DNA from: Dimorphilus gyrociliatus
Lineage: Eukaryota > Animalia > Annelida
Reading direction: 5' to 3'
Assembly (NCBI GenBank): GCA_904063045.1
Contig: CAJFCJ010000018.1
Location: forward strand, 682,001 to 746,000
DNA length: 64,000 nt
Part shown: one piece after another, positions 1 through 64,000 of the stretch
Numbering within the stretch: position 1 is the first letter of the stretch
Layout: each line of letters starts with the position of its first letter
Notes under the pieces: model-generated
Told to the model about the DNA's origin: nothing
What the model saw: only the letters and a program-made list of their open reading frames with translations
Databases searched by the model: none
Position numbers and translations under genes: made by a program

Positions 1-300
1 TATTTAATATATTACTTGTTGAAATTAGAAACTTTCCAATTGCTTCTCAGTCAGTATATCCAAAAGTAAAAAGGCACGATACTTAAAGAAACTTGCTTTC
101 AATTTTCTGGACACTGAATATTACATTCCCACTCAGAACTGTTTTTGCTTGAGCAATCAGTTTTGTCTGTTCGTTATTATCGCTGTTGTTTATTATTATT
201 TTTAAAGGCAATATTATGCTTTTATTTTAAAATATTTTTTAAGATTTTACCGTTTACATTTTAACTAATTTTGAGAAATTGTTTGGTGATAAGAAAGACC

Positions 301-3300
301 ATGTCTCGCTCTTTAAACTCACCCACGGGAACTTTTACTGGGATTCTTACTCCAGAAATGCAATTGGCAAGAATTCTTAGAGATATCGAAGGTACCAAGG
401 ACTATATTACAAATATGTTTTAAGGCTAATTTCAATTTTATTGAAAACACTGATCTAGGGGATTTGATTCTCTTTCTAAGAGATGGGACATTTTAGAATC
501 ATATGATCAATGTCTAATAATTGCGTAATGCATTGTTTTCTGTTCTAGATTGTATTGAAAAGCTGAAAGAAGAGTTCCAATATGACCATTTTCCTTTAAA
601 TGATGACAAAGTAAGCGTTCAAAAGTTTTGTGCAAAAATCGAACTTCTTTTACAAGTTGGCTTAAAAGGTATATACAAAGTACATTTTTTCCTACAAGCT
701 TAAAAGACTATAAGCCCTTTGAAAGAGAATTTTCCAAAGTAATAACTCACTTGGAACTAAAATTGACCTAATTTTGTGGGTCTTTCTTAAAATTCCAATT
801 ACGGGGCTTCTATTTAAAGATATTGTCGCTAATATACTCCTTATTTATAAGCATTAATATCCTTAAATAGTAAATCATATATCTAATTTATTAGATAAAA
901 GAAGCGTTTTAGGCAACAAAAAGGATTATTGGGATTATATTTGCCAATGTATATCTGGTCAGGATCATCTTGCCGATGCTGTACGACTTGTAAAGAGAAT
1001 ATCAGAGGTTAAAATTCTAGTCTTCTGCAACATTGATAATTTATAATATACCATATTTCTTAGATTAAAACTTCAAAGGGTAGGGGGAGAGCTTTAATAA
1101 GATTTTGTCTTGTTCATCAAAGATTGGCTGATACTTTGCAACATTGTGTTTTATCAATTGAAGTAACAAGGTAAATATTGTCTTCTCTCTTTAAATAAGA
1201 ATATTTGAGATAGCATAATTTTTCAACAAGAAAATGGTATCATCCCAAATCCTTGTTGTTTAACAAGAGAAATTCTATGGAATTGATAAACAGGCTGTAT
1301 GATTTGAATGATATTCAATTTGATTTACCTTGTCAAGGTTATGATCTCGATATTTCATGGCCTAGTTTTTCTCGGTAAGTTTTGATAATAATAATCTCAA
1401 GATAATAGTGATTTCATGTCGTCATTTTTCAGGAAAGTTCTCCCTATTACAGTAACTTCTCCCCCATCAATGCGAAATTCAATTAGCATGCAATCTTCGA
1501 TCGATGGTGCTAGTCAACATAGTTCATCACCAACTCAATCCGAATGCTCCCAGTTAGACGAAAGTATCCTTGATTCATTCGCCATTAAACTGGATCTACA
1601 AGTAAATTTTGCAATTTTTACCATTCAACGTTTTCATGAATGGGATTTAACAATTAAGTTTTAAAATAGGTAAAACTAGAAAATTTAGAAATGGAAAAGG
1701 CTGATTTGGCCAGAAAATTAAAAAATGCCGAAGAGGACAATATTAGAATAGAAGGAAAATGTAACGAATACGCTTTGAGGTTTAGTCTATTTTATTTTTT
1801 TAAAGTTTTTTTAATAATTAAATCTTTTAATATCTATAGATTAGAGTCAACAAAATCTGAAATGTTAATAAAGGAAAAAAGCTGGTCAGAAAAGGAAAAT
1901 GAACTTCGTGCAAGACTGCAAACTTCAGAAGATAAAGCAGAAAGTTTACAAGACAAAATTAAGGTTTATCATCATATTACTTTCTTGTCATTACCGATTG
2001 CACTTTTTTTTTTGACAGGACTTAAGTGAGGGGCTTTCAGCTGCAATGTCCCAGTATGCTTCAGGGTCAACAGAATTACTTAATCAGTTGAAAGTTCAAT
2101 TCAATGAGAGTTCCAAAAATGAAATAAACGAAAACCAAAACCTATCATTTAAAATCGACGCTTTAGAGAAATCTGTAAACGAAAAAAATGCCTTACAAGA
2201 TCGTGTAGATATTCTAGTCGTTCAATTAGCCGAAATGAAGGACAACCTCAGAACTTGTGAGAAAGAGTTATTATATAAAGAGAATCTTATTGAAGAATTG
2301 CAGAGCCAAGTTGGGTCAAAAAGTGAAAAAGTTTTGATGTCGGAATTGGATGACCTGAAACTGCAGTTATTACAAAAAGAGACTAAACTGCTAGAAAATG
2401 AAAGGCAGATGCTTGAGTATGAAAAACTTAATGATGATTTAAAAAGAGAGAACTCATCGCATAGTAGAGAAAATACAGAGATTGAATCGACAACTAAGAA
2501 ATTAGAAAGTGAAGTTGAAATTCTGAATCTTCAAAATGAAGAATTAATGGATAGCATTAAAAAGCTTGATCTTGCTTTAAGCGAACAAATTAAAGCTAAA
2601 GAAGATCTAATTTCTATGAAAGATGAAATAACTAGAGAGACACTTGGAAAAGATAAACTAATCAAAGATTTGGAGCTTAGAATTGAAAATTTAAGCAAGA
2701 TAGAATCGTTAGAATTACGATTTGAAGAACTTCAATCAGTAAGTGTTTCTTACTTGGCAAGAGTTTACCATCAGGACATATTGCAAGATAGTAAATTTCG
2801 TTACTTGCGAATTCTTTACAGGAAAACAATCAATTGACAAAAGATCTAACGGAAAAAGAATTGACTAATTCCCAATTGCAGCAATCATTACATGACATCA
2901 AGCGTGATTTAACAGAGCAAATCGATGAATTAAGGTAAGAAAAGGAGATTATCTTTACGAAATATTTTCTCCGGGTAGCTTTTTCTACATCTATAATCTT
3001 TTACAATTTCCTTTTTTATTGTATAATTATTAGATTTAGGATCAGTTAATAGATGTCGCCACATTTATCAACAATTGTATTTGTAAAAGAAAAAGAGATG
3101 TAGAATTCCTAAATTTTCTCAAAGAAATCCTAATATTTTATGCTAATTAACGAAAGCGATACCCTTTTTCATTGATTTTCAGGATTTTATATAAAATTTT
3201 GTGAGTGAAACCTGCACAAAGTAATGATTCTCTAATTGCCTATCGCCTTCGCTTAATGAAACTCTATCGATTATCTTAATTCTTTTAAGTTTTAATCCTT

Positions 3301-6034
3301 TCTTCTACTATTTTTAGATCAACTAGTGAGACCGAAAATCAACAGGCACAGTTCTCCTTGAGTGAACTTGATCATTTAAAATCAGAAATTCTGGACAAAA
3401 AGGTTTTTATATTACTAAGTAAAGATCTAAGTAAAGATACATTTATCGAAAGTATCGAATACGCTGGCAGTTTGAAAAATATGAAATTGAATTAATTAAT
3501 TTATTGATACGTCTTGAATAATTGTAAACTTATAGAATTCTTCCGATATTTATTTATCTCATGCTAAGTAAAGTTGTAGCTTACTCCGACAACGTATTCA
3601 CCGTCGCTAAACGCATATTTAATCAAAGATTATTATTCATAAGAAATAAGGAATTATTAAATATTGATTTCGAATTATAGCAATCAAGTGGTCATTTATT
3701 AAGTTATCATATAGCTGCAATTGTTTTTTCGCTTAAAATAAATTGTTTTTCTATTAATTTGTTACTAAAAAATTTGTGATAATTTTTATAGAAGCTCTCT
3801 GAAACAACGGAAAAAGAAAATGCCGACTTGAAGGAAAAAGTGGAACAGTTGAAAGAAAAGTTAGAAGAAAGTCTATTAAACACCGTAGGCAACCTTTTTT
3901 CTTACTAATAATATATAACAAATACTATTAGATTATCTTTGAACTAGATTTTACATTACGAATGACTTTCGATTAGATATAGGATAAGTTAGGATATTTA
4001 AATATCAGATAAATTATGTCAATTTGTAACAAATTATTGCGAAAGTTAATTACTAATAATACTTTGACGCCCGGGCAGAAAATGGCAAACGAATCGAATA
4101 AGAAATTGGAGAATATATGTGAAACGTTAGAGCAGAAGATAAGCGCGTTGAACTTTCAGGTTAGCACTCAACAGTTGGAAACGGAGAGAAACCTACAGGT
4201 AAAGGTCATTTGAACAAACCTAAATATTGTTTAAACCAAAAATTAACCTAATAGTAGGTGTCACTAGCTATTTACATATATATTTTATATATATTTGTTT
4301 GCCCAAACCCAGACTGTAACTGAATCTAAAACTGCTCTGCATTTAATGAAACAAAAGTATAATAATCAAGAAGAACTTATTGAGAGTCAACAATCTGAAT
4401 TAGAATCAATTGGACAACAACTTACCAAAGAACAAGAAGAAAGAACAAAAGTTGAAATAAAATTGAAAGAAGATCGTAAAACGTTGACAGACGAGTGCAA
4501 GTTATTAAAGAGAGAGTTAGCGAAAACTTGCGATAGATTGGAAGAAGAGTCAAAAACATTTTATGAATACAAAAAACAAAAACAACAGAAGGAGGAAGAG
4601 TTGCAGGAGGAATTGAAATTGGCAAGGGAAAGTTTGGAGATTTTGGAAGCCGATCATAATTTATTAAAGGATAGTCTAGTGAAAATGATAAGGTAAGTTA
4701 CCCATTCTTTCATAACTTTTTGCAGTAGCCGATAAAAACAAATATAATTTAATAAAATTACAGAGACAAAGCTGATTTATGGGCTGAGAATAATGCTCTA
4801 AAAACAAGAGAGAGTTGTAGATCAATATCTGGTTGGGTAGACGATTCTGAAGCTACAGAGTGCTATTCGTGTAAAACTTCTTTTTCATTAACTTTCCGCA
4901 GAGTTAGTTAAGTACAATTTTTATGATAATATACTTGTTAAAAAGCAGAAATAGTCATAAACTATTTTATTCCCTTATAAATACAGCATCATTGCCGTAT
5001 TTGCTTACGCATATTCTGCAAGAATTGCGCCAATAATCTTATCAGCTCCCCAGATAATTGCAAGTGAGTAAAATGATCTGAATAATACAAATTTCTGTTT
5101 GTATTACCCTTAAAAGAATTTGAATAATACTTCTTTTGACAATTAGTAATAAAATTCGAGTTTGCGACCTTTGTTTCTCTCTTCAAAAGGAAATCGATAC
5201 AAGCAATCTTCTGCAGTTAGTAAAACATGTTTTATAGAATTATTTTTTTGGTGAATTGCTGAATTGATTGAATGAAAATAGTTTTCGTCTATAGGAATCA
5301 CATCCCGGAGGAGTCGAATTTCGACGTGATCAGTGAGGAAGAAGTAAGAGAGTCCTTAGACGAGTCTCGTGAAGTTGATAAATATGGGTTAGTTTTATCT
5401 ATATATTTGCTTTTATTATTATTCAATTTTTATTCTTCCTAAATATTTTTAAATAACTTTTGTTTCTCTTATCTGAAAATTCTAGAGGACGAGTTATAAA
5501 TAAAAATGATATAATCAATGGAAAAGCCGCTTTTCATGAGAGAACGATATCTCCAAAACAAGTTGTAAATTTTCCGATATTAATTGATAGTGGAGGCGTC
5601 AGTTTATCATGGTCTTTTAAAACCAAACCGAAAAATATTACCTTTGGTATAACGTATTATAAAAGTGCTGATATGACCGAAAGTGGCGATGAAGAAATTT
5701 TATTACAACTTGACAGCGTTCCGTCTCACAAGGACAACGTAAATGGCTCTATTGAGGCTCATGAACCGGGGGTCTATGTTCTAATTTTTGATAATACAAT
5801 TTCTAAGTAAGTTAATTAAGAATCCATAAGCTCTACTATTCACCTAAGAAAACAATCTAATCTATTGTGATCCGAATAGGTTTTTGGATCATATATTGTA
5901 AACCTCTTTTCTTACAGTTAACGATCCTTTAGTTGCGTTAATTCTTTTGCTCATCAAACAGATTAACACAGAAGATATTAACTCTCGAACTGAAGATTAC
6001 GGTTGAAACTCAAACGAAAAGCATCCTTACGTGA
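301..6034 (+). CDS. FYCO1: FYVE and coiled-coil domain-containing protein 1 (RUN - coiled coil - FYVE - LIR - GOLD), multi-exon
   Basis: ATG at 301 ([10 protein letters not shown]...). RUN-like exons include [21 protein letters not shown] and [14 protein letters not shown]. Long coiled-coil exons lie at 1691-4693. FYVE residues [16 protein letters not shown]|HHCRIC..C..C..RVCDLC lie at about 4830-5180, a LIR (FDVISEEE) at 5320 and a GOLD domain at about 5480-5805. The last exon 5962-6034 gives [29 protein letters not shown]. Junction phases were checked for most introns. Confidence 0.9.
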
Positions 6035-6156
6035 TTAACTCTAGAACTGCTTTCTTCATTTTATTTGTTCTATTAGTATATAATACATGTCGTGTTTTAT
6101 ATTCAAAACCAAATTGTCGACGAGTTCGTGAAGACACAACACCAAAGTATATAATA

Positions 6157-6628
6157 CTATGATTCGTCCGCGCTTCCATAAATAGGTGTCAAACGTAAGT
6201 CAGGTCTAAAAGAACAGACAGAAAATTAAAGGTGAAGGAAAAATGAAAAGGTCAAATTTATCTTTCATCTTTTTAATTCGAAGTAATAAATAAAACCTAC
6301 CCGAAGCATTCGTAAAAAGGTAGGTCGGGTAATCTGTAGCACGAAATTCCATTTTCACCCCTAATGATTTCTTGATTCACATACCCACCTAATGAAAATA
6401 AAATTGAAAGAAAAATTCAAACATATCCATTAATCTTTGAAAAATAGATTAATGACAAATATAAGGAAAATATGCTTCAAAAGAATATTTTATAAAACAA
6501 AGTATATACAAACTTCTTTTTCCAAATCTTAAGGGACGAAAAACTTGCGATTTCTTGCTTGCATTATGCGGAGTAAAGCAGCAAATTAAAACGGAGAGGA
6601 AGAGGAAAAATACGAAAGTTTTGTTCAT
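6157..6628 (-). CDS. Luqin/RYamide-type neuropeptide precursor, 83 aa, 3 exons (6628-6514, 6388-6301, 6205-6157)
   Basis: Spliced translation: MNKTFVFFLFLSVLICCFTPHNASKKSQVFRPLRFGKRSGYVNQEIIRGENGISCYRLPDLPFYECFGPDLRLTPIYGSADES*. It has a hydrophobic signal peptide, RF-G-KR amidation/cleavage site and a C-x10-C pair. Both GT-AG introns (125 and 95 bp) are phase-consistent. Below the 60-aa ORF-track cutoff. Confidence 0.8.
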
Positions 6629-6656
6629 GTTCCTGCTCGGAGAAATAAGGAGGAAA

Positions 6657-6826
6657 TAACAAAGATCTTACGGCTCGCATCTTTTATAATAGCGGAGAGG
6701 ATGCATAAATTTAAGCGTCAATGGGAAAATTTATGCGGGCGTTTTTATTACAGACGTTTCTTCTTTATTTTCGTCTATTATTATCCAGATTTATCCACTA
6801 AAAATATTCTATATTAAGTGACGTCA
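6657..6826 (-). promoter_or_regulatory. Core promoter of the neuropeptide gene: TATAAAA (6688-6682), Inr-like TTATTTC about 31 nt downstream, half-CRE TGACG (6720-6716), full CRE TGACGTCA (6819-6826)
   Basis: Motifs read directly from the sequence, with canonical TATA-Inr spacing. CREs are common in neuropeptide promoters. Function is inferred. Confidence 0.5.
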
Positions 6827-7397
6827 GAGACATATTTATTTCGTGGGCGACTGAAAATCTAAATATTGATTCTCATCCCAAAAATTCATGTATTGGCTAC
6901 ATATACAAGTGCTTAGGCTTATAAATCTTACAAAAATGAAATAATACTGTTGACTTATCACTCGTATAGCTTTTCCATTTTTATGACAAGCCAAAATATA
7001 TTTATAGTAACAAAAGAGAACAAAAAAAAGAACACCTGTGTTGTACAACGTAAATTATCTGTATTTAAGTTTTATAAACCAAGTTTTTTAGCTGCTCTTT
7101 CAAACCTACCTTTCGTTCTTTTTCGCCCCGCAGCGAAAATACGAAATGGAGCGTTTACTCTGTTGGACATAAGCCTATAATTTTTTCGCAACGAGTGTTA
7201 ATTATAAAGCTTGTGATACATTCGATACGAATCCGTTTAATTAAAGGAACTAGGATAGTATCATTGTTAAGTGTTACATAGATAGATATCGAACCGTAGA
7301 GAAAAAAATTATAGAGGTATAGTTTTATTTCTCTATAACTAGGACTTGTTTATGCCTTTTATTATTAAAGCGTGACGATAAACAATACGACAAAAAG

Positions 7398-7430
7398 TAT
7401 ATAAACTTTAGTGCATTCAGTCAATCAGTT
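7398..7430 (+). promoter_or_regulatory. TATA box (TATATAAA 7398-7405) plus initiator TCAGTT (7425-7430)
   Basis: TATA lies 29 nt upstream of the Inr adenine (7427), and the ATG follows at 7453. Confidence 0.6.
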
Positions 7431-7452
7431 ACTCAATATCTCAATTTCAACA

Positions 7453-7901
7453 ATGAAAGGTAAAAAGGAATCAAGTTTTTCAAATGAACTATCTTCTTCG
7501 TAAAGTATAGGTGTCGCCATACATATATATATATATACGTTGTAGCTTATAGTATTTGCTATATATATATATACTGCATAATAATTTATATATCTGTATA
7601 TATTTAAATATTTATGTCTAGCATATTCAATAGATGTCGCCATTGAGCTCGAATATTTAGTTAAATTTCTTGTTCTTTTTTTTCTTTAGTTTTTATTTGG
7701 TGCATTGTTCTCCTGGTTTGCTTAACTAGCGTAGAAGGGGCGAAAGCATTCTCAGAATCAGTTTTACCCAAATCACTTTTGGAGAAATACAGGCAGTTGG
7801 TAGAAATAGCGGATTGCAAAAGTGAGGAATGCAAAGCGGCTAGTGCCGCTATTGTAGAATGGTTAAAGGAAAATGGCTATGAATGTCCTAATACTTGGTA
7901 G
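7453..7901 (+). CDS. Small secreted protein, 72 aa, 2 exons (7453-7459, 7690-7901), function unknown
   Basis: ATG AAA G|gtaaaa...tttctttag|TT TTT ATT TGG gives MKVFIWCIVLLVCLTSVEGAKAFSESVLPKSLLEKYRQLVEIADCKSEECKAASAAIVEWLKENGYECPNTW*. It has a typical signal peptide and a TATA+Inr directly upstream. Not in the ORF track. Confidence 0.75.
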
Positions 7902-8119
7902 GACAACTCTTTTTGGAAAACTCCATTTGCTAAAAATACATATGTGTCTAAAAATGAAATCCTTATACTAATTTGACTTTTTATATGTAGTGTGTTTATA
8001 CTTTTAAACAGTAGATGGAGCTTTTAACATGTTAATTTAAAAAGAAATATTATCTTATTGGCTTTCTCAAATAAAACACGTTTATAAAAACATTTAAACC
8101 TCAAATAGAAATTATCAAT

Positions 8120-9843
8120 ATGTCAATTCTTATCATTATCATAAAACTTTTACTCATTCAGTACTCTTCTTTATCCAAACTTATCTGTAACAAATCCATG
8201 ATAAACTCAACCATTCAACTGATAAGTTTAAGATTGGACAACTGCGAATATGTAGAAGAGATACACTTTAGTTGTTCAACAAATAAATCATTGGGAGTTG
8301 ATTATTTAAACCTAACCAATAAATATATCTTTAAAAGTATTGTTTTAGATAATTGTATTAACTCGCCAATAGTTTTAAAGAAAGTGATAGAATCGGAAAA
8401 CAATATTTATATCGAAAAGATTGAAGCCTTAAGGGAATGCCACCTTAAGACTGTCAACAATCGGATCGAAATGCCTTGGCTTAGGGAATTAAAGTTACGT
8501 AAATGCGGAATAGAAAATATTTTCGGCTTACCATCTTCAATAAGGTTATTGACATATACGAAACGAAGTTAATTACATAGAGAAAGTTTTCAGCAAAACA
8601 CTTCAATTGTATATTTTTTTTACTAGCAGAAACAATAATTAAACTTTTATACAGACGTTAATTAATTATCCTAGCAACCAATTTACTATTCCTACACATC
8701 GTTTCATATACGTCTTTTTCCCAAGGTTAGATTGAAAGTAATTGATCTATCAGAAAATCAAATTGTGTCTATCGAGAGAAGCAATGAAAATCGAAAAATC
8801 GAGTATTGGTTCGATACGATAACAGTAAACTTAAGTAAAAGCTTTCAACAAGCTTTATCTGATTTCAAGAAAATTGAAATGCTCGTTAACTTGACTTACA
8901 GTTTACCATTTAACAGTCAATTAAGTATTGACTTTACAAACAATAATCTTGAACGCATTATAGGTCTTAACACACCAAACAAAACATCGATTATTGAGAT
9001 GGATATAAGAAAAAATCCAATTATAAGCATTGATCCATCAATTTTTAAAGAAAACCTTATTATGTCATTACGAGTTGATGATAATATTATGTCAAAGATT
9101 GTTTCTTCAGATAAGCCTGGAAACAATTCGAATACTTGCCAATTGTTTACTCATTACTATTTAAATATAATAGGTTCAACTTTGGGTGATGAAAAGGCGG
9201 GATTTAATTTTTCAAGTTCAATAATTCAAATCAATAAATTCGTTCTATTGAACTCTGTACCAAGAAAAAACTAAATCCCTGCTAAATTTTATAGGCTAAG
9301 GAATATACACCTAAAAATATGAAAATTGTATACTTTGAACAGGATTTTACTGTGTTATGCATAGGGGAAATTCCAGCTGAACCGACAACTTGTCTCAAAT
9401 CACCGATTCTTAAGGTAAACCATCGATTTCTTACGGATGATAAGCTTCGGTTTGATGGCCTCAAGACTTTTGGTACAATTGATCGTAACTATGTTAATCT
9501 CGATGTAGAGTGCGTACAAGGTATTAAATCGGTAAGAAAAGTTATTCCTAGTTTGTCAGCCGAATTGCACAACTTAAAGATTGAAAAGCAAATGCCAAGA
9601 GAAGGTGTTGAAACGACAACGGTTTATTTTATAATTGCTTTTGTTGCATCAGTAATTATTTTCATTGGCTGTATTCTTTTCTATTGTTTAAGAATAATTA
9701 AAATGAAATTTAGAAAAAAAGGTTTCAGGAGTGACAGTTTTACATCAGTTTCCGGTGGATACAATTTGACATCAGCCACAACTATGAGGCAATCAGCCGT
9801 TGAACGTTTGAGGAAGTTTGACAACAACTTAAACGAGAGTTAA
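8120..9843 (+). CDS. Divergent LRR-like single-pass membrane protein (putative, 3 exons)
   Basis: Three collinear ORFs. They show a hydrophobic N-terminus, LRR-like repeats (LRELKLRKCGI, LKVIDLSENQI, IDFTNNNL, MDIRKNPI), one TM helix (VYFIIAFVASVIIFIGCILFYCL) followed by basic residues, and a short tail. Candidate intron 8545-8730 joins ..SSIR|LKVIDLSEN. The second junction (about 9257-9294) is uncertain. Confidence 0.55.
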
Positions 9844-10081
9844 ATCACGTAGGATAAAAGATTATCAGTCTTTTCTTTTGTTGCTTAATAAACATAAAGA
9901 ATAGATTCCATAATAACAAAATATATGTGCCTTATCAAACAACATTTGAATTTGAGGAGTATTCAATTACGTCTATGTAACATATGCTTTCATTCTTTAA
10001 ACTAATTGTAGTCCTTCATTCTCTTACTTCTTAATAATTTTTTTAAAATATCTAAAACTTGTATTTTTTTTTCCATATTCT

Positions 10082-10916
10082 TTAACTATTTATTTTCCGT
10101 CTACACTGTCGATCGTGCTCTTTTAATTGTTTTCTTGTACTAAAGCGACATCCACATAAGGTGCATTGATAGAGTTTTGCTTCGGGATGTTTTCTTAGTA
10201 TATGGCCTTCTAAATTTCCTCTTGTTGCAAATTTCGACGAACAGATCTTACATTCGAAAGGTTTTTCCCCAGTATGAATTCGTACGTGCATTGTTAAATG
10301 AGCTTTTGAAGGCCAACTTTTACCGCACGTTTCACATGTGTACTTTTGATGTGTCTGTTGAAATAGAATCGTATAATCAATATTATAACTAACAAAATCT
10401 GAATATAACCTTATTCTGTTGAACCTGAGATTGAGAAATTTCCTTCTTTTTTAAAGGTGACTTAAAAGTTCCTTTATTTTGTAAAATTTTCTTTTTGACT
10501 GCCTCTTTTACGTCATCACTCCTCGAACAAGTTGCCCCTGGTAAAGGCTGTGCAACCGATGTCATATCCATGTTTGATTGTAATAGTGCAGAAAAAACTG
10601 TTTTTTTTGGTTTGTTTGAATTTGGGGTAACCATCTCAAATAAGTATCCATTGTCTTCCTCATCCATCACTTCTAGTTTCAAATCAACATCTTCTATGCT
10701 ACTATCTTCTATTTCCTCAATATCTTCAACTTCTGATATATCCACATGCTTCTCAATTTTAAGTAACAGAACATTTTCGTTTGGTAAAGTAACGCCAATC
10801 ATAGCATCAATATCAAAGTTAAAATGATATTCTTTCGCAAGATGACCGCGGATTATATTGGCTATATTATCGCTCAAAGTGCTTAATAGTATTTCTTTAT
10901 CCTCCTTCTGGATCAT
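10082..10916 (-). CDS. C2H2 zinc-finger protein, 3 fingers, with an unannotated N-terminal domain; 2 exons
   Basis: Exon 1 runs 10916 to about 10409 and is followed by a short intron (AAG|gttata..tcaacag). Exon 2 reads [51 protein letters not shown]. Confidence 0.8.
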
Positions 10917-11743
10917 GCTTTCAGTTTTATGGAAACGAATCGAAAATTACTAGCCAATTGCTAAACAGCTCTTTAGTTGTCAGAGGGTAACGCTTAATTC
11001 CAAAAGAGGCGCAGAGACGTTTCCGAACGGAATCTCAATTTATCGATAGATGACGCTACTTACGCCAGTGTTTAAGCGCTAATTTCGAATCATAAATTAT
11101 TAATGCTAACTCTACAACAAATGACATTATTAACTAGTTCTATTCCATTAATAAATAAGATAATCCATACTAGTTTTATCTCTCTTAATATTCGTCGGGT
11201 TACATATTTCACTATATTTGATTAAGGGCTATTTCATAGAAGAAAGACGAATAAAAGACTTGTAATCCGAGGGAGGTTTTAATTACCCAGCGGTTTTTTG
11301 CTACATCATATTTAACTTAATCTGGTCAATATTACATCTTTTTATGTTTCTCTAGCTGAATTTCATATCATTGATTGTTAATTAAAACCATAGGTCAATG
11401 TTATTCTCTCTAAATTTCCTTTCATATTTGATTAGAAATTCTAAACTAGTCGATAATATCGAGAACAATGTTATTCAATTATATATTTAAATTACGGCTA
11501 CTCCGGACATGTGTTTGCGCATTCCATAAAAAGAACAGGTATTCGTTTTCATTTTGGAAATAAATCAAAAGGTTTTCTTTCACACATGTAAAAAGAATTT
11601 TATTTTTTGTTTATATGTCATAATATCGTTAATGATAATGAAGAATATTATCTAAGATTTAAAAAAAAAGTAATGGAGAGGAGACATGGAATCGAGGAAT
11701 TTCAAGCAAACTTAAAATCATTGTAGGGTGAAAAATCACAGAT

Positions 11744-12463
11744 TTACCAAATAACATAACCTCCGTCACTACCCCCTGTCATAAAGTCTTGAGGTCTTTG
11801 AGTAACCACAACATTTTGTCCTTGATTCATTGCCATCTGGGCTGCATTCGGCATACAACCAGGAGGGGGAGGTGGTACAGAAGAGTTTCCACCGTGAAAT
11901 CTTGCTCCGGCATCAAAACCTCCAGCTTGTACTACTGTCGTTTGTGGTGGGGGTGCTGCTTGTCCGTATGGAGTGTAAGGTGGTGGAGCTCCTTCTATTG
12001 TTTTTAGAAATTATGAATTATCTATTAATTTTTATTGCTTCTCTTTAATGAATTAGATCACTCTTAGATTGGTTCTTTTATTAAAATCTTACGAGCATAG
12101 GCTCCATGCTGTGGTGCAGCATATCCCCCTGCTTGTGGATAGCTTTGACCTGGGTATGCTGAAGGCTGCTGATGTTGATATTGATGGGACATTTGATGAG
12201 ATGGATACTGATGTTGGACAGGGTAGCCTCCTTGTGTTGGGTATCCGCCTTGAGCTGGATAGCCACCTTGATTTGGATAGCCACCTTGGGCTGGATAGCC
12301 ATCTTGACTTGGGTAGCCACCGCCCACATTTTGAGCTTGTTCTATTAGGTCACAAAAATACAGTCATAAAATCCCACGACAACGAATATCTTAGATTTAC
12401 ATTATGATGTTTATATCAATGACATTCTTAAATACCTTTCTTTTTATTTCCAAAGAAGGGCAT
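11744..12463 (-). CDS. DAZAP2: DAZ-associated protein 2, 3 coding exons
   Basis: Starts MPFFGNKKK|EQAQNVGGGYP... The last exon GAPPPY..FDAGARF..PPPPPGCMPNAAQMAMNQGQNVVVTQRPQDFMTGGSDGGYVIW* matches the characteristic DAZAP2 C-terminus (YDAGARF..PPPPPGCPPNAAQ..GGSDGGYTIW). Confidence 0.9.
12214..12321 (-). repeat. Coding tandem repeat, 6 x 18 nt, encoding (G/D)GYPxQ
   Basis: GGYPSQ DGYPAQ GGYPNQ GGYPAQ GGYPTQ GGYPVQ, read directly inside DAZAP2 exon 2. Confidence 0.9.
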
Positions 12464-13475
12464 TCTTTATTCCAAAAGTGTTAAAATTCGTGAAGTATTT
12501 TGATTTTGGAGAAATGTTTCGGGTTTCCCAGGAATAAAACGTAATTATCGAACTTTAACCTGATTCTATGACGACATAATATACACTGATAATTTACACA
12601 GTTTCGTATTTTTTTAACATATTTTTAATTATTTAATTTTAAACTTATATAATTATAACCGTTATTTAAAAAAATTTAAATCATACGAAAATTACCTTCA
12701 GAAAAGTTCCCGTATGACCAACAAAGATGGTGGGCATCGAAATCATTGTGCTTTTATTAAAATAAAGAATGCCAGATCGCCTCAAATAAGCAAATCGAAA
12801 AGGTAAGATTTGTTAAAAATTGCACTAAAATGTTTATGTTTTTAATGATAATTGCTTAAACAAAATAATTTCATAATCTTAGTAACCATTCCGCCTTTGA
12901 AGCCATTTTCAAAACCGTTTTACAAACATTACTAAATATTTACATTTAATGTTTACATATATATTCCATATCATCGCATAAAATCAATCGATACTCATGA
13001 TAAATATAGCATTTATTCGGTAAATATTGGGCTTATAACTGATTAAAATTCTAGGTCAATGACCCTATAGTTAGAAATTTAATAAATATACTTCATTTTA
13101 ACTTAAAAGTCAACATAGAAAAAAGTCTCCATCCTTTTAACCTTTCAACCTGACACAATAAATTGTGTCATTTGATTTCTTACATAATACTAATGATTGC
13201 GTAATAGAAACGGAAGGTAATAGAGTCTTTGTTATGTTTGTACAAACTGGTCTTGTATCGCTCAGACTCGTTCGTCTCTCGTTATTTCTCGTTTGAACTT
13301 GACGAAAGCAAGTTCCAGGTTTGTAGTAACATGTTCGATACAGTTCGATAAAGGCGATGTTGCCATCGATCTGTTTTCCTCTTTATTAGTTATTTTTCTT
13401 TCGTATTACCGCCATCTAGCGATTACTCTTTTACTACATTCGACTCTATTTTCATTTTAGGGAACAAACTTAAAG

Positions 13476-14871
13476 ATGGAAGCAGAAGCAAATACTATGG
13501 CCGTGAACCGAACCGGTTCGTCTAGTCCACAACTTCCAACACCTGCCGGTTCTGAAATGACTCCACCTTCACCAGTCGCTGAAAATTGGTGTTATACCCA
13601 AGTGAAAGTGGTCAAATTTTCCTATATGTGGACCATAAATAATTTTAGTTTTTGTCGAGAAGAGATGGGAGAAGTTCTTAAGTCTTCCACTTTTTCGGCA
13701 GGAAGTAACGATAAATTGAAATGGTAATCAATTTGATTAACTAACCGTTTCAAAACTTGATAGATTATTTTTTTTAGGTGTTTAAGAGTAAATCCCAAAG
13801 GTTTAGACGAAGAATCGAAAGACTATCTCTCACTTTACCTCCTTCTTGTCGCCTGCAATAAAGCAGAAGTGCGTGCTAAGTTCAAATTCTCAATACTCAA
13901 TTCAAAAAGAGAAGAAACAAAGGCTATGGAGAGTCAAAGAGCTTATAAATTCGTCCAAGGAAAAGACTGGGGATTTAAAAAATTTATTAGGCGTGATTTT
14001 CTAATGGATGATGCCAATGGCCTATTACCCGATGATAAACTAACAATCTATTGTGAGGTGTGTTCTTAAATATGTCGATTTCGGACTGGCAAATGTTTTT
14101 CATATATTTTTATCAAACAGGTTTCGGTAGTAGGCGACACTGTGAATATTTCTGGTCAAACAAATCAACATCAAGTCAAAGTACCCGAATGCAATCTTTC
14201 AGAAGACCTAAATACGCTTTTAAACACAGGAGAAATGAGCGACGTTACATTAATAGTAGGCGATCGTCCTTTCGAAGTTCATAAGTGTATTTTAGGAGCT
14301 AGGTCACCTGTTTTCCACGCAATGTTCAATGTTGATATGACTGAAAAGCAGAGCAACCGGGTTATTTTAGACGACTTAGACGAAGATGTTATGCAAGAGT
14401 TGTTGATTTTCATTTATGGAGGTAAAACACCAAACTTGTCTCGAATGGCAACAGATTTACTAGCTGCTGCTGACCGATTCGCTTTGGATCGATTAAAAGT
14501 TATTTGCGAGGAAGCCCTGTGTAGTAGTCTAAATGTGGATACTGTATGCGAAGTTATGGTCTTAGCTGATCTTCACAATGCGAAGCAATTAAAAAAACAA
14601 GCTATAGAGTTTATAAACAGGTACAACCCTAACACCCGAGAATATGAAATGTAAATTTATATATGAATAACATGCCGATCGCCAGTAATTGCATTAACTG
14701 TTAAGTAAATTTTGTTGCAGCCACGCAACGGACGTAATGGAAACCCATGGATGGGAAGAAATGGTCAAAAGTCATCCAAACTTAGTTGCTGAAGCTTTTC
14801 GAGCATTAGCAAGCCAACAATCACCACCTCTTGGACCACCTCGAAAAAGGATAAAACAATCAAATAATTAG
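13476..14871 (+). CDS. SPOP: Speckle-type POZ protein (MATH-BTB-BACK CUL3 adaptor), 4 coding exons
   Basis: Near-identical SPOP motifs [54 protein letters not shown] and [12 protein letters not shown], with C-terminal [11 protein letters not shown]. Confidence 0.97.
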
Positions 14872-15577
14872 CATATCTCAATCTGCAGAGAAGTCCGTCT
14901 TACGACCTTATTGAAAGTATTTCCCCTCCGTAATCATTTCGAAAATATTCGATACGCACGCCTTTCATTTTGATTCTGCTATAAGCGAGTGAGAGAGCGT
15001 CTGTGTTTGTCTGATATTAATAAGTAGGCTTTTTAAGAAACAAACGAACTGCAAAAAGTTTTTGAAAAAATTAGGAAACTACATCTCTGAAGATAGTAAC
15101 GAGTCATTCGAGGCCATACGCACATATTGTGTTCCGTTCTATACATATTGACTAGAGTGAAATATATTTGTGGTTTGTCAACAGCCATACACGAACCTAA
15201 AATACTGTATTGTACTTTAAATTTTAATGTAAAAATATACGCGTTGTCTCTGTTTTTATTTTCGTATGATTCGAATACTCTCGTCGCTTTGGTTTAATTA
15301 TGCTGAAAATAAACGTTCAACGTTTAAAATAAACTTAGAAATTACAAGGATTTATAAAAGCGTCTATTATACACAATGAAGGCGTTTGAAAACACAAATG
15401 AATGATTGGAAATGACAAGTGTAAAATGAAAAATGCTAAATAACAAACACAATTACTTCTGAATCTAACACAAAAACAGTCACGATTTCTGTTGATCATT
15501 TGTATTGGAAGTCGTAGTGGTGGTTTCCATGGGTGTTTCTGAAATGTAAACATTTGTTAACAAATGGAAGATAGCTT

Positions 15578-18500
15578 TCAAAGCAAAGCACCTTTGTTTT
15601 CTTCTTTTTCTACGCTCGTAGTTGATTTAGTAACAGCCGGAGTAGTTTCAGTTGGTTGAATATGATTGATAGGACCCTCAGGCATTATTCCAGGTTCTAA
15701 ATCGGTCAGAAAATTAGCTTATCTATAAAAAATTAAAAAGTTAATAGTACCGGAATCCAAGTTAAGAGGAGTTTTCAGTTCTGCTTCCAATCTCATTCCA
15801 GCTTGCTGCTTTGCCCTATATTCAAAGCCTTTTAGCTGTTCCATATGAAATTGCTGTCTTTCTTTCAGCAGTTGTTGTCTTTGATTATCAAGCTGTAGTA
15901 TATTGAAAGATTAGTGAAAAAGGTTACGGTTAATTAAAACGTACCAATTCTCTCTCCTTATCCATTATTGCCTCTAGCTCTTCAAAATGTCTTAATTTGA
16001 TTTCTAATTTTTTCATTTGAGTTTCCACTAGAAGGGCCACCAATGACTTAATCTTTCTTTCTTCCATTGCTGCTAAGTGCTAGAAAATAATTTTTATTAA
16101 TATATAGCTCGGTCGAAATTGTTATACTATACCTTAGCTTTGACAGCCGCTGATGCTAAAGCGCTGGCAGCTGCGGCAGCAACTTGAGCGTCAACTTTCA
16201 TAGGCTTATCACTATCTTTTTTATCTTTGTCTGATTTCTCTTTATCAGTATCTTCGCCTTGTTTTTCCTCAGCTGCATCTGATTTTTCTTTCTTAACTTT
16301 TGTTTGATCTCCAAGGGTTTCAGTTTTGGCCTCTTCTTCTTTTTCACCTCCTTTATTTTCATCTGTTGACTCTTCTTTTTCAGTGTTTTTATCTGCGTTT
16401 GTGCCCGCGATATTTGTTTTCTCCAAACCGAAAGTTTCATCTACGTTTTTACCCTGAGATTTTGCTTCTTGAACGGTTTTTATATGAGCTTCGACAAGTG
16501 AGGGCGGTACTTCTTCTTTTAATTTTGTAAATTCTTCGAGCGCAGCCTTTGATGCCGCTGCTGCTATTCTAGGATCAACAACAGAAGCTAAGAATGCCAC
16601 TGTCGACATGATGGGATTTCCAGATTTTGAAAACGGTGTTGGCTGATAAGCTAAAGGACCCATAGCTGCTGACCCGCCATTTTCTTCATCTAGGTAAGGA
16701 TCTTCGATAGGTAGTCGCAAGAAATGTAAAATACATTCATCTTGTGTTCTCGTTCCAATGTGTTCTGACACCTTGTTCCAGTCATCCTTATACATTTCTA
16801 AGCCTTCCAATAATTTGAGAGTCTCTTCGTCCGACCATTCTCTTGTTCTGGTTGCTGCTCCTTTTTCCTATAAATTTGTTATCAAATTGAAAATGATTCG
16901 TAAATACTGATTTTTAGACTTACGGCAAGTTCCTTTTTGGCATATAGATCTTGTCTCAATCCAAATGGAGGTTTTGTTGTTGCTGGAGCTTCATCACCTT
17001 CTTGTGGGTCTCTTGATTCATAAATCATTCGGGTGGCTGAAGGCTGTTTTAAAAGAAATTAACAGAAAATAAAAATATTTCTAACGCCTCGTGTATTTTA
17101 GCACAAAGTATTATTTCAAGAGCATCAATAAAAATCAAATCTATTGTATTTCTAAGTTAGAGGTCTGTAGCATTAAAATCCCCCTTTGTTGTGCTTTCAT
17201 AATCAAAAGCTTCATTCTGTTTGCCATTCAGTTCTCTACTTTCCATCTTTACTGAATTATCTATACCGATTTCTTTTGATTCAAGTTGTGGTTTAGGGGG
17301 TTTGTAAACAAGGAATGCAGTCAAAAATAAACATAGCCCAATAAAAGACGCTCCACAAGCTAGGAAAAAACAGTTTCGTGATAAATTTTTGGCATTATAC
17401 CACAAACATGAGCCTTTCGAGCCACATCTACTCTCCCATTGTAAACAGTCTGTATCAAATATTTTTCCTAAAATTATAGGTCCAGGTATTGTACCTAACA
17501 ATCGTATGAAAATCCACTGAAAGCTTATAGCAATCTTTTTATGTTCATCTCTGACACAGCGAGTCGTTACAGAAATGTTGATAGATTGCAAAGAGAAAAC
17601 AGCTAAAATAGAAAAAAAAAAAAACACAAAAAATAGCGGCATTAGTTTACATGAAGGTGCTTTACAAGGTTCACTTTTAACCGTAGCTTGACTTTCGTTA
17701 TGATAGCGATTTAAACATGAACAGTTTTCATAGACTTTCACTTTATCCGTATTATTTATAACAGAACATCCAGCATGACAAGGAGAATAGTACTTAAAGT
17801 TGTTGTCTCCACAAACAGGTATATATTGCACGTTTGTGCAAGAGCAGTTTGCGTTACAGCTATCTTCCAAAGAAAGAGAATTGTGAGACCTTCCCGCATA
17901 ATCAACATTAGCTCCAGCAAATTTCGTTTGATCACAATTTATCCAAAAAGTTAAAGCCGTAGTAGAGGCAATAAGTGCAATTGTCATCTGTAGTTTCATC
18001 ATTCCCGGTATGGACAGTCTTAATTTATTAACTGCCACTGCTCCACATATTGTACCAAGAGCTCCGCCCGGAATGACAACAGCTCCAAATAAAGCACCAG
18101 ATAAACTTGTGGCTAATGAAAATTTTGTCTCTATTAATTTTGTTCCAAAAGCTGCGAAACCTGCTGTTAATACATAAGATGTGCAAATGCACAATGATGC
18201 CAGCATATAAACAGGATTTTTTAAGAGTCCTACAGGATTCCCAGGTATTATAATATTGATAAATTTCTAATTAAATTTTACATTCATATATAACAATCAA
18301 GAGATAAAAAGACTTCAAGCTATTGATCAAAATTTATCTGAATTTTTATCGGAAATTCGCTACTTACGATACCCATAGATAAAAAAGAGAATAGTACTCT
18401 GACTTAATTGGGAAATAAAATAAAATCGATAATCGAAATTTCTTGATCAATTCTAAGTATTCTTAATAACTGCACTTAAATAATTTTAACATTAAAATTT

Positions 18501-21500
18501 TAATAACATCTCGACTCGACTACTGATAGCATTTAATCTTCTGATTATCTCTTATATATCTGGGAGTCCTGCCTAAAATTAGTTTCGGCATCTGCTTTAA
18601 TCCCCAAGTCTCTTTATTCTGTAATTCTCCTCCGTGAGCTTCTGATATTCTCTTAGATCTAATTTCAGCTGCTCCCGGCATATCTGCTGGATATCCAGTT
18701 AGTGGGAGGGTACAAAGAAAAATCAGGCCTCCACATATCAAATATCCTATCCACCAGGCTCCTATCCATCTTGTATCATTATTTTGAATAAGAATTTCGT
18801 CTTTACTAATTTTATAAAAATCTGTAAAAAGTCTCAGAAGAAACCCACCACCAACAAAGCCTAAAGCTGGACCGAACACGGTTGTGGAGTAGTAGAAACC
18901 GACTAAAAACGAGAATCTCTCTTTTGTGACAATATCGTCAAGATATGACAAGGCAATTGTCAAAACAGGAGTATGTCCAACTCCTACTAAAATTCTGCCA
19001 ATAATGAAAGCAACCATGTGCTTTCCTACACTTCCAACATTACTAGATGAATCGGAATTGCACAAACTCTCATTTTTAGGACCACAAACATCACTTAAAT
19101 TATTACTTCCACTGGGTTTATAGGTAGGCGAATTAAAATGAGGTATGACAAAAACAATACTTCCAGCAACACAAAGAAATAAACCAAAGGACAACCACCT
19201 AGGTCTATGAATTCTGGCAGCAATTACGCTTAACAGAAGGAGACATAACAATGAGGAGACATCAACAGAAATAATTATTGCTGAACTAGCTGCTGAACTA
19301 ATTCCAAATCGCTTCTCTATGCTTGAGAGAGTCAAACCTGGTAATCCTGATGTTAACGTTGATTGAAAAATAGAAGCTAGACAAAAGAATAAGGTGTACC
19401 ATCCAGGGGTATTGATCTTTTGTAAGAACTTTGGTTTATAGCCGAACCAGCCGTACATTAAATCCTTTTCACTCGACATTGTTTAAAGTAATAAGGTATC
19501 TAGTAGGCTCGTTTGTGTTTTAATACTAAAACTGCACAACGTCTTTTTAAATACATATGATAACTCCTTATCAAGACCGATAATCAAAAATATTCGAAGC
19601 AATAAAATAGTTCAGAGTTACTGATGCTCTTACATATTGACTGTCACTAACCTGTATTGTTTTTGGAGGATTAACTGGCTGTAATCCGGATGGAGTATCC
19701 ACCAAAGTATTGAAATGTTGGGTGGATGGTGGTCCCATAGCAAGAGTTCTGCTATCTCCATCTACTTGATAATTCACCAATCCCCATTGCTCCAGAAATG
19801 CGTGTACTCTATACCAACGAATAATAGTTTAATTTTAAACTAAAAAAATTGTTTACTTATTTACAATTTTAGGGTAGTTGAACTTCCGGAAAAATGCATT
19901 AATACTATTGCTATCTTTCTAATATTAACTGATAACTTTATCTAATAAAATTTATTACCAAAGTAAGAGCAAATAAGTATTAATATTTACCTCATTATAC
20001 AACAAACGTCGCCAGCTAAATTTCTTCGACAAGCAGTAAAGGTAAGATACTCCCTAGGGTTCAATCGATATGTATCAATCATAAAGTTTCTGTAAGCCAC
20101 ATATCTGCAAAAGACATGGTTTTTAATTTATTTTAATTGGGCAATATATTTATATATATGTATTTTACATTTCAGGCGTTTTGCTCTTATTTTTGCCATT
20201 GAAAAATTCAGGTAATCCTCTCCTCTCGATTGAGTGGATACTTGAGTAATCAAACCAAGCTGAATAAGAAGGTATTATTATATGATGCGTTTGATCTGTC
20301 ATTTGTATAGGTTGTGTTTGTCCTTGGTCATCTTCTTCAGAAGGAGATGGAGGCCGAGATCTTCCTTCATCCGATTGCTATTTAAAATAGTGGTTATACA
20401 AGTTTTCTATGTGCAAAATGTAACTATTACCTTATCTTCATCTTCCTCCCCGATATCCATAAGCGTGTTATTTTTGTCCGGTTTAGCGTCTTTCTTTGGA
20501 TTGATAACTTCTTTAACTTGAGTTTCGACATTTTCTTCACCTTCATCCATCATTTCTTCTTCTTCCTCCTTTACACCTTTTTTCTTTTTTGCGTCAACCG
20601 CGCTTACAACTATTCGTCCTGATCTTTTCTTCTTCATGGGTGAAGGAGACACCGATCTCTTCCTTTTTCCCTTTTAGAAAATAAATTTATCGAAAATTCT
20701 TATTTAGGGCACAAAAAATCCTAAAAACCAAGCAGTTTTCAATTTCGTACTTGGTCAGGTATACATGCATACACAAAGCCGGTAGACTCACTATTCACCG
20801 CTTTTTCAATATAGTATTGAAACCGAAAAAAAAACCGACTAATGAATATTTATGAATGTCAAATTCTCGACGCTCATTGGTTTAGCTATGTAAAAGTGCG
20901 CTATAATTCAAATATAAAAGTAGTCCGTACTTTTCCACTCTTTTTTGAAGCAGTCGAACTGGAACTCGGAGCAGGTGAAACAGGATCAAGAAAATTAAGT
21001 TCTTCAATACTTAGTTTAGTCACTTTCGCTTTTTTTCTGTAGAAAAAATAATAGACATGATGAATATGAAATCATTGGTTTGTTGAATTTTGTTTCTCAA
21101 CAAATGTAGACTTTTTTGTGTTCTTAGGGTAGTTACATTTTTTAAGCACGAAAAATATAGAACTTGATTGAAAAGAGTAAAAAATTTTAAGGTTCTGTAC
21201 AAGCTTTCCTACTTTTTTTTAGTTTTTTGAAGATGAAAATAGCTACAAGTGTCTCTTTTAAATGTTCAAAAACTAAAAAAAAACTTACTCGGCATCGACC
21301 AAGTAATCTTCCTCATTCATCCATTCGTTGTACTCGTCAAGATCTAATAACCAGTCAGCAGATACCTCCCACAGACTGCATTCTGTAGGGACATAAACTT
21401 CTTGTTCCAAACGTTGCTCCGAGTATACGTCATAACTGTAAAAGATTCGCATTTGACCAAATCTCAGAATATACCTTATACTAAGGGATATTTAATAACC

Positions 21501-22511
21501 TGTCTGGCAGATTCCAAAAATGAATGATTGTTCCTCCATTTTCCCTTTTGAATACAGGTCTTACAAATTCTTTACCCTCACTTTTCGATGTCTGCATAGC
21601 ATGGATGATATGAGTAGCATTTTCCATTTTATCAACAATTTCTCCTTTATGACGTTTCACAATGTCTCTAAATTTTGGTAATAAGAGCTTTTCGACTGAC
21701 TGATGGAAATATATTTTCGGTGAAGTTGAAAATCCAGCCGCAGTCAAGGAATTCCACATCTAGATTATAAATAAATGAATTTCAGCCTTTCTCCCTTGAA
21801 AGGTTTTGTTGAATTTACCTCTGTAAACATTTCTGTGTTTTGTTCTAATTTACTTGCAGTGCCCAAGTCGAACTTCTTCCTATTATGCAGAATTCAGAGA
21901 AAATAATACAATAGTAATTTAAACTAAAAATGAGACACTTACCAGCCCTGATCAAACTTAAACTTGAAAGCAGCCGTAAATAGGCAACAAGCTGCACCTC
22001 CACTTTTAAAATCCAGCCAATATTTCATCTTTTTGGTTAAAATATATGTGTAATATAAGCTTATTATTATTAAAAACTTTTCTTACAGGTAATTTCGTCA
22101 TGAGTGGTTTTGATGCATTTTTACCAAAATTATCCTCTTGAAACTGAATAAATTGATGGAGGAGAGAACTAAGACTCTTATTCGTAGTTGATTCTCCAGT
22201 AATATACTAAATTAAAATATATACAGTTAATAGATACAAATTTTTGCCGAAGTCGTTATTTTTACGTGAAGAAAAACAAAGATCTTGATTCTGACAAACA
22301 ACGAACACTGCGATTATAATAGCACATAACGAAATTGTATTGAATAACAAAAACTTATTACAAATACAGACATATGCAAATGAAAATTATTTCAAACCTT
22401 CTTTGCTTTTTTTTCTAACCATGTCTTGATATTATCTAACCCGTTGATGGTTTCCTGGGATTCGAAAAAAGCTTTGTTCGGCGAACCGTCGGTTTTCTTC
22501 ACCAGCGCCAT
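15578..22511 (-). CDS. SMARCC2: SWI/SNF subunit SMARCC1/2 (BAF155/170, moira): N-terminal module, chromo-like, SWIRM, SANT, leucine zipper
   Basis: Starts [17 protein letters not shown]... SWIRM exons lie at 20280-19652 ([14 protein letters not shown]). A phase-0 intron 19651-17044 joins KTIQ|[12 protein letters not shown] reads [48 protein letters not shown], and the stop is at 15578. This is a single-copy pro-orthologue of SMARCC1/2. Confidence 0.95.
17157..19479 (-). CDS. Organic anion transporting polypeptide (SLCO/OATP, OATP4-like), 2 exons, nested in a SMARCC intron on the same strand
   Basis: About 650 aa. It has an OATP N-terminus ([19 protein letters not shown]), [35 protein letters not shown], a Kazal-like [20 protein letters not shown] region and [20 protein letters not shown]. 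Exons 19479-18573 and 18229-17157. Confidence 0.92.
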
Positions 22512-23407
22512 GTTGGATAATAAAAGCATCGCAGTCGTTTCGGTTTTTATGCATATGATTGAATATTTATGAGAAAAAAATTATTTTATTTGTGGTTTAT
22601 TGCAATAAAATATCGCTATTTCCATTTTTATTAATTTGTTTGTCATGGTGGTTTGAATTCCTTTTAGTTTAATTGGTTTACCTTTTGGACCTTACCATGA
22701 TACCATACTACAAAACTTTGGTTGTGTTTTAAATAAAAATATATTGTTTTAAACAACCACTCTCCAAAAATAGTTATTTTACAAATATTAAGAAAATCTT
22801 TTCCATAATGTAAATGGAAATATAATATGTATAAACCCTTTGTAGACTTGCATACAATAACGTAGCTTGAAATATTTTTAAGAATTTTAATTTTAACACT
22901 AGTGAGCATGCCCACTATGAAAGTGATAAAATAAAGACGAAATAATATGAAATTATAAAATCGTTTGTATAGTTTAACAGTAAAATGCTGGAAAAGGAGA
23001 AGAATGCAAAGGGTAGCACTTTGGATGTTTAAATAATGACTTGACTTTAAGTAAACAAAAACTAAAATTTCCTAAATACAGCTTATTAATATAGTTTTTG
23101 CACTTATTTTATTTTTGCTAATTCAAATCGCTTTTTTATTTTAAAAAATCTTATATACGATTCTTTAATTGTAGCCTCGCACGTATTTTATTCAAATTAA
23201 AAAAATATATATTCTTTAGATTTCTTAATTATTTTTAATACTTATATTTATTTATGACATTAAATATTTTCTTTATTATCAGAATTATTTCCGAAGCGAA
23301 ACGCCAAATGATTTTGAGCGATATTATAGCATATACAAACAACATTCTTTTTATTTACTTTTCTAAATTATGAATATAAGTTTAAGAGTTTTTATTTAAT
23401 CTTAAAT

Positions 23408-25751
23408 ATGGAAGTTCTCGGTAATCAAGATAACATTGAAAGCTTAAGGAAGGACATATTAGATGTTGAAGAAGTGATTTCAGATTTAGTATCCCGAGTT
23501 GGGCCTGTGAAATTTCAATCTTGGAAATATCCTAACAAACATTCATTTGATGTCAACAGTAAAGAAATAGTGGACTTATATTCTTACGATTCGGATGATG
23601 AAGAAACTAACCAACTAGCACACATAATTCTTTTCGAACTGTTAATTGATAGGTTTTTATTCGTTGTCCAGTTATCTACTTTTTTAATAGAGAAACAAGC
23701 TTCGTTGTCAAGTGATAGTACTATAGGTCTGTCAGTGAAAAAATTTTCATCTACATTAATCAAGTCGTCTAGAGCTATGACTTCGGCAAGTAACAGAAGT
23801 TCAAATAAGGCAAGAATTTCAAGCGCAACAGAAAGGGAAACTAGGCCTACCACATCTCATACATCTCGAGCCTCAACTGTGTTGGCAGTTCCACTTGGAA
23901 GAGATGAATATAATAAAGCCATACAAACTATAGAAACAGAGTTTGTTCCGTGTGAGGAATGTTTCAAAGTTCAAAGTTACCTAAAAAAATTAGCTTATTC
24001 GTTAATTGGAGTTTGCAAGGAAACGTCTATACCTAGTTCTATGGAAGATCACGTGGCAAAAGTAGAGGTTTGATTTATTTTTAGTATTGTACTTTTTAAA
24101 TATTTTGAAATTCTTACATATTTAGGAACTACCTTGGTTAACGTCATCTGATATAAGCCGGTGGATATCTGAACAAAATAAGGACGTCTCTAGAATATGT
24201 AAACAAATAACAAGTCTTTCTTCAAAAATTCCGCCTCTAGAAAAAAAAATTGAGCTGCTTGAGCGCGATTTAAAGAATGAACGGGAAAAATATGATAGAG
24301 AGACTAAGAAGTTAAAAAAAGAACTTAACGAAACAAAAACAACTTGTCGAGGATGGAGAGATCGGGTTGAAGATTTAAAAAAATCTTTGACCGATTCGGA
24401 AGCTAAAGTAAAAGAGCAACATGAAGAGATAAAAAGCTTTCTGGAAAAGCAGAATATCTATGATTCACTAGAAGACTCGGTTATGGAAACAAAAAAGGAA
24501 ATGGAGATCCTAAAGGATCAACTGGAAGTGACCAAGGGAGATAATAATGAATTACAGAAATCTCTTTCAAAGCTCGAAGACGAGCTGCGGAACACTATAA
24601 AAGAAAATAATATGTTAAAAGACGACTTAGAATCGGCAATTAAAATAAAGGAAGTATTCAAAACCAAACAATCTGGTCTTTTATCAGATATTGAAGAAAT
24701 CGCCGACGAAAACGGGAACTTGAGGAAAAAGTTAGCACAGCTGGAAAAAAACTATGAGGAAAAATTGAAGGGTATTAAACGAGACATCGACACAGAGGAG
24801 CGACTTCAACAATTAAAGAGAGAACTGGAAAGAAGGCATGACAGAGAAATGAGTAGAGTTGAGAGGGAAAATGACGAATTGATTAGAAAAAGTCGAGAGT
24901 TAGAAGAAAAGTTAAAGACAATTGTCAAGTATCCGGAGACGGCTCCGCCACCGCCTTCTTCTGATGGCAACCAAAAGACTGATATCATTACAGATATGAA
25001 GAAACAGATCGACGCCAACAGCTTGAGAATCGAAACTCTCAGGGACGAAAACCAGCGGCTCGAACAATCTGTTGGTAGGATATCGAAGGCTATGGAACCA
25101 TCGTTTCAAGAGCGAGGTAAAACGTATACCAAAGAGAGTAATGAAAAACAATATGACCTGCTTAAAATCGACGACAGAGCAAGTACATTTCACTCTGATA
25201 CTGACCGATATGACTTTGACAATATGACCGCAATGGAGGAAAAGAAAGAACTTTCAAGGTGGGCAGAAAACGCCTTTCCAAAAGAACTACGAGATATTTC
25301 TTATACTGGTAAGAAAGATCACGTAGAAAGGAGAAAGAGCGATGACTTTCCTAATGAAGAGGGTAAAGTAAGACTTTGGGATAGGGATAATACTTCTACG
25401 AAAAGAGCAAGCTCGGCAAAGAAAATGCCAACAATTACGCCGAAGATTGACAATCCAAAGCCGCCTGTAAGAGATGGATTTAATCCAAGTCTTGCAGCCT
25501 ATACTAAACTTAAGAACGCGGCTGGGACGAAAAAAGCTTTCGGTAAGAATTGTTTGAATGTCATCAATTTTTCCATAGGCACTAAAGAAAAAGGCCTAGG
25601 CTTGCATGACGTATCTTACAGTAGAAAACGTGCAACGTTGTCTAACGGAAATTATCTTTTTTCAGAAGCAACTAACTGTCAGAAATGTGGTAGAAGTTTC
25701 TCTACAGTATCGGCCAAGGAATTACATTATCTCAATTGTAGAAAACGATAG
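23408..25751 (+). CDS. CCDC157: Coiled-coil domain-containing protein 157-like with C-terminal C2HC finger
   Basis: N-terminus LGNQDNIESLRKDILDVEEVISDLVSRVGPVKFQSWKYP..ILFELLIDRF resembles CCDC157. An intron at about 24068-24128 is followed by a long coiled-coil exon. Confidence 0.85.
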
Positions 25752-26366
25752 ACCAACGTGGTAGCATAACGTTCACAATTAAATATCTATATCAAGTCCG
25801 TCCATTTTTTCAATAAATTTTCATAAATGTAACGTTTATTAAGGTTACGGATAAATACCATGCGCGAGCATGATGTAACTTGAATACATTCGTCAAATTA
25901 ATCAAACAACGGTTCTTGCGTTAAGCTTTAGAGGCCATTATCGCTCCGCACATGGAATTTTCTGAATTTACTTGGACCTGTTGTACAGAAATTCGTTGTT
26001 AAAAAATACAGGAATTATTTAGCTATTCGCTCATTTACCTGGCACGCATCTTCCTCCTCTTTCTCTTTAGACGTCGCATGCGCTTCTTACGCCACTAAAA
26101 AAAGAATCACTATATTGCTAAAGAAATCAAGAAATTTACGATGAAAGCACATACCTTAGCCCTCATTCTTCAAATATAGTTATATTATGTATCGAATTTG
26201 TAAAATTCGAAAAGTTTTACTGCTAAATCACCCAATTAAGTGTGATTTTTTCAGATGTGAAGGTGCGGCGATCCTTCTCGTTCAATGCCGTACCGGAAAA
26301 GGAAGCATGCTACCAAGCGAAATTCGAAAGTCAAAACGAGGCAAATCCGAAACGGATTTTTCCAAC

Positions 26367-28884
26367 ATGGCGGCTGTTGTCAAAACGGGGCCAAATACCG
26401 AAATTTCTAACGACAAAAAGGCCTTATTAGCTGTTTTGCAATATTTAAGGAAAAATAGTTTTACGGTGACTATTTGCAATTAAATTTTCTTACAAACTCG
26501 AACGTTAACGCTATTATTTCCATATTTCGTCTGCTGATTAGGGCGCTGAAGAACTTCTTCGTAAAGAGGCAAATTTACAGGAGGAAGATCTAACATCTGT
26601 ACAGGTAGAAGAAGCTGTAAAAGATGTAACAAAAGCTTTAGCTATATATCAACAGTTAGTTTGAAGTCAATTTCTATTATAAGTTTATAAATTCTTGATA
26701 TCTCTTCAAGTGCCGGCGAAACATCACGATACCAAAGTGCCTACAATGATTTACTGTCTTTCATTGATAGCCAGTTAGACGCTCACAAGGTAAACTTTTA
26801 TTGAATGCATTCCTTAAATTTTAAATAATTTATTAGAGCCCGACTAATTTAAATTACAATCTTTTAAAGGTAGAACTGACGACCCTGCTGTATCCGGCAT
26901 TTGTTCATATGTATCTTATGTTGGTTTACAATGAGCACTATCCTGAAGGTAACTCTTAATTTTCTCATATAGATCATGAATACAGTGAAATTCTTTACAC
27001 TTTAGCAAGGGACTTTTTCGATCATTTCCATGATAAACAAGAACATTATTATGAGGAAGACATTATCAAATTATCTACCATTCAGAAGAGAGAACATATG
27101 TTGTCCAGTCAACTTATGAATTCTTTTAGAATTAACAAATTCACAATTAGAATGTCTCGAGAATCTTACACCCATTTTAAACGATACCTGCAAGAGAAGA
27201 AACATGAACTATTATTGACAATAGTCCAAGAACATTTTTTAGTAGATGGTAATTATTAACTTTTCATGTTATAGCTTCGTTAACGTATACAACATTTCTA
27301 GTTTTCGAGGGTCGACCACGAACAAGACAACAGATTGTATCAACAGCTGGAGGGTTTATTGGAGAGGCTGAAAAAAATTCCAACAAGTTAAAGGTCTACT
27401 ACGGTCTTCTTAGGGAACCTGATTTAAATGTAAATTTTGACGTGGAGGAAGAAGTTGGGGAGGGCGATGGAGATAAACCGAAGAAGAAAAAACCTAAAAA
27501 AGATGCTGCTTTTCTTCGAAAAACAAAAGCAGATCCTAATGCTCCATCTAATACTCGCATTCCTTTACCCGAAATGTAATATTTTTTCTTTTAATAACTT
27601 TCATTTGATAAGAGTGAACTTTTAAATTCAGAACGGACAATGATAAAGTGGAAAAAGTGAAGATTTTAAAAGATTTCGCGAAAAGGGTTATTATTGGGCC
27701 AGACAATCCACCATCAGTGTGTTTCTATACGTTTACTAACTCCTCTTTAGGGTATGTAAATATTTTTTAAGTTTTTAAGCCTAGATAATTTCATTTATTT
27801 ATTTTTTTCAATTAGAGCTACCTCTGCCTGTTATAGCGATGATAGTACCTTGTTAGCGGCTTCTTTCAATGACTCTAATATCAGAATTTGGAGTATTACT
27901 CGAAATTTATTAACTGCCATAAAGTTACCATCTGAACTAGAAATCCTAGACCGTGATGCCGATGACATACAACAAAAAATGATGGATGAGACAACGGGAA
28001 AAGAGAGACGAGTCTTGAAAGGTCATACGAAAGCTGTATATGCTTGCACTTTTAGCCCCGACGCCCAATATTTAATAAGTTGCAGTGCAGACTCTTCAAG
28101 TAAATTGAAATGCTTAAATTTTTACAAAACATAAAGTCTTTTTGTTTTTAGTCAGACTATGGAGTACGAAAACGTGGACTTGCCTAGTTTCTTATCAAGG
28201 TCATAATTATCCAGTATGGGACGTTAAGTTTAGTAAACATGGCCATTATTTTGTCTCTGGGAGTGCTGATAAAACAGCACGTTTGTGGTCAACAGACCAT
28301 TACCAACCTTTAAGAATTTTTGCAGGGCATTTATCGGATGTTGATGTTGGTTTACTAGTCTAGCTAGTTTCTTGATAATGTTCGGTTTTCTTTTTCAGTG
28401 CGTCCAATTTCATCCTAATTCCAACTATATAGCTACTGGTTCTTCAGACAGAACGATACGGTTGTGGGATGTTCATAATGGTGCCTGTGTAAGAATTTTG
28501 ACAGGGCATAAAGGTCCAATTCAAACTTTATGCTTCTCTGTTGATGGTCGCTATTTAACGTCAGCTGGCAGTGATAAAAATATTCTACTCTGGGATTTAG
28601 CCAATGGCGACTTAGTTACTCAGTTAACGGGACATTCAGATGTAATATATACTCTGGGTTTCAGCCGGGATGGTGGAACGTTAGCGTCTGGCGGATTAGA
28701 CAATACAGTGAGAATCTGGGATTTGAATAGGATTTTCGAAGAACAAGAGGCTGGAGAGTCTGTTTCTACAACGTCAACAGGATATCAGTTGAAATGCTAT
28801 CGAACGAAGAATACCCCTGTGTTAAATGTTCATTTTACAAGAAAGAACTTACTGTTAGCGACTGGAACATTTGAAAGTAGTTAA
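26367..28884 (+). CDS. TAF5: TFIID subunit 5 (LisH, NTD2, WD40 repeats), multi-exon
   Basis: MAAVVK..LLAVLQYLRKNSF (LisH); ELTTLLYPAFVHMYLMLVYN (NTD2); WD40 motifs GHNYPVWDVKFS, DKTARLWSTD, GHLSDVD|CVQFHPNSNYIATGSSDRTIRLWD. Confidence 0.95.
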
Positions 28885-29071
28885 ATTTAAAAAAACTGTA
28901 ACTGCTTTTTTTTATTACGTGTTATACATAAAAATTAATCACACTGTATCTGGGATGGAATAATTATTTGGCGTGCAGAGACAAATAAGTAAAATACAAT
29001 ATTAATAATACTCTGGTATACAGCAGTATAAGGCGTAGCGTATCACAGCACTAAAGTTAATAAATTTATAT

Positions 29072-32000
29072 TTAATTGTCCAATTGACATAATAAAGCGA
29101 CGCCACGTCCAATCCAATGCTCAGGTGGTTTATCAGATGGTATCATCATTCCTATAACAAAGTTGGTAGAATGACCAGTTGTCGATAACACTCCTCTTCT
29201 TTCACTTGTTTTGTAAACAGGACATTTATAACTTGGACGTTCTGGTATATCCGAACGTTTCGCTGGGATGATATGTATAGTCGGCATTGTATCCCAAAGC
29301 ACCTTTGGATGACTTTCATTTAATTTCTTTGTTATTCTATCCCATCTTGCTCCGTCAACAAAAAGTCCTTTAATGTAGGCTCCGTCTTCGGGAGCTGTTT
29401 TATAATCTTTATCATCCAATACATCGTAATCAAAGCCTAGTAAATCTATAGGGATAGTGTATTTTCGAGCAAAATTCTGCTGGACGCCAGTCAAGAATGC
29501 TTGTGTAAAGAAAAAGCCAGAAACCCAGAAAACTGGGGGAGCGTTATTATCATACCAATCTTGTAAAAATTGAAGCCTGGCTAAAAAGTCGTTTACGTAT
29601 GATCCAAGAGGTTTCAGAGATGGATAAGATTTCTTCATCCACATTCCAGGAATTCTACCTTTCAAAACTGAAAGGACTACTTCTTCCAAATCGGAGGACA
29701 TGACAACTAGACCCTTTATGGCTTTTCGAACGTTTTGAAGAGACGAGCGGATTGTTGAGAGGAGCTTATTAAATCTAACCATTTCTTGAACAAGAACAGT
29801 ATTCATTGACTGTTTATAAGATGTAGGGAACTTTCTCAAAGCTGACTCTGTATCGAAATCCTTGGGAAGTTTCTTCAGTATATCCTCAGCAACTTCATCC
29901 ACAACTTCATCAGTACTCTTGCCGCCAGAACTGCTTGAAGCTTTAGCCTATAACGATGGAAATAAAAAATTTAAAAATGAACTAGTAAAATCTATATTAT
30001 TTATTGAAAAACAGTTTCATCTGATATCTTGTTCAATGTCACTATTTTTTCATGTTTTTTTTAATTAATTAAATGATATCAAGAGGAAACTGTAGTTTTT
30101 GTTTAAAAAAAGACCATCAAAAGAGGTAAGTTTAATGATCTAAAATTTTGTTAATAGAGAAGCATTTGTTAATGGAAGATAAGCTGTACTAAACTTACTC
30201 TATTATTTTCGTATACAATTATATAATTTTTAAAATAACGTTATCTATTGTTAGTTAGTATTTAAAATTGGCCTTTGGATAGGTGAAAAAAGTATTTGAA
30301 GGCTAAAATAATTAGAGGAATCTTCATGCATTTAAAGGGCAAGCATCATTATTGAGAAGAGATCATAATTAAAAATGAAATGGAATAGTTATATATAACA
30401 TGGTAAAATAAATATTTTATCGTAGTAAGATAGTCATTAAATATGATTGAACAATCATTAACTATAATTCTTACCCTTTTCTGTAAGAAAAAAGGAAAAA
30501 CAAATCAAAACAAAAATATAAATGATGCAAAACATGGATTGTAAACATTTTCGTAGCCATTTAGTAGTAACCGTTCATTGAATAAAAGAGAATTGTTTTT
30601 GCATGCTTTAAAATTTTTCCTATTCATTCGTCGTTAGTAAAAAAATTGCATATTAACACAGAATTTTCTCCATTATCACAAGAGATTGAGAATAGTCAAT
30701 TCTTTCTTATGATTTCGTAATATTGGAGAAATATTTATAAATTCAATTGTTTTGCTGTGTTTTTTTTTTTTAACATGCCTCAGTACAGAAAATATAAAAC
30801 ATGTATAAATTGAATGCTTGAACAATATTTATCATGCTCCTTACCGCAATATCAGCCTTTAATTTGGAGAATTTAAGAATATTTTAATTACTAATTTTTA
30901 TGTTTCAACGCTTAAATGTCTCAACTCTTAAATATTTTTTGTTACGTTATGTAACGGGATCTCTGTAAATCCTTTAATAATTAATCAAACGAAGCTGGTG
31001 CGCTTTCACTCCAAACAAGCGTGTTTATATAAATTTTAATAGAAAGTTTTTCTATCTTACCTGTGTTAATAAGATATTATCAAATAATAGTCTTGTTTCA
31101 TTTTGATCCTTTGTAATATCTGCATTGCCGTGCATCCCAAATACTTCAGGCGAAGGGTTCAAGGGAAGTGTCTTTGTATATTCTATGTAGCTATCATAGT
31201 CTCCATCTGCTGGAACATAATATAGACCTGAATTGTCGAAGCAATATTTCTCTTTCTCTACAAGGTCGATAGTATAGAATTTTTTAAGTAAAGTTAGTAA
31301 AGTTCTTCTATCCCAATCGTCAGTAACACGACCACCGTAATTACATTCTCCCTGGAAAATGGTTTCAGTATAATTTAAATTATCGAACAAGTTTTAAAAG
31401 ATTACCGTTAGATATCTTAATGCATCATACTGCACATCGTCGTATTGATTTAAAAACATGTGCAACTGTTGAACACTAATTCTTAAATCTGTTTCATTGT
31501 ATTCGTATGGTATATTCCAGCCAAGAGGTCCAAACTTTCTTCTTTCTTGAATGAGAGCATGAAAGAAGCATAAGCCGTATAACATTCTCTTCCAAGCAGA
31601 TTGTTGGGTACAGGTACTAAAGAATTCTGGATCGGAAATGGGATCGCTCAAATACGATCTAACGATATTAAATCTTAGTCCTTTCGGTGGTTCGTTTGTC
31701 ATTTTTACACCATTTTGCAATATTGAAACGGGAAACTGTTCGGAAGGGTATGATGTCAGCCACAACCTGAAATCAGGGTGAGTTCTATCTGCCGATAATT
31801 CTTCACACACTTTTTCCAAGGTTGGCATCCAGCTAGCGGCAAGATGACAATTTTGCAGAACAACCCATGTACCTTCTTTTGTACCTTTTTCTATCATTTT
31901 GAGAGCGATTGGTCCCTGACCTTGGCCAAGTGATAATGAATCAAACTTTGCGCCACCGAAACCCATATCGTCAGCGAACTTTAGCAGAGCATTTACAGGA

Positions 32001-35000
32001 TCAGCTCCCGGAGACAGTACAAATAGTAGAGGACTAATACATGTAGAATCATTGTAAGACTTCGGCAAATCAAAGGGAGGTGGTTCAATGTATTTTTTAC
32101 CAATGTTACTTGTTACAAAATCCTGAACTGCAGGTACAATTTTGTCTGGTCGCAGACAGCGCAAAACTAACATTTTCTGAAATTTTCCTAATTTCTCTTG
32201 AAATTCACCAGGAAGATCATGATTCTGGGGATCGACACTATCATAGAAACCCTTCCAGTCATCTTTATAAGTGATAAATTTGTGGCGAATAGTTTTGAAC
32301 TTGCTCAAATCATCCAGTCTGCAAATTTCATCCCAACCCGTGGAGGGTAACCATGCTGTTGGGTTTGTATGAGGATTCTCCAAACCGATTCCGCCTGTAA
32401 GTAAGAAGCGCCATTCTTCTTCATCAACCAATTTGTCGTGTTTTAAAATATTGACACAAAGTAAGAAAGAGAATAATAGTTTGTCTTTTTCAAATAAGGA
32501 ACGGCAAACATTAGAGTATAAGGAATATGTAAAGTGATCTTTCAAATTTGATAAACGCTTTTCCAAATCATCTGACTTTTCCGCGTTTTCAATTGACATT
32601 ATAAAGAGATTGATAAACCACGTTAAGGAATATTGATACATAGGATCGATGTTTGCCAAATCAGCAATTGAGAAGAATAAGATAGTTGAATGTACCGCAA
32701 TAGGTGTGTATCCCAATCTGGTAGAATCAATCTTCTTCTCCGTTTCTTCGGCGATTGCTTGTTTCTCGCTAATTTCGTTAGCTAGCACCTTGGACGAGGA
32801 AAGTACTTTAATAGCAGTTTCATCTTCCAAAATGTTTCCTTCTGATGCAGATAGAACTTGTAAAATTCTATCTTCAATTTCTTTAAGCTGTCTCTTATTT
32901 TCTGCTGATTGAACAATTAGTTGATTTTTCTCCTCTTCGAGTTCAGGTCTTTCTTTCGCTACCACAATACCCAGTAATTGATCTTGAAGACCTTCTGGAG
33001 TTATCATGAAATTTAACAATGTTACTTTCACAGCAGTTTCGGGTAGATAATGAGGATTTCTAAGTTTAGTTGTCATATAGAAACGGAAATCATGTGAATA
33101 TTCAATGACCGAGTCTCCCAATTTTATACAGATAGATCCACCTTGTTTAAAGGTTTGTTTAAGTAAAAGAGGTTCTAAAATAGGATCAATTTCTTCGCCA
33201 ATGTTTTCCATCAAAACAGGAGTACCAAATTGTATGCAATTTTCCAAAGTTCTCACGAAATCAGAATCTGACAGCTTTATTACGTGTAAATTATTTGTTC
33301 TTTCCATATTTTTTACCCATTTGTTTGCTTGGCCTTGTGGATCTATCATCAAAGGCCATCTTCGAGCATTTGAAATAATTATTCCATTATCTACTGAGAA
33401 TAAATCAGTTGGTAGACCATCAATGTTCCATTTTCTAATCTCAACTGGATTTCCTAATGTTGCTGCTAAGGAAAATTCTGCTGAACAAGGTATTTGTTTT
33501 TCCTTAACTGTCTCAATCCATTCATTCACTTGGTCTTGCCTGAATGCCGAAGTAAACGCTCCGAGATAAGCAATAACACCTGAAGACACCAAAACATCGC
33601 CAGTTAGGTTTTCATATTTTAGGCCAAGGTCTGAGGCAGCTTGAGACCATCTTTCCTTTTCTCCACCAAGTCCGCCAATGAGTTGTTCAGCTCTCTCTAA
33701 CTTCTTCTCGACAAGCTCTACTTGGTTCTCTAAATCGACTTTCTTCTGCTTATTAGCTTCCAGCTCTTCTTGAAGTTTTGCCAGTTTATCTTGAACTTCT
33801 TTCAAAGCAGCTCGTTTCTTATTAAGCGATCCCATAGCGACAGCTAGCTCGCCTTCAGCCTGCTTGAGAGCTTCTTTCTTAGGTGCAACAACTTTGGCTA
33901 CTTTGTCATACTTTTCGATGGCTAAAACCCATCGAGCCAAGCCTTCGGCGGCTGTTGAAGCAACTTTAATCTTTTCTGGATCAAAACTAGGATTGCTCGA
34001 ATATTTAGATCTAATCGTTTTCATAATAGATACGGGAATATTATCTTTATCAAAATTGATTAAACTTTCCAAAAACTTCATATCACCCATCATTCTCTTG
34101 GATGGACCCCAGTAATCTTCAATTTTCTTACCTGTTCCTGCAGGATCAGGAACTCTCTCTGGTTTTATTGCCTTGAGAATACACACTGCTTCTAGAACTA
34201 ATCTTACCAGTGCCGGAGGAGCCACAAAATTTCTTACAACTCCAATATCCTGAGAGGTAAGAGTGTTCAAGGCCTGAATAGCTGAGTTTAAGATAGGCAT
34301 TGCTTCTGCTAAATCAGCATCACATTCATCTTTGATGCTCTGAGCCGTCCCGGCCTGTTCATTTGCAACTGCCTCTTCAGCTTTGACAACTTTTTCAACT
34401 TTGGCAACTTCAATACTTTCTTTCTCTACTTTTACCATTGCTACGTCTACTTCCTCGGATGCATTCTTGAGTTGAGGTTGAAGTTTTTTCAATTCTTGTT
34501 TCATTACCGAAACTTGACTTGCAGCTGATGCTAGCTTTTCTAATCCTACTTGGTATCTTCGTCGAGCTTGGCTGACTTCACTAAAAAGATATAAAAGAAT
34601 TAAATTTTAAAGAATTTTATAATTAACAGTTTTCATTACTTAAACTTTTCTCATGCAACATAAATGCAGTGCGTACATTTGATGAAAAATAAATAGCGAC
34701 TCTTCGCGCTATTTATTTACTGAGACATGTAATTATGAACTGATTTATTTACTTACTCTAAATCGCTAAAAGGATGGAGAAGGTAAATGTTATAATAGTA
34801 GGAATATCTTTACTCTCTTTCACACTTAATAATCTTTCAGAACTTGTAGCATTTACTCATTAATATCATTTGAACTTACTGTCTTTTTTTGTCCAATAGG
34901 GTCTTAAATGTGGAGATTAACTCCAGATATGATGTAGGCGTAACGTAGTTGTGTCTTTCTAATTCATTAAAGAATCTCTCGGATAAAACTCGAGTTGACG

Positions 35001-38000
35001 TATGGAATTTTTTACACATTGTGATGCACCCTTCCCGTACCTCTTCCGACATTTCGATGTCATCAAGGAATCTTGTAGCTACTGCTGTCAGAGCATCTTC
35101 AGGCCAAGATTGGAACCAATCAATTGTGCAACAATTCACAAGAGAGGGAAATTTTCGCAGACGATTTCTAAAAGCGTCTCCAATAGGTGACATAGCCAAA
35201 ACAACATGAAGTTGATCTCTGACTCTTTGAATGAACATGTTGAATAAAGCAACAGGCGTTCCATCGGTTTGTTTGGTCTTATCTCTTTGTCTATTGTGCA
35301 AAAACATTTAAGTATATGTAAAGAGAATAATTTAGATATATCTTACTTATCAATTTGTCTCATTTTATCACAGATTTCTTGTTTTTCGTCCAGTGGAAAT
35401 AAGTTGGGAACTTCACCAGCATTTAATAAGTTATTTATATCTTCAAGGAAAGACTCTTGTTTAATTTGTGTATCGGAAAACAAGAATACAGCATGCTGGT
35501 CTGTTTCAGTTGATTTTCTTAGAATTCTCTTCAAATCTTCTCGCCATTCAGTCATTGTATAACTCTTGCTGATTTCGACTTGGAAGATATCATAATCAGC
35601 CATATGAGCAGCTAGTCTGGTTAAAGATTGTCTTCCTGAACCACCAACTCCAACAAGAAGTGCATGGGACCTAGGCTGCTTGATCACTCTGCTAATTCTA
35701 GAGACATGCTCAATAGCGAAGCGAAACATAACTAAATTCATAGGCTTCCTTGACATATTATTGAATTCGTCCAAATATTGCTCCACAATATGACGTAATT
35801 GGTCGACATCTTTTACTTCTACATAATTATTTGCATCACTCTTCGGATCAGCAAAATCACAATAAATTAGAGATCTAAGATCATCTTCCGTAACTTTTCC
35901 GTCTGAATCTTGATCAAGAGTAATAAATAGGTCGTCAAAGTCTTCTTTCAACTCAGTAGAAATTATTTCTTTTATGTAATTGAATAACCACGATCTGTCA
36001 CTGTCAAATACTAGACGATCGTAAAAAACTCTGAAAACTTCATGAACCCAAAGTCTCTTCATAGCTTTGGGTTCTTCAAGAGTTTCTGGAGCCGATAATA
36101 GAACTCCTTGGATGACCCTAGCAAAATCTCGCAGATTGAATAAGTAATGGCTCTTGGCAGGAGTTGGCAACAAGTTATCCATAGCTCCTTTATACATTTT
36201 TAAAGTTCCGTTAACAACTTGATCAATGCAGGGTACGAAATCTCCAGCAAATCCTTTAACCATTAAGTGCCAATCAAGAATTGCTCTAAAAATTGATAAC
36301 ATACTGGAGTCATCAAATTCGTTAATGGTAACCGTGTTCAAGTGACGAAGGAATCGAGGAGTAATTGGATTTCTACCTCCTCCCGGAGGACCCATAGCGC
36401 CGATAAACTGTAGGTCCACTAGTTTTATAGGCGTAACATCTTTAAGGTCATACCAGTTCCAATGATCTAACCATTGTCGAAGTAATTCAATTGGTGGTTG
36501 GGCACCGTATTGCTCTCTGACAGGCATATTTAAATCGTCTACAAAAACCACAGCCTTCTTTCCAAGAGGAGGGCCGAATACTCCTTTCCTTCTCTTGTCC
36601 AATTTACTCATAACGATATTCTGAGTCTGATTGGCCGATGTTTGAGCGGAAAAGTTAACAATATTCGGTTTGTAAACTTCCTTTTCTAGTTTTTGCAGTA
36701 AAAAGTCAATTATGTATACACTCTTTCCAGTTCCTGTTGGTCCAACAAATAGGCAAGGCTTCGAATGAGTTACTAATAATCTCATTATTGCTTCATATCG
36801 TACAGTATCAACTGTAGGAACGATAATTTCATTGAATAAAGCATCTTTAGGTATTGGAGGCGCATCTTTAATAGCTTCAGCCCAAGGTATCCATTTTCCT
36901 AACCCCTATTAACAAATTAATATTAAATTTTAGAATTTTTTCCATAAAATGCCGCCATAATAATTAAAGTAAGTTTGTTTCTTTTAGAATCATCAATAAA
37001 ATCAAAAAAGCTTATAAAGCAAGTTAATTTGATTATTCTTGTATCTTATAAAACCTTTGTCATATAATATTTCTTTCCAAAATCGTCCTCAATTTCATCT
37101 TTTTCAATCTAATTTTAGGTTAACACGTCAAACAAAAGGATAAAAAAAAGCGGAAATATTTGTATAGAAGACTACGATAACGATGAAAAAACTTTCAAAC
37201 CTGTTTAGCAAATCTGTAATCATAGATAGAACCTTCTTTCGGAAGAGGGGTGATATAAGGTTTATTGGGTCCAGCAGTAAGTTCCAATAAATTAAGTTTT
37301 GTTCTAGTTTCCTCAGTCATTCCACCCTGTTAATTGAGTTAATAGAAATTTCAAATCGAAAAAATAATATTACATTCATATATAAAAAGAATATTCAATG
37401 CAGCTTTAAAAATATAATAAGACAACATAAACAAAAAACAGGCTATGTGTTCATGCGAAGTAGCGAATTTATTCTCGTTTCTCTTCCAATGGAATCCAAT
37501 TAATCTGTTATACATTAGTTTGCAAAAAAAGAAATGACTAAAAAATGAATAATATGCAATGATGAATGGAATATTTGATTTGAAATTTTTCTCTAATTCT
37601 ATTCCATAAACTTTAAATCGAATCTTGCAAAAAGGAAAAAATGAGAAAAATTTTTCAAATATCTCTTCATCAATTTTATATCAAATCATGCTCTTTCGTT
37701 CATGTTGCAGTGCTATTTCCTATAATAAGTATTATACAGGAGTGATAATGCATTAATGAATAAAGGGTTGAACTATTTCTTATAGGTTTCAGATAATTTG
37801 TCCCTTATACTAACGATTTCTTTCTCAGCGTCTAAATCAACCTCTAAGTTGACAAAGTACGCTAATTCTTTTAGTAAATTTTTTCTCATTTCCGGCCAGG
37901 AACTTTCGTAAGTCTAAGTTATGTTTTAATAATAAAGTTTTTAATTAATAAATCAATAAAAAGCTTAAAGTAGTAGTAATTAATTAGTACTTGTAGTAAC

Positions 38001-41000
38001 CACATAATATTAACCGCTGCCTTTTAGTTAACTCTTTAGATAAAAAAAAAAGACTTTACTTACGGCAAACAATTCTCGGATGAGAAGGTTAAACATTTCC
38101 CTTCCCTGCTGAGTACAACTTCCACCGATTGACCAAGTAAGGGAGAAAATGAAAATACACTCCAGCCAAGCACACACTTCTCTTTCTTCCATATTCTGGA
38201 TGCATGCTTCGTCTTGGAATTCATCCAGTTGACAATCGATTAAATTCATTAAAGAATTAACAAGATTACTATCAGTTGTTGGCGATAATTCTTTAACCTT
38301 CTTCCTTGCGCAAGCCAAACAAGGATCTACAAATCTTTCAAACATCTCATTTAAGAGCTTTTTATGCAGTTCAGTTAAACTCTTCGGAAGTGTAACCATC
38401 CAAGATTTGACCAAAGGTCGCCATCCTAATGACAAGGGTTCCATATAAATCATACCGCATCTAGAAAGAACAAAGTAAAATATTTTGAAAGAGAATTAAA
38501 ACATCTTTTTAGATCTTATACCTTGAAACTGTTGCAGGGCTAGCCGCCTCTAAATCCATAGGTTCAAACATGAGATTTGTTGTATTTGCCAATTGGATAA
38601 TTTCACCACTCATCAAGCACAATTTTTTGTTATCGTCCAAAACAGTATTCATGTTTTCAATCCAAATAGCGTCTACAGGACCATCAAAAATTAACCATTT
38701 TCGATCTGGGGTGGTTGATTGAGCAAAGGATCTGTAGGAAACAGCGAGGACTCCATCCGACCATTCGTGACTTACAGGGTCAAATTGACCATATAGTTGT
38801 CCCATTGTGATAGCTTTAGGGTTTATAACTGTATACTGAACCTTGTTTTCTTCCATTAGACCCTTTTCATGAATATCTTTTAATGCTCCAGCTAATACTC
38901 TATAAGCACTGGTTTTGCCACCAAATGGTTCACCAACGATCATAAAACCGTGTCTGACAATCATCATTTCATAAATTTGCTGAATTTTTTCTAAGAAGAA
39001 AGGAGTACATTGTAAGTTCATTTTTTTACAATTTTCTTCAACAGCATCATTTAATATTTCGTAGTCAGGTTCAGGGAGCTTAACTCCAGGAAATAAATCG
39101 GATGCAATACCGTGGAAAAGCGGTAAATCGTGATTCAAAAATTTGGGTAAATTTACATCGATAATAGATCTCAACATCAATATATCTTCGTCTTGATCCG
39201 GATATTTTAATTTTAGATTACCTGCCGCTGTTAATACAGATTTGACAGCTCTCATTCCGTAATCATAATGGTGTTGAGAGGACAATTGTTCGGAGCATAA
39301 TCGATATGTAGCTACAATTTTTACGGCTAGTGGGCGAGCATTAAAGAAACCGCACGAATAAAGAACGATTTCAGCGATCATAGCATAGTCGGGTACCATC
39401 ATAGCGACAGTTCTAAAGAGAGCTTTTAAGTTATCAGGCAACTCTGATCTTCCTGCATAACCAGGGTTCATAGTAATAAAAACAGAGCAAGTAGGATCCA
39501 ATTTGATTTCTGTTCCTTCAAATACCAACGTTTCTGAGCCGGATAATATTCCTCTTTGAATTGTAAGAATCTGTTGAGCGACAACAGACAATACTTCAAG
39601 ATCAATTCTATTGAATTCATCAAAGCAAGACCACGCTCCGCAAGATGCCAAGCCTTTGAAGAATTTTCCCAAAGCAATATAATCCAAACCATCAGAGCAG
39701 TTAAATACAACACATTGTTTAGCAACAGCTTTAGCTAAATCTTTTGTTGTTTCAGTTTTACCGGTTCCAGCAGGACCTTCAGGAGCTCCTCCTAAATGTA
39801 AGTGCAGAGCTCCGAAAAGGGTTCTGTAGCACCTGTCCGTCAATGGCGTAATAACAAGTCGTCCTGTATTTCCGAGGTATTCATATCCATATTTTAACAT
39901 AGAGTTGATCATTCTAGTGATCATGTTGTTCTCTTCCCAATAGTATCGCATTTGACTAAGCCATTCAAAATCATTCTCTGAAGAGATATTCTTCTGTACA
40001 AGATTGGTCAACACGTCCCGAGCGTGAACATCAAGTACAATTAGAGCCTGCAAGCTAACTCGGTTCTGCTTGTTTAATTTTCCTCTGACCATAGTAACAA
40101 TTTCTTCAATCTGTTTGTTATTCAATTGCAAATAATCAGCTAAAGCGCTTCCTCCAGCTCTAATGGCCTCATGAACAAAATTTGTCCAGTACAATTGTGT
40201 GACGCAACTAAATAAGGGTTTTAGATTAAGAAAATGATATGCATGAACAATTTGAATTTAGTAAAATGAGATTACTCACAGAACAGCTTGTCCAGGCCAG
40301 GATTTTACCCATTCCCCTCGCGGTTCCTTCTTATAAGCGTCTATGGCTTCTCCTATAACCTTGTGGAGTGATGAAATCATGTCACTCTCTAATTCTAGAA
40401 GCCATTTTTCTACTTGTCCTCTGGCCTTCGAGGTGCTAATTACATCCCTCAGTTCAACAACCTCTCCCTCTGAACTTTTCATATGAGTGATGTCTAGAAC
40501 ATCAGTAAATTCCAAGGTTGCAATACCTTCGAAACATTTTTTTAAATGTGGCTGTACACGTTTCGGATCTTTAGTCTCAGATAGGATTTCCAAAAGTTCA
40601 TCATTAGACAAAAAGAAGAAACGGGGAAAATACAATCGTTTTTTCTCCAAATAATCATTAAGACCTTTCTGAATTAATTCTAAGAGTTCATTTGATTTTT
40701 TCAACTTTTCCAACATCTTATCAATGTCAAGAACAGCTAAAACGTGTTTATCATTTACTGCCTGCTTCATAATATCTCTCCAGTTTTTGTCAACTGTAGC
40801 AAATCGTCTTCCTTCTTCAGGCATTTGAGCCATAATATCAGGACTTGAAAAGATTGGCTCTAAATACAACCAAGTAGCTTGCACCTTTAACCATTCGTCC
40901 AAAATATCTTGTAGAGTGACCAATTTTCTTTCCCACTCCTTTATTTGATCCTCGAATGGCTTAATAAAAGGTGATCCTCGCATTGTTTGTGTTTTGACTA

Positions 41001-44000
41001 TATGATCATCCAGTTGCAGTTGAATATCATCAACAGCCGATAAAATATTTGTTCCAGTTTCTCTGTATGGAATAAGGGTGAATTCGACAGGTTCCCATTC
41101 ATTTTTCATCTTTTCCATTGCTTTTTCAAGAGAAAACTCTTTACTAGCAGCTTCGGAAATATTCTCAAACTTTGGAATGTAGCTCTCCAAACTCATATCA
41201 ACTAACTTATTTAAACACATGTCATCTTCTGGTCGCAATTGATAGCCGACAATCTCCGATATTTGGTCCCAATGTCTTTCTCTCAAGCCTGGATTAAATA
41301 GGGTTTGAACAAGAGGAAGATGTTCCTTAAATTCCTCAACTTTTGTTTTTGTCTTTGTAGCTATTTTTTTCGGATTGGGCGCGTCACTAAATCCTTTTTC
41401 CAACTTGTATAGTTGTCTCCAAAAGTTTCCAACATCAGCATCCACTTGGTCAGGATCCACGTTATGCATTGGCCCATCCATCCATTCTTTATATTTATTG
41501 TTAAAGTCAACAGTCAGTTCATACAAAGAATAGTATGGTTTTAAGGTATTGATAGTTGTCATCCGTTGCGGATATTGGGTCATCTCCCAGCCGAAAGCCT
41601 CTTCTTCTGCATTAAAGGCTTCGATTTTTTCCAAAGCTTTTTGAAGTTTCTCATCCAGTCCTTGAGCTCGTTTCAAATATTTGGAGACTTCTGATATTTC
41701 TCCAAGGTTAGATAATTCTTCAACTTGTTTACCGTAGCTGTCTAACTCTTCGATGAACCTTTCTCTCTTTAGTTTAAGAGCCTCTTCGTATTGCTGTTTC
41801 TTTTCTTTCTCTATAACTCTATGTTCTTCAAAAATTGTTGGCATCCTGCCATGCCATGTGAAAGTTTTGGAGTTTAATCGCATTTCTGGCGGAGAGAATG
41901 AAGCGTAATCAACAAGAAACAAAAGACGATTTTTAGCAGCATTTAATTTTTCTTGCAGCTCTTGCATTGTCAAATTTTCTGCTTTTTCAACAAAGGCCTT
42001 TATCTCCATCAGCTCATGAGTATTGGCTGGGGTTGTGAGAGCTTTTTCTGCTATAGTTTCATATTCCTCGCAAAGAGCTTTATTTGCAGTTTGATGATCT
42101 TTTGACATTCTTGCTAATAGTTTATTACAGCATTGATCAGCCTTTTTGGCTAATGCTCTGATCAATTCGTCGCAATGAACTTCAAACATACCCAATCGAA
42201 GGACCTTTATCGATTTGTATGTTATCTCATCGCTAAGGCGTTGGTATTTTCGAACCTCTCGAGATAAATCATCAAAATCTCTATCACCGTTTAAAAAGTC
42301 TTCAACATCCTTGTCAGCTTGACCATTTATTAGAGTCGAATATTTATCATATTTTGCAGCATGTTCTATTGGTCCAATTGACTCTTTGGCTATGAGATCT
42401 CTGACGTTCTGTTTATGACCATTTACAACTTCTTCCAAAGTAATAGGTTTTAATTCCGTTGGTTTATCCGTTGGCCATTCCGAATATAATTTTGTTTCAA
42501 CTCTGGGCATCTTTGTTACTGCTTTTAGCAAGACATCATATACATTTATAAGTACAGTTTCAAAATCCTCAAATTTAGGCTCATATTCAATCTTAGTGCC
42601 TTCCAAGATTAGACGAAGAACAAAACCTGGATGTTCAAACGCTCTTGTGGAGTGAGGAGGTTGGCAGAGCTGTTAACATATACATAAAAACAATTGAAAC
42701 TTTATTTTATAGAAAAAAAATATAGAAAATTTACCAGATCGGTGTAATCTGAAATAGAGGAAAGGGCTAATTGCTGCAATTGTTGAGTCATAAGGGCAGC
42801 AGCACAGTTGAAAAATGCTTGTAAACGTTCATAATCTTTATTGCTGGGAACTAACTTTCTTTTGTTCCCTTGGTAATAAATATTTTGGACTTCTGGAAGC
42901 CATTTTTTATGTAAAGCGTCTTTAGCAGATTCAATATGCCTTATACAAAGGGATTGAAAGAGTTGTAATTCCATGGACTCTGTTCTTTGTTGAAACTCAC
43001 CAATGTCGACTAATCTTAAGTCTTTGAAAGGTCTTGTTAGGTCTACATTATCTTTCTTTAATGGTGCATGCCACAAATGTAAAACTTGCATCATACACGG
43101 ATTAGTAACATGTAGGTCACTGCTTGCTATATCTCTGGCTTCCTTATAGCTCCTAAACCAAGGTTTAGGTACTTGCAGCAATTCTTTTCTATGAGGAGGG
43201 AGTCTTTCGTTCTCCGTCTCTTGATCCTCTTTTTCTCTGGGATCCTTAAGAACGAAATCAACGATAGCTTTCTTTACCGAGAGTAAATAGTCTTCTCTCA
43301 TCTCGTCACTCAAATTTTCTACCAAGTCGAGATGATTAATTCTCAATTCTGCCTTAACTAGTCCTAGGACATTTGCTAACCAATTTTCGTCCATAGACGC
43401 TACATGTTCGGTGTCGATACCATTGTGAATGTAATAGTAATATCTCAGGATATCTTTCTCAGTACCATTAGGCGTCTCAGTTGTCCTAGTTGTCTCTGCA
43501 CCATCATCTTGCATAATAATATCTACCAGAGCTTTTCTGAAAGTATCTCTATCTCTTCGAGGAGTACCTCCGCTTGGTACCGCAGAACCACCAGTATCTC
43601 CATTAGCCGCCGATGTTGAAGGTGGTTTTCGTGCAAGGAATCGTCTCCTAGGCGATTCTAAAAGAGACAACTAAATGTTCATAGTGTCAACATTTAGGAG
43701 GAATGACAAGGACAATATTCATTTATCTTTGCCGAAAATATGGGAATGCCATTAAAATTATAATATATCTTATTAAAAAAAGGGTAAAGTTTTAGCTGGT
43801 AGAGTATTTTTAAAAAAGAAAAGTTGTTTCTCTTTTAATTTTTATTATTTCTTCCTTTATGCATAAAAAAATAAATATTTTACGAGAAATTCTGATGTGA
43901 AATTGATTCTCAACTCAGAGACAAAGTATCTTAAACAAAATCAATATGTCTCAGAATAAGATTGATCAATTAAGAAACTAATTTGTAAGATACAAATGAA

Positions 44001-44288
44001 ATTATTAAAAATTTATTATTTTCAACACTTACTACTGATTTCACCGATCAGATCGATTCGATCTTCCTCTTCCGCAGTTTTGTCAATTTTTCCATAGAGA
44101 TGAAACTGTGGCGGATCCTTTTGCCAATCAGGCTTTGATCTTATGTCTGGTAAGACTGGCAAAAATTTGATGGGGTCATTAGTCCCTTTTCCCTTGGTGA
44201 CTTTTCTTTGAGGCTAATTTTGACAACAAACATATGAAATAAATTAGAAAAAAGCTTCATAAGTAGTCTTTACCTGTATACTAGCCAT
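29072..44288 (-). CDS. DNAH7: Axonemal inner-arm dynein heavy chain 7, about 12 exons
   Basis: The N-terminal [19 protein letters not shown] motif is typical of DNAH7. AAA1 P-loop [17 protein letters not shown]2 [11 protein letters not shown]3 GPTGTGKS and AAA4 GVGGSGRQS are present, with stalk/MTBD and C-terminus [10 protein letters not shown]. First exon MASIQ starts at 44288. Junction phases checked. Confidence 0.95.
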
Positions 44289-44660
44289 ATTCAAACTATT
44301 TGTCCCAATGAGATTTTAATTTCAATTTGCCATAATATATATCTTCAAACAAATTAACTTTGAGTTCGCTTAGTTTATAGTTAAGATGGCGTCGTTAGTG
44401 GCGCGCTTCTGGTTGCTAAGGCAAACCGAAAAATACGCAATTATTATGCTAAAAGCTGTATAGAAGTTAAAAGAGCTCAGAAAAAATTAAATTTGAATTG
44501 TATGCTAAACTATAAATGAAATAAAGATATACGTACGAAAATTATATATTCTCCGGAAGTTTGAAACCCAAAACGAGGCTACGTATTAACGACGAATCAC
44601 GCCATTTTCTTTGTCAGCCGACTTAGTTAATACTATTTTCTCCAAACTCACTTTTGAAGC
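44289..44660. promoter_or_regulatory. Bidirectional promoter DNAH7/SF1 with X-box-like GTTGCTAAGGCAAAC (44412-44426) and AAGATGGCG / CGCCATTTT motifs (44383, 44600)
   Basis: The divergent ATGs are 372 bp apart and the region is locally CpG-richer. Motifs were read directly. RFX, YY1 or CTCF identity is inferred. Confidence 0.45.
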
Positions 44661-47600
44661 ATGAAGCGTGAAAGCGAACAAGGTATATTTTTATGTTAAA
44701 AATTTGTAACCATTTTTTAGCAATGACTTGAGCAGCTTTCTTTGATCATGTGATCACCGTTTGAAATAGTTAAGAAAGCCTGCTTTTTTAAGTACGCAAC
44801 TTCTCTCCTACGTCTGATAAGAAAAAGTTTAAAAATCAAAAGGAATCACTTATCACAAAACGAATTGTTTCGTGACAATAAATTAGATATAAGTATACAC
44901 TCGGTCAATCGATCATTGACGCTTATGTCAAAGACATTTAATTGCACCAAGTCTAATTAAATGTGGAATATTATCTTTCAAGCACATGAGATTTCATTAA
45001 AATAATAAATCTTTGCGAAAGTTGTAAAGAGAATTTCGTAGAAATTGAAATTACTTTTAAAATAGTTTATTTATATTAAAGATTATTCTTTTACTTCATA
45101 GCCGAATCCGCTGATGATAGAAAAAAGAAAAGAAAAAGCCGCTGGGGAGGTGGAGACTTTGAGAAAACTTTTATACCGGGTATGCCTACATCAATTCCCC
45201 AAAACTTGACAAAAGATCAAGAAGAGATGTACTTACGTAAGTTTCTTCTTACTTTTTAGTATTTTGCTATTAGCATTGATCTTAATATTAGTAATTTGAC
45301 CAATTGTTGTATATATTACATCTTTTGAATTCATATCATATATGAGGCTGATGTATTAATTTTTTTATGACAAGACTTTTTTATGTTGGTTTAATAGGGA
45401 ACACTTTGCATAACTAAAGATCTTACTGCAGCTTTAGGTTTCGAAAAGTACTGCAGAATGCGTATATTTTTTTACCACCTAAAAAGTTTCATTGACGGTT
45501 CAAATTAAGTATTTCTTTCACTTAGTTCCTATCAATTGAATGGGTATATTTCGTAAAATATATGGAAAATAATCAATTTTTTTAAAAGCTACCGTATTCG
45601 TCAAAGAAACTTTATATCGTTTTTATAAATCAGAACTAATTTGAATGCCTTTTTTCTTTTCCGCTAATCGCTCCGGATTAACAGTACAACTGCAGATTGA
45701 AGAAACATCTCGACGTTTGAGAACTGGAGATTTAGGCATACCGCCGAATCCGGAAGAGAGGTTTGATAGTATAGCACGCACATTCGTCTATTAAAAAGTT
45801 ACAACCTTTAAATTAGGAACAGCTAGGTGCAGCCGAAAGCTGAACAGATTTAACTTTACTTAAAAAAAATTTTTGTCTTTCAGCTATGTAGCAATTTACT
45901 GAAACTGTAAGAAACAAGTACAAAATTTGTAAATAATTCAAAAATAGGACTTATAGTAACAATCCGTTAAAAATTTTACAGCCTAATCATGACGTTTCAG
46001 CTCTTATAGTTTGTTCGGACAACAATAGGCATGAAACAATGATTTTAGTAGTTTAGTTCACACCATAAAAGTAAAACTTAAGCTTATACAAGTTTATATA
46101 ATTCAATATCATTGATATTTCTTATGAATAATAATATATTAAGGGAAAATTAAGTCATTTAATGGAAAGTTTTTTATATTTACCATTCGCTATATATAAA
46201 AATGTTTCATAAAGCTCCTTAGACCTCTTGCTTGTTTGAACAAAGTATAAAATAAATAATCATAATAAAAAAACCAAATATTTCAGCTAGATTCCCTTAA
46301 AGACATTTTAAAACATATTCAATTTCTTTTAATAGCCATTTGCAGCATCTAAAACCAGCAACAATTTCAGCTGACCGAAAAAATTAATATATCATATCCT
46401 ATAGTCAAAATTAAAAAATTATACAAACTAAGCGATAAATTTAATCCGTATAATTTTTCAGCGTCTAATTCAAAACCAATTTTCAGCCTATTGGAACTAA
46501 TTATCATACAAAACATTAGGGAAAATTTCTGTGTAGGCCACGTCTTTATCGGCAATCTCCAATTTTTTTATCATTTCAGATCACCATCTCCTGAGCCGAT
46601 TTATAATCATGAGGGAAAGCGGCTAAACACAAGAGAGTACCGAATGAGGAAAAAACTAGAAGAACTTCGTCATGAATTAGTTCAAAAAGCACTGAAAGTC
46701 AATTCTAGCTATCACCCTCCAAGCGACTATAAACCGCCCGTAGTTAGAGTTAGTGATAAAGTTTTAATACCACAAGAAGAGCATCCCGATATAAACTTTG
46801 TAGGATTACTTATTGGACCCAGAGGAAATACTTTGAAGACTTTAGAAAAAGACACAGGAGCAAAAATAATTATCAGAGGAAAAGGTTCAATTAAAGAAGG
46901 AAAGGTTGGGAGAAGTGACGGTCAGCCACTTCCCGGACAAGATGAACCACTACATGCGTACATTACGGCCAATAACCCTGAAAATGTAAAGATGGCGGCT
47001 GAAAAAATTAAAGATATAATTAGACAGGGTAAAATTTAAAATATAATTTTTAGGAAATATTTTATATAAATGTGTCAAAATTACAGGAATCGAAGTCCCA
47101 GAAGGGCAAAATGATCTACGACGGCACCAGTTACGTGAATTAGCACTTTTGAATGGTACTCTTAGAGAAACAGATGGATTGAGTAAACTCAGACAAATGG
47201 CACAAGCCAATACAATAGTTACAAACAATATAGTGTGTACTATGTGCGGAGGAGCTGGTCACATTGCACAAGATTGTAAAGAAAGAAGACCAGGAGAAAG
47301 TCTCAGACAATTTGAAAGCGGCCAAGTACCAATGCCGACCCCTGCGGATAAAGCAAAAATGGATAGCGAGTACATGTCATTGATGGCTGAACTTGGCGAA
47401 GCTGCTCCTCCTCCTCCTGGCACACAACAGTTTAATGGACCGCCTCCAACAGTAGTAAGTTCAACCTTATAATTGTTTGTAATTTTCATAATTAATTTAA
47501 TAAATAATATTAAAAATTTAAATTAGGGTCAAACATGGAATAGAGGAGGACCAATGGCTTTACCGCCGCCACCTCCACCACCAGGAAATGGTCCCGCTAA

Positions 47601-47886
47601 CAATAATGGACCACCCGGAGTTTCAACGCCTTGGCAACAACAGCAGCAACCTCCACCTCCTCCTGGAACAACAAAACCCTTGGCTCCCCCACCACCCCCT
47701 CCTCCTGGTTCTGGTGGTCCACCTCCCACAAGCAATATGCCCCCTTGGCAACCACCTCCACCGCCAGTGTCCGCTTCTAATTGCCCTCCATGGCAACAAG
47801 GTCCATGGCAAACCCCTCCTCCTCCACAGGGTAACTATGCCCCTCCAATGGGAATGCCACCTCCTCCTCCACCACCTCCTAACTAA
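44661..47886 (+). CDS. SF1: Splicing factor 1 / branchpoint-binding protein (ULM, KH-QUA2, zinc knuckle, Pro-rich tail)
   Basis: RKKKRKSRW (ULM), RSPSPEPIYN, KH motif INFVGLLIGPRGNTLK, knuckle CTMCGGAGHIAQDC and KMDSEYMSLMAELG. Exons 44661-44682, 45102-45236, 45685-45760, 46580 to about 47032, about 47088-47453 and about 47528-47886. Confidence 0.96.
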
Positions 47887-47915
47887 AGTTAATATGTTCA
47901 TATATCAACATACAA

Positions 47916-47925
47916 ATATATATAA

Positions 47926-47957
<32 letters not shown>

Positions 47958-47983
47958 GCATATATAAATGCATACACATATAT
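47916..47983. repeat. Imperfect (TA)n microsatellite in SF1 3' region
   Basis: Direct reading of TA runs with a few substitutions. Confidence 0.85.
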
Positions 47984-48611
47984 CTTTGACGTTTGGCTTA
48001 TAACATTATTCTCTGTCTTATTAATAAACGCATGTTTTAATTAAGGTTGAAACTACTATTGTGTTAAATAGAATTCAAAACACGCACACACACACGATTT
48101 ATATTTGACATAAAAGAATTTGCTGCTCACATTACAGATAATCAGAATTTGTTTGTTAAGCAATTCTTATGATTTCTAGCTTTCAGGATTAAAACTTTTC
48201 GAAACTTTATTTTGTATATTAAAATGATCGCTTTAATGATAGTCAGGAAAAAATAGTTTTAAAGAGGAGGTAAGAAATATCTTCCTGTGTACTGGAGTAA
48301 GTGTTCAGGGGAAAATAACAAGATTAATGGAAAATCTTAATATTAGTCTAAAACAATTTATTGATTTAATATTATTCGCATAAACTAGGAAAAGACATCT
48401 TTTTACTTTGAATTGGTATCATGGTATGGACAGCAAATTGTCAACTTCTTTGGAAAGCATACTATGGTTACCTGGTTTCTTAACAAACTGAACAAAAAAA
48501 ACCGGTTTTCATTAACCAAAACCTAAAAGACATCCTTGACCTTTCGATGAAGATTTTAAAAATATCTCCAAATTTCTCTTATTTACAGCTTTCAGATTGC
48601 ATTTTAATTTA

Positions 48612-51600
48612 ATGATGGAAGAGGTTCGGAAAAAGGTAACTAATTTCTTTTGATTAATAAAAGCCGAGTAGATCTACGATGCAAATTAATTTCAGATTAA
48701 GGCAGCCTCAGAAGCACTGTCAAGTTTGCGAACCTCTTCTGCTTCTAAAATAGAAAAGCTTTTGAACGAAGCTTTGAACGCCGCTGAAGATGACAAGTAT
48801 GTAATATTATTGTGCAATTAAGTATAAATTCTATGAATTCTTTTGTAGACCTCTGCCTGAAGAGCAAGAAGCGATTCCTGAAAAAAGGGCAAAGTACGAC
48901 GAAGATGTAGATAATATGGAGGTTTCCATTCTGGAAACAGACTTAGATACTTTATCGACTTCCAAGAAGTTTCATGGATCTACAGATATATTAGATGGCT
49001 CTTCAGTCGTGAATTTATTTAGGATACTTGACGACCAATATTATGAATGCCCCCTGTGTAAAGATGAGAGAACATTGGCAACAGATATCGAGGGTCTATT
49101 AAATCATGTGTTTGGATGTCATGCCATCAACAAACAAAATCAGGTAATAAAATGCTGTTATTGCAGCAAAATATACGGGCTGCAATCGAAGAAATATAGG
49201 GATTCTGAGTCAATGGCTAAAGCTCACTGTTTTCTAAACATGGTAGATCATCTTATTAACATACATGATATTGAACAACCGTTATTCATTTACACATATA
49301 AGTGCTCTGAATGTAATGTAAAATGTTTTCTACCTGACCTATGGAGGAATCATGAACTCTTCAAGCACGATCGCTTATCCCGTTTGATTAATATCCTAGA
49401 GGAGGGTGGATATCATGTCATAGAAGCTAAAGAATCAACTGATACATTGACAAAATATCAAGAGGATATTTATGAGGATCAGGAAACAGCTTTTCTATTG
49501 AAATCTACGAAATATTGCTGCTTTTTATGCAAAAATTTATGTAGCACTCGACAAGACTTTCTCTCTCATTTCAGCAAAGAACATTTTGACAAAGACGTGA
49601 TTATGTGCAATCTTTGTGAATTTTCTTCGAGCATTTCGGATTCTAAACAAATCATTAATTGCCTAATAAGTCTTCTTCATCACAGAAAGGATTCACACAA
49701 TCTCTCCTATCCTGATTATGTTAATCTCGTTAAATGTAAATTTTGTGCGTTTTCAGCTCCTAAGAAAGAGCTTGTGGATGAACATTGTAAGATGGATTGT
49801 ACCCAAAAGCCCGAAAATCAAGGAGGGGTTGTTCCTATAATTGATCATGTAAAGTACAGAAAATCAGACTTAATCGATGATTCTGGAATACTCTATTGCT
49901 TCTTATGTAATCCAATAAGTGAGCCAAAGCGAACAACCGAACAGTTTAGTGATTTAAATGGTTTAATTGATCATATATCAATAACTCATCTAACTTGCGA
50001 TCGAGACAAAAAAAGGAAAAGAACTTCCATTGCATGTCCTAAATGCCCAAAAGGCTTCCCTTTGATTCTTAGTTTACTAAAGAGCAGGTATATTTCGCTA
50101 AAAGAGAGAAACATTTAATTCATAATAATGTATTCCCTTAGGGCAATTCAACACGCAGCTTTGCAGTGCTTACATCATATGGCTAAAAGTCCCGGACATT
50201 CGGCATTTGTGCCAAATTTTCTTGTACAATTTCATTGTTCTTTGTGCTCATATACGACTGTATCACACGAATATGCTAGATATCACATAGGTACCCATGA
50301 AAAGAATGGAGAATTTTATGAAAGAGAAGCCAAGGAAGAAAAAGACAATCATGACAACATAATAAATAGATACCGACTCGATGTATTAGCCAATTTTGGT
50401 CCCTTCAATTGTTTATTTTGTGAGAAAATTTTAGACTCATTACAGTCGTTAGCGGAACATGTTTTACAAACTCATGTTGTTAAGAAGAACTTTGGTAAAA
50501 CGAATTCTTACTTAAAATGCACATCTTGCGAATTTGTGAGTTGGTACTTTTTTTAATTTATAATATTACAATGATATATATTTAATTTAGGCGTCACCTC
50601 TCTTAAAATCCTACAAAAATTATCATACTATATCAGTTAAGATTGCATTAGAAGGAATTTTAGAACATGAAGTTACAAAACATTATCAACCACTTCCAAA
50701 TTGGGGACAAATATACTTTTGCGATGAATGCAGCACGAAATTTTATCGAAGAGCTGCATTTTTCAGCGTAAGTGCACGTTAAATGATCATTTCGTTGAGG
50801 TTACTTATGTTTTTGATTTTAGCATCTTAATAACGCACATGCAGTTAAAGTAAAGTTAGTAAGTTTAGTTAAGGAGGAAGGGAAATCTGCTGTTGTAACA
50901 CCCGTATTCGAAAATGATAAAAAGTCTAATAATGTGAAACCGAAATTGAACCACACATATCATAAAAGCAACGAAAAGAAATCGTTTCGAGAAGATTTAG
51001 AATGCTATCCCTGTTTTATATGCAGCAACTCGGATAGTTTTGAATCTTTGGCAGAACTTCTGGAACATGTGCGGTCAAAGCATTGCAATACTGGAAATGA
51101 TGATGCGATATTACTCTGTCATATTTGCAAACGTAATTTTCGATCTTCTAAACGTCTTTCTGCAAGAAGATCTGTTGAAACTATATACAATTCCCTCATA
51201 GAGCATTATGTAACAAAGCATCAATATGAAGCTCCTAATTATTTAATATGGTTATCCTGTGAAAAGTGCGAGTTTCGAACATCGTCTCTCAGACAATTAA
51301 AAGCTCATGAAAAAGATCACGAAGACGAATTTCGATGTGCCGACTGTTCAAAAAAATTTGAAAATTTAGAAGATTTTCGAGAACACACAGAGAAGGAAAA
51401 CCACAATTCAAAAATGTGTCCCTATTGTTCGAAAACGTTTTCAACGGTAGCCTTTCGCATGGCGCATGTACAAAATCAACATGAAAAGAAACGAAACTTT
51501 AAATGCGATGATTGCACGGCAACCTTCTTTAACAAAGTTGATTACGAACAGCATTGCTTCGCCAAACATAAGGTAAAATCATTTATTGTCTTTGCAAAAA

Positions 51601-54600
51601 ATCTCTTTCTAATACGTGCTTTTCTTTTTATAGAAGCAAGTATCTGATAAACCCATTTACAATTGTGAATCTTGTCAATATCAAACCATTCAAAAATATT
51701 TGATGATGAAAGTAAGTCTTTTCATCATACATTATTGAATTATAATTATTCGGTTGTGTTTATTAAGTACTTTATACAACAGATAATTTATAATACCCTG
51801 CAATAGATAACATTTGAACAAAATATTTTATGCATCTTAAATAAATGACTTTCTTTTAGCATATAAAGATACATGAAAATACGTCATCGTCCTGTTCAAA
51901 ATGCGGAGCTTGGTTTCAAAACTACTCAGCTATGCAGAAACATTATAAACGGCACCATTTGGTATGTTTTTTTTTTCTTATCTTAGATATTAAAGTTATT
52001 TGGCGAATTGTCTCTTTATTCTACTACATCCGGTCCTCTATCTAGTTCTTTGTCTTTCCGGCATGAATCATGAAAAAGTCTACCTTCGACAACGATTATA
52101 TAGCAACATGATTTAGTAAAATGTGCGTGATACTCCAATGGTGAACGCTCACTAGCTTTTCTCCAATTTTTTAAAACTAGACCACAAAAAAAACACGTAG
52201 CTGTATCTCCAGAACTTGAGAAAAATCCAGCTTCCGCTAAACTTATTTTCTTTTCGCAAAGCGGATAAGTACGAAAAGTTCGTAGACGATTTTCAAATGT
52301 TTGATATTCAGGATTTTCCATATCTTCTTCTGAAAAGTAAAAGAAATCAAGCTAGATAACTATCGTAAAAAAATTCTTTACTGCGCTTGTAATTATTTTA
52401 TTACAAGTTCAGATACGACTTTACTTTTATCAAATATCTTTCATTTAAGTATTGTGCCGTCAGTCCCACTAACTTTTATCGACGGTTATTTATTGTAGTA
52501 AAACTTTACGACAAAGTGACAACAACATCTATCCTTTGTTCAAAGAGGTTTTATTATTTCAGTATGCCATTTTACTTATTTGTTTAATCCTTACATCTTT
52601 TATTATTATCAATAATGCTAATAAGAGAAGGGGCAAAGTAATTAGTAACAAAAAGTTCAATTCTCTTAATTGTTGACCTTAAAAATCAATGCAAACAGTA
52701 AATAAATACCCTTATCTAATCATTAAATGGCCAATTGACAAGCAAGTATTGAGATGTCATAAATTAATAAGTCGATAAGTGAAAGAGAGCTAAATGTAAC
52801 CAAGTAAATAATAAATATATTTTCTTACCTTTAACGCCATATAAATAGTCGTCTTTCATAACTAACTCATATCTTATATCATCTAATCTATTATCATCCG
52901 CAAAGAATTTATATCCTTTCCAATATATGGCAAAATTACAATTACCCAAATGCTGTCTCCAAATGTCATCGCTTAAAGCTCTCCTTGATGCTCGTTTTGA
53001 ACAGGAGAAACATATAATAGATCTTTCTAACTGGTCGTAAAAAAACCCAGCTTCCGCAAGAGTTTCAATACCAAATTTAATTCTAATGTTATATTGCTCG
53101 ATAAGAGCAGCATCGCTTTTTTTTAAGTATGGTTTCTTTTTTGGCTTTGGCTGAAGATCAAATGACTTTAATCTAAATGAATATGTAGAGTACTCAATAT
53201 ATTCATCACATGTCCTATTTGCTAGATGCTCAAAAACATCATCACAATCGGTATCTTCACTGTCATCCTTAAAAAAAAAAGAAGAATTAATTTATTAGGC
53301 CTTATTTTCATTAATTACAATGCAAAAACATTTCATTAAGTTTTAAATAACGAGTTTTAAAATTCTTAACTAATAACTCTATTAAGTATAATTAACTAAA
53401 CTACCTGCTAAGTATTGTGGCCTCTTTGCATTTTTAGCCCAAAGCGAAATTTACTGACACAAAAATTATACACAATAAATAACAAGGTGTTTTATCAATA
53501 GAAACTGTCATTTGTTCAAATGATATAATGGGCAATAAGCTATTGAACGATGTTAACCGTTAGGAAGGTTTTGCGTTATAGCGTATCCGAAAAGTAGTTG
53601 GTCTTATTTAGAAGATAGGTAATTATTTTACTTAGATCATGTCTAAGTAAACAAAAATTCGAATTTGTTTAGAATATTTTGAAGGAATAACTTTGTTTAT
53701 CCTAGCATTCGGTCACAATGAGAAAAGTAAATATAACCAACGGCAGTGATTTCAGTTGAATATTCAGTATAACCCAAAGCCTGAAATAAAGTTGAACTAA
53801 GATATTGTCCTTTATACACGTGATATGCTAGACTTAGCCAACCAATTCTTTCTACATTCCCTTTAAACAGAAACATTAGTACTTATTAAATACAACGTGA
53901 ATAGAAAATTGAATAGCATTTAATTAATCCTTATTAGGGCTCTAAATAAAAAAAAGTTAACATTTCTAAACCTATAAATCTATCTAAATTAAATACACTA
54001 TTAGAATTGTAATAAATAACGTTGAATTTTCTATCTTTTAAATCAGCTTATTATTATAAGAAAAAGCTATTTTTATTAAAAAATACTGGGGTTCGGTACA
54101 ATTTTCTCTTTGTAACTCAAGTTTTTTTCTTAAAAGCGTTTAGGGTTGTTTAACTAAGAAAGTTGAATTTTTTTTCCTTTTTCTGTTGATACTACAATAA
54201 CAATACATCAGGGAAGAACTATTCAATAACGGTCTTACCGTATCAGTTGAACTTCTCTTTTCCTCTGCGAGCTCCCAATTAGGTTTTTTACTTACTCTTC
54301 TATTGAGAATTTCGAAATTTGACTCTTTTTCCTCGTCATAGTTCAATTTCATCGCCTCCGCGTATAGGCCCATATCGAAACTAACAGATCTTCTTTGATA
54401 ACGATTTTCCTCCTCACCTTTCGTCGCCATTCGTATCAAAATTGAAAAACTTCGGCGCCTTGCTGCGAGCTACAAGAATAGGCCCCCAAAATATGTTTTT
54501 ATATAGTTAGTTTGATATTATTTATGAATTTGGAATTTGCTATCTGGGCCTAATGTCTTTAACAATTAATATTTTTAAATGTCTTTTTTTTTATCTTTTT

Positions 54601-55720
54601 ACTATTACTCTTTTACAATCAATTCTTTAAAATTTTATCAATTTCGTAGAATCATTTTCTTTTCACCCTAACAGAGAAATCGGATATACAAATGCGTCGA
54701 ATGCGAATTCTCATCATTCGACAATTGCCTTGTTGATAATCACATGAGTAGCGGTAAGATAACAAATTTCTTATTCTAAATATCTTTTTTATAATCACGT
54801 GACATAGTTAAATTTTGTTTTTTTTTATTATATTACTTAGAAAAAATATTTAAAATTCCTTATTAATCAATTCTAAAATATTACAATAGCTATATTAAAA
54901 TTTTGTTCCTATCGTATCCAATAAATTTCTATATAATAGATATATAATATATTAGAGATAGTTTATAGAGTATTTCTATTAGAAAATAGATAGATAAATA
55001 TAACTTGCTTGAAATATTTATATAAACTGAAAAAATTTTGACTTACTTGAAACTATTTATAAAAAAAAATAGACAAAATTAACTAAAACGATATATAATA
55101 TTGTTTAGCTTTCCTTGCTTCCCGAGGAGAACAAGTAATTGAACTAGACTGATTCTAAAGTTCAATACGTATACCATAAAAACTAATTAAAACGTTAACG
55201 TTAAAAAGATCGAGTACATTAAACTTGGTTACTTAACATAATTAGTAGTGTAATTAAATATAATGAAATAGATAAAAGTAAACAATTTTTTTTATATTCT
55301 AACTGAATAAAAATTTAACATTAGACCTTTAGAAATAAATGTTTTATTAATTATATTAAATCCTTTTAATATCTTACATTTGTTTTGTTTCTTTGTTTCT
55401 TTTTAGCCCACTGTAATTTGAAGTTCAAGTGCAGATTTTGCCAATTTGTTGCCAGAAATCCTAATCACTTGCGTAAACACTTAAATCGTTATCACGTTGA
55501 TCTTATTCAAAGCGATGACTTGGAAAGATTAGAATACGGAACTCCTGTTAATCAAGTATGCTTTTGAATCTTTTGTTTTTTTCGCTGTTAAACAACTTAC
55601 TGCTCTATTCAGATAAACGATTTAACTGATCAAGACTCGAGTGAAAAATCTGACGAAGTAATTGTCAACTTGTCACCAGACGGCGCTCAATTTCAATATA
55701 TGTATGTAACTGCCGAGTGA
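48612..55720 (+). CDS. Large multi-C2H2 zinc-finger protein, about 11 exons, including a 2.7-kb intron (51962-54674) that holds a nested gene
   Basis: ATG at 48612, with many CxxC..H..H units in exons 48850-51961. Phase-consistent continuation after the long intron: HYKRHHL|RNRIYKCVECEFSSFDNCLVDNHMSS (54675-54753)|AHCNLKFKCRFCQF..HLNRYH (55407-55555)|INDL..VTAE* (55613-55720). Confidence 0.8.
52016..54430 (-). CDS. IAP-like protein with two divergent BIR domains and no RING, about 314 aa, 3 exons; antisense-nested
   Basis: Exons 54430-54239, 53267-52829 and 52329-52016 are phase-consistent. BIR1 reads LAEAGFFY..CFSC-x16-H-x3-C. BIR2 reads YQTFENRLRTF..LAEAGFF..TATCFFC-x18-H-x6-C. Joining exon 1 to exon 2 is the least certain step. 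Confidence 0.78.
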
Positions 55721-56235
55721 CGAAGTGGAGACAACAGGTGGATTATTAGTTTACTAATCCTGTGGATTGATGATAAATTATTGGAAACTCGCTTTTAAGA
55801 TAATCTGTTCAACGAGACTTAACAGTTGTGACAGAATTAAAAGCATTGCGCCTTAATAAAAAAGAAAAATCCTTTAATTGTAAATCTTATTTAAGACTAA
55901 ACAGATATAGTTTCACCTAGGTTATACCTATTGTATATCTTTGTTTAGACTGCTAAAAACTATAATAAATCAACTAATGAAAGTTATTTGAAGCACGATA
56001 TATTGGTACAAAGATAAATATTGTCGTCGTTAATATTTAAATCAAAACATGTGCTGTAACTCGAAAAAGGATTTTTTTCTATTGGAACCTAAAATTTAAG
56101 GTCTTAAACCTTTATTGGAGCTATAGAAACAAGGTATCATTTCCAAAACTAAGGCGAAACGCCTGTTCTTCAAGAGCTCATATTCATAGAGGATATTGTA
56201 TTAATATATCAACAATTCAACGATAATTTAAAACT

Positions 56236-58651
56236 CTACTCTGCTTGAGCATTGGCAGTAGTAGCAGAAGCCGAAGCAGCTTTCCTCTTCCCACCTCGTC
56301 TTCTTTTAACTCCACCCTGGCCATGTTGATTGTGTAGATTTTTATTAGTCCTCTGATGAACTGTAGAATTTGCGTCCTGAGGCACAAACAGGTCGGTTAT
56401 TGTGCCTATTGCTTTTGTCCTTCCCTCTCGGAAAACCAGTTTGGTATCCTTCCGCAAAAATTCTGAATTTTTTATGAATTTGAATCTACATATTGATTTA
56501 TCTCCAGTTCTCATATTTTCTATAGACATCGAAGTTATTGTGGCTGTCTGTCGAACCGGTCCAACATGAACCATTGCTTGATATCCAACAGCTATTGTTG
56601 TTGGATGGTGCAAAACTAAAACATCAGCTGCAAACTCCCAATAAGAGACGGGTTGAATTAGAGGAGAGACTAGGACCATTCCTTTACGAATACTAGATCT
56701 TTTCACTTTCTTCAGGGCGAAAGAAGCTGTTTGACCTGTGTGTTCAAATAAATATAGAGTAAATGTATCGTAATGAGAGGTAAACTTGCAGCTAAAAGAA
56801 AATTTACTTACCAGCTCTGACTTGCTGGACAGGCATTCTCTTTCGGTGAATACTTCTTATAACGATACTATTAAAATTTCCTGACAAGTCGGGGCCTAGA
56901 AGCAGAGTATCATTCAGTTTTATAGATCCGCTTAGACATGTTCCAGAAACTACTGTTCCCACACCAGGTACGCTAAATGTATCATCTATTTGAAACTCGG
57001 CTGCCATATCACAGTTTGTACCCTCAATAGTGCTTCTCGGTGCCAGAAGATTCATAAACATCTTTAATAAATCAAGTCGTTCGCCGGTAACGTTAGATAC
57101 TTGAAAAATTGGACATAACTTTTCGGAAGTAAAATTTCTTGCAGCTATAACAACATCATCCTCTGATTGCACTAAGACAGGAATTTTCCTACATCCCTGG
57201 GATTTTAGAACTTTCTGCAAAACTTTTAAAGTTTCGGCAAGGATGTTAGGAGGACATTTATCAATCTTTGTTATAACAACAAAAACTGGTATGTTTAAGG
57301 CTAACGCCAATCCAAGATGTTCCTTAGTCATACCAACAACTCCCATATTCGCTCCGACCATCAGCATACAAAAGTCAGGAGCATGACCGGTCATACCAAA
57401 AACAGTTGTTTTTAAGTATTTTTCATGTCCAGCAAGATCGATAAATGTTATAACTTTCGAAGCCTCAGTACAAATCTTTGTCCAATCAAGATTACCTTAA
57501 GAAATATTAATAATTTTTTAGAGAGACATGTCAATATAAAAATTATATAACTTACCATGTTCAGGTTTATTGACAACTCTTCCATTGCTATCAAATCCAA
57601 GTATATCATTCGACACAGACGAAGTTCTTCCTGACTCCATTTCATGTTTATGTCTAAACAGTTTCTGCCTAGCTAAGCCTCTTCCGTTGTCCAACTCACT
57701 ATGAGTAAGAACCCCTAACAAAGTACTCTTTCCCGCATCAACATTCCCCACGACAGCGACACGCACTTCCATAAAGTCTTCCCCTTCAGCTCTCTTCCTC
57801 ACTAAAAATTCCTTAATCACTCCACCTTCGCATCTCCTTTCTCTCAAGACCTTAGCTTCAGCTCCAAGAAGACCTGACAATCTTTGTAAATTAGCAATTG
57901 CACTATCCATGTCATTTTCAGGTAGTCCCGGTATACTGCCTTCACCACAACCAATTTCATAAATTGTTTCTCCTTGACATTGGTCTATTCTATGCTTAAG
58001 ATTATCCAATAAAATTCCAAAGTCCTCCTCACTAGGATTAACAAGAGCCGTCTATTACAGGAAGAGATATTAAACACAGAAAGTTAATTTCTTTTCATTA
58101 ATAATAAGAGAGAACGAATAAATAGATTTTTTAAATTATTATTTGTTCAGGCAATTGAACACGTCCGCAATTTTTAATTTTCTATCTCTCTCTCTCTCTC
58201 TCTTTCATTCTTTTTTTTACTTCTTTTTCTTATCTTCCAAAAATATGCCGAACGACAAATCGTAGAAAGATGCTTACATAATATCAATCAAGAGATACCG
58301 TACTACTGTTAATAATATTTATCGGTCAAACTTAAAGCCTAATTAAAAAAATATTAACATGTTTTTTAATAGCGCACAACAAAAAATTGTCTTCTTTGTT
58401 GAACTTAAGATAGACTTTAGTTACCTTCTTAGATTATATTTACTCTAATAGATGGCGCTTATCAAAGGCTGGTCAAACTAGTTATCTAAACCAGCAGCAG
58501 ATTATGTCTACGTGCACATATTCACAAAGTAATCTTCAAATTATGTAGAATATATGTAAGATACCTTCGATGTTAAGCAATTTTCATTCCCAATTATGTC
58601 TTCTGTCATCTCCGTCTCCTCCATTTCATGATCTCCATTAGAAGTCGCCAT
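56236..58651 (-). CDS. GTPBP1: GTP-binding protein 1 (translational GTPase), 4 exons
   Basis: [62 protein letters not shown] and GETIYEIG are GTPBP1-type rather than GTPBP2-type. First exon 58651-58565. Confidence 0.95.
58185..58202. repeat. (TC)9 microsatellite in GTPBP1 intron 1
   Basis: Direct reading. Confidence 0.85.
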
Positions 58652-59248
58652 TTTTTACATTAAAACACTCTTCGTTACGTTAATTCACATATTCGAAGTA
58701 GTAACCATATTGTTAAAGTTCTAAATTTCACAAAATTCGAACAAAAATCACTGATCATAACCCGATTCGAACTTCGAATGAGAATGATGGAAGTTTACCC
58801 GAATTAAAAATAATCCCTTTCTTTTATACTAATAGCTGATGAAATGAACCTGTAATAATTCTTTGTTCAGTCTGACATATTGTTATGCAATATGCAAAAG
58901 AAAAGTACGTTACCTAAAATAATTAGAAATTTCATAGGACGGACATCAGACGTACGAATTTCCGGTTTCTATTTTCGCACAAATCAAAAATATTAACTTA
59001 TTACCATATACAAATTATTTTAAAAATTTAAGTCATTTTTACAACAAGGAGTATGCGAAAAAAAATTAATTATGAACCCCGTCGAAAATATGTGGACGTG
59101 TACCAGTCTAATTTTTTTAAATTTGACAACGACCTCTAGAGGCTATCGGATTTCTTTAATGTCTGCCGCAAATTTTGAATGCTAACCAATGTTTTACCTT
59201 GTGCAACGTTTCTAAAAGACGGATGTACGGCTGTTTAATCGGTGTAAG

Positions 59249-61818
59249 ATGGATTTGGATTGTGAAAATTCTGATATATCGATTAAGGTAATAGATTTGT
59301 TAGTAATTAGGTAGAATTTTTAAAAAATAGAGGATTTAACTTGTCATTAAGACGGGTACCTGGTTGTGCATGCAAGTCCTTTTCATAAAGATCTGCAGAT
59401 GTTTGTTGTTTCCTTCAAACCAACAAAACCAACTCTAAACAAGGAAACTGTATAAAGTATTACTAAAACGTAACATGATTTTCCATCAAGATTTTCATTG
59501 ATAAAAATAGGCTGCTGAGCCTATGTATGTTAAATAAAAGCATTATTGACAGTCTTGTGGTTATATTCTCGATTGAAACTTGTCGAGTGTCGTATATTAA
59601 AGTAGCTCACAAAAATTTCCCAACAATGGATCTCATAATGAATCAATGCGTTGAGAATTTGATTCTATGTTATCGGTTACCAGCTGCTTGTTTGATATCA
59701 AATTAATTTGAATCCGGTGTCATTTTTCTTTACATAAGCTATTACCTTATAGTGACTTTTATGTAACAGCATATCATAGAATAATATTAGAAAGGTCATA
59801 CAATTCTAATGGTTAGTGAGAGAGAAAGCGTATTCTAAACTGTCATTTTACGGGAAAGATTCTGTCAACGAATTGTAACTCCAGTCATAACTACTAACAA
59901 AGAAACGTTAGTGATGAGTCGTCGATTAGAAAGTCCTTGTTAAACATACACTGAAGCTACATACTAAATCATTTGATTAATTTATAGAGTTTTTTTTCAA
60001 CTATAAGAAAGCTTTTGTTTATTTTTTCTGAATAAATATAGAATACATCAGTTTTAAATTAGTTCTGGTTTTTACAAGGCTTAAGTTGAGTCATATTTCA
60101 TGAATACTAACAACATTTGACGAAGTGGAGAGAATTATACTGGTCGCCTATGAAAAGAATCCTTAATGAAGTGATTGATAAGCATTTCTAAACACTCTTT
60201 TTCAATTGTACCAAAAATATTTATTGGTCGTTTGCATATTTTAGAAAACCGTTTTTGTTTTACTTTCGCCATTTGTTAAATCTGCCGATTTATTCTCTTG
60301 TTATACTTCCTAACATTTGGGAATTAAAATGTTCCTAATATGTATCATCTTGATGCATAAAAAATATCTCAACTACTTAAAAAATCCAATTAGGCTTAAA
60401 CTCTTATTAAACGTAATTATATTAATTAAAGAACACAGCTCTATTTTTTATTTTATAGGCTGGTTTCAGTTCCTATCCAAAACGTTTAGGTATTTCTTTT
60501 TAATGTTGTGTACGCACTCAGTGATCCTTACTTTCATTTGAAATGTCATTCGCGCCAAGGCTGGATATCGAAATCTATTCTGAAACAAATTTAACGTAAG
60601 ATGTTTATCACCGACATATTGTCTCCCTCAATGACTTCTAAGTCTTGAATAACCGGCTTATTTAGTGTTATTTGGATGTTCTCTCAATCAAATATGACAG
60701 AAGACTTTTTAAAATGGTTAACAAAATCATTTTTTATAGTTTTCTTTTTATCATAAGTTTGATGTATACAATAACAGTGAATTTTTCATCCGATACAGAA
60801 TGAATTATCCTTGTCCAGACAATTAAGTGATGCAAAAAATCAAAATAAATTATTAGAAACTAAACTTGTAAACGAGCGACGACTGAATGTTAGCTGTGTC
60901 AAAGACCTAAAGACTGAGAGAGAAGCACACGAAAAGCAAGTGTCCATCCTCAATGTCCACGTCATGTCTGTTATACTGGCGCATAAGGCTATGCAAGAAG
61001 AGAATTTCAGGATGAGGCAAAGATTAAAAGAATTAGAAAAAGAAAATAGTATTTTGCGTTCAATAAGGTCAACACATGTGGAGGAAAATGAAGGGCTATT
61101 TCGCTCCAATTCATTACTTTCTATAACGTCGGAAGACTGCTGTGGAGATGCCTTAGCCTCACCTCTCACTCAATCTTTAGAATGTTTTGATTCATCAGAA
61201 GAAGACGACGGTTGGGCAAATGGTGGTGAAGCTCAGTATTCACCAATTCTTAGTATGTTTTCTTCCTCATCAAAAGAATCTTCATCCAGCTGTGGAACAA
61301 AATCAACAAATCGAATGGATGATGGTTACGGTTCACTTTTGGCAGATGTTCGAAGGTCTAACAGCGATCCTTTAGTCGGTGCCTCAATTAGTGTTTCGAC
61401 TCCTAAACCATCTGCAACCCTACCTCATGGAACTCCAAAACGAGGCAGTTTAAGAGTATTTGATCTGACAAAACAATATGAAGAAGAGCAAAATGATGCT
61501 TCTAACTCAACAAATAGTTCTTTGTCCTTCTCTCCTGATCAACCAAAACCTCAAATATCTCGAGAAAGACTACATATGTGTAATAGTGACTCCTCATTTG
61601 ATTCACCACCAAGGAGGTTCAGTAAAAATAACACTAAAACTTTGCAAAAAGCGTCATCATCAAGCGAAGACTCCTTACTAGAAAAGAATCTTTCAAAAAC
61701 CAATGCTATACCGATTTCAAAATCTAAAGCACCTGCCGTTAAAAGAATGCTGACTATAACTAGGTCGTTGGGCGCAAAATTTAAATCTAAGAGTAAACGG
61801 GGCCCTCCCAAAGCTTAG
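59249..61818 (+). CDS. Uncharacterised protein with N-terminal coiled coil and Ser-rich disordered C-terminus; 5' exon uncertain
   Basis: A 340-codon exon 60799-61818 has a phase-0 acceptor (gatacag|AAT GAA). The best candidate first exon is 59249-59287 (MDLDCENSDISIK|gtaata, phase 0), implying a 1.5-kb intron. No family recognised. Confidence 0.6.
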
Positions 61819-63813
61819 AGGCTATTATTTTGTACTTTAATTAGTTAATAATTAATAGGTTTTTATGTTATTAAAAATCGAAAGAGTTGTTCTAACGGTG
61901 CTTTTGTGTTGTATATCATAGAAATTAAAGACGCCTTTAATCGCCCGCTTTTCTCCTTTTTTCTTTTGAAATGGCTACTTAGAAAGCAGCGCGGTCTTCT
62001 ATGAAGTTTTTATCCAACGCCATCTGTTACATAATCGAATTTCGTTGGTCGATACATTTTGTTGTACTCGTTCAAAAAATTTAATTATTATGTATTGAAT
62101 TTACCTCTTCTCAACCTCTGCCCTCTTACTTCAGATCTTGCAAGATAAAAGAATATTGGTTTAAAAAAATGCATTTAACTTTTAGCATGAAATTCTATGT
62201 CATTTTTTTTTATTTTAAAAATTCTGCTTTAAATTGATTGTTTGCTCTCCTCTCAATCCCTCTCCCCTCCCTCATCCTCCTCATCCTCCTAAGTATTCGT
62301 AAACTGTTGCAATGCTCTTATTACTCTCACTCTGTCTACTATCGTACCTGATAGTAATATTTCTAATATGAACCAGCATTATTCAGACGTTTTATTGAGT
62401 GAAATTGTTTTGAAATTTTTTTTAAATAAAATTTTGTTAACTATTGAATGTCGTAAAGAGTCCTTTAAAGAAAACAACAATAATAACGATGATCTAATTG
62501 AACAATTCATTCGGTCAAACTATCATACAGTTTTATTACGAATTCAAACGGCGTCTCAAGTTGTTACCGATTGACGTCGATTACGTCTTTTACGCTTGAT
62601 GCTACCACATGTCGTTTAACAAGCAAGGGTGTTCACATTACCTGCAAGAGTTTTATTATTCGAATGAAACGCTTTAGAAAGTTTTCTATCAAAAGAATTA
62701 GGGATTCTTACCTTTGGTATAAAAATAGATGAAAGTGAAATAATTAGCAATCATTAGGTTCCAATTCAACAAAAAGATTCTTGTTCACTGTTCGAGTATC
62801 ATTCTCGAAACAAAAAGTCTTTATACAAATAAAACATTTTCCTACAGATTGGTTTGGGAAATCGTTTATTTATAAAATTACGTAATTTTTTTAGCCAAAG
62901 AAAAAAAATGGTGTGAAGGAGTTATTTCGTTTCTTTTGATTTATTCTAATACCAGCTAAAAATAGAATGACCTCTAATTATGTTCTTTGTTGAACTACCG
63001 CACACCACGAGAACGGTAACTTCAAAGCTAATCTAAATGCAGATTCTGAAGCAAAATAGATCTTTCTTTTGTCACTATTTTCTTTGTTTATTTATGAATG
63101 TTAGCTTAGCTGCATTTTCAAGATAGATCAGATAATTAGCAAGCTAACGATTAGGTCATTATCCTATTTACTTGAAAAAAGTCATGAAACGTGGATGCTT
63201 TAACTTATTTTCGTGAAAGGAAATGTTTCAAGAAAATTCTGATTAGTTAAATATTTCAAAAATACGCTTTTTATACTTTGAACAGACCGACGTGTCTTTG
63301 TGTCATCATTCAAATTTTTTATTTAACTGGTTAATCTGTGATTAGCATGGATCCCTGTCGATGTTCAGATATTCATAGTCATATAAGTGTGTTAGAATCG
63401 ATACCAGTTTTTATAGTGAAAAATATTACTGTTAGTTCGAGAAAATTCGGCATATACATCTTCAAATAAACAAAAAAAAAAAGATTAATATTACCGGTAT
63501 TGTCTGTAAACTACAAATAAAATTGATACAAGAACGTAAAGCTTCCGAAATTTGAAGACTGACTTTTAATATACTTCATTCAGTATATAGGCATCAAGGT
63601 TGTTTTATATCTTTTAAATCCTATTACACTTATACCACAGATATGATATTAAACGAAAATGTTAAGGATTTAATCATCTTTTTAAAATGTCTGCAAATAT
63701 TGAGAAAAGAGGATATTATTTCTTTTAAATATTATATTTTCCTAGGTTTTAATTAGATCAGTTTTTGTAATTACAAAATTTATAAAAAAAACAACTGTAA
63801 ATTTTATTTTAGC

Positions 63814-63957
63814 ATGGAAAATATGGAAAATAAATCAAATGGAGAAGATCAATCAAATGAAGTGAAATCTTCAAATTCAAATACTGAAATCAACGAGGAA
63901 CCAGAATATGGGGACGACTGGTTAGACGTTCTTGGTAGTGGAGCATTAATGAAAAAG
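63814..63957 (+). CDS. FKBP8: First coding exon of an FKBP8-like peptidyl-prolyl isomerase (gene runs off the window)
   Basis: An acidic N-terminus is followed by DDWLDVLGSGALMKK|gtttgt, matching the start of the FKBP8 FKBP domain (WLDILGNGLLRKK). Confidence 0.65.
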
Positions 63958-64000
63958 GTTTGTTAAATATTCATTTGATTACAAAGTTTTAAAACTATAT

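Follow-up and report, generated by a model that had tools for sequence, protein, structure and literature searches.

A spliced neuropeptide precursor gene, probably of the luqin type, with a divergent predicted FRPLRF-amide in the annelid Dimorphilus gyrociliatus

The locus and its transcripts

On the minus strand of a 64-kb stretch of the Dimorphilus gyrociliatus genome (64,000 nucleotides, referred to here as the window; 33% GC), we identified a small three-exon gene encoding a precursor of 83 residues. A TATA box and a palindromic cAMP-response element (CRE) lie upstream of the gene, and a second gene converges on its 3′ end from the plus strand. The features of the locus are listed below, with coordinates counted from the first nucleotide of the window.

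6628..6157, minus strand: coding sequence of the peptide gene, three exons, 83-residue precursor
6514..6628, minus strand: coding part of exon 1, 115 nt, MNKTFVFFLFLSVLICCFTPHNASKKSQVFRPLRFGKR plus 1 nt; ends in phase 1
6560..6628, minus strand: signal peptide, residues 1-23, with an MNK n-region, a hydrophobic core and a TPHNA c-region (by inspection)
6515..6559, minus strand: peptide cassette SKKSQVFRPLRF-G-KR, directly 3′ of the signal peptide and the sole such cassette in the precursor
6389..6513, minus strand: intron 1, 125 nt, GT..AG, phase 1, directly 3′ of the KR codons
6301..6388, minus strand: exon 2, 88 nt, (S)GYVNQEIIRGENGISCYRLPDLPFYECF(G), comprising the spacer and the Cys motif
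6306..6341, minus strand: Cys-x10-Cys motif CYRLPDLPFYEC, residues 55-66, within exon 2
6206..6300, minus strand: intron 2, 95 nt, GT..AG, phase 2, donor CGG/GTAGGT, acceptor CTTTTAG/A
6157..6205, minus strand: coding part of exon 3, 49 nt, (G)PDLRLTPIYGSADES and the stop codon at 6159-6157
6040..6156, minus strand: 3′ UTR, end approximate (from contig coverage), with an AATAAA polyadenylation signal at 6065-6060
5962..6034, plus strand: last coding exon of the convergent neighbour, with its stop at 6032-6034
6681..6688, minus strand: TATA box TATAAAAG (read from the sequence)
6819..6826, no strand assigned: palindromic CRE TGACGTCA, approximately 130 nt upstream of the TATA box

The sequence reads as the first-pass annotation had claimed: three exons are separated by two short introns with GT..AG borders, and the exon phases are consistent across the gene (1, then 2). 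Exon 1 contains the start codon, the signal peptide and the peptide cassette, and its ATG at 6628 is the first in-frame start downstream of a stop codon. Intron 1 opens with the donor AGAA/GTTTGT and closes with the acceptor TTCATTAG/GT, the AG of which occupies 6390-6389. The order proposed for the product, namely the signal peptide, the cassette followed by G-KR, a spacer and C-x10-C, is present in full in the 83 residues.

Is the gene transcribed and spliced in this way? The RNA evidence consisted of the assembled contigs of four public runs (X1, X2, X5 and X17) placed on positions 5950-6850; such contigs are no reliable guide to expression level or to transcript ends. In X2, a marine metatranscriptome, a 329-nt contig comprises 6637-6512, 6386-6301 and 6205-6089. 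A 4142-nt contig of X17 has joints at 6205/6301 and 6386/6512, the latter cut being movable by 2 nt to 6388/6514, and both joints have GT..AG borders on the minus strand. The X5 contigs, which come from a relative about 95% alike, are spliced at the same two joints, and in X1, a coral metatranscriptome, coverage is confined to 6538-6715. The exact joints predicted from the DNA, 6514/6388 and 6301/6205, were found in the RNA-derived contigs of X2 and X17 as well as in those of the X5 relative, so that the spliced form is present in three independent studies, with zero depth in the intron bins in all. No exon-skipped form of the gene was seen among the run contigs on 5950-6850. The peptide gene is real, expressed and spliced as predicted.

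The neighbouring gene on the plus strand (5460-6034) has a weak match to GOLD_2 (E 0.0026, below the Pfam cut-off). Its apparent stop at 5808-5810 is not its end: an intron at 5807-5961, with GT..AG borders on the plus strand, is removed by splicing from 5806 to 5962, and this joint is contained in the long X17 and X5 contigs. The last exon of the neighbour ends 26 nt from the AATAAA of the peptide gene, and the 3′ ends of the two genes overlap; therefore, strand-blind public contigs merge the peptide gene with its neighbour.

Both of the upstream elements that had been claimed were located, the TATA box at 6688-6681 and the CRE at 6819-6826. The full CRE, TGACGTCA, is present as a single copy in the window, against 0.37 copies expected from shuffles, and we infer that it would be functional. 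CREB-type, activity-dependent transcription is found in many neuropeptide genes, and by analogy the combination of a CRE and a TATA box suggests that the peptide gene might be transcribed in the same manner. The contigs of X2 and X5 start at 6637 and 6634, respectively, which is consistent with a transcription start shortly downstream of the TATA box. A half CRE (TGACG) is also present at 6716-6720 on the minus strand, approximately 30 nt upstream of the TATA box.

Several contigs extend further upstream. Upstream of exon 1, the X17 contig continues without splicing across the TATA box and the CRE and past 6850, with 139 further contig bases; the X1 contig reaches 6715, and a low-depth X5 contig lies at 6753-6850. 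These contigs indicate that some transcripts begin well upstream of the TATA box, and such starts would reflect either a distal promoter or read-through. An out-of-frame upstream ORF of 38 codons, with its ATG at 6680, would be contained in the transcripts that start upstream. On the far side of this region, a gene for a small secreted protein (7453-7901, plus strand) is arranged divergently from the peptide gene, their start codons lying approximately 800 nt apart, and the two genes may share a bidirectional control region.

The predicted precursor and its products

The hydrophobic core of the signal peptide comprises 15 residues with a mean Kyte-Doolittle value of 2.79, and cleavage would be expected after Ala23 or earlier. 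The cassette that follows ends in ...LRF-G-KR, which would give the peptide a C-terminal Arg plus an aromatic residue and, judging from the sequence, an amide. In a six-frame translation of the window, RFG[KR]R occurs twice, and the other copy lies behind two stop codons. The precursor tail consists of 45 residues, and its only two cysteines stand 10 residues apart.

How would such a precursor be processed? The signal peptide would be removed around the Ala23-Ser24 bond, prohormone convertases would cut at Lys37-Arg38 and possibly at Lys25-Lys26, a carboxypeptidase would trim the basic residues from the cut peptide, and peptidylglycine alpha-amidating monooxygenase would convert Gly36 into a C-terminal amide. 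We propose this route because the Gly-Lys-Arg and Lys-Lys sites are canonical. The predicted products are SQVFRPLRF-NH2 (1147.661 Da) and/or SKKSQVFRPLRF-NH2 (1490.883 Da). A disulfide-bridged C-terminal peptide of 45 residues would also be released, as the counterpart of the proline-rich mature peptide of Aplysia, and the target of the amidated peptide would be the luqin/RYamide-type rhodopsin-beta GPCR of the species.

The precursor was also compared with that of the X5 relative. Exactly three differences were itemised in exon 1, namely a synonymous change at H21, the replacement N22Y and a synonymous change at A23; none falls in the 45 nt that encode SKKSQVFRPLRFGKR, which leaves the peptide cassette unchanged at the nucleotide level. 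The other itemised changes in X5 are the replacements S39N, G68R and D81E and synonymous changes at G49, S54 and P69; in X2 a single synonymous change, at R57, falls within the Cys loop. Among the itemised codons, 5 changes are synonymous and 4 are replacements, the sites numbering 52 synonymous and 197 non-synonymous. Differences closer than 30 nt to the end of an aligned piece were not itemised, so these counts leave out three differences located in exon 2 and five located in exon 3 or the UTR, and for the same reason the X5 comparison does not reach the later half of the Cys loop. The itemised codons point to purifying selection as the probable regime on the gene. As a separate observation, an N-glycosylation sequon where the signal peptide ends (Asn22-Ala-Ser, codon 22 at 6563-6565, minus strand) is absent from X5, which has Tyr22, and this sequon is probably unused.

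Could the transcript encode no signalling peptide at all, being that of a small secreted protein or a non-functional one in which RFGKR and the Cys pair are incidental? A short protein without database relatives would be compatible with this. Nevertheless, the gene is canonically spliced in three studies, it is preceded by a TATA box and by the only full CRE in the window, a relative with differences at approximately 5% of positions has the same cassette, and the layout of signal peptide, dibasic site, peptide and Gly-Lys-Arg is complete. In view of these features, we regard an incidental origin as very improbable.

Database searches and comparison with luqins

The genome paper calls the neuropeptide complement of D. 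gyrociliatus canonical (PMC7854359). The published FASTA list for the species includes 'RYamide' DgyrP9439, NKY, NPY/F 1-5 and FMRFamide 1-2, but luqin is not among its entries, and the strings RPLRF, CYRLPD and MNKTFVF are all absent from it (PMC7854359). A word-based protein search with region 1-40 of the 59-aa frame of exon 1 found no protein of 32-103 aa sharing three 5-residue words, which implies that the gene has no close relative of this size in the collection and that no public gene model of 32-103 residues encodes it. Pfam searches with exons 1 and 2 separately, both very short queries, returned only signal-peptide noise (ETRAMP and ATP-synt_8, below the cut-offs), and a JGI metagenome scan with the 59-aa frame gave 599 pattern matches, of which 0 were confirmed. 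FRPLRF is absent from the searchable literature and the string WRPQGRFG from its main texts; RPLRF-amide occurs there only as the nematode peptide FLP-21, GLGPRPLRF-amide (PMC5333901), in agreement with the ending that the first-pass annotation had ascribed to FLP-21.

A language-model neighbour search with exon 1 returned only clusters of neuropeptide and peptide-hormone precursors (PrRP, PDH, gastrin/CCK, GnRH, spexin, DH31 and galanin), with scores of 0.80-0.85 that lie under the counting level of 0.9 and serve as leads only. These neighbours support assignment to the general class of peptide precursors, and PrRP/sNPF is kept as a weak lead.

To which family might the gene belong? In luqin precursors, the peptide adjoins the signal peptide and two Cys stand 10 residues apart (PMC7041311; LURY-1 paper, PMC5576490), and luqin-type peptides end C-terminally in RF-, RY- or RW-amide (PMC7041311). 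In annelids and molluscs the luqin ending is WRPQGRF-amide (PMC7041311), so that the description of luqin traits from which the annotation had started agrees with this source. The D. gyrociliatus gene has a signal peptide (by inspection), one N-terminal cassette followed by Gly and a dibasic site, a C-terminal Arg plus aromatic residue, and C-x10-C. The spiralian core WRPQGRF, which is typical of the clade and not family-wide, is absent from the precursor, the core being FRPLRF: Arg-Pro and Arg-Phe are retained, whereas Phe stands in place of Trp and Leu in place of Gln-Gly. Both Trp and Gln-Gly are nearly invariant in the luqins of molluscs, annelids, brachiopods, nemerteans and free-living flatworms (PMC7041311; Thiel et al. 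2021). The core aromatic-R-P-x-R-F-amide is nearest to the spiralian WRPQGRF-amide, from which it is probably derived by the changes W to F and QG to L, with the loss of one residue.

Within the same phylum, luqins are known from Capitella teleta (QFAWRPQGRF-NH2) and Platynereis dumerilii (WRPQGRF-NH2), and the Platynereis luqin receptor has been deorphanised (PMC7041311). In their N-terminal parts, these annelid luqins resemble the D. gyrociliatus gene in having one short RF-amide beside the signal peptide, followed by G-K-R, and an aromatic-Arg-Pro core; they differ in the core itself (WRPQGRF versus FRPLRF), and an extra upstream Lys-Lys is present in D. gyrociliatus. The luqins of Malacobdella grossa, other nemerteans and brachiopods share the entire layout of signal peptide, peptide, GKR, spacer and C-x10-C. 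In contrast to D. gyrociliatus, they carry QWRPQGRF-amide and a basic tail after the second Cys, and their spacer comprises approximately 40-60 residues as against 16. The luqin precursor of Aplysia californica (APSWRPQGRF-NH2 plus PRMP) likewise combines an N-terminal amidated peptide with a C-terminal peptide bearing two Cys 10 residues apart, although the latter has 76 residues in Aplysia and 45 in D. gyrociliatus. An Aplysia transcript that skips one exon is read in a shifted frame and lacks the Cys part (PMC7041311); similarly, the Cys motif of D. gyrociliatus lies in the middle exon (88 nt), and its skipping would shift the frame to give ...GKR-NLTYV-stop.

The surroundings of the two cysteines can also be compared. 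Brachiopod and nemertean luqin precursors share the pattern hydrophobic-C-[LIV]-[KRQ]-x7-Y-x-C-[ILFM] (Thiel et al. 2021 supplement), and the corresponding stretch of the D. gyrociliatus gene is S-C-Y-R-x7-Y-E-C-F, with Tyr at position +1 after the first Cys versus Leu, Ile or Val in the published luqins. The closest published motif is that of M. grossa, ENGYICVRQPETDLYRCL versus ENGISCYRLPDLPFYECF here, with six identities (E, N, G, R, P and Y) in register plus the two Cys. In a permutation test against six published 18-residue luqin motifs, with the Cys columns ignored and the maximum over the six taken, P was 2-6e-5 for the span from 5 residues before the first Cys to 1 after the second, a span picked after the match had been seen; with the test restricted to the 10 loop residues, P was 0.003-0.006. 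The motif scored 30, versus a best score of 10 among 34 other stop-free C-x10-C 18-mers in the window. This score of 30 was obtained against M. grossa; M. grossa scores 26 against other nemerteans, brachiopod-nemertean comparisons give -7 to 15, and the D. gyrociliatus motif scores near zero against the other five published motifs.

It might be argued that the gene is a lineage-specific RFamide precursor, either new or drawn from another RFamide family, that has converged on the luqin layout. The word search, Pfam and the metagenome scan yielded no homologue, the peptide core is unlike that of every published luqin, and the similarity of the Cys motif is borne by the one comparison with M. grossa. 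Convergence has to be set, however, against a C-x10-C in the context ENG..C.R.P....Y.C that is improbable by chance (P 0.003 to 2e-5), against a core that starts with the aromatic-Arg-Pro hallmark of luqins, and against the catalogue of the species, from which luqin is otherwise missing though widespread in lophotrochozoans. We consider convergence unlikely. In our judgement the gene is probably the luqin-type (luqin/RYamide family) precursor of D. gyrociliatus, an ortholog with a derived FRPLRF-amide core that the published catalogue has overlooked. Homology to luqin rests on the layout and on short motifs, because the sequence searches returned no relative.

Other RF-amide systems and the meaning of the gene

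The ending RPLRF-amide suggests a different assignment, in which the peptide would be an sNPF/PrRP- or NPY/NPF-type ligand, acting like FLP-21 or arthropod sNPF (xRLRF-amide) on a receptor of the sNPF/NPY type. The last five residues of FLP-21 are identical to those of the D. gyrociliatus peptide, the nearest language-model clusters are vertebrate PrRP precursors (0.85 and 0.83, under 0.9), and PrRP precursors likewise place a single peptide beside the signal peptide (PMC7314547). However, the precursor design and gene structure of the FLP-21/sNPF/PrRP types differ from those found here. First, protostome sNPF precursors are multi-copy, whereas the present gene is single-copy. Second, the species already has an sNPF-type gene, 'RYamide' DgyrP9439, which encodes several copies and lacks a Cys motif, the annelid 'RYamide' gene being the sNPF-type gene (Thiel et al. 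2021); the NKY, NPY/F and sNPF slots are all filled by other D. gyrociliatus genes. Third, genes of the PrRP type are interrupted by a phase-1 intron within the peptide, and in NPY/NPF genes an intron splits the Arg codon of RF/RY (PMC7314547), whereas in D. gyrociliatus exon 1 encodes the signal peptide, the peptide and GKR without a break, and the phase-1 intron comes after KR. Moreover, the peptide has 9-12 residues here versus approximately 36 or more in NPY/NPF, and cysteines are unmentioned in the main text of PMC7314547. We judge it quite unlikely that the peptide belongs to these systems.

On gene structure, we rejected both PrRP, with no intron within the peptide, and NPY/NPF, with the Arg34 codon uninterrupted in exon 1 and a far shorter peptide. 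Elevenin/L11 was also rejected, since its two Cys are 8 residues apart and form part of the peptide (Thiel et al. 2021 supplement).

The first-pass annotation had left open whether the gene encodes a strongly diverged luqin or a precursor of luqin architecture whose peptide is sNPF/PrRP-like. The former is the better supported, by the splice joints, the Cys flanks, the gap in the catalogue and the introns, and the latter is less supported. We also considered that the luqin system of the animal, a miniaturised annelid, might itself have been rewired: with Trp lost and the core shortened to an sNPF/FLP-21-like RPLRF-amide, the peptide would signal via, or also via, an sNPF/NKY- or NPY-type receptor, or its own receptor would have co-evolved drastically. 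Such rewiring seems to us rather improbable; if true, it would constitute a natural ligand switch between paralogous RF-amide receptor families.

We have found a previously uncatalogued, expressed neuropeptide precursor gene that is most probably a member of a known family with a divergent peptide. Luqin is one of roughly 30 ancestral bilaterian peptide systems, and the spiralian luqin WRPQGRF-amide has stayed nearly the same in lineages from molluscs to nemerteans. As a luqin-type gene, the one described here would fill a gap in the D. gyrociliatus catalogue and would show that the conserved luqin core can change, and FRPLRF-amide would offer a natural variant for asking which residues of the ligand the luqin receptor reads. 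The predicted peptides have known masses and should serve peptidomics, the deorphanisation of receptors and in situ studies in an animal whose nervous system is very small and tractable.

Follow-up and report, generated by a model that had tools for sequence, protein, structure and literature searches.

A gene for a core chromatin-remodeller subunit, SMARCC, and a gene for a transporter of the SLCO/OATP family share one strand of a contig from Dimorphilus gyrociliatus, a tiny marine worm, the second apparently inside the first. Is the transporter gene really contained, complete, in a single host intron, and if so, how are two mRNAs made from one stretch of DNA? Positions given here refer to the window, i.e. 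the whole 64,000-nt stretch that was analyzed; C18 coordinates are on the same contig in whole-contig numbering. RNA evidence consisted of assembled contigs from two runs (X1 and X2), each belonging to a different study; RNA ends are invisible in such contigs. On the minus strand, a complete two-coding-exon SLCO/OATP gene was found within one SMARCC intron, in the same orientation as its host. In our judgement this is probably an ordinary sense-oriented host/nested gene pair, with OATP forming a self-contained transcription unit within the SMARCC SWIRM-SANT intron. The arrangement is of an already known type, is well documented here, and involves no new mechanism.

The host is a single-copy SMARCC gene

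SMARCC (BAF155/170, moira) is present as a single copy in the D. gyrociliatus genome. Profile searches showed that the insert is flanked on both sides by SMARCC family domains, each occurring once in the genome, with the N-terminal and SWIRM parts upstream and the SANT and coiled-coil parts downstream. The host features, in order of transcription, are:

21939..22499, minus strand: N-terminal exons of SMARCC with the SWIRM-assoc_2 region, extent as given by the profile matches (PF16496 at C18:703939-704499)
21500..21759, minus strand: SMARCC exon (RNA joints 21759/21819 and 21435/21500; open frame when joined)
21289..21435, minus strand: SMARCC exon (RNA joints; frame check)
20931..21036, minus strand: SMARCC exon, joint read with the cut at +1 (RNA joints; frame check)
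20431..20670, minus strand: SMARCC exon encoding an acidic/basic linker, cut placed at +1 in reading the joint (RNA joints in X1 and X2)
20169..20377, minus strand: SMARCC exon in which the SWIRM domain begins (translation; RNA joints in X1 and X2)
19991..20104, minus strand: SMARCC exon with the SWIRM core (PF04433; RNA joints)
19652..19808, minus strand: SMARCC exon, end of SWIRM, with the donor that opens the host intron (sequence; joint 17043/19652 in X1 and X2)
17044..19651, minus strand: SMARCC intron containing the entire OATP gene, 2608 nt, GT..AG (RNA joint 17043/19652; sequence)
16924..17043, minus strand: SMARCC exon, 40 codons, phase 0 (RNA joint; frame; protein 100% identical in a relative)
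16133..16867, minus strand: SMARCC exon, SANT and SWIRM-assoc_3 (PF00249, E 6.9e-7; PF16498, E 1.3e-26)
15945..16079, minus strand: SMARCC exon, SWIRM-assoc_1 coiled coil (PF16495, E 1.4e-13; joint 16079/16133)

The SWIRM-assoc_2 matches at 21939-22499 reached a best E of 2e-11 and had no counterpart elsewhere in the genome; the SWIRM match scored 40.6 bits (cut-off 28.6; E 1.9e-8; 19990-20106 in the window, C18:701990-702106), SWIRM-assoc_3 was found once only, and SWIRM-assoc_1 had a single match genome-wide. When the RNA-supported exons were joined by script, they gave 696 codons with zero stops. One spliced transcript carries the domains in the canonical order SWIRM-assoc_2, SWIRM, SANT, SWIRM-assoc_3, SWIRM-assoc_1, which is shared with SMARCC1/SMARCC2 (BAF155/BAF170) and Drosophila moira; unlike these, the D. 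gyrociliatus gene carries a transporter gene in its SWIRM-SANT linker intron. Since 1233 nt of the joined frame, or 411 whole codons, precede the joint 17043/19652, the host intron is in phase 0. The exon end at 19652, the exon start at 17043 and this phase had been read from the DNA in the original prediction, and both the sequence and the RNA joints agree with them.

The host transcript is spliced over the insert

On the minus strand, GT directly follows the exon end at 19652 and AG directly precedes the exon start at 17043. The intron so delimited compares with a median of 66 bp for introns in this species (PMC7854359). The junction between 19652 and 17043, proposed earlier as a check, was found in both RNA assemblies: in X1 a single spliced contig of 1379 nt covers 16489-20669 across the insert, and X2 joints carry the transcript further in both directions. 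The shorter side of the joint measures 121 nt in the X1 contig and 26 nt in X2. The fully spliced form of the SMARCC mRNA is dominant in both. A division of SMARCC into two separate genes is ruled out by the X1 contig spliced across the insert together with the open joined frame.

It is hardly conceivable that the arrangement is an artefact, whether two loci misassembled or a dead OATP pseudogene. The possibility of an assembly join at the intron edges was disposed of by X2 contigs, from a run other than those used for the assembly, that are unbroken over both edges (17018-17594 and 18572-19681), and by independent contigs of the relative with the same layout. As for a pseudogene, the OATP frame is intact in both species, spliced OATP RNA is present, and dN lies far under a dS that has reached saturation. 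No evidence in support of an artefact was found.

The nested gene encodes a predicted SLCO4-like transporter

The insert was resolved into the following parts:

18573..19479, minus strand: OATP coding exon 1, first half of the transporter with the signature (PF03137 positions 1-258, E 3e-70; X2 contig 18572-19681)
18230..18572, minus strand: OATP intron, 343 nt, GC-AG, phase 1 (X2 joint 18228/18572; sequence)
17157..18229, minus strand: OATP coding exon 2, remaining half of the transporter, Kazal-like loop included (PF03137 positions 296-545, E 1.3e-58; Kazal_2 match)
17044..17156, minus strand: gap of 113 nt that separates the OATP stop from the host acceptor (variant poly(A) hexamers only; sequence)

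The coding sequence runs from an ATG at 19479, two codons downstream of a stop in the same frame, to a TAA at 17159-17157, and its two exons (907 + 1073 nt) make 660 codons including the stop. An SLCO gene of about 650 residues had been expected to fill the 2608-bp intron almost entirely; it has 659, and the distances of 172 nt from host donor to ATG and 113 nt from stop to host acceptor are both exact. That the gene is complete, on the host strand and split into only two coding exons is likewise borne out by the sequence, the profile matches and the X2 joint. This joint, with 26 nt on its shorter side, falls under the 31-nt bridging rule of the tool and was shifted by +1, the sole reading in which the acceptor is AG and the donor is of a known type. 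An intron-retaining RNA contig is also present. The host splices cleanly over the nested gene, and the OATP intron is excised at GC-AG.

Both halves of the protein match PF03137 (545 positions, cut-off 25.8 bits), and the exon 2 ORF matches a Kazal_2 domain (PF07648, E 7.4e-8) at its residues 118-164. In OATPs, a Kazal-like cysteine-rich extracellular loop sits between the ninth and tenth membrane helices, and the superfamily signature is D-x-RW-(I/V)-GAWW-x-G-(F/L)-L. Exon 1 carries this 13-residue signature with Y replacing F/L. A crude hydropathy scan gave several hydrophobic segments per half, at a resolution that does not separate the 12 helices of the family. In a word-based protein search carried out exon by exon and within a length window, the best named matches of the C-terminal half were of the SLCO4A1/SLCO4C1 type (35-38% identical), and the product is accordingly described as a predicted SLCO4-like organic-anion transporter, the subfamily being assigned by best matches only. 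With the insect and bryozoan proteins of this type it shares the OATP profile, the Kazal-like loop and the D-x-RW-I-GAWW-x-G signature; it differs from them in having just two coding exons and a GC-AG intron.

The nesting is conserved in a relative

The synteny check proposed for this locus revealed identical nesting in the relative, which is a distant one. Its contigs L014/L015 contain the SWIRM exon, a 219-nt spacer and OATP exon 1, while L013 contains OATP exon 2, a 98-nt gap and the SMARCC 3' exons; the two sides are tied by a 28-nt exact end overlap. The OATP intron lies at the same site and in the same phase in both species, with GT as the donor in the relative. OATP protein identity is 82% for exon 1 and 73% for exon 2, and dN is 0.12 and 0.21. 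Because NG86 dS was saturated and not computable, fourfold-site identity was used instead and amounted to 38.5%. Comparison of the two coding sequences indicates that the OATP frame is under purifying selection, and the shared layout indicates that the nesting is older than the divergence of the two species, which has saturated synonymous sites.

A putative promoter and the OATP 3' end

The original prediction had placed the OATP promoter within about 170 nt of spacer or in host exons. The spacer is a plausible location: between the host donor and the OATP ATG, its 172 nt hold a conserved non-coding 30-mer (19563-19534, minus strand; 55-84 nt upstream of the ATG) with a TATA-like box, TATTTAAAA, at 19553-19545. 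This block is identical to the relative at 27 of 30 positions despite the saturated fourfold sites, compared with 22 for the best of 300 shuffles. Promoters in D. gyrociliatus are narrow (<150 bp) and mostly contain a TATA box, a DPE or both, and operons, spliced leaders and trans-splicing are reported to be absent from the species (PMC7854359). We therefore regard the 30-mer as a putative OATP core promoter.

At the other end, the 113-nt gap contains neither AATAAA nor ATTAAA, as had been noted, and has only the variant hexamers AATACA (twice), AATAGA and AATAAT; it must also house the host branch site and pyrimidine tract. Hexamers alone say little in this AT-rich genome: the intron has six copies of AATAAA/ATTAAA, of which three fall within the OATP coding sequence. 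The equivalent 98-nt gap of the relative has a canonical ATTAAA and AATAAA, 42-75 nt ahead of the acceptor. Since the relative keeps the nesting with canonical hexamers, weakness of the poly(A) signal is not conserved at the locus, and its earlier interpretation as a design feature is not supported.

We propose that OATP transcription would begin at its own narrow TATA-type promoter in the spacer, near 19523. Its transcripts would be cleaved and polyadenylated within the 113-nt gap, shortly before the host 3' splice site. Polymerases from the host promoter would pass this poly(A) site, and the entire OATP unit would be removed with the intron. Depth in X2 was 152-395 for OATP-exon contigs as against 39-95 in mostly intronic bins, a rough comparison with one figure per contig. 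Against this reading stand the short OATP joint, the lack of a canonical hexamer in the gap, and X1, which has the host transcript and no credible OATP coverage. X2 contigs also continue from OATP sequence into both adjoining host exons, so that host pre-mRNA or read-through exists and may add to OATP coverage.

Alternative routes to the OATP mRNA

The OATP mRNA could instead derive from the SMARCC promoter through intron retention and intronic polyadenylation, making the transporter and the BAF subunit mutually exclusive products. X2 contigs indeed cross the host donor (18572-19681) and acceptor (17018-17594) unbroken, the spacer is just 172 nt long, and, as the OATP 3' end must fall no more than ~113 nt from the host 3' splice site, the processing events could compete. 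However, the edge continuity ends exactly where a k-mer graph would break and therefore shows merely that some unspliced RNA or DNA was present. On a retained-intron transcript, moreover, the SMARCC frame continues for 27 codons into the intron, having passed more than 438 codons when it meets its stop at 19570-19568, and the OATP ATG lies 88 nt past this stop, so efficient re-initiation would be needed. The reported lack of spliced leaders and operons (PMC7854359) and the conserved TATA block at the expected distance from the ATG also argue against this route, which we consider very unlikely. SMARCC-OATP chimeric joints were sought in the X1 and X2 contigs, as the original prediction had advised, and none were seen. 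Chimeric proteins were rejected as products on the same basis and because of early stops both ways: a splice from the host donor into OATP exon 2 would meet a stop after two codons, and one from the donor of OATP exon 1 into the host acceptor after eight. With no chimeric joint, these stops, and operons and trans-splicing reported absent (PMC7854359), the suggestion of an either/or switch or of OATP production from host pre-mRNA was not upheld.

A regulated competition was also considered, in which OATP is driven by a promoter of its own but is polyadenylated at a site overlapping the region of the host branch point and 3' splice site, and in which the weakness of that site in D. gyrociliatus would be tuned to spare the host. 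Host use of the site would, on that account, give a truncated SMARCC with the N-terminus and SWIRM and without the SANT and coiled-coil parts. It is in keeping with the presence of variant hexamers only within 113 nt of the acceptor, and two reports link premature host polyadenylation to nested genes in mammals (PMC11694760; PMC3192792). Against it, the relative's nesting retains ATTAAA and AATAAA, so that the weakness is not conserved, the six AATAAA/ATTAAA in the intron make hexamers alone a poor guide, and fully spliced SMARCC mRNA dominates X1 and X2. Regulation of this kind thus seems improbable. There is similarly little reason to expect its stronger form, a selected kinetic switch in which the overlap of OATP 3' signal and host splice site was kept through saturating divergence and transporter-making cells cut full-length SMARCC or make a SWIRM-only isoform; if true, it would couple chromatin-remodeller dosage to the transporter.

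Origin of the nested gene

The two-exon structure had been taken to suggest a retro-inserted or intron-stripped gene. A retrocopy, with its single intron gained later, would be compatible with an ordinary host/nested pair. In its favour, OATP has the fewest introns among the SLCO loci of the genome, which number at least 11, and the position of its intron is unoccupied in two paralogues and in a homologue from Trichoplax. Nevertheless, we think this origin unlikely. The relative has the intron too, identically placed and in the same phase, and a bryozoan (Bugula) SLCO4C1-like gene has one 2 nt off in another phase. No parent-like paralogue exists, the best being 25-33% identical, which also excludes OATP as a recent duplicate or retrocopy of a genomic SLCO gene, and no poly(A) remnant or A-run follows the OATP stop. 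Retrogenes lack the introns of their multi-exon parents and bear a poly(A) remnant or target-site duplications; OATP, with one conserved intron, no close parent and no A-run, does not fit this picture. Several paralogues have single exons spanning up to ~360 of the 545 profile positions, and intron loss is reported in the lineage (PMC7854359), so stepwise loss fits the structure equally well. Two paralogues (L002, L010) have introns in the same loop, apparently ~35 residues before the OATP one, and three further paralogues lack an intron in that loop. Because SLCO genes made of few exons are frequent in this genome, where other SLCO loci have very large exons, the structure of OATP does not indicate retroposition.

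Comparison with known gene arrangements

As in host/nested pairs of other animal genomes, such as those of a mammalian catalogue (PMC11694760), a complete protein-coding gene occupies one unusually long intron, the host splices over it, and the pair is conserved between species. The same source describes same and opposite orientations of nested genes in mouse and human as "broadly similar", and the statement that most nested genes are antisense was thus too strong. SMARCC/OATP differs from these pairs in its extreme compactness, with 172 nt and 113 nt between coding sequence and host splice sites, and in having a single-copy core chromatin-remodeller subunit as host; neither is a difference in kind. 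Spliced-leader operons of nematodes and Oikopleura likewise have tightly packed same-strand genes in compact genomes. In contrast to them, D. gyrociliatus is reported to have neither a spliced leader nor operons (PMC7854359), the RNA contigs show no loose 5' ends at the OATP start, and OATP sits within an intron rather than downstream of another gene. The pair leaves existing knowledge of gene organisation unchanged and provides a fully mapped, RNA-supported and conserved case of sense-strand nesting in a very compact, operon-free animal genome. For annotation, two separate gene models are needed, with SMARCC neither split nor fused to the transporter. The locus is also a natural test case for polymerase passage through a nested poly(A) site less than 113 nt from a host 3' splice site.

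A transporter gene lies within a SMARCC intron

The minus-strand SMARCC gene (BAF155/170, moira) has an intron of 2608 nt between 19652 and 17043, and this intron holds two long open frames on the same strand. The first (19479-18520) matches positions 1-258 of PF03137 (E 3e-70), and the second (18206-17157) matches positions 296-545 (E 1.3e-58) and also a Kazal_2 domain. The OATP family signature is present, and protein searches performed exon by exon returned SLCO4A1/4C1-like proteins as the closest named ones (35–38% identity). The two exons (907 and 1073 nt) make 660 codons including the stop, wherever their joint is placed. The ATG, at 19479, is 172 nt from the host donor and the TAA, at 17159-17157, is 113 nt from the host acceptor. 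These distances agree with the original prediction. The 13-T run in the second exon (17600-17639), passed over as a repeat in read mapping, encodes a poly-Phe stretch in a membrane helix.

Features of the SMARCC locus (minus strand)
21939-22499, SWIRM-assoc_2 domain match, upstream of the insert
19990-20106, SWIRM domain match, upstream of the insert
19652, end of a SMARCC exon, followed by GT
17043, start of the next SMARCC exon, just preceded by AG
within exon 16133-16867, SANT and SWIRM-assoc_3 domain matches, downstream of the insert
15945-16079, SWIRM-assoc_1 domain match, downstream of the insert

The SWIRM-assoc_1, _2 and _3 families each match the genome at the SMARCC locus alone, so the gene that the transporter interrupts, with SWIRM exons on one side and SANT exons on the other, is single-copy and encodes a core BAF subunit.

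Transcript evidence for both genes

Two RNA runs, a coral metatranscriptome (X1) and a 2017 run (X2), were used as assembled contigs. A 1379-nt X1 contig covers six host exons between 20669 and 16489 and passes straight from 19652 to 17043; the shorter arm of this joint is 121 nt. The same joint is present in X2, whose contigs are spliced, indicating that this run contains cDNA. When the RNA-supported host exons were joined by script, the frame stayed open for 696 codons; 411 whole codons precede the 19652 joint, which is therefore in phase 0. One spliced transcript thus crosses the insert in an open frame, and a SMARCC split into two genes is rejected. Misassembly at the intron edges is excluded by X2 contigs that run unbroken across both of them (17018-17594 and 18572-19681) and by a second species with the same layout. 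As to transcription, this continuity into host exons is evidence only for the presence of some unspliced material, the contigs stopping where the k-mer graph must break. X2 depths, which are per-contig means and only roughly comparable, were 152–395 for OATP exon contigs and roughly 740–930 for host exon contigs, with 39–95 in bins that fall largely inside the OATP intron and two larger host introns.

For the OATP gene, X2 holds a joint at 18228/18572 that, shifted by +1, gives a GC..AG intron at 18572-18230; no other placement combines an AG acceptor with a known type of donor. With only 26 nt on its shorter side, the joint counts as suggestive and not as strict evidence. A contig that retains the intron (18203-18601) was also seen and suggests that splicing here is incomplete; a retained intron would close the frame at 18520, 319 residues in.

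The X1 SMARCC transcripts differ from the D. gyrociliatus genome by seven single bases across the exons they cover (16258-21900; >99% identity), and apparently come from a D. gyrociliatus strain or very close relative living in the coral sample. Near the 13-T run (loose end 17701), a further X1 contig is attached that includes 255 foreign letters; it is probably chimeric or derived from a different organism. In X2, a contig with depth 217 of 1528 has an additional T at 20584, inside the lysine-rich SMARCC exon. Slippage at the homopolymer or a minor allele probably accounts for it; if genuine, the added base would put SMARCC out of frame.

The nested arrangement is conserved in a relative

Exon-by-exon protein search matched the two OATP exons to Logan proteins at 72% and 82% identity, on contigs of a relative from runs SRR23372228, SRR23372229 and SRR23372216. 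On L014 and L015, the SMARCC linker and SWIRM exons end in a GT donor and are followed on the same strand, after a 219-nt spacer, by the ATG of OATP exon 1. L013 continues with OATP exon 2, a 98-nt gap, a 40-codon SMARCC exon whose protein is 100% identical to that of D. gyrociliatus, and the SANT, SWIRM-assoc_3 and SWIRM-assoc_1 exons. Since the final 28 nt of L015 equal the initial 28 nt of L013, the two contigs abut within the relative's OATP intron, which is ∼864 nt compared with 343 nt in D. gyrociliatus. Short inverted-repeat arms separated by ∼410 nt in this intron (L015 1338-2002 and L013 1-228) may mark a small inserted element, and it is here that the contigs break.

Neutral divergence between the two species is large, with only 38.5% identity (112/291) at fourfold degenerate sites, and NG86 dS is not computable for the pair. 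Despite this divergence, dN is low (0.12 and 0.21 for OATP exons 1 and 2, 0.01–0.05 for SMARCC exons), indicating that the transporter is under purifying selection and that the nesting is old. The same-strand nested gene is real and expressed, its position is precisely mapped, and its conservation is ancient. A MATH-BTB (SPOP-like) gene at 13869-14654 (plus strand) lies tail to tail with SMARCC, and the relative has the same neighbor in the same orientation (L013 3820-4976, opposite strand to SMARCC); local synteny is therefore conserved beyond the nested pair.

Expression signals and the proposed switch

A 30-mer in the spacer (19563-19534) shares 27 of its 30 positions with the relative (maximum of 22 in 300 shuffles) and holds TATTTAAAA (19553-19545), 74 nt before the OATP ATG. 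D. gyrociliatus promoters are narrow (<150 bp), most CAGE start sites carry a TATA box, a DPE or both, and the species is reported to have no spliced leaders or operons (PMC7854359). The OATP gene likely has its own promoter and terminator, the promoter being probably of TATA type with a start near 19523. On unspliced host RNA, the SMARCC frame runs 27 further codons into the intron to a stop at 19570-19568, 88 nt ahead of the OATP ATG, making transporter translation from such RNA unlikely.

The original prediction stressed a weak poly(A) signal that could create an either/or switch between BAF subunit and transporter. The 113-nt gap indeed contains no AATAAA or ATTAAA, only the variants AATACA (twice), AATAGA and AATAAT. 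However, the relative's 98-nt gap carries both ATTAAA and AATAAA, so a weak signal is not a conserved property. Canonical hexamers in any case say little in such AT-rich DNA: the host intron has six, of which three fall within OATP coding sequence. A poly(A) site located in this gap would have to sit on or next to the host branch point and pyrimidine tract, in D. gyrociliatus and the relative alike. This closeness is the only feature that could permit competition, and no observation shows that competition takes place. No joint between a host and an OATP splice site occurs in the X1 or X2 contigs, which speaks against SMARCC-OATP chimeras; those predicted would reach a stop after two codons (host donor to OATP exon 2) or eight (OATP exon 1 donor to host acceptor). 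The switch idea is unsupported.

Origin and genomic setting

The two-exon structure had been read as a sign of a retro-inserted or intron-stripped gene. Retroposition may have taken place but is not needed; stepwise intron loss, which is reported for the D. gyrociliatus lineage (PMC7854359), accounts for the structure equally well. At least 11 SLCO loci are present in the genome, and single exons in several of them span up to ∼360 of 545 profile positions, so a few-exon gene is the extreme of a local trend rather than an oddity. None of the paralogues compared exceeded 25–33% identity to the nested gene over long alignments. The relative also has the gene's single intron, in the same phase at the same site and in an otherwise similar donor context (18571-18572, TTTTAG/GCAGGA; L015 ∼1338, TTTTAG/GTAGGA), the donor being GC in D. 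gyrociliatus and GT in the relative. SLCO paralogues have no intron there or one apparently ∼35 residues earlier, a Trichoplax homologue likewise lacks one at this position, and in a bryozoan SLCO4C1-like gene an intron of different phase lies 2 nt away.

Nested genes had been held to be mostly antisense, but host/nested pairs are common and their same and opposite orientations in mouse and human are "broadly similar", with only a slight opposite bias (PMC11694760). OATP in SMARCC is a further example of this known arrangement.

The assembly (77,897,245 bases, 349 contigs; ∼30–37% GC in the window) is consistent with a published genome of ∼78 Mb in ∼350 scaffolds, whose introns have a median length of 66 bp (PMC7854359), and introns of 53–64 nt at the SMARCC locus are in line with that median. 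Larger introns are tied to open chromatin peaks in this genome (PMC7854359). Three further SMARCC introns, at 19809-19990, 20671-20930 and 21037-21288, are 182, 260 and 252 nt long, several-fold above the median.
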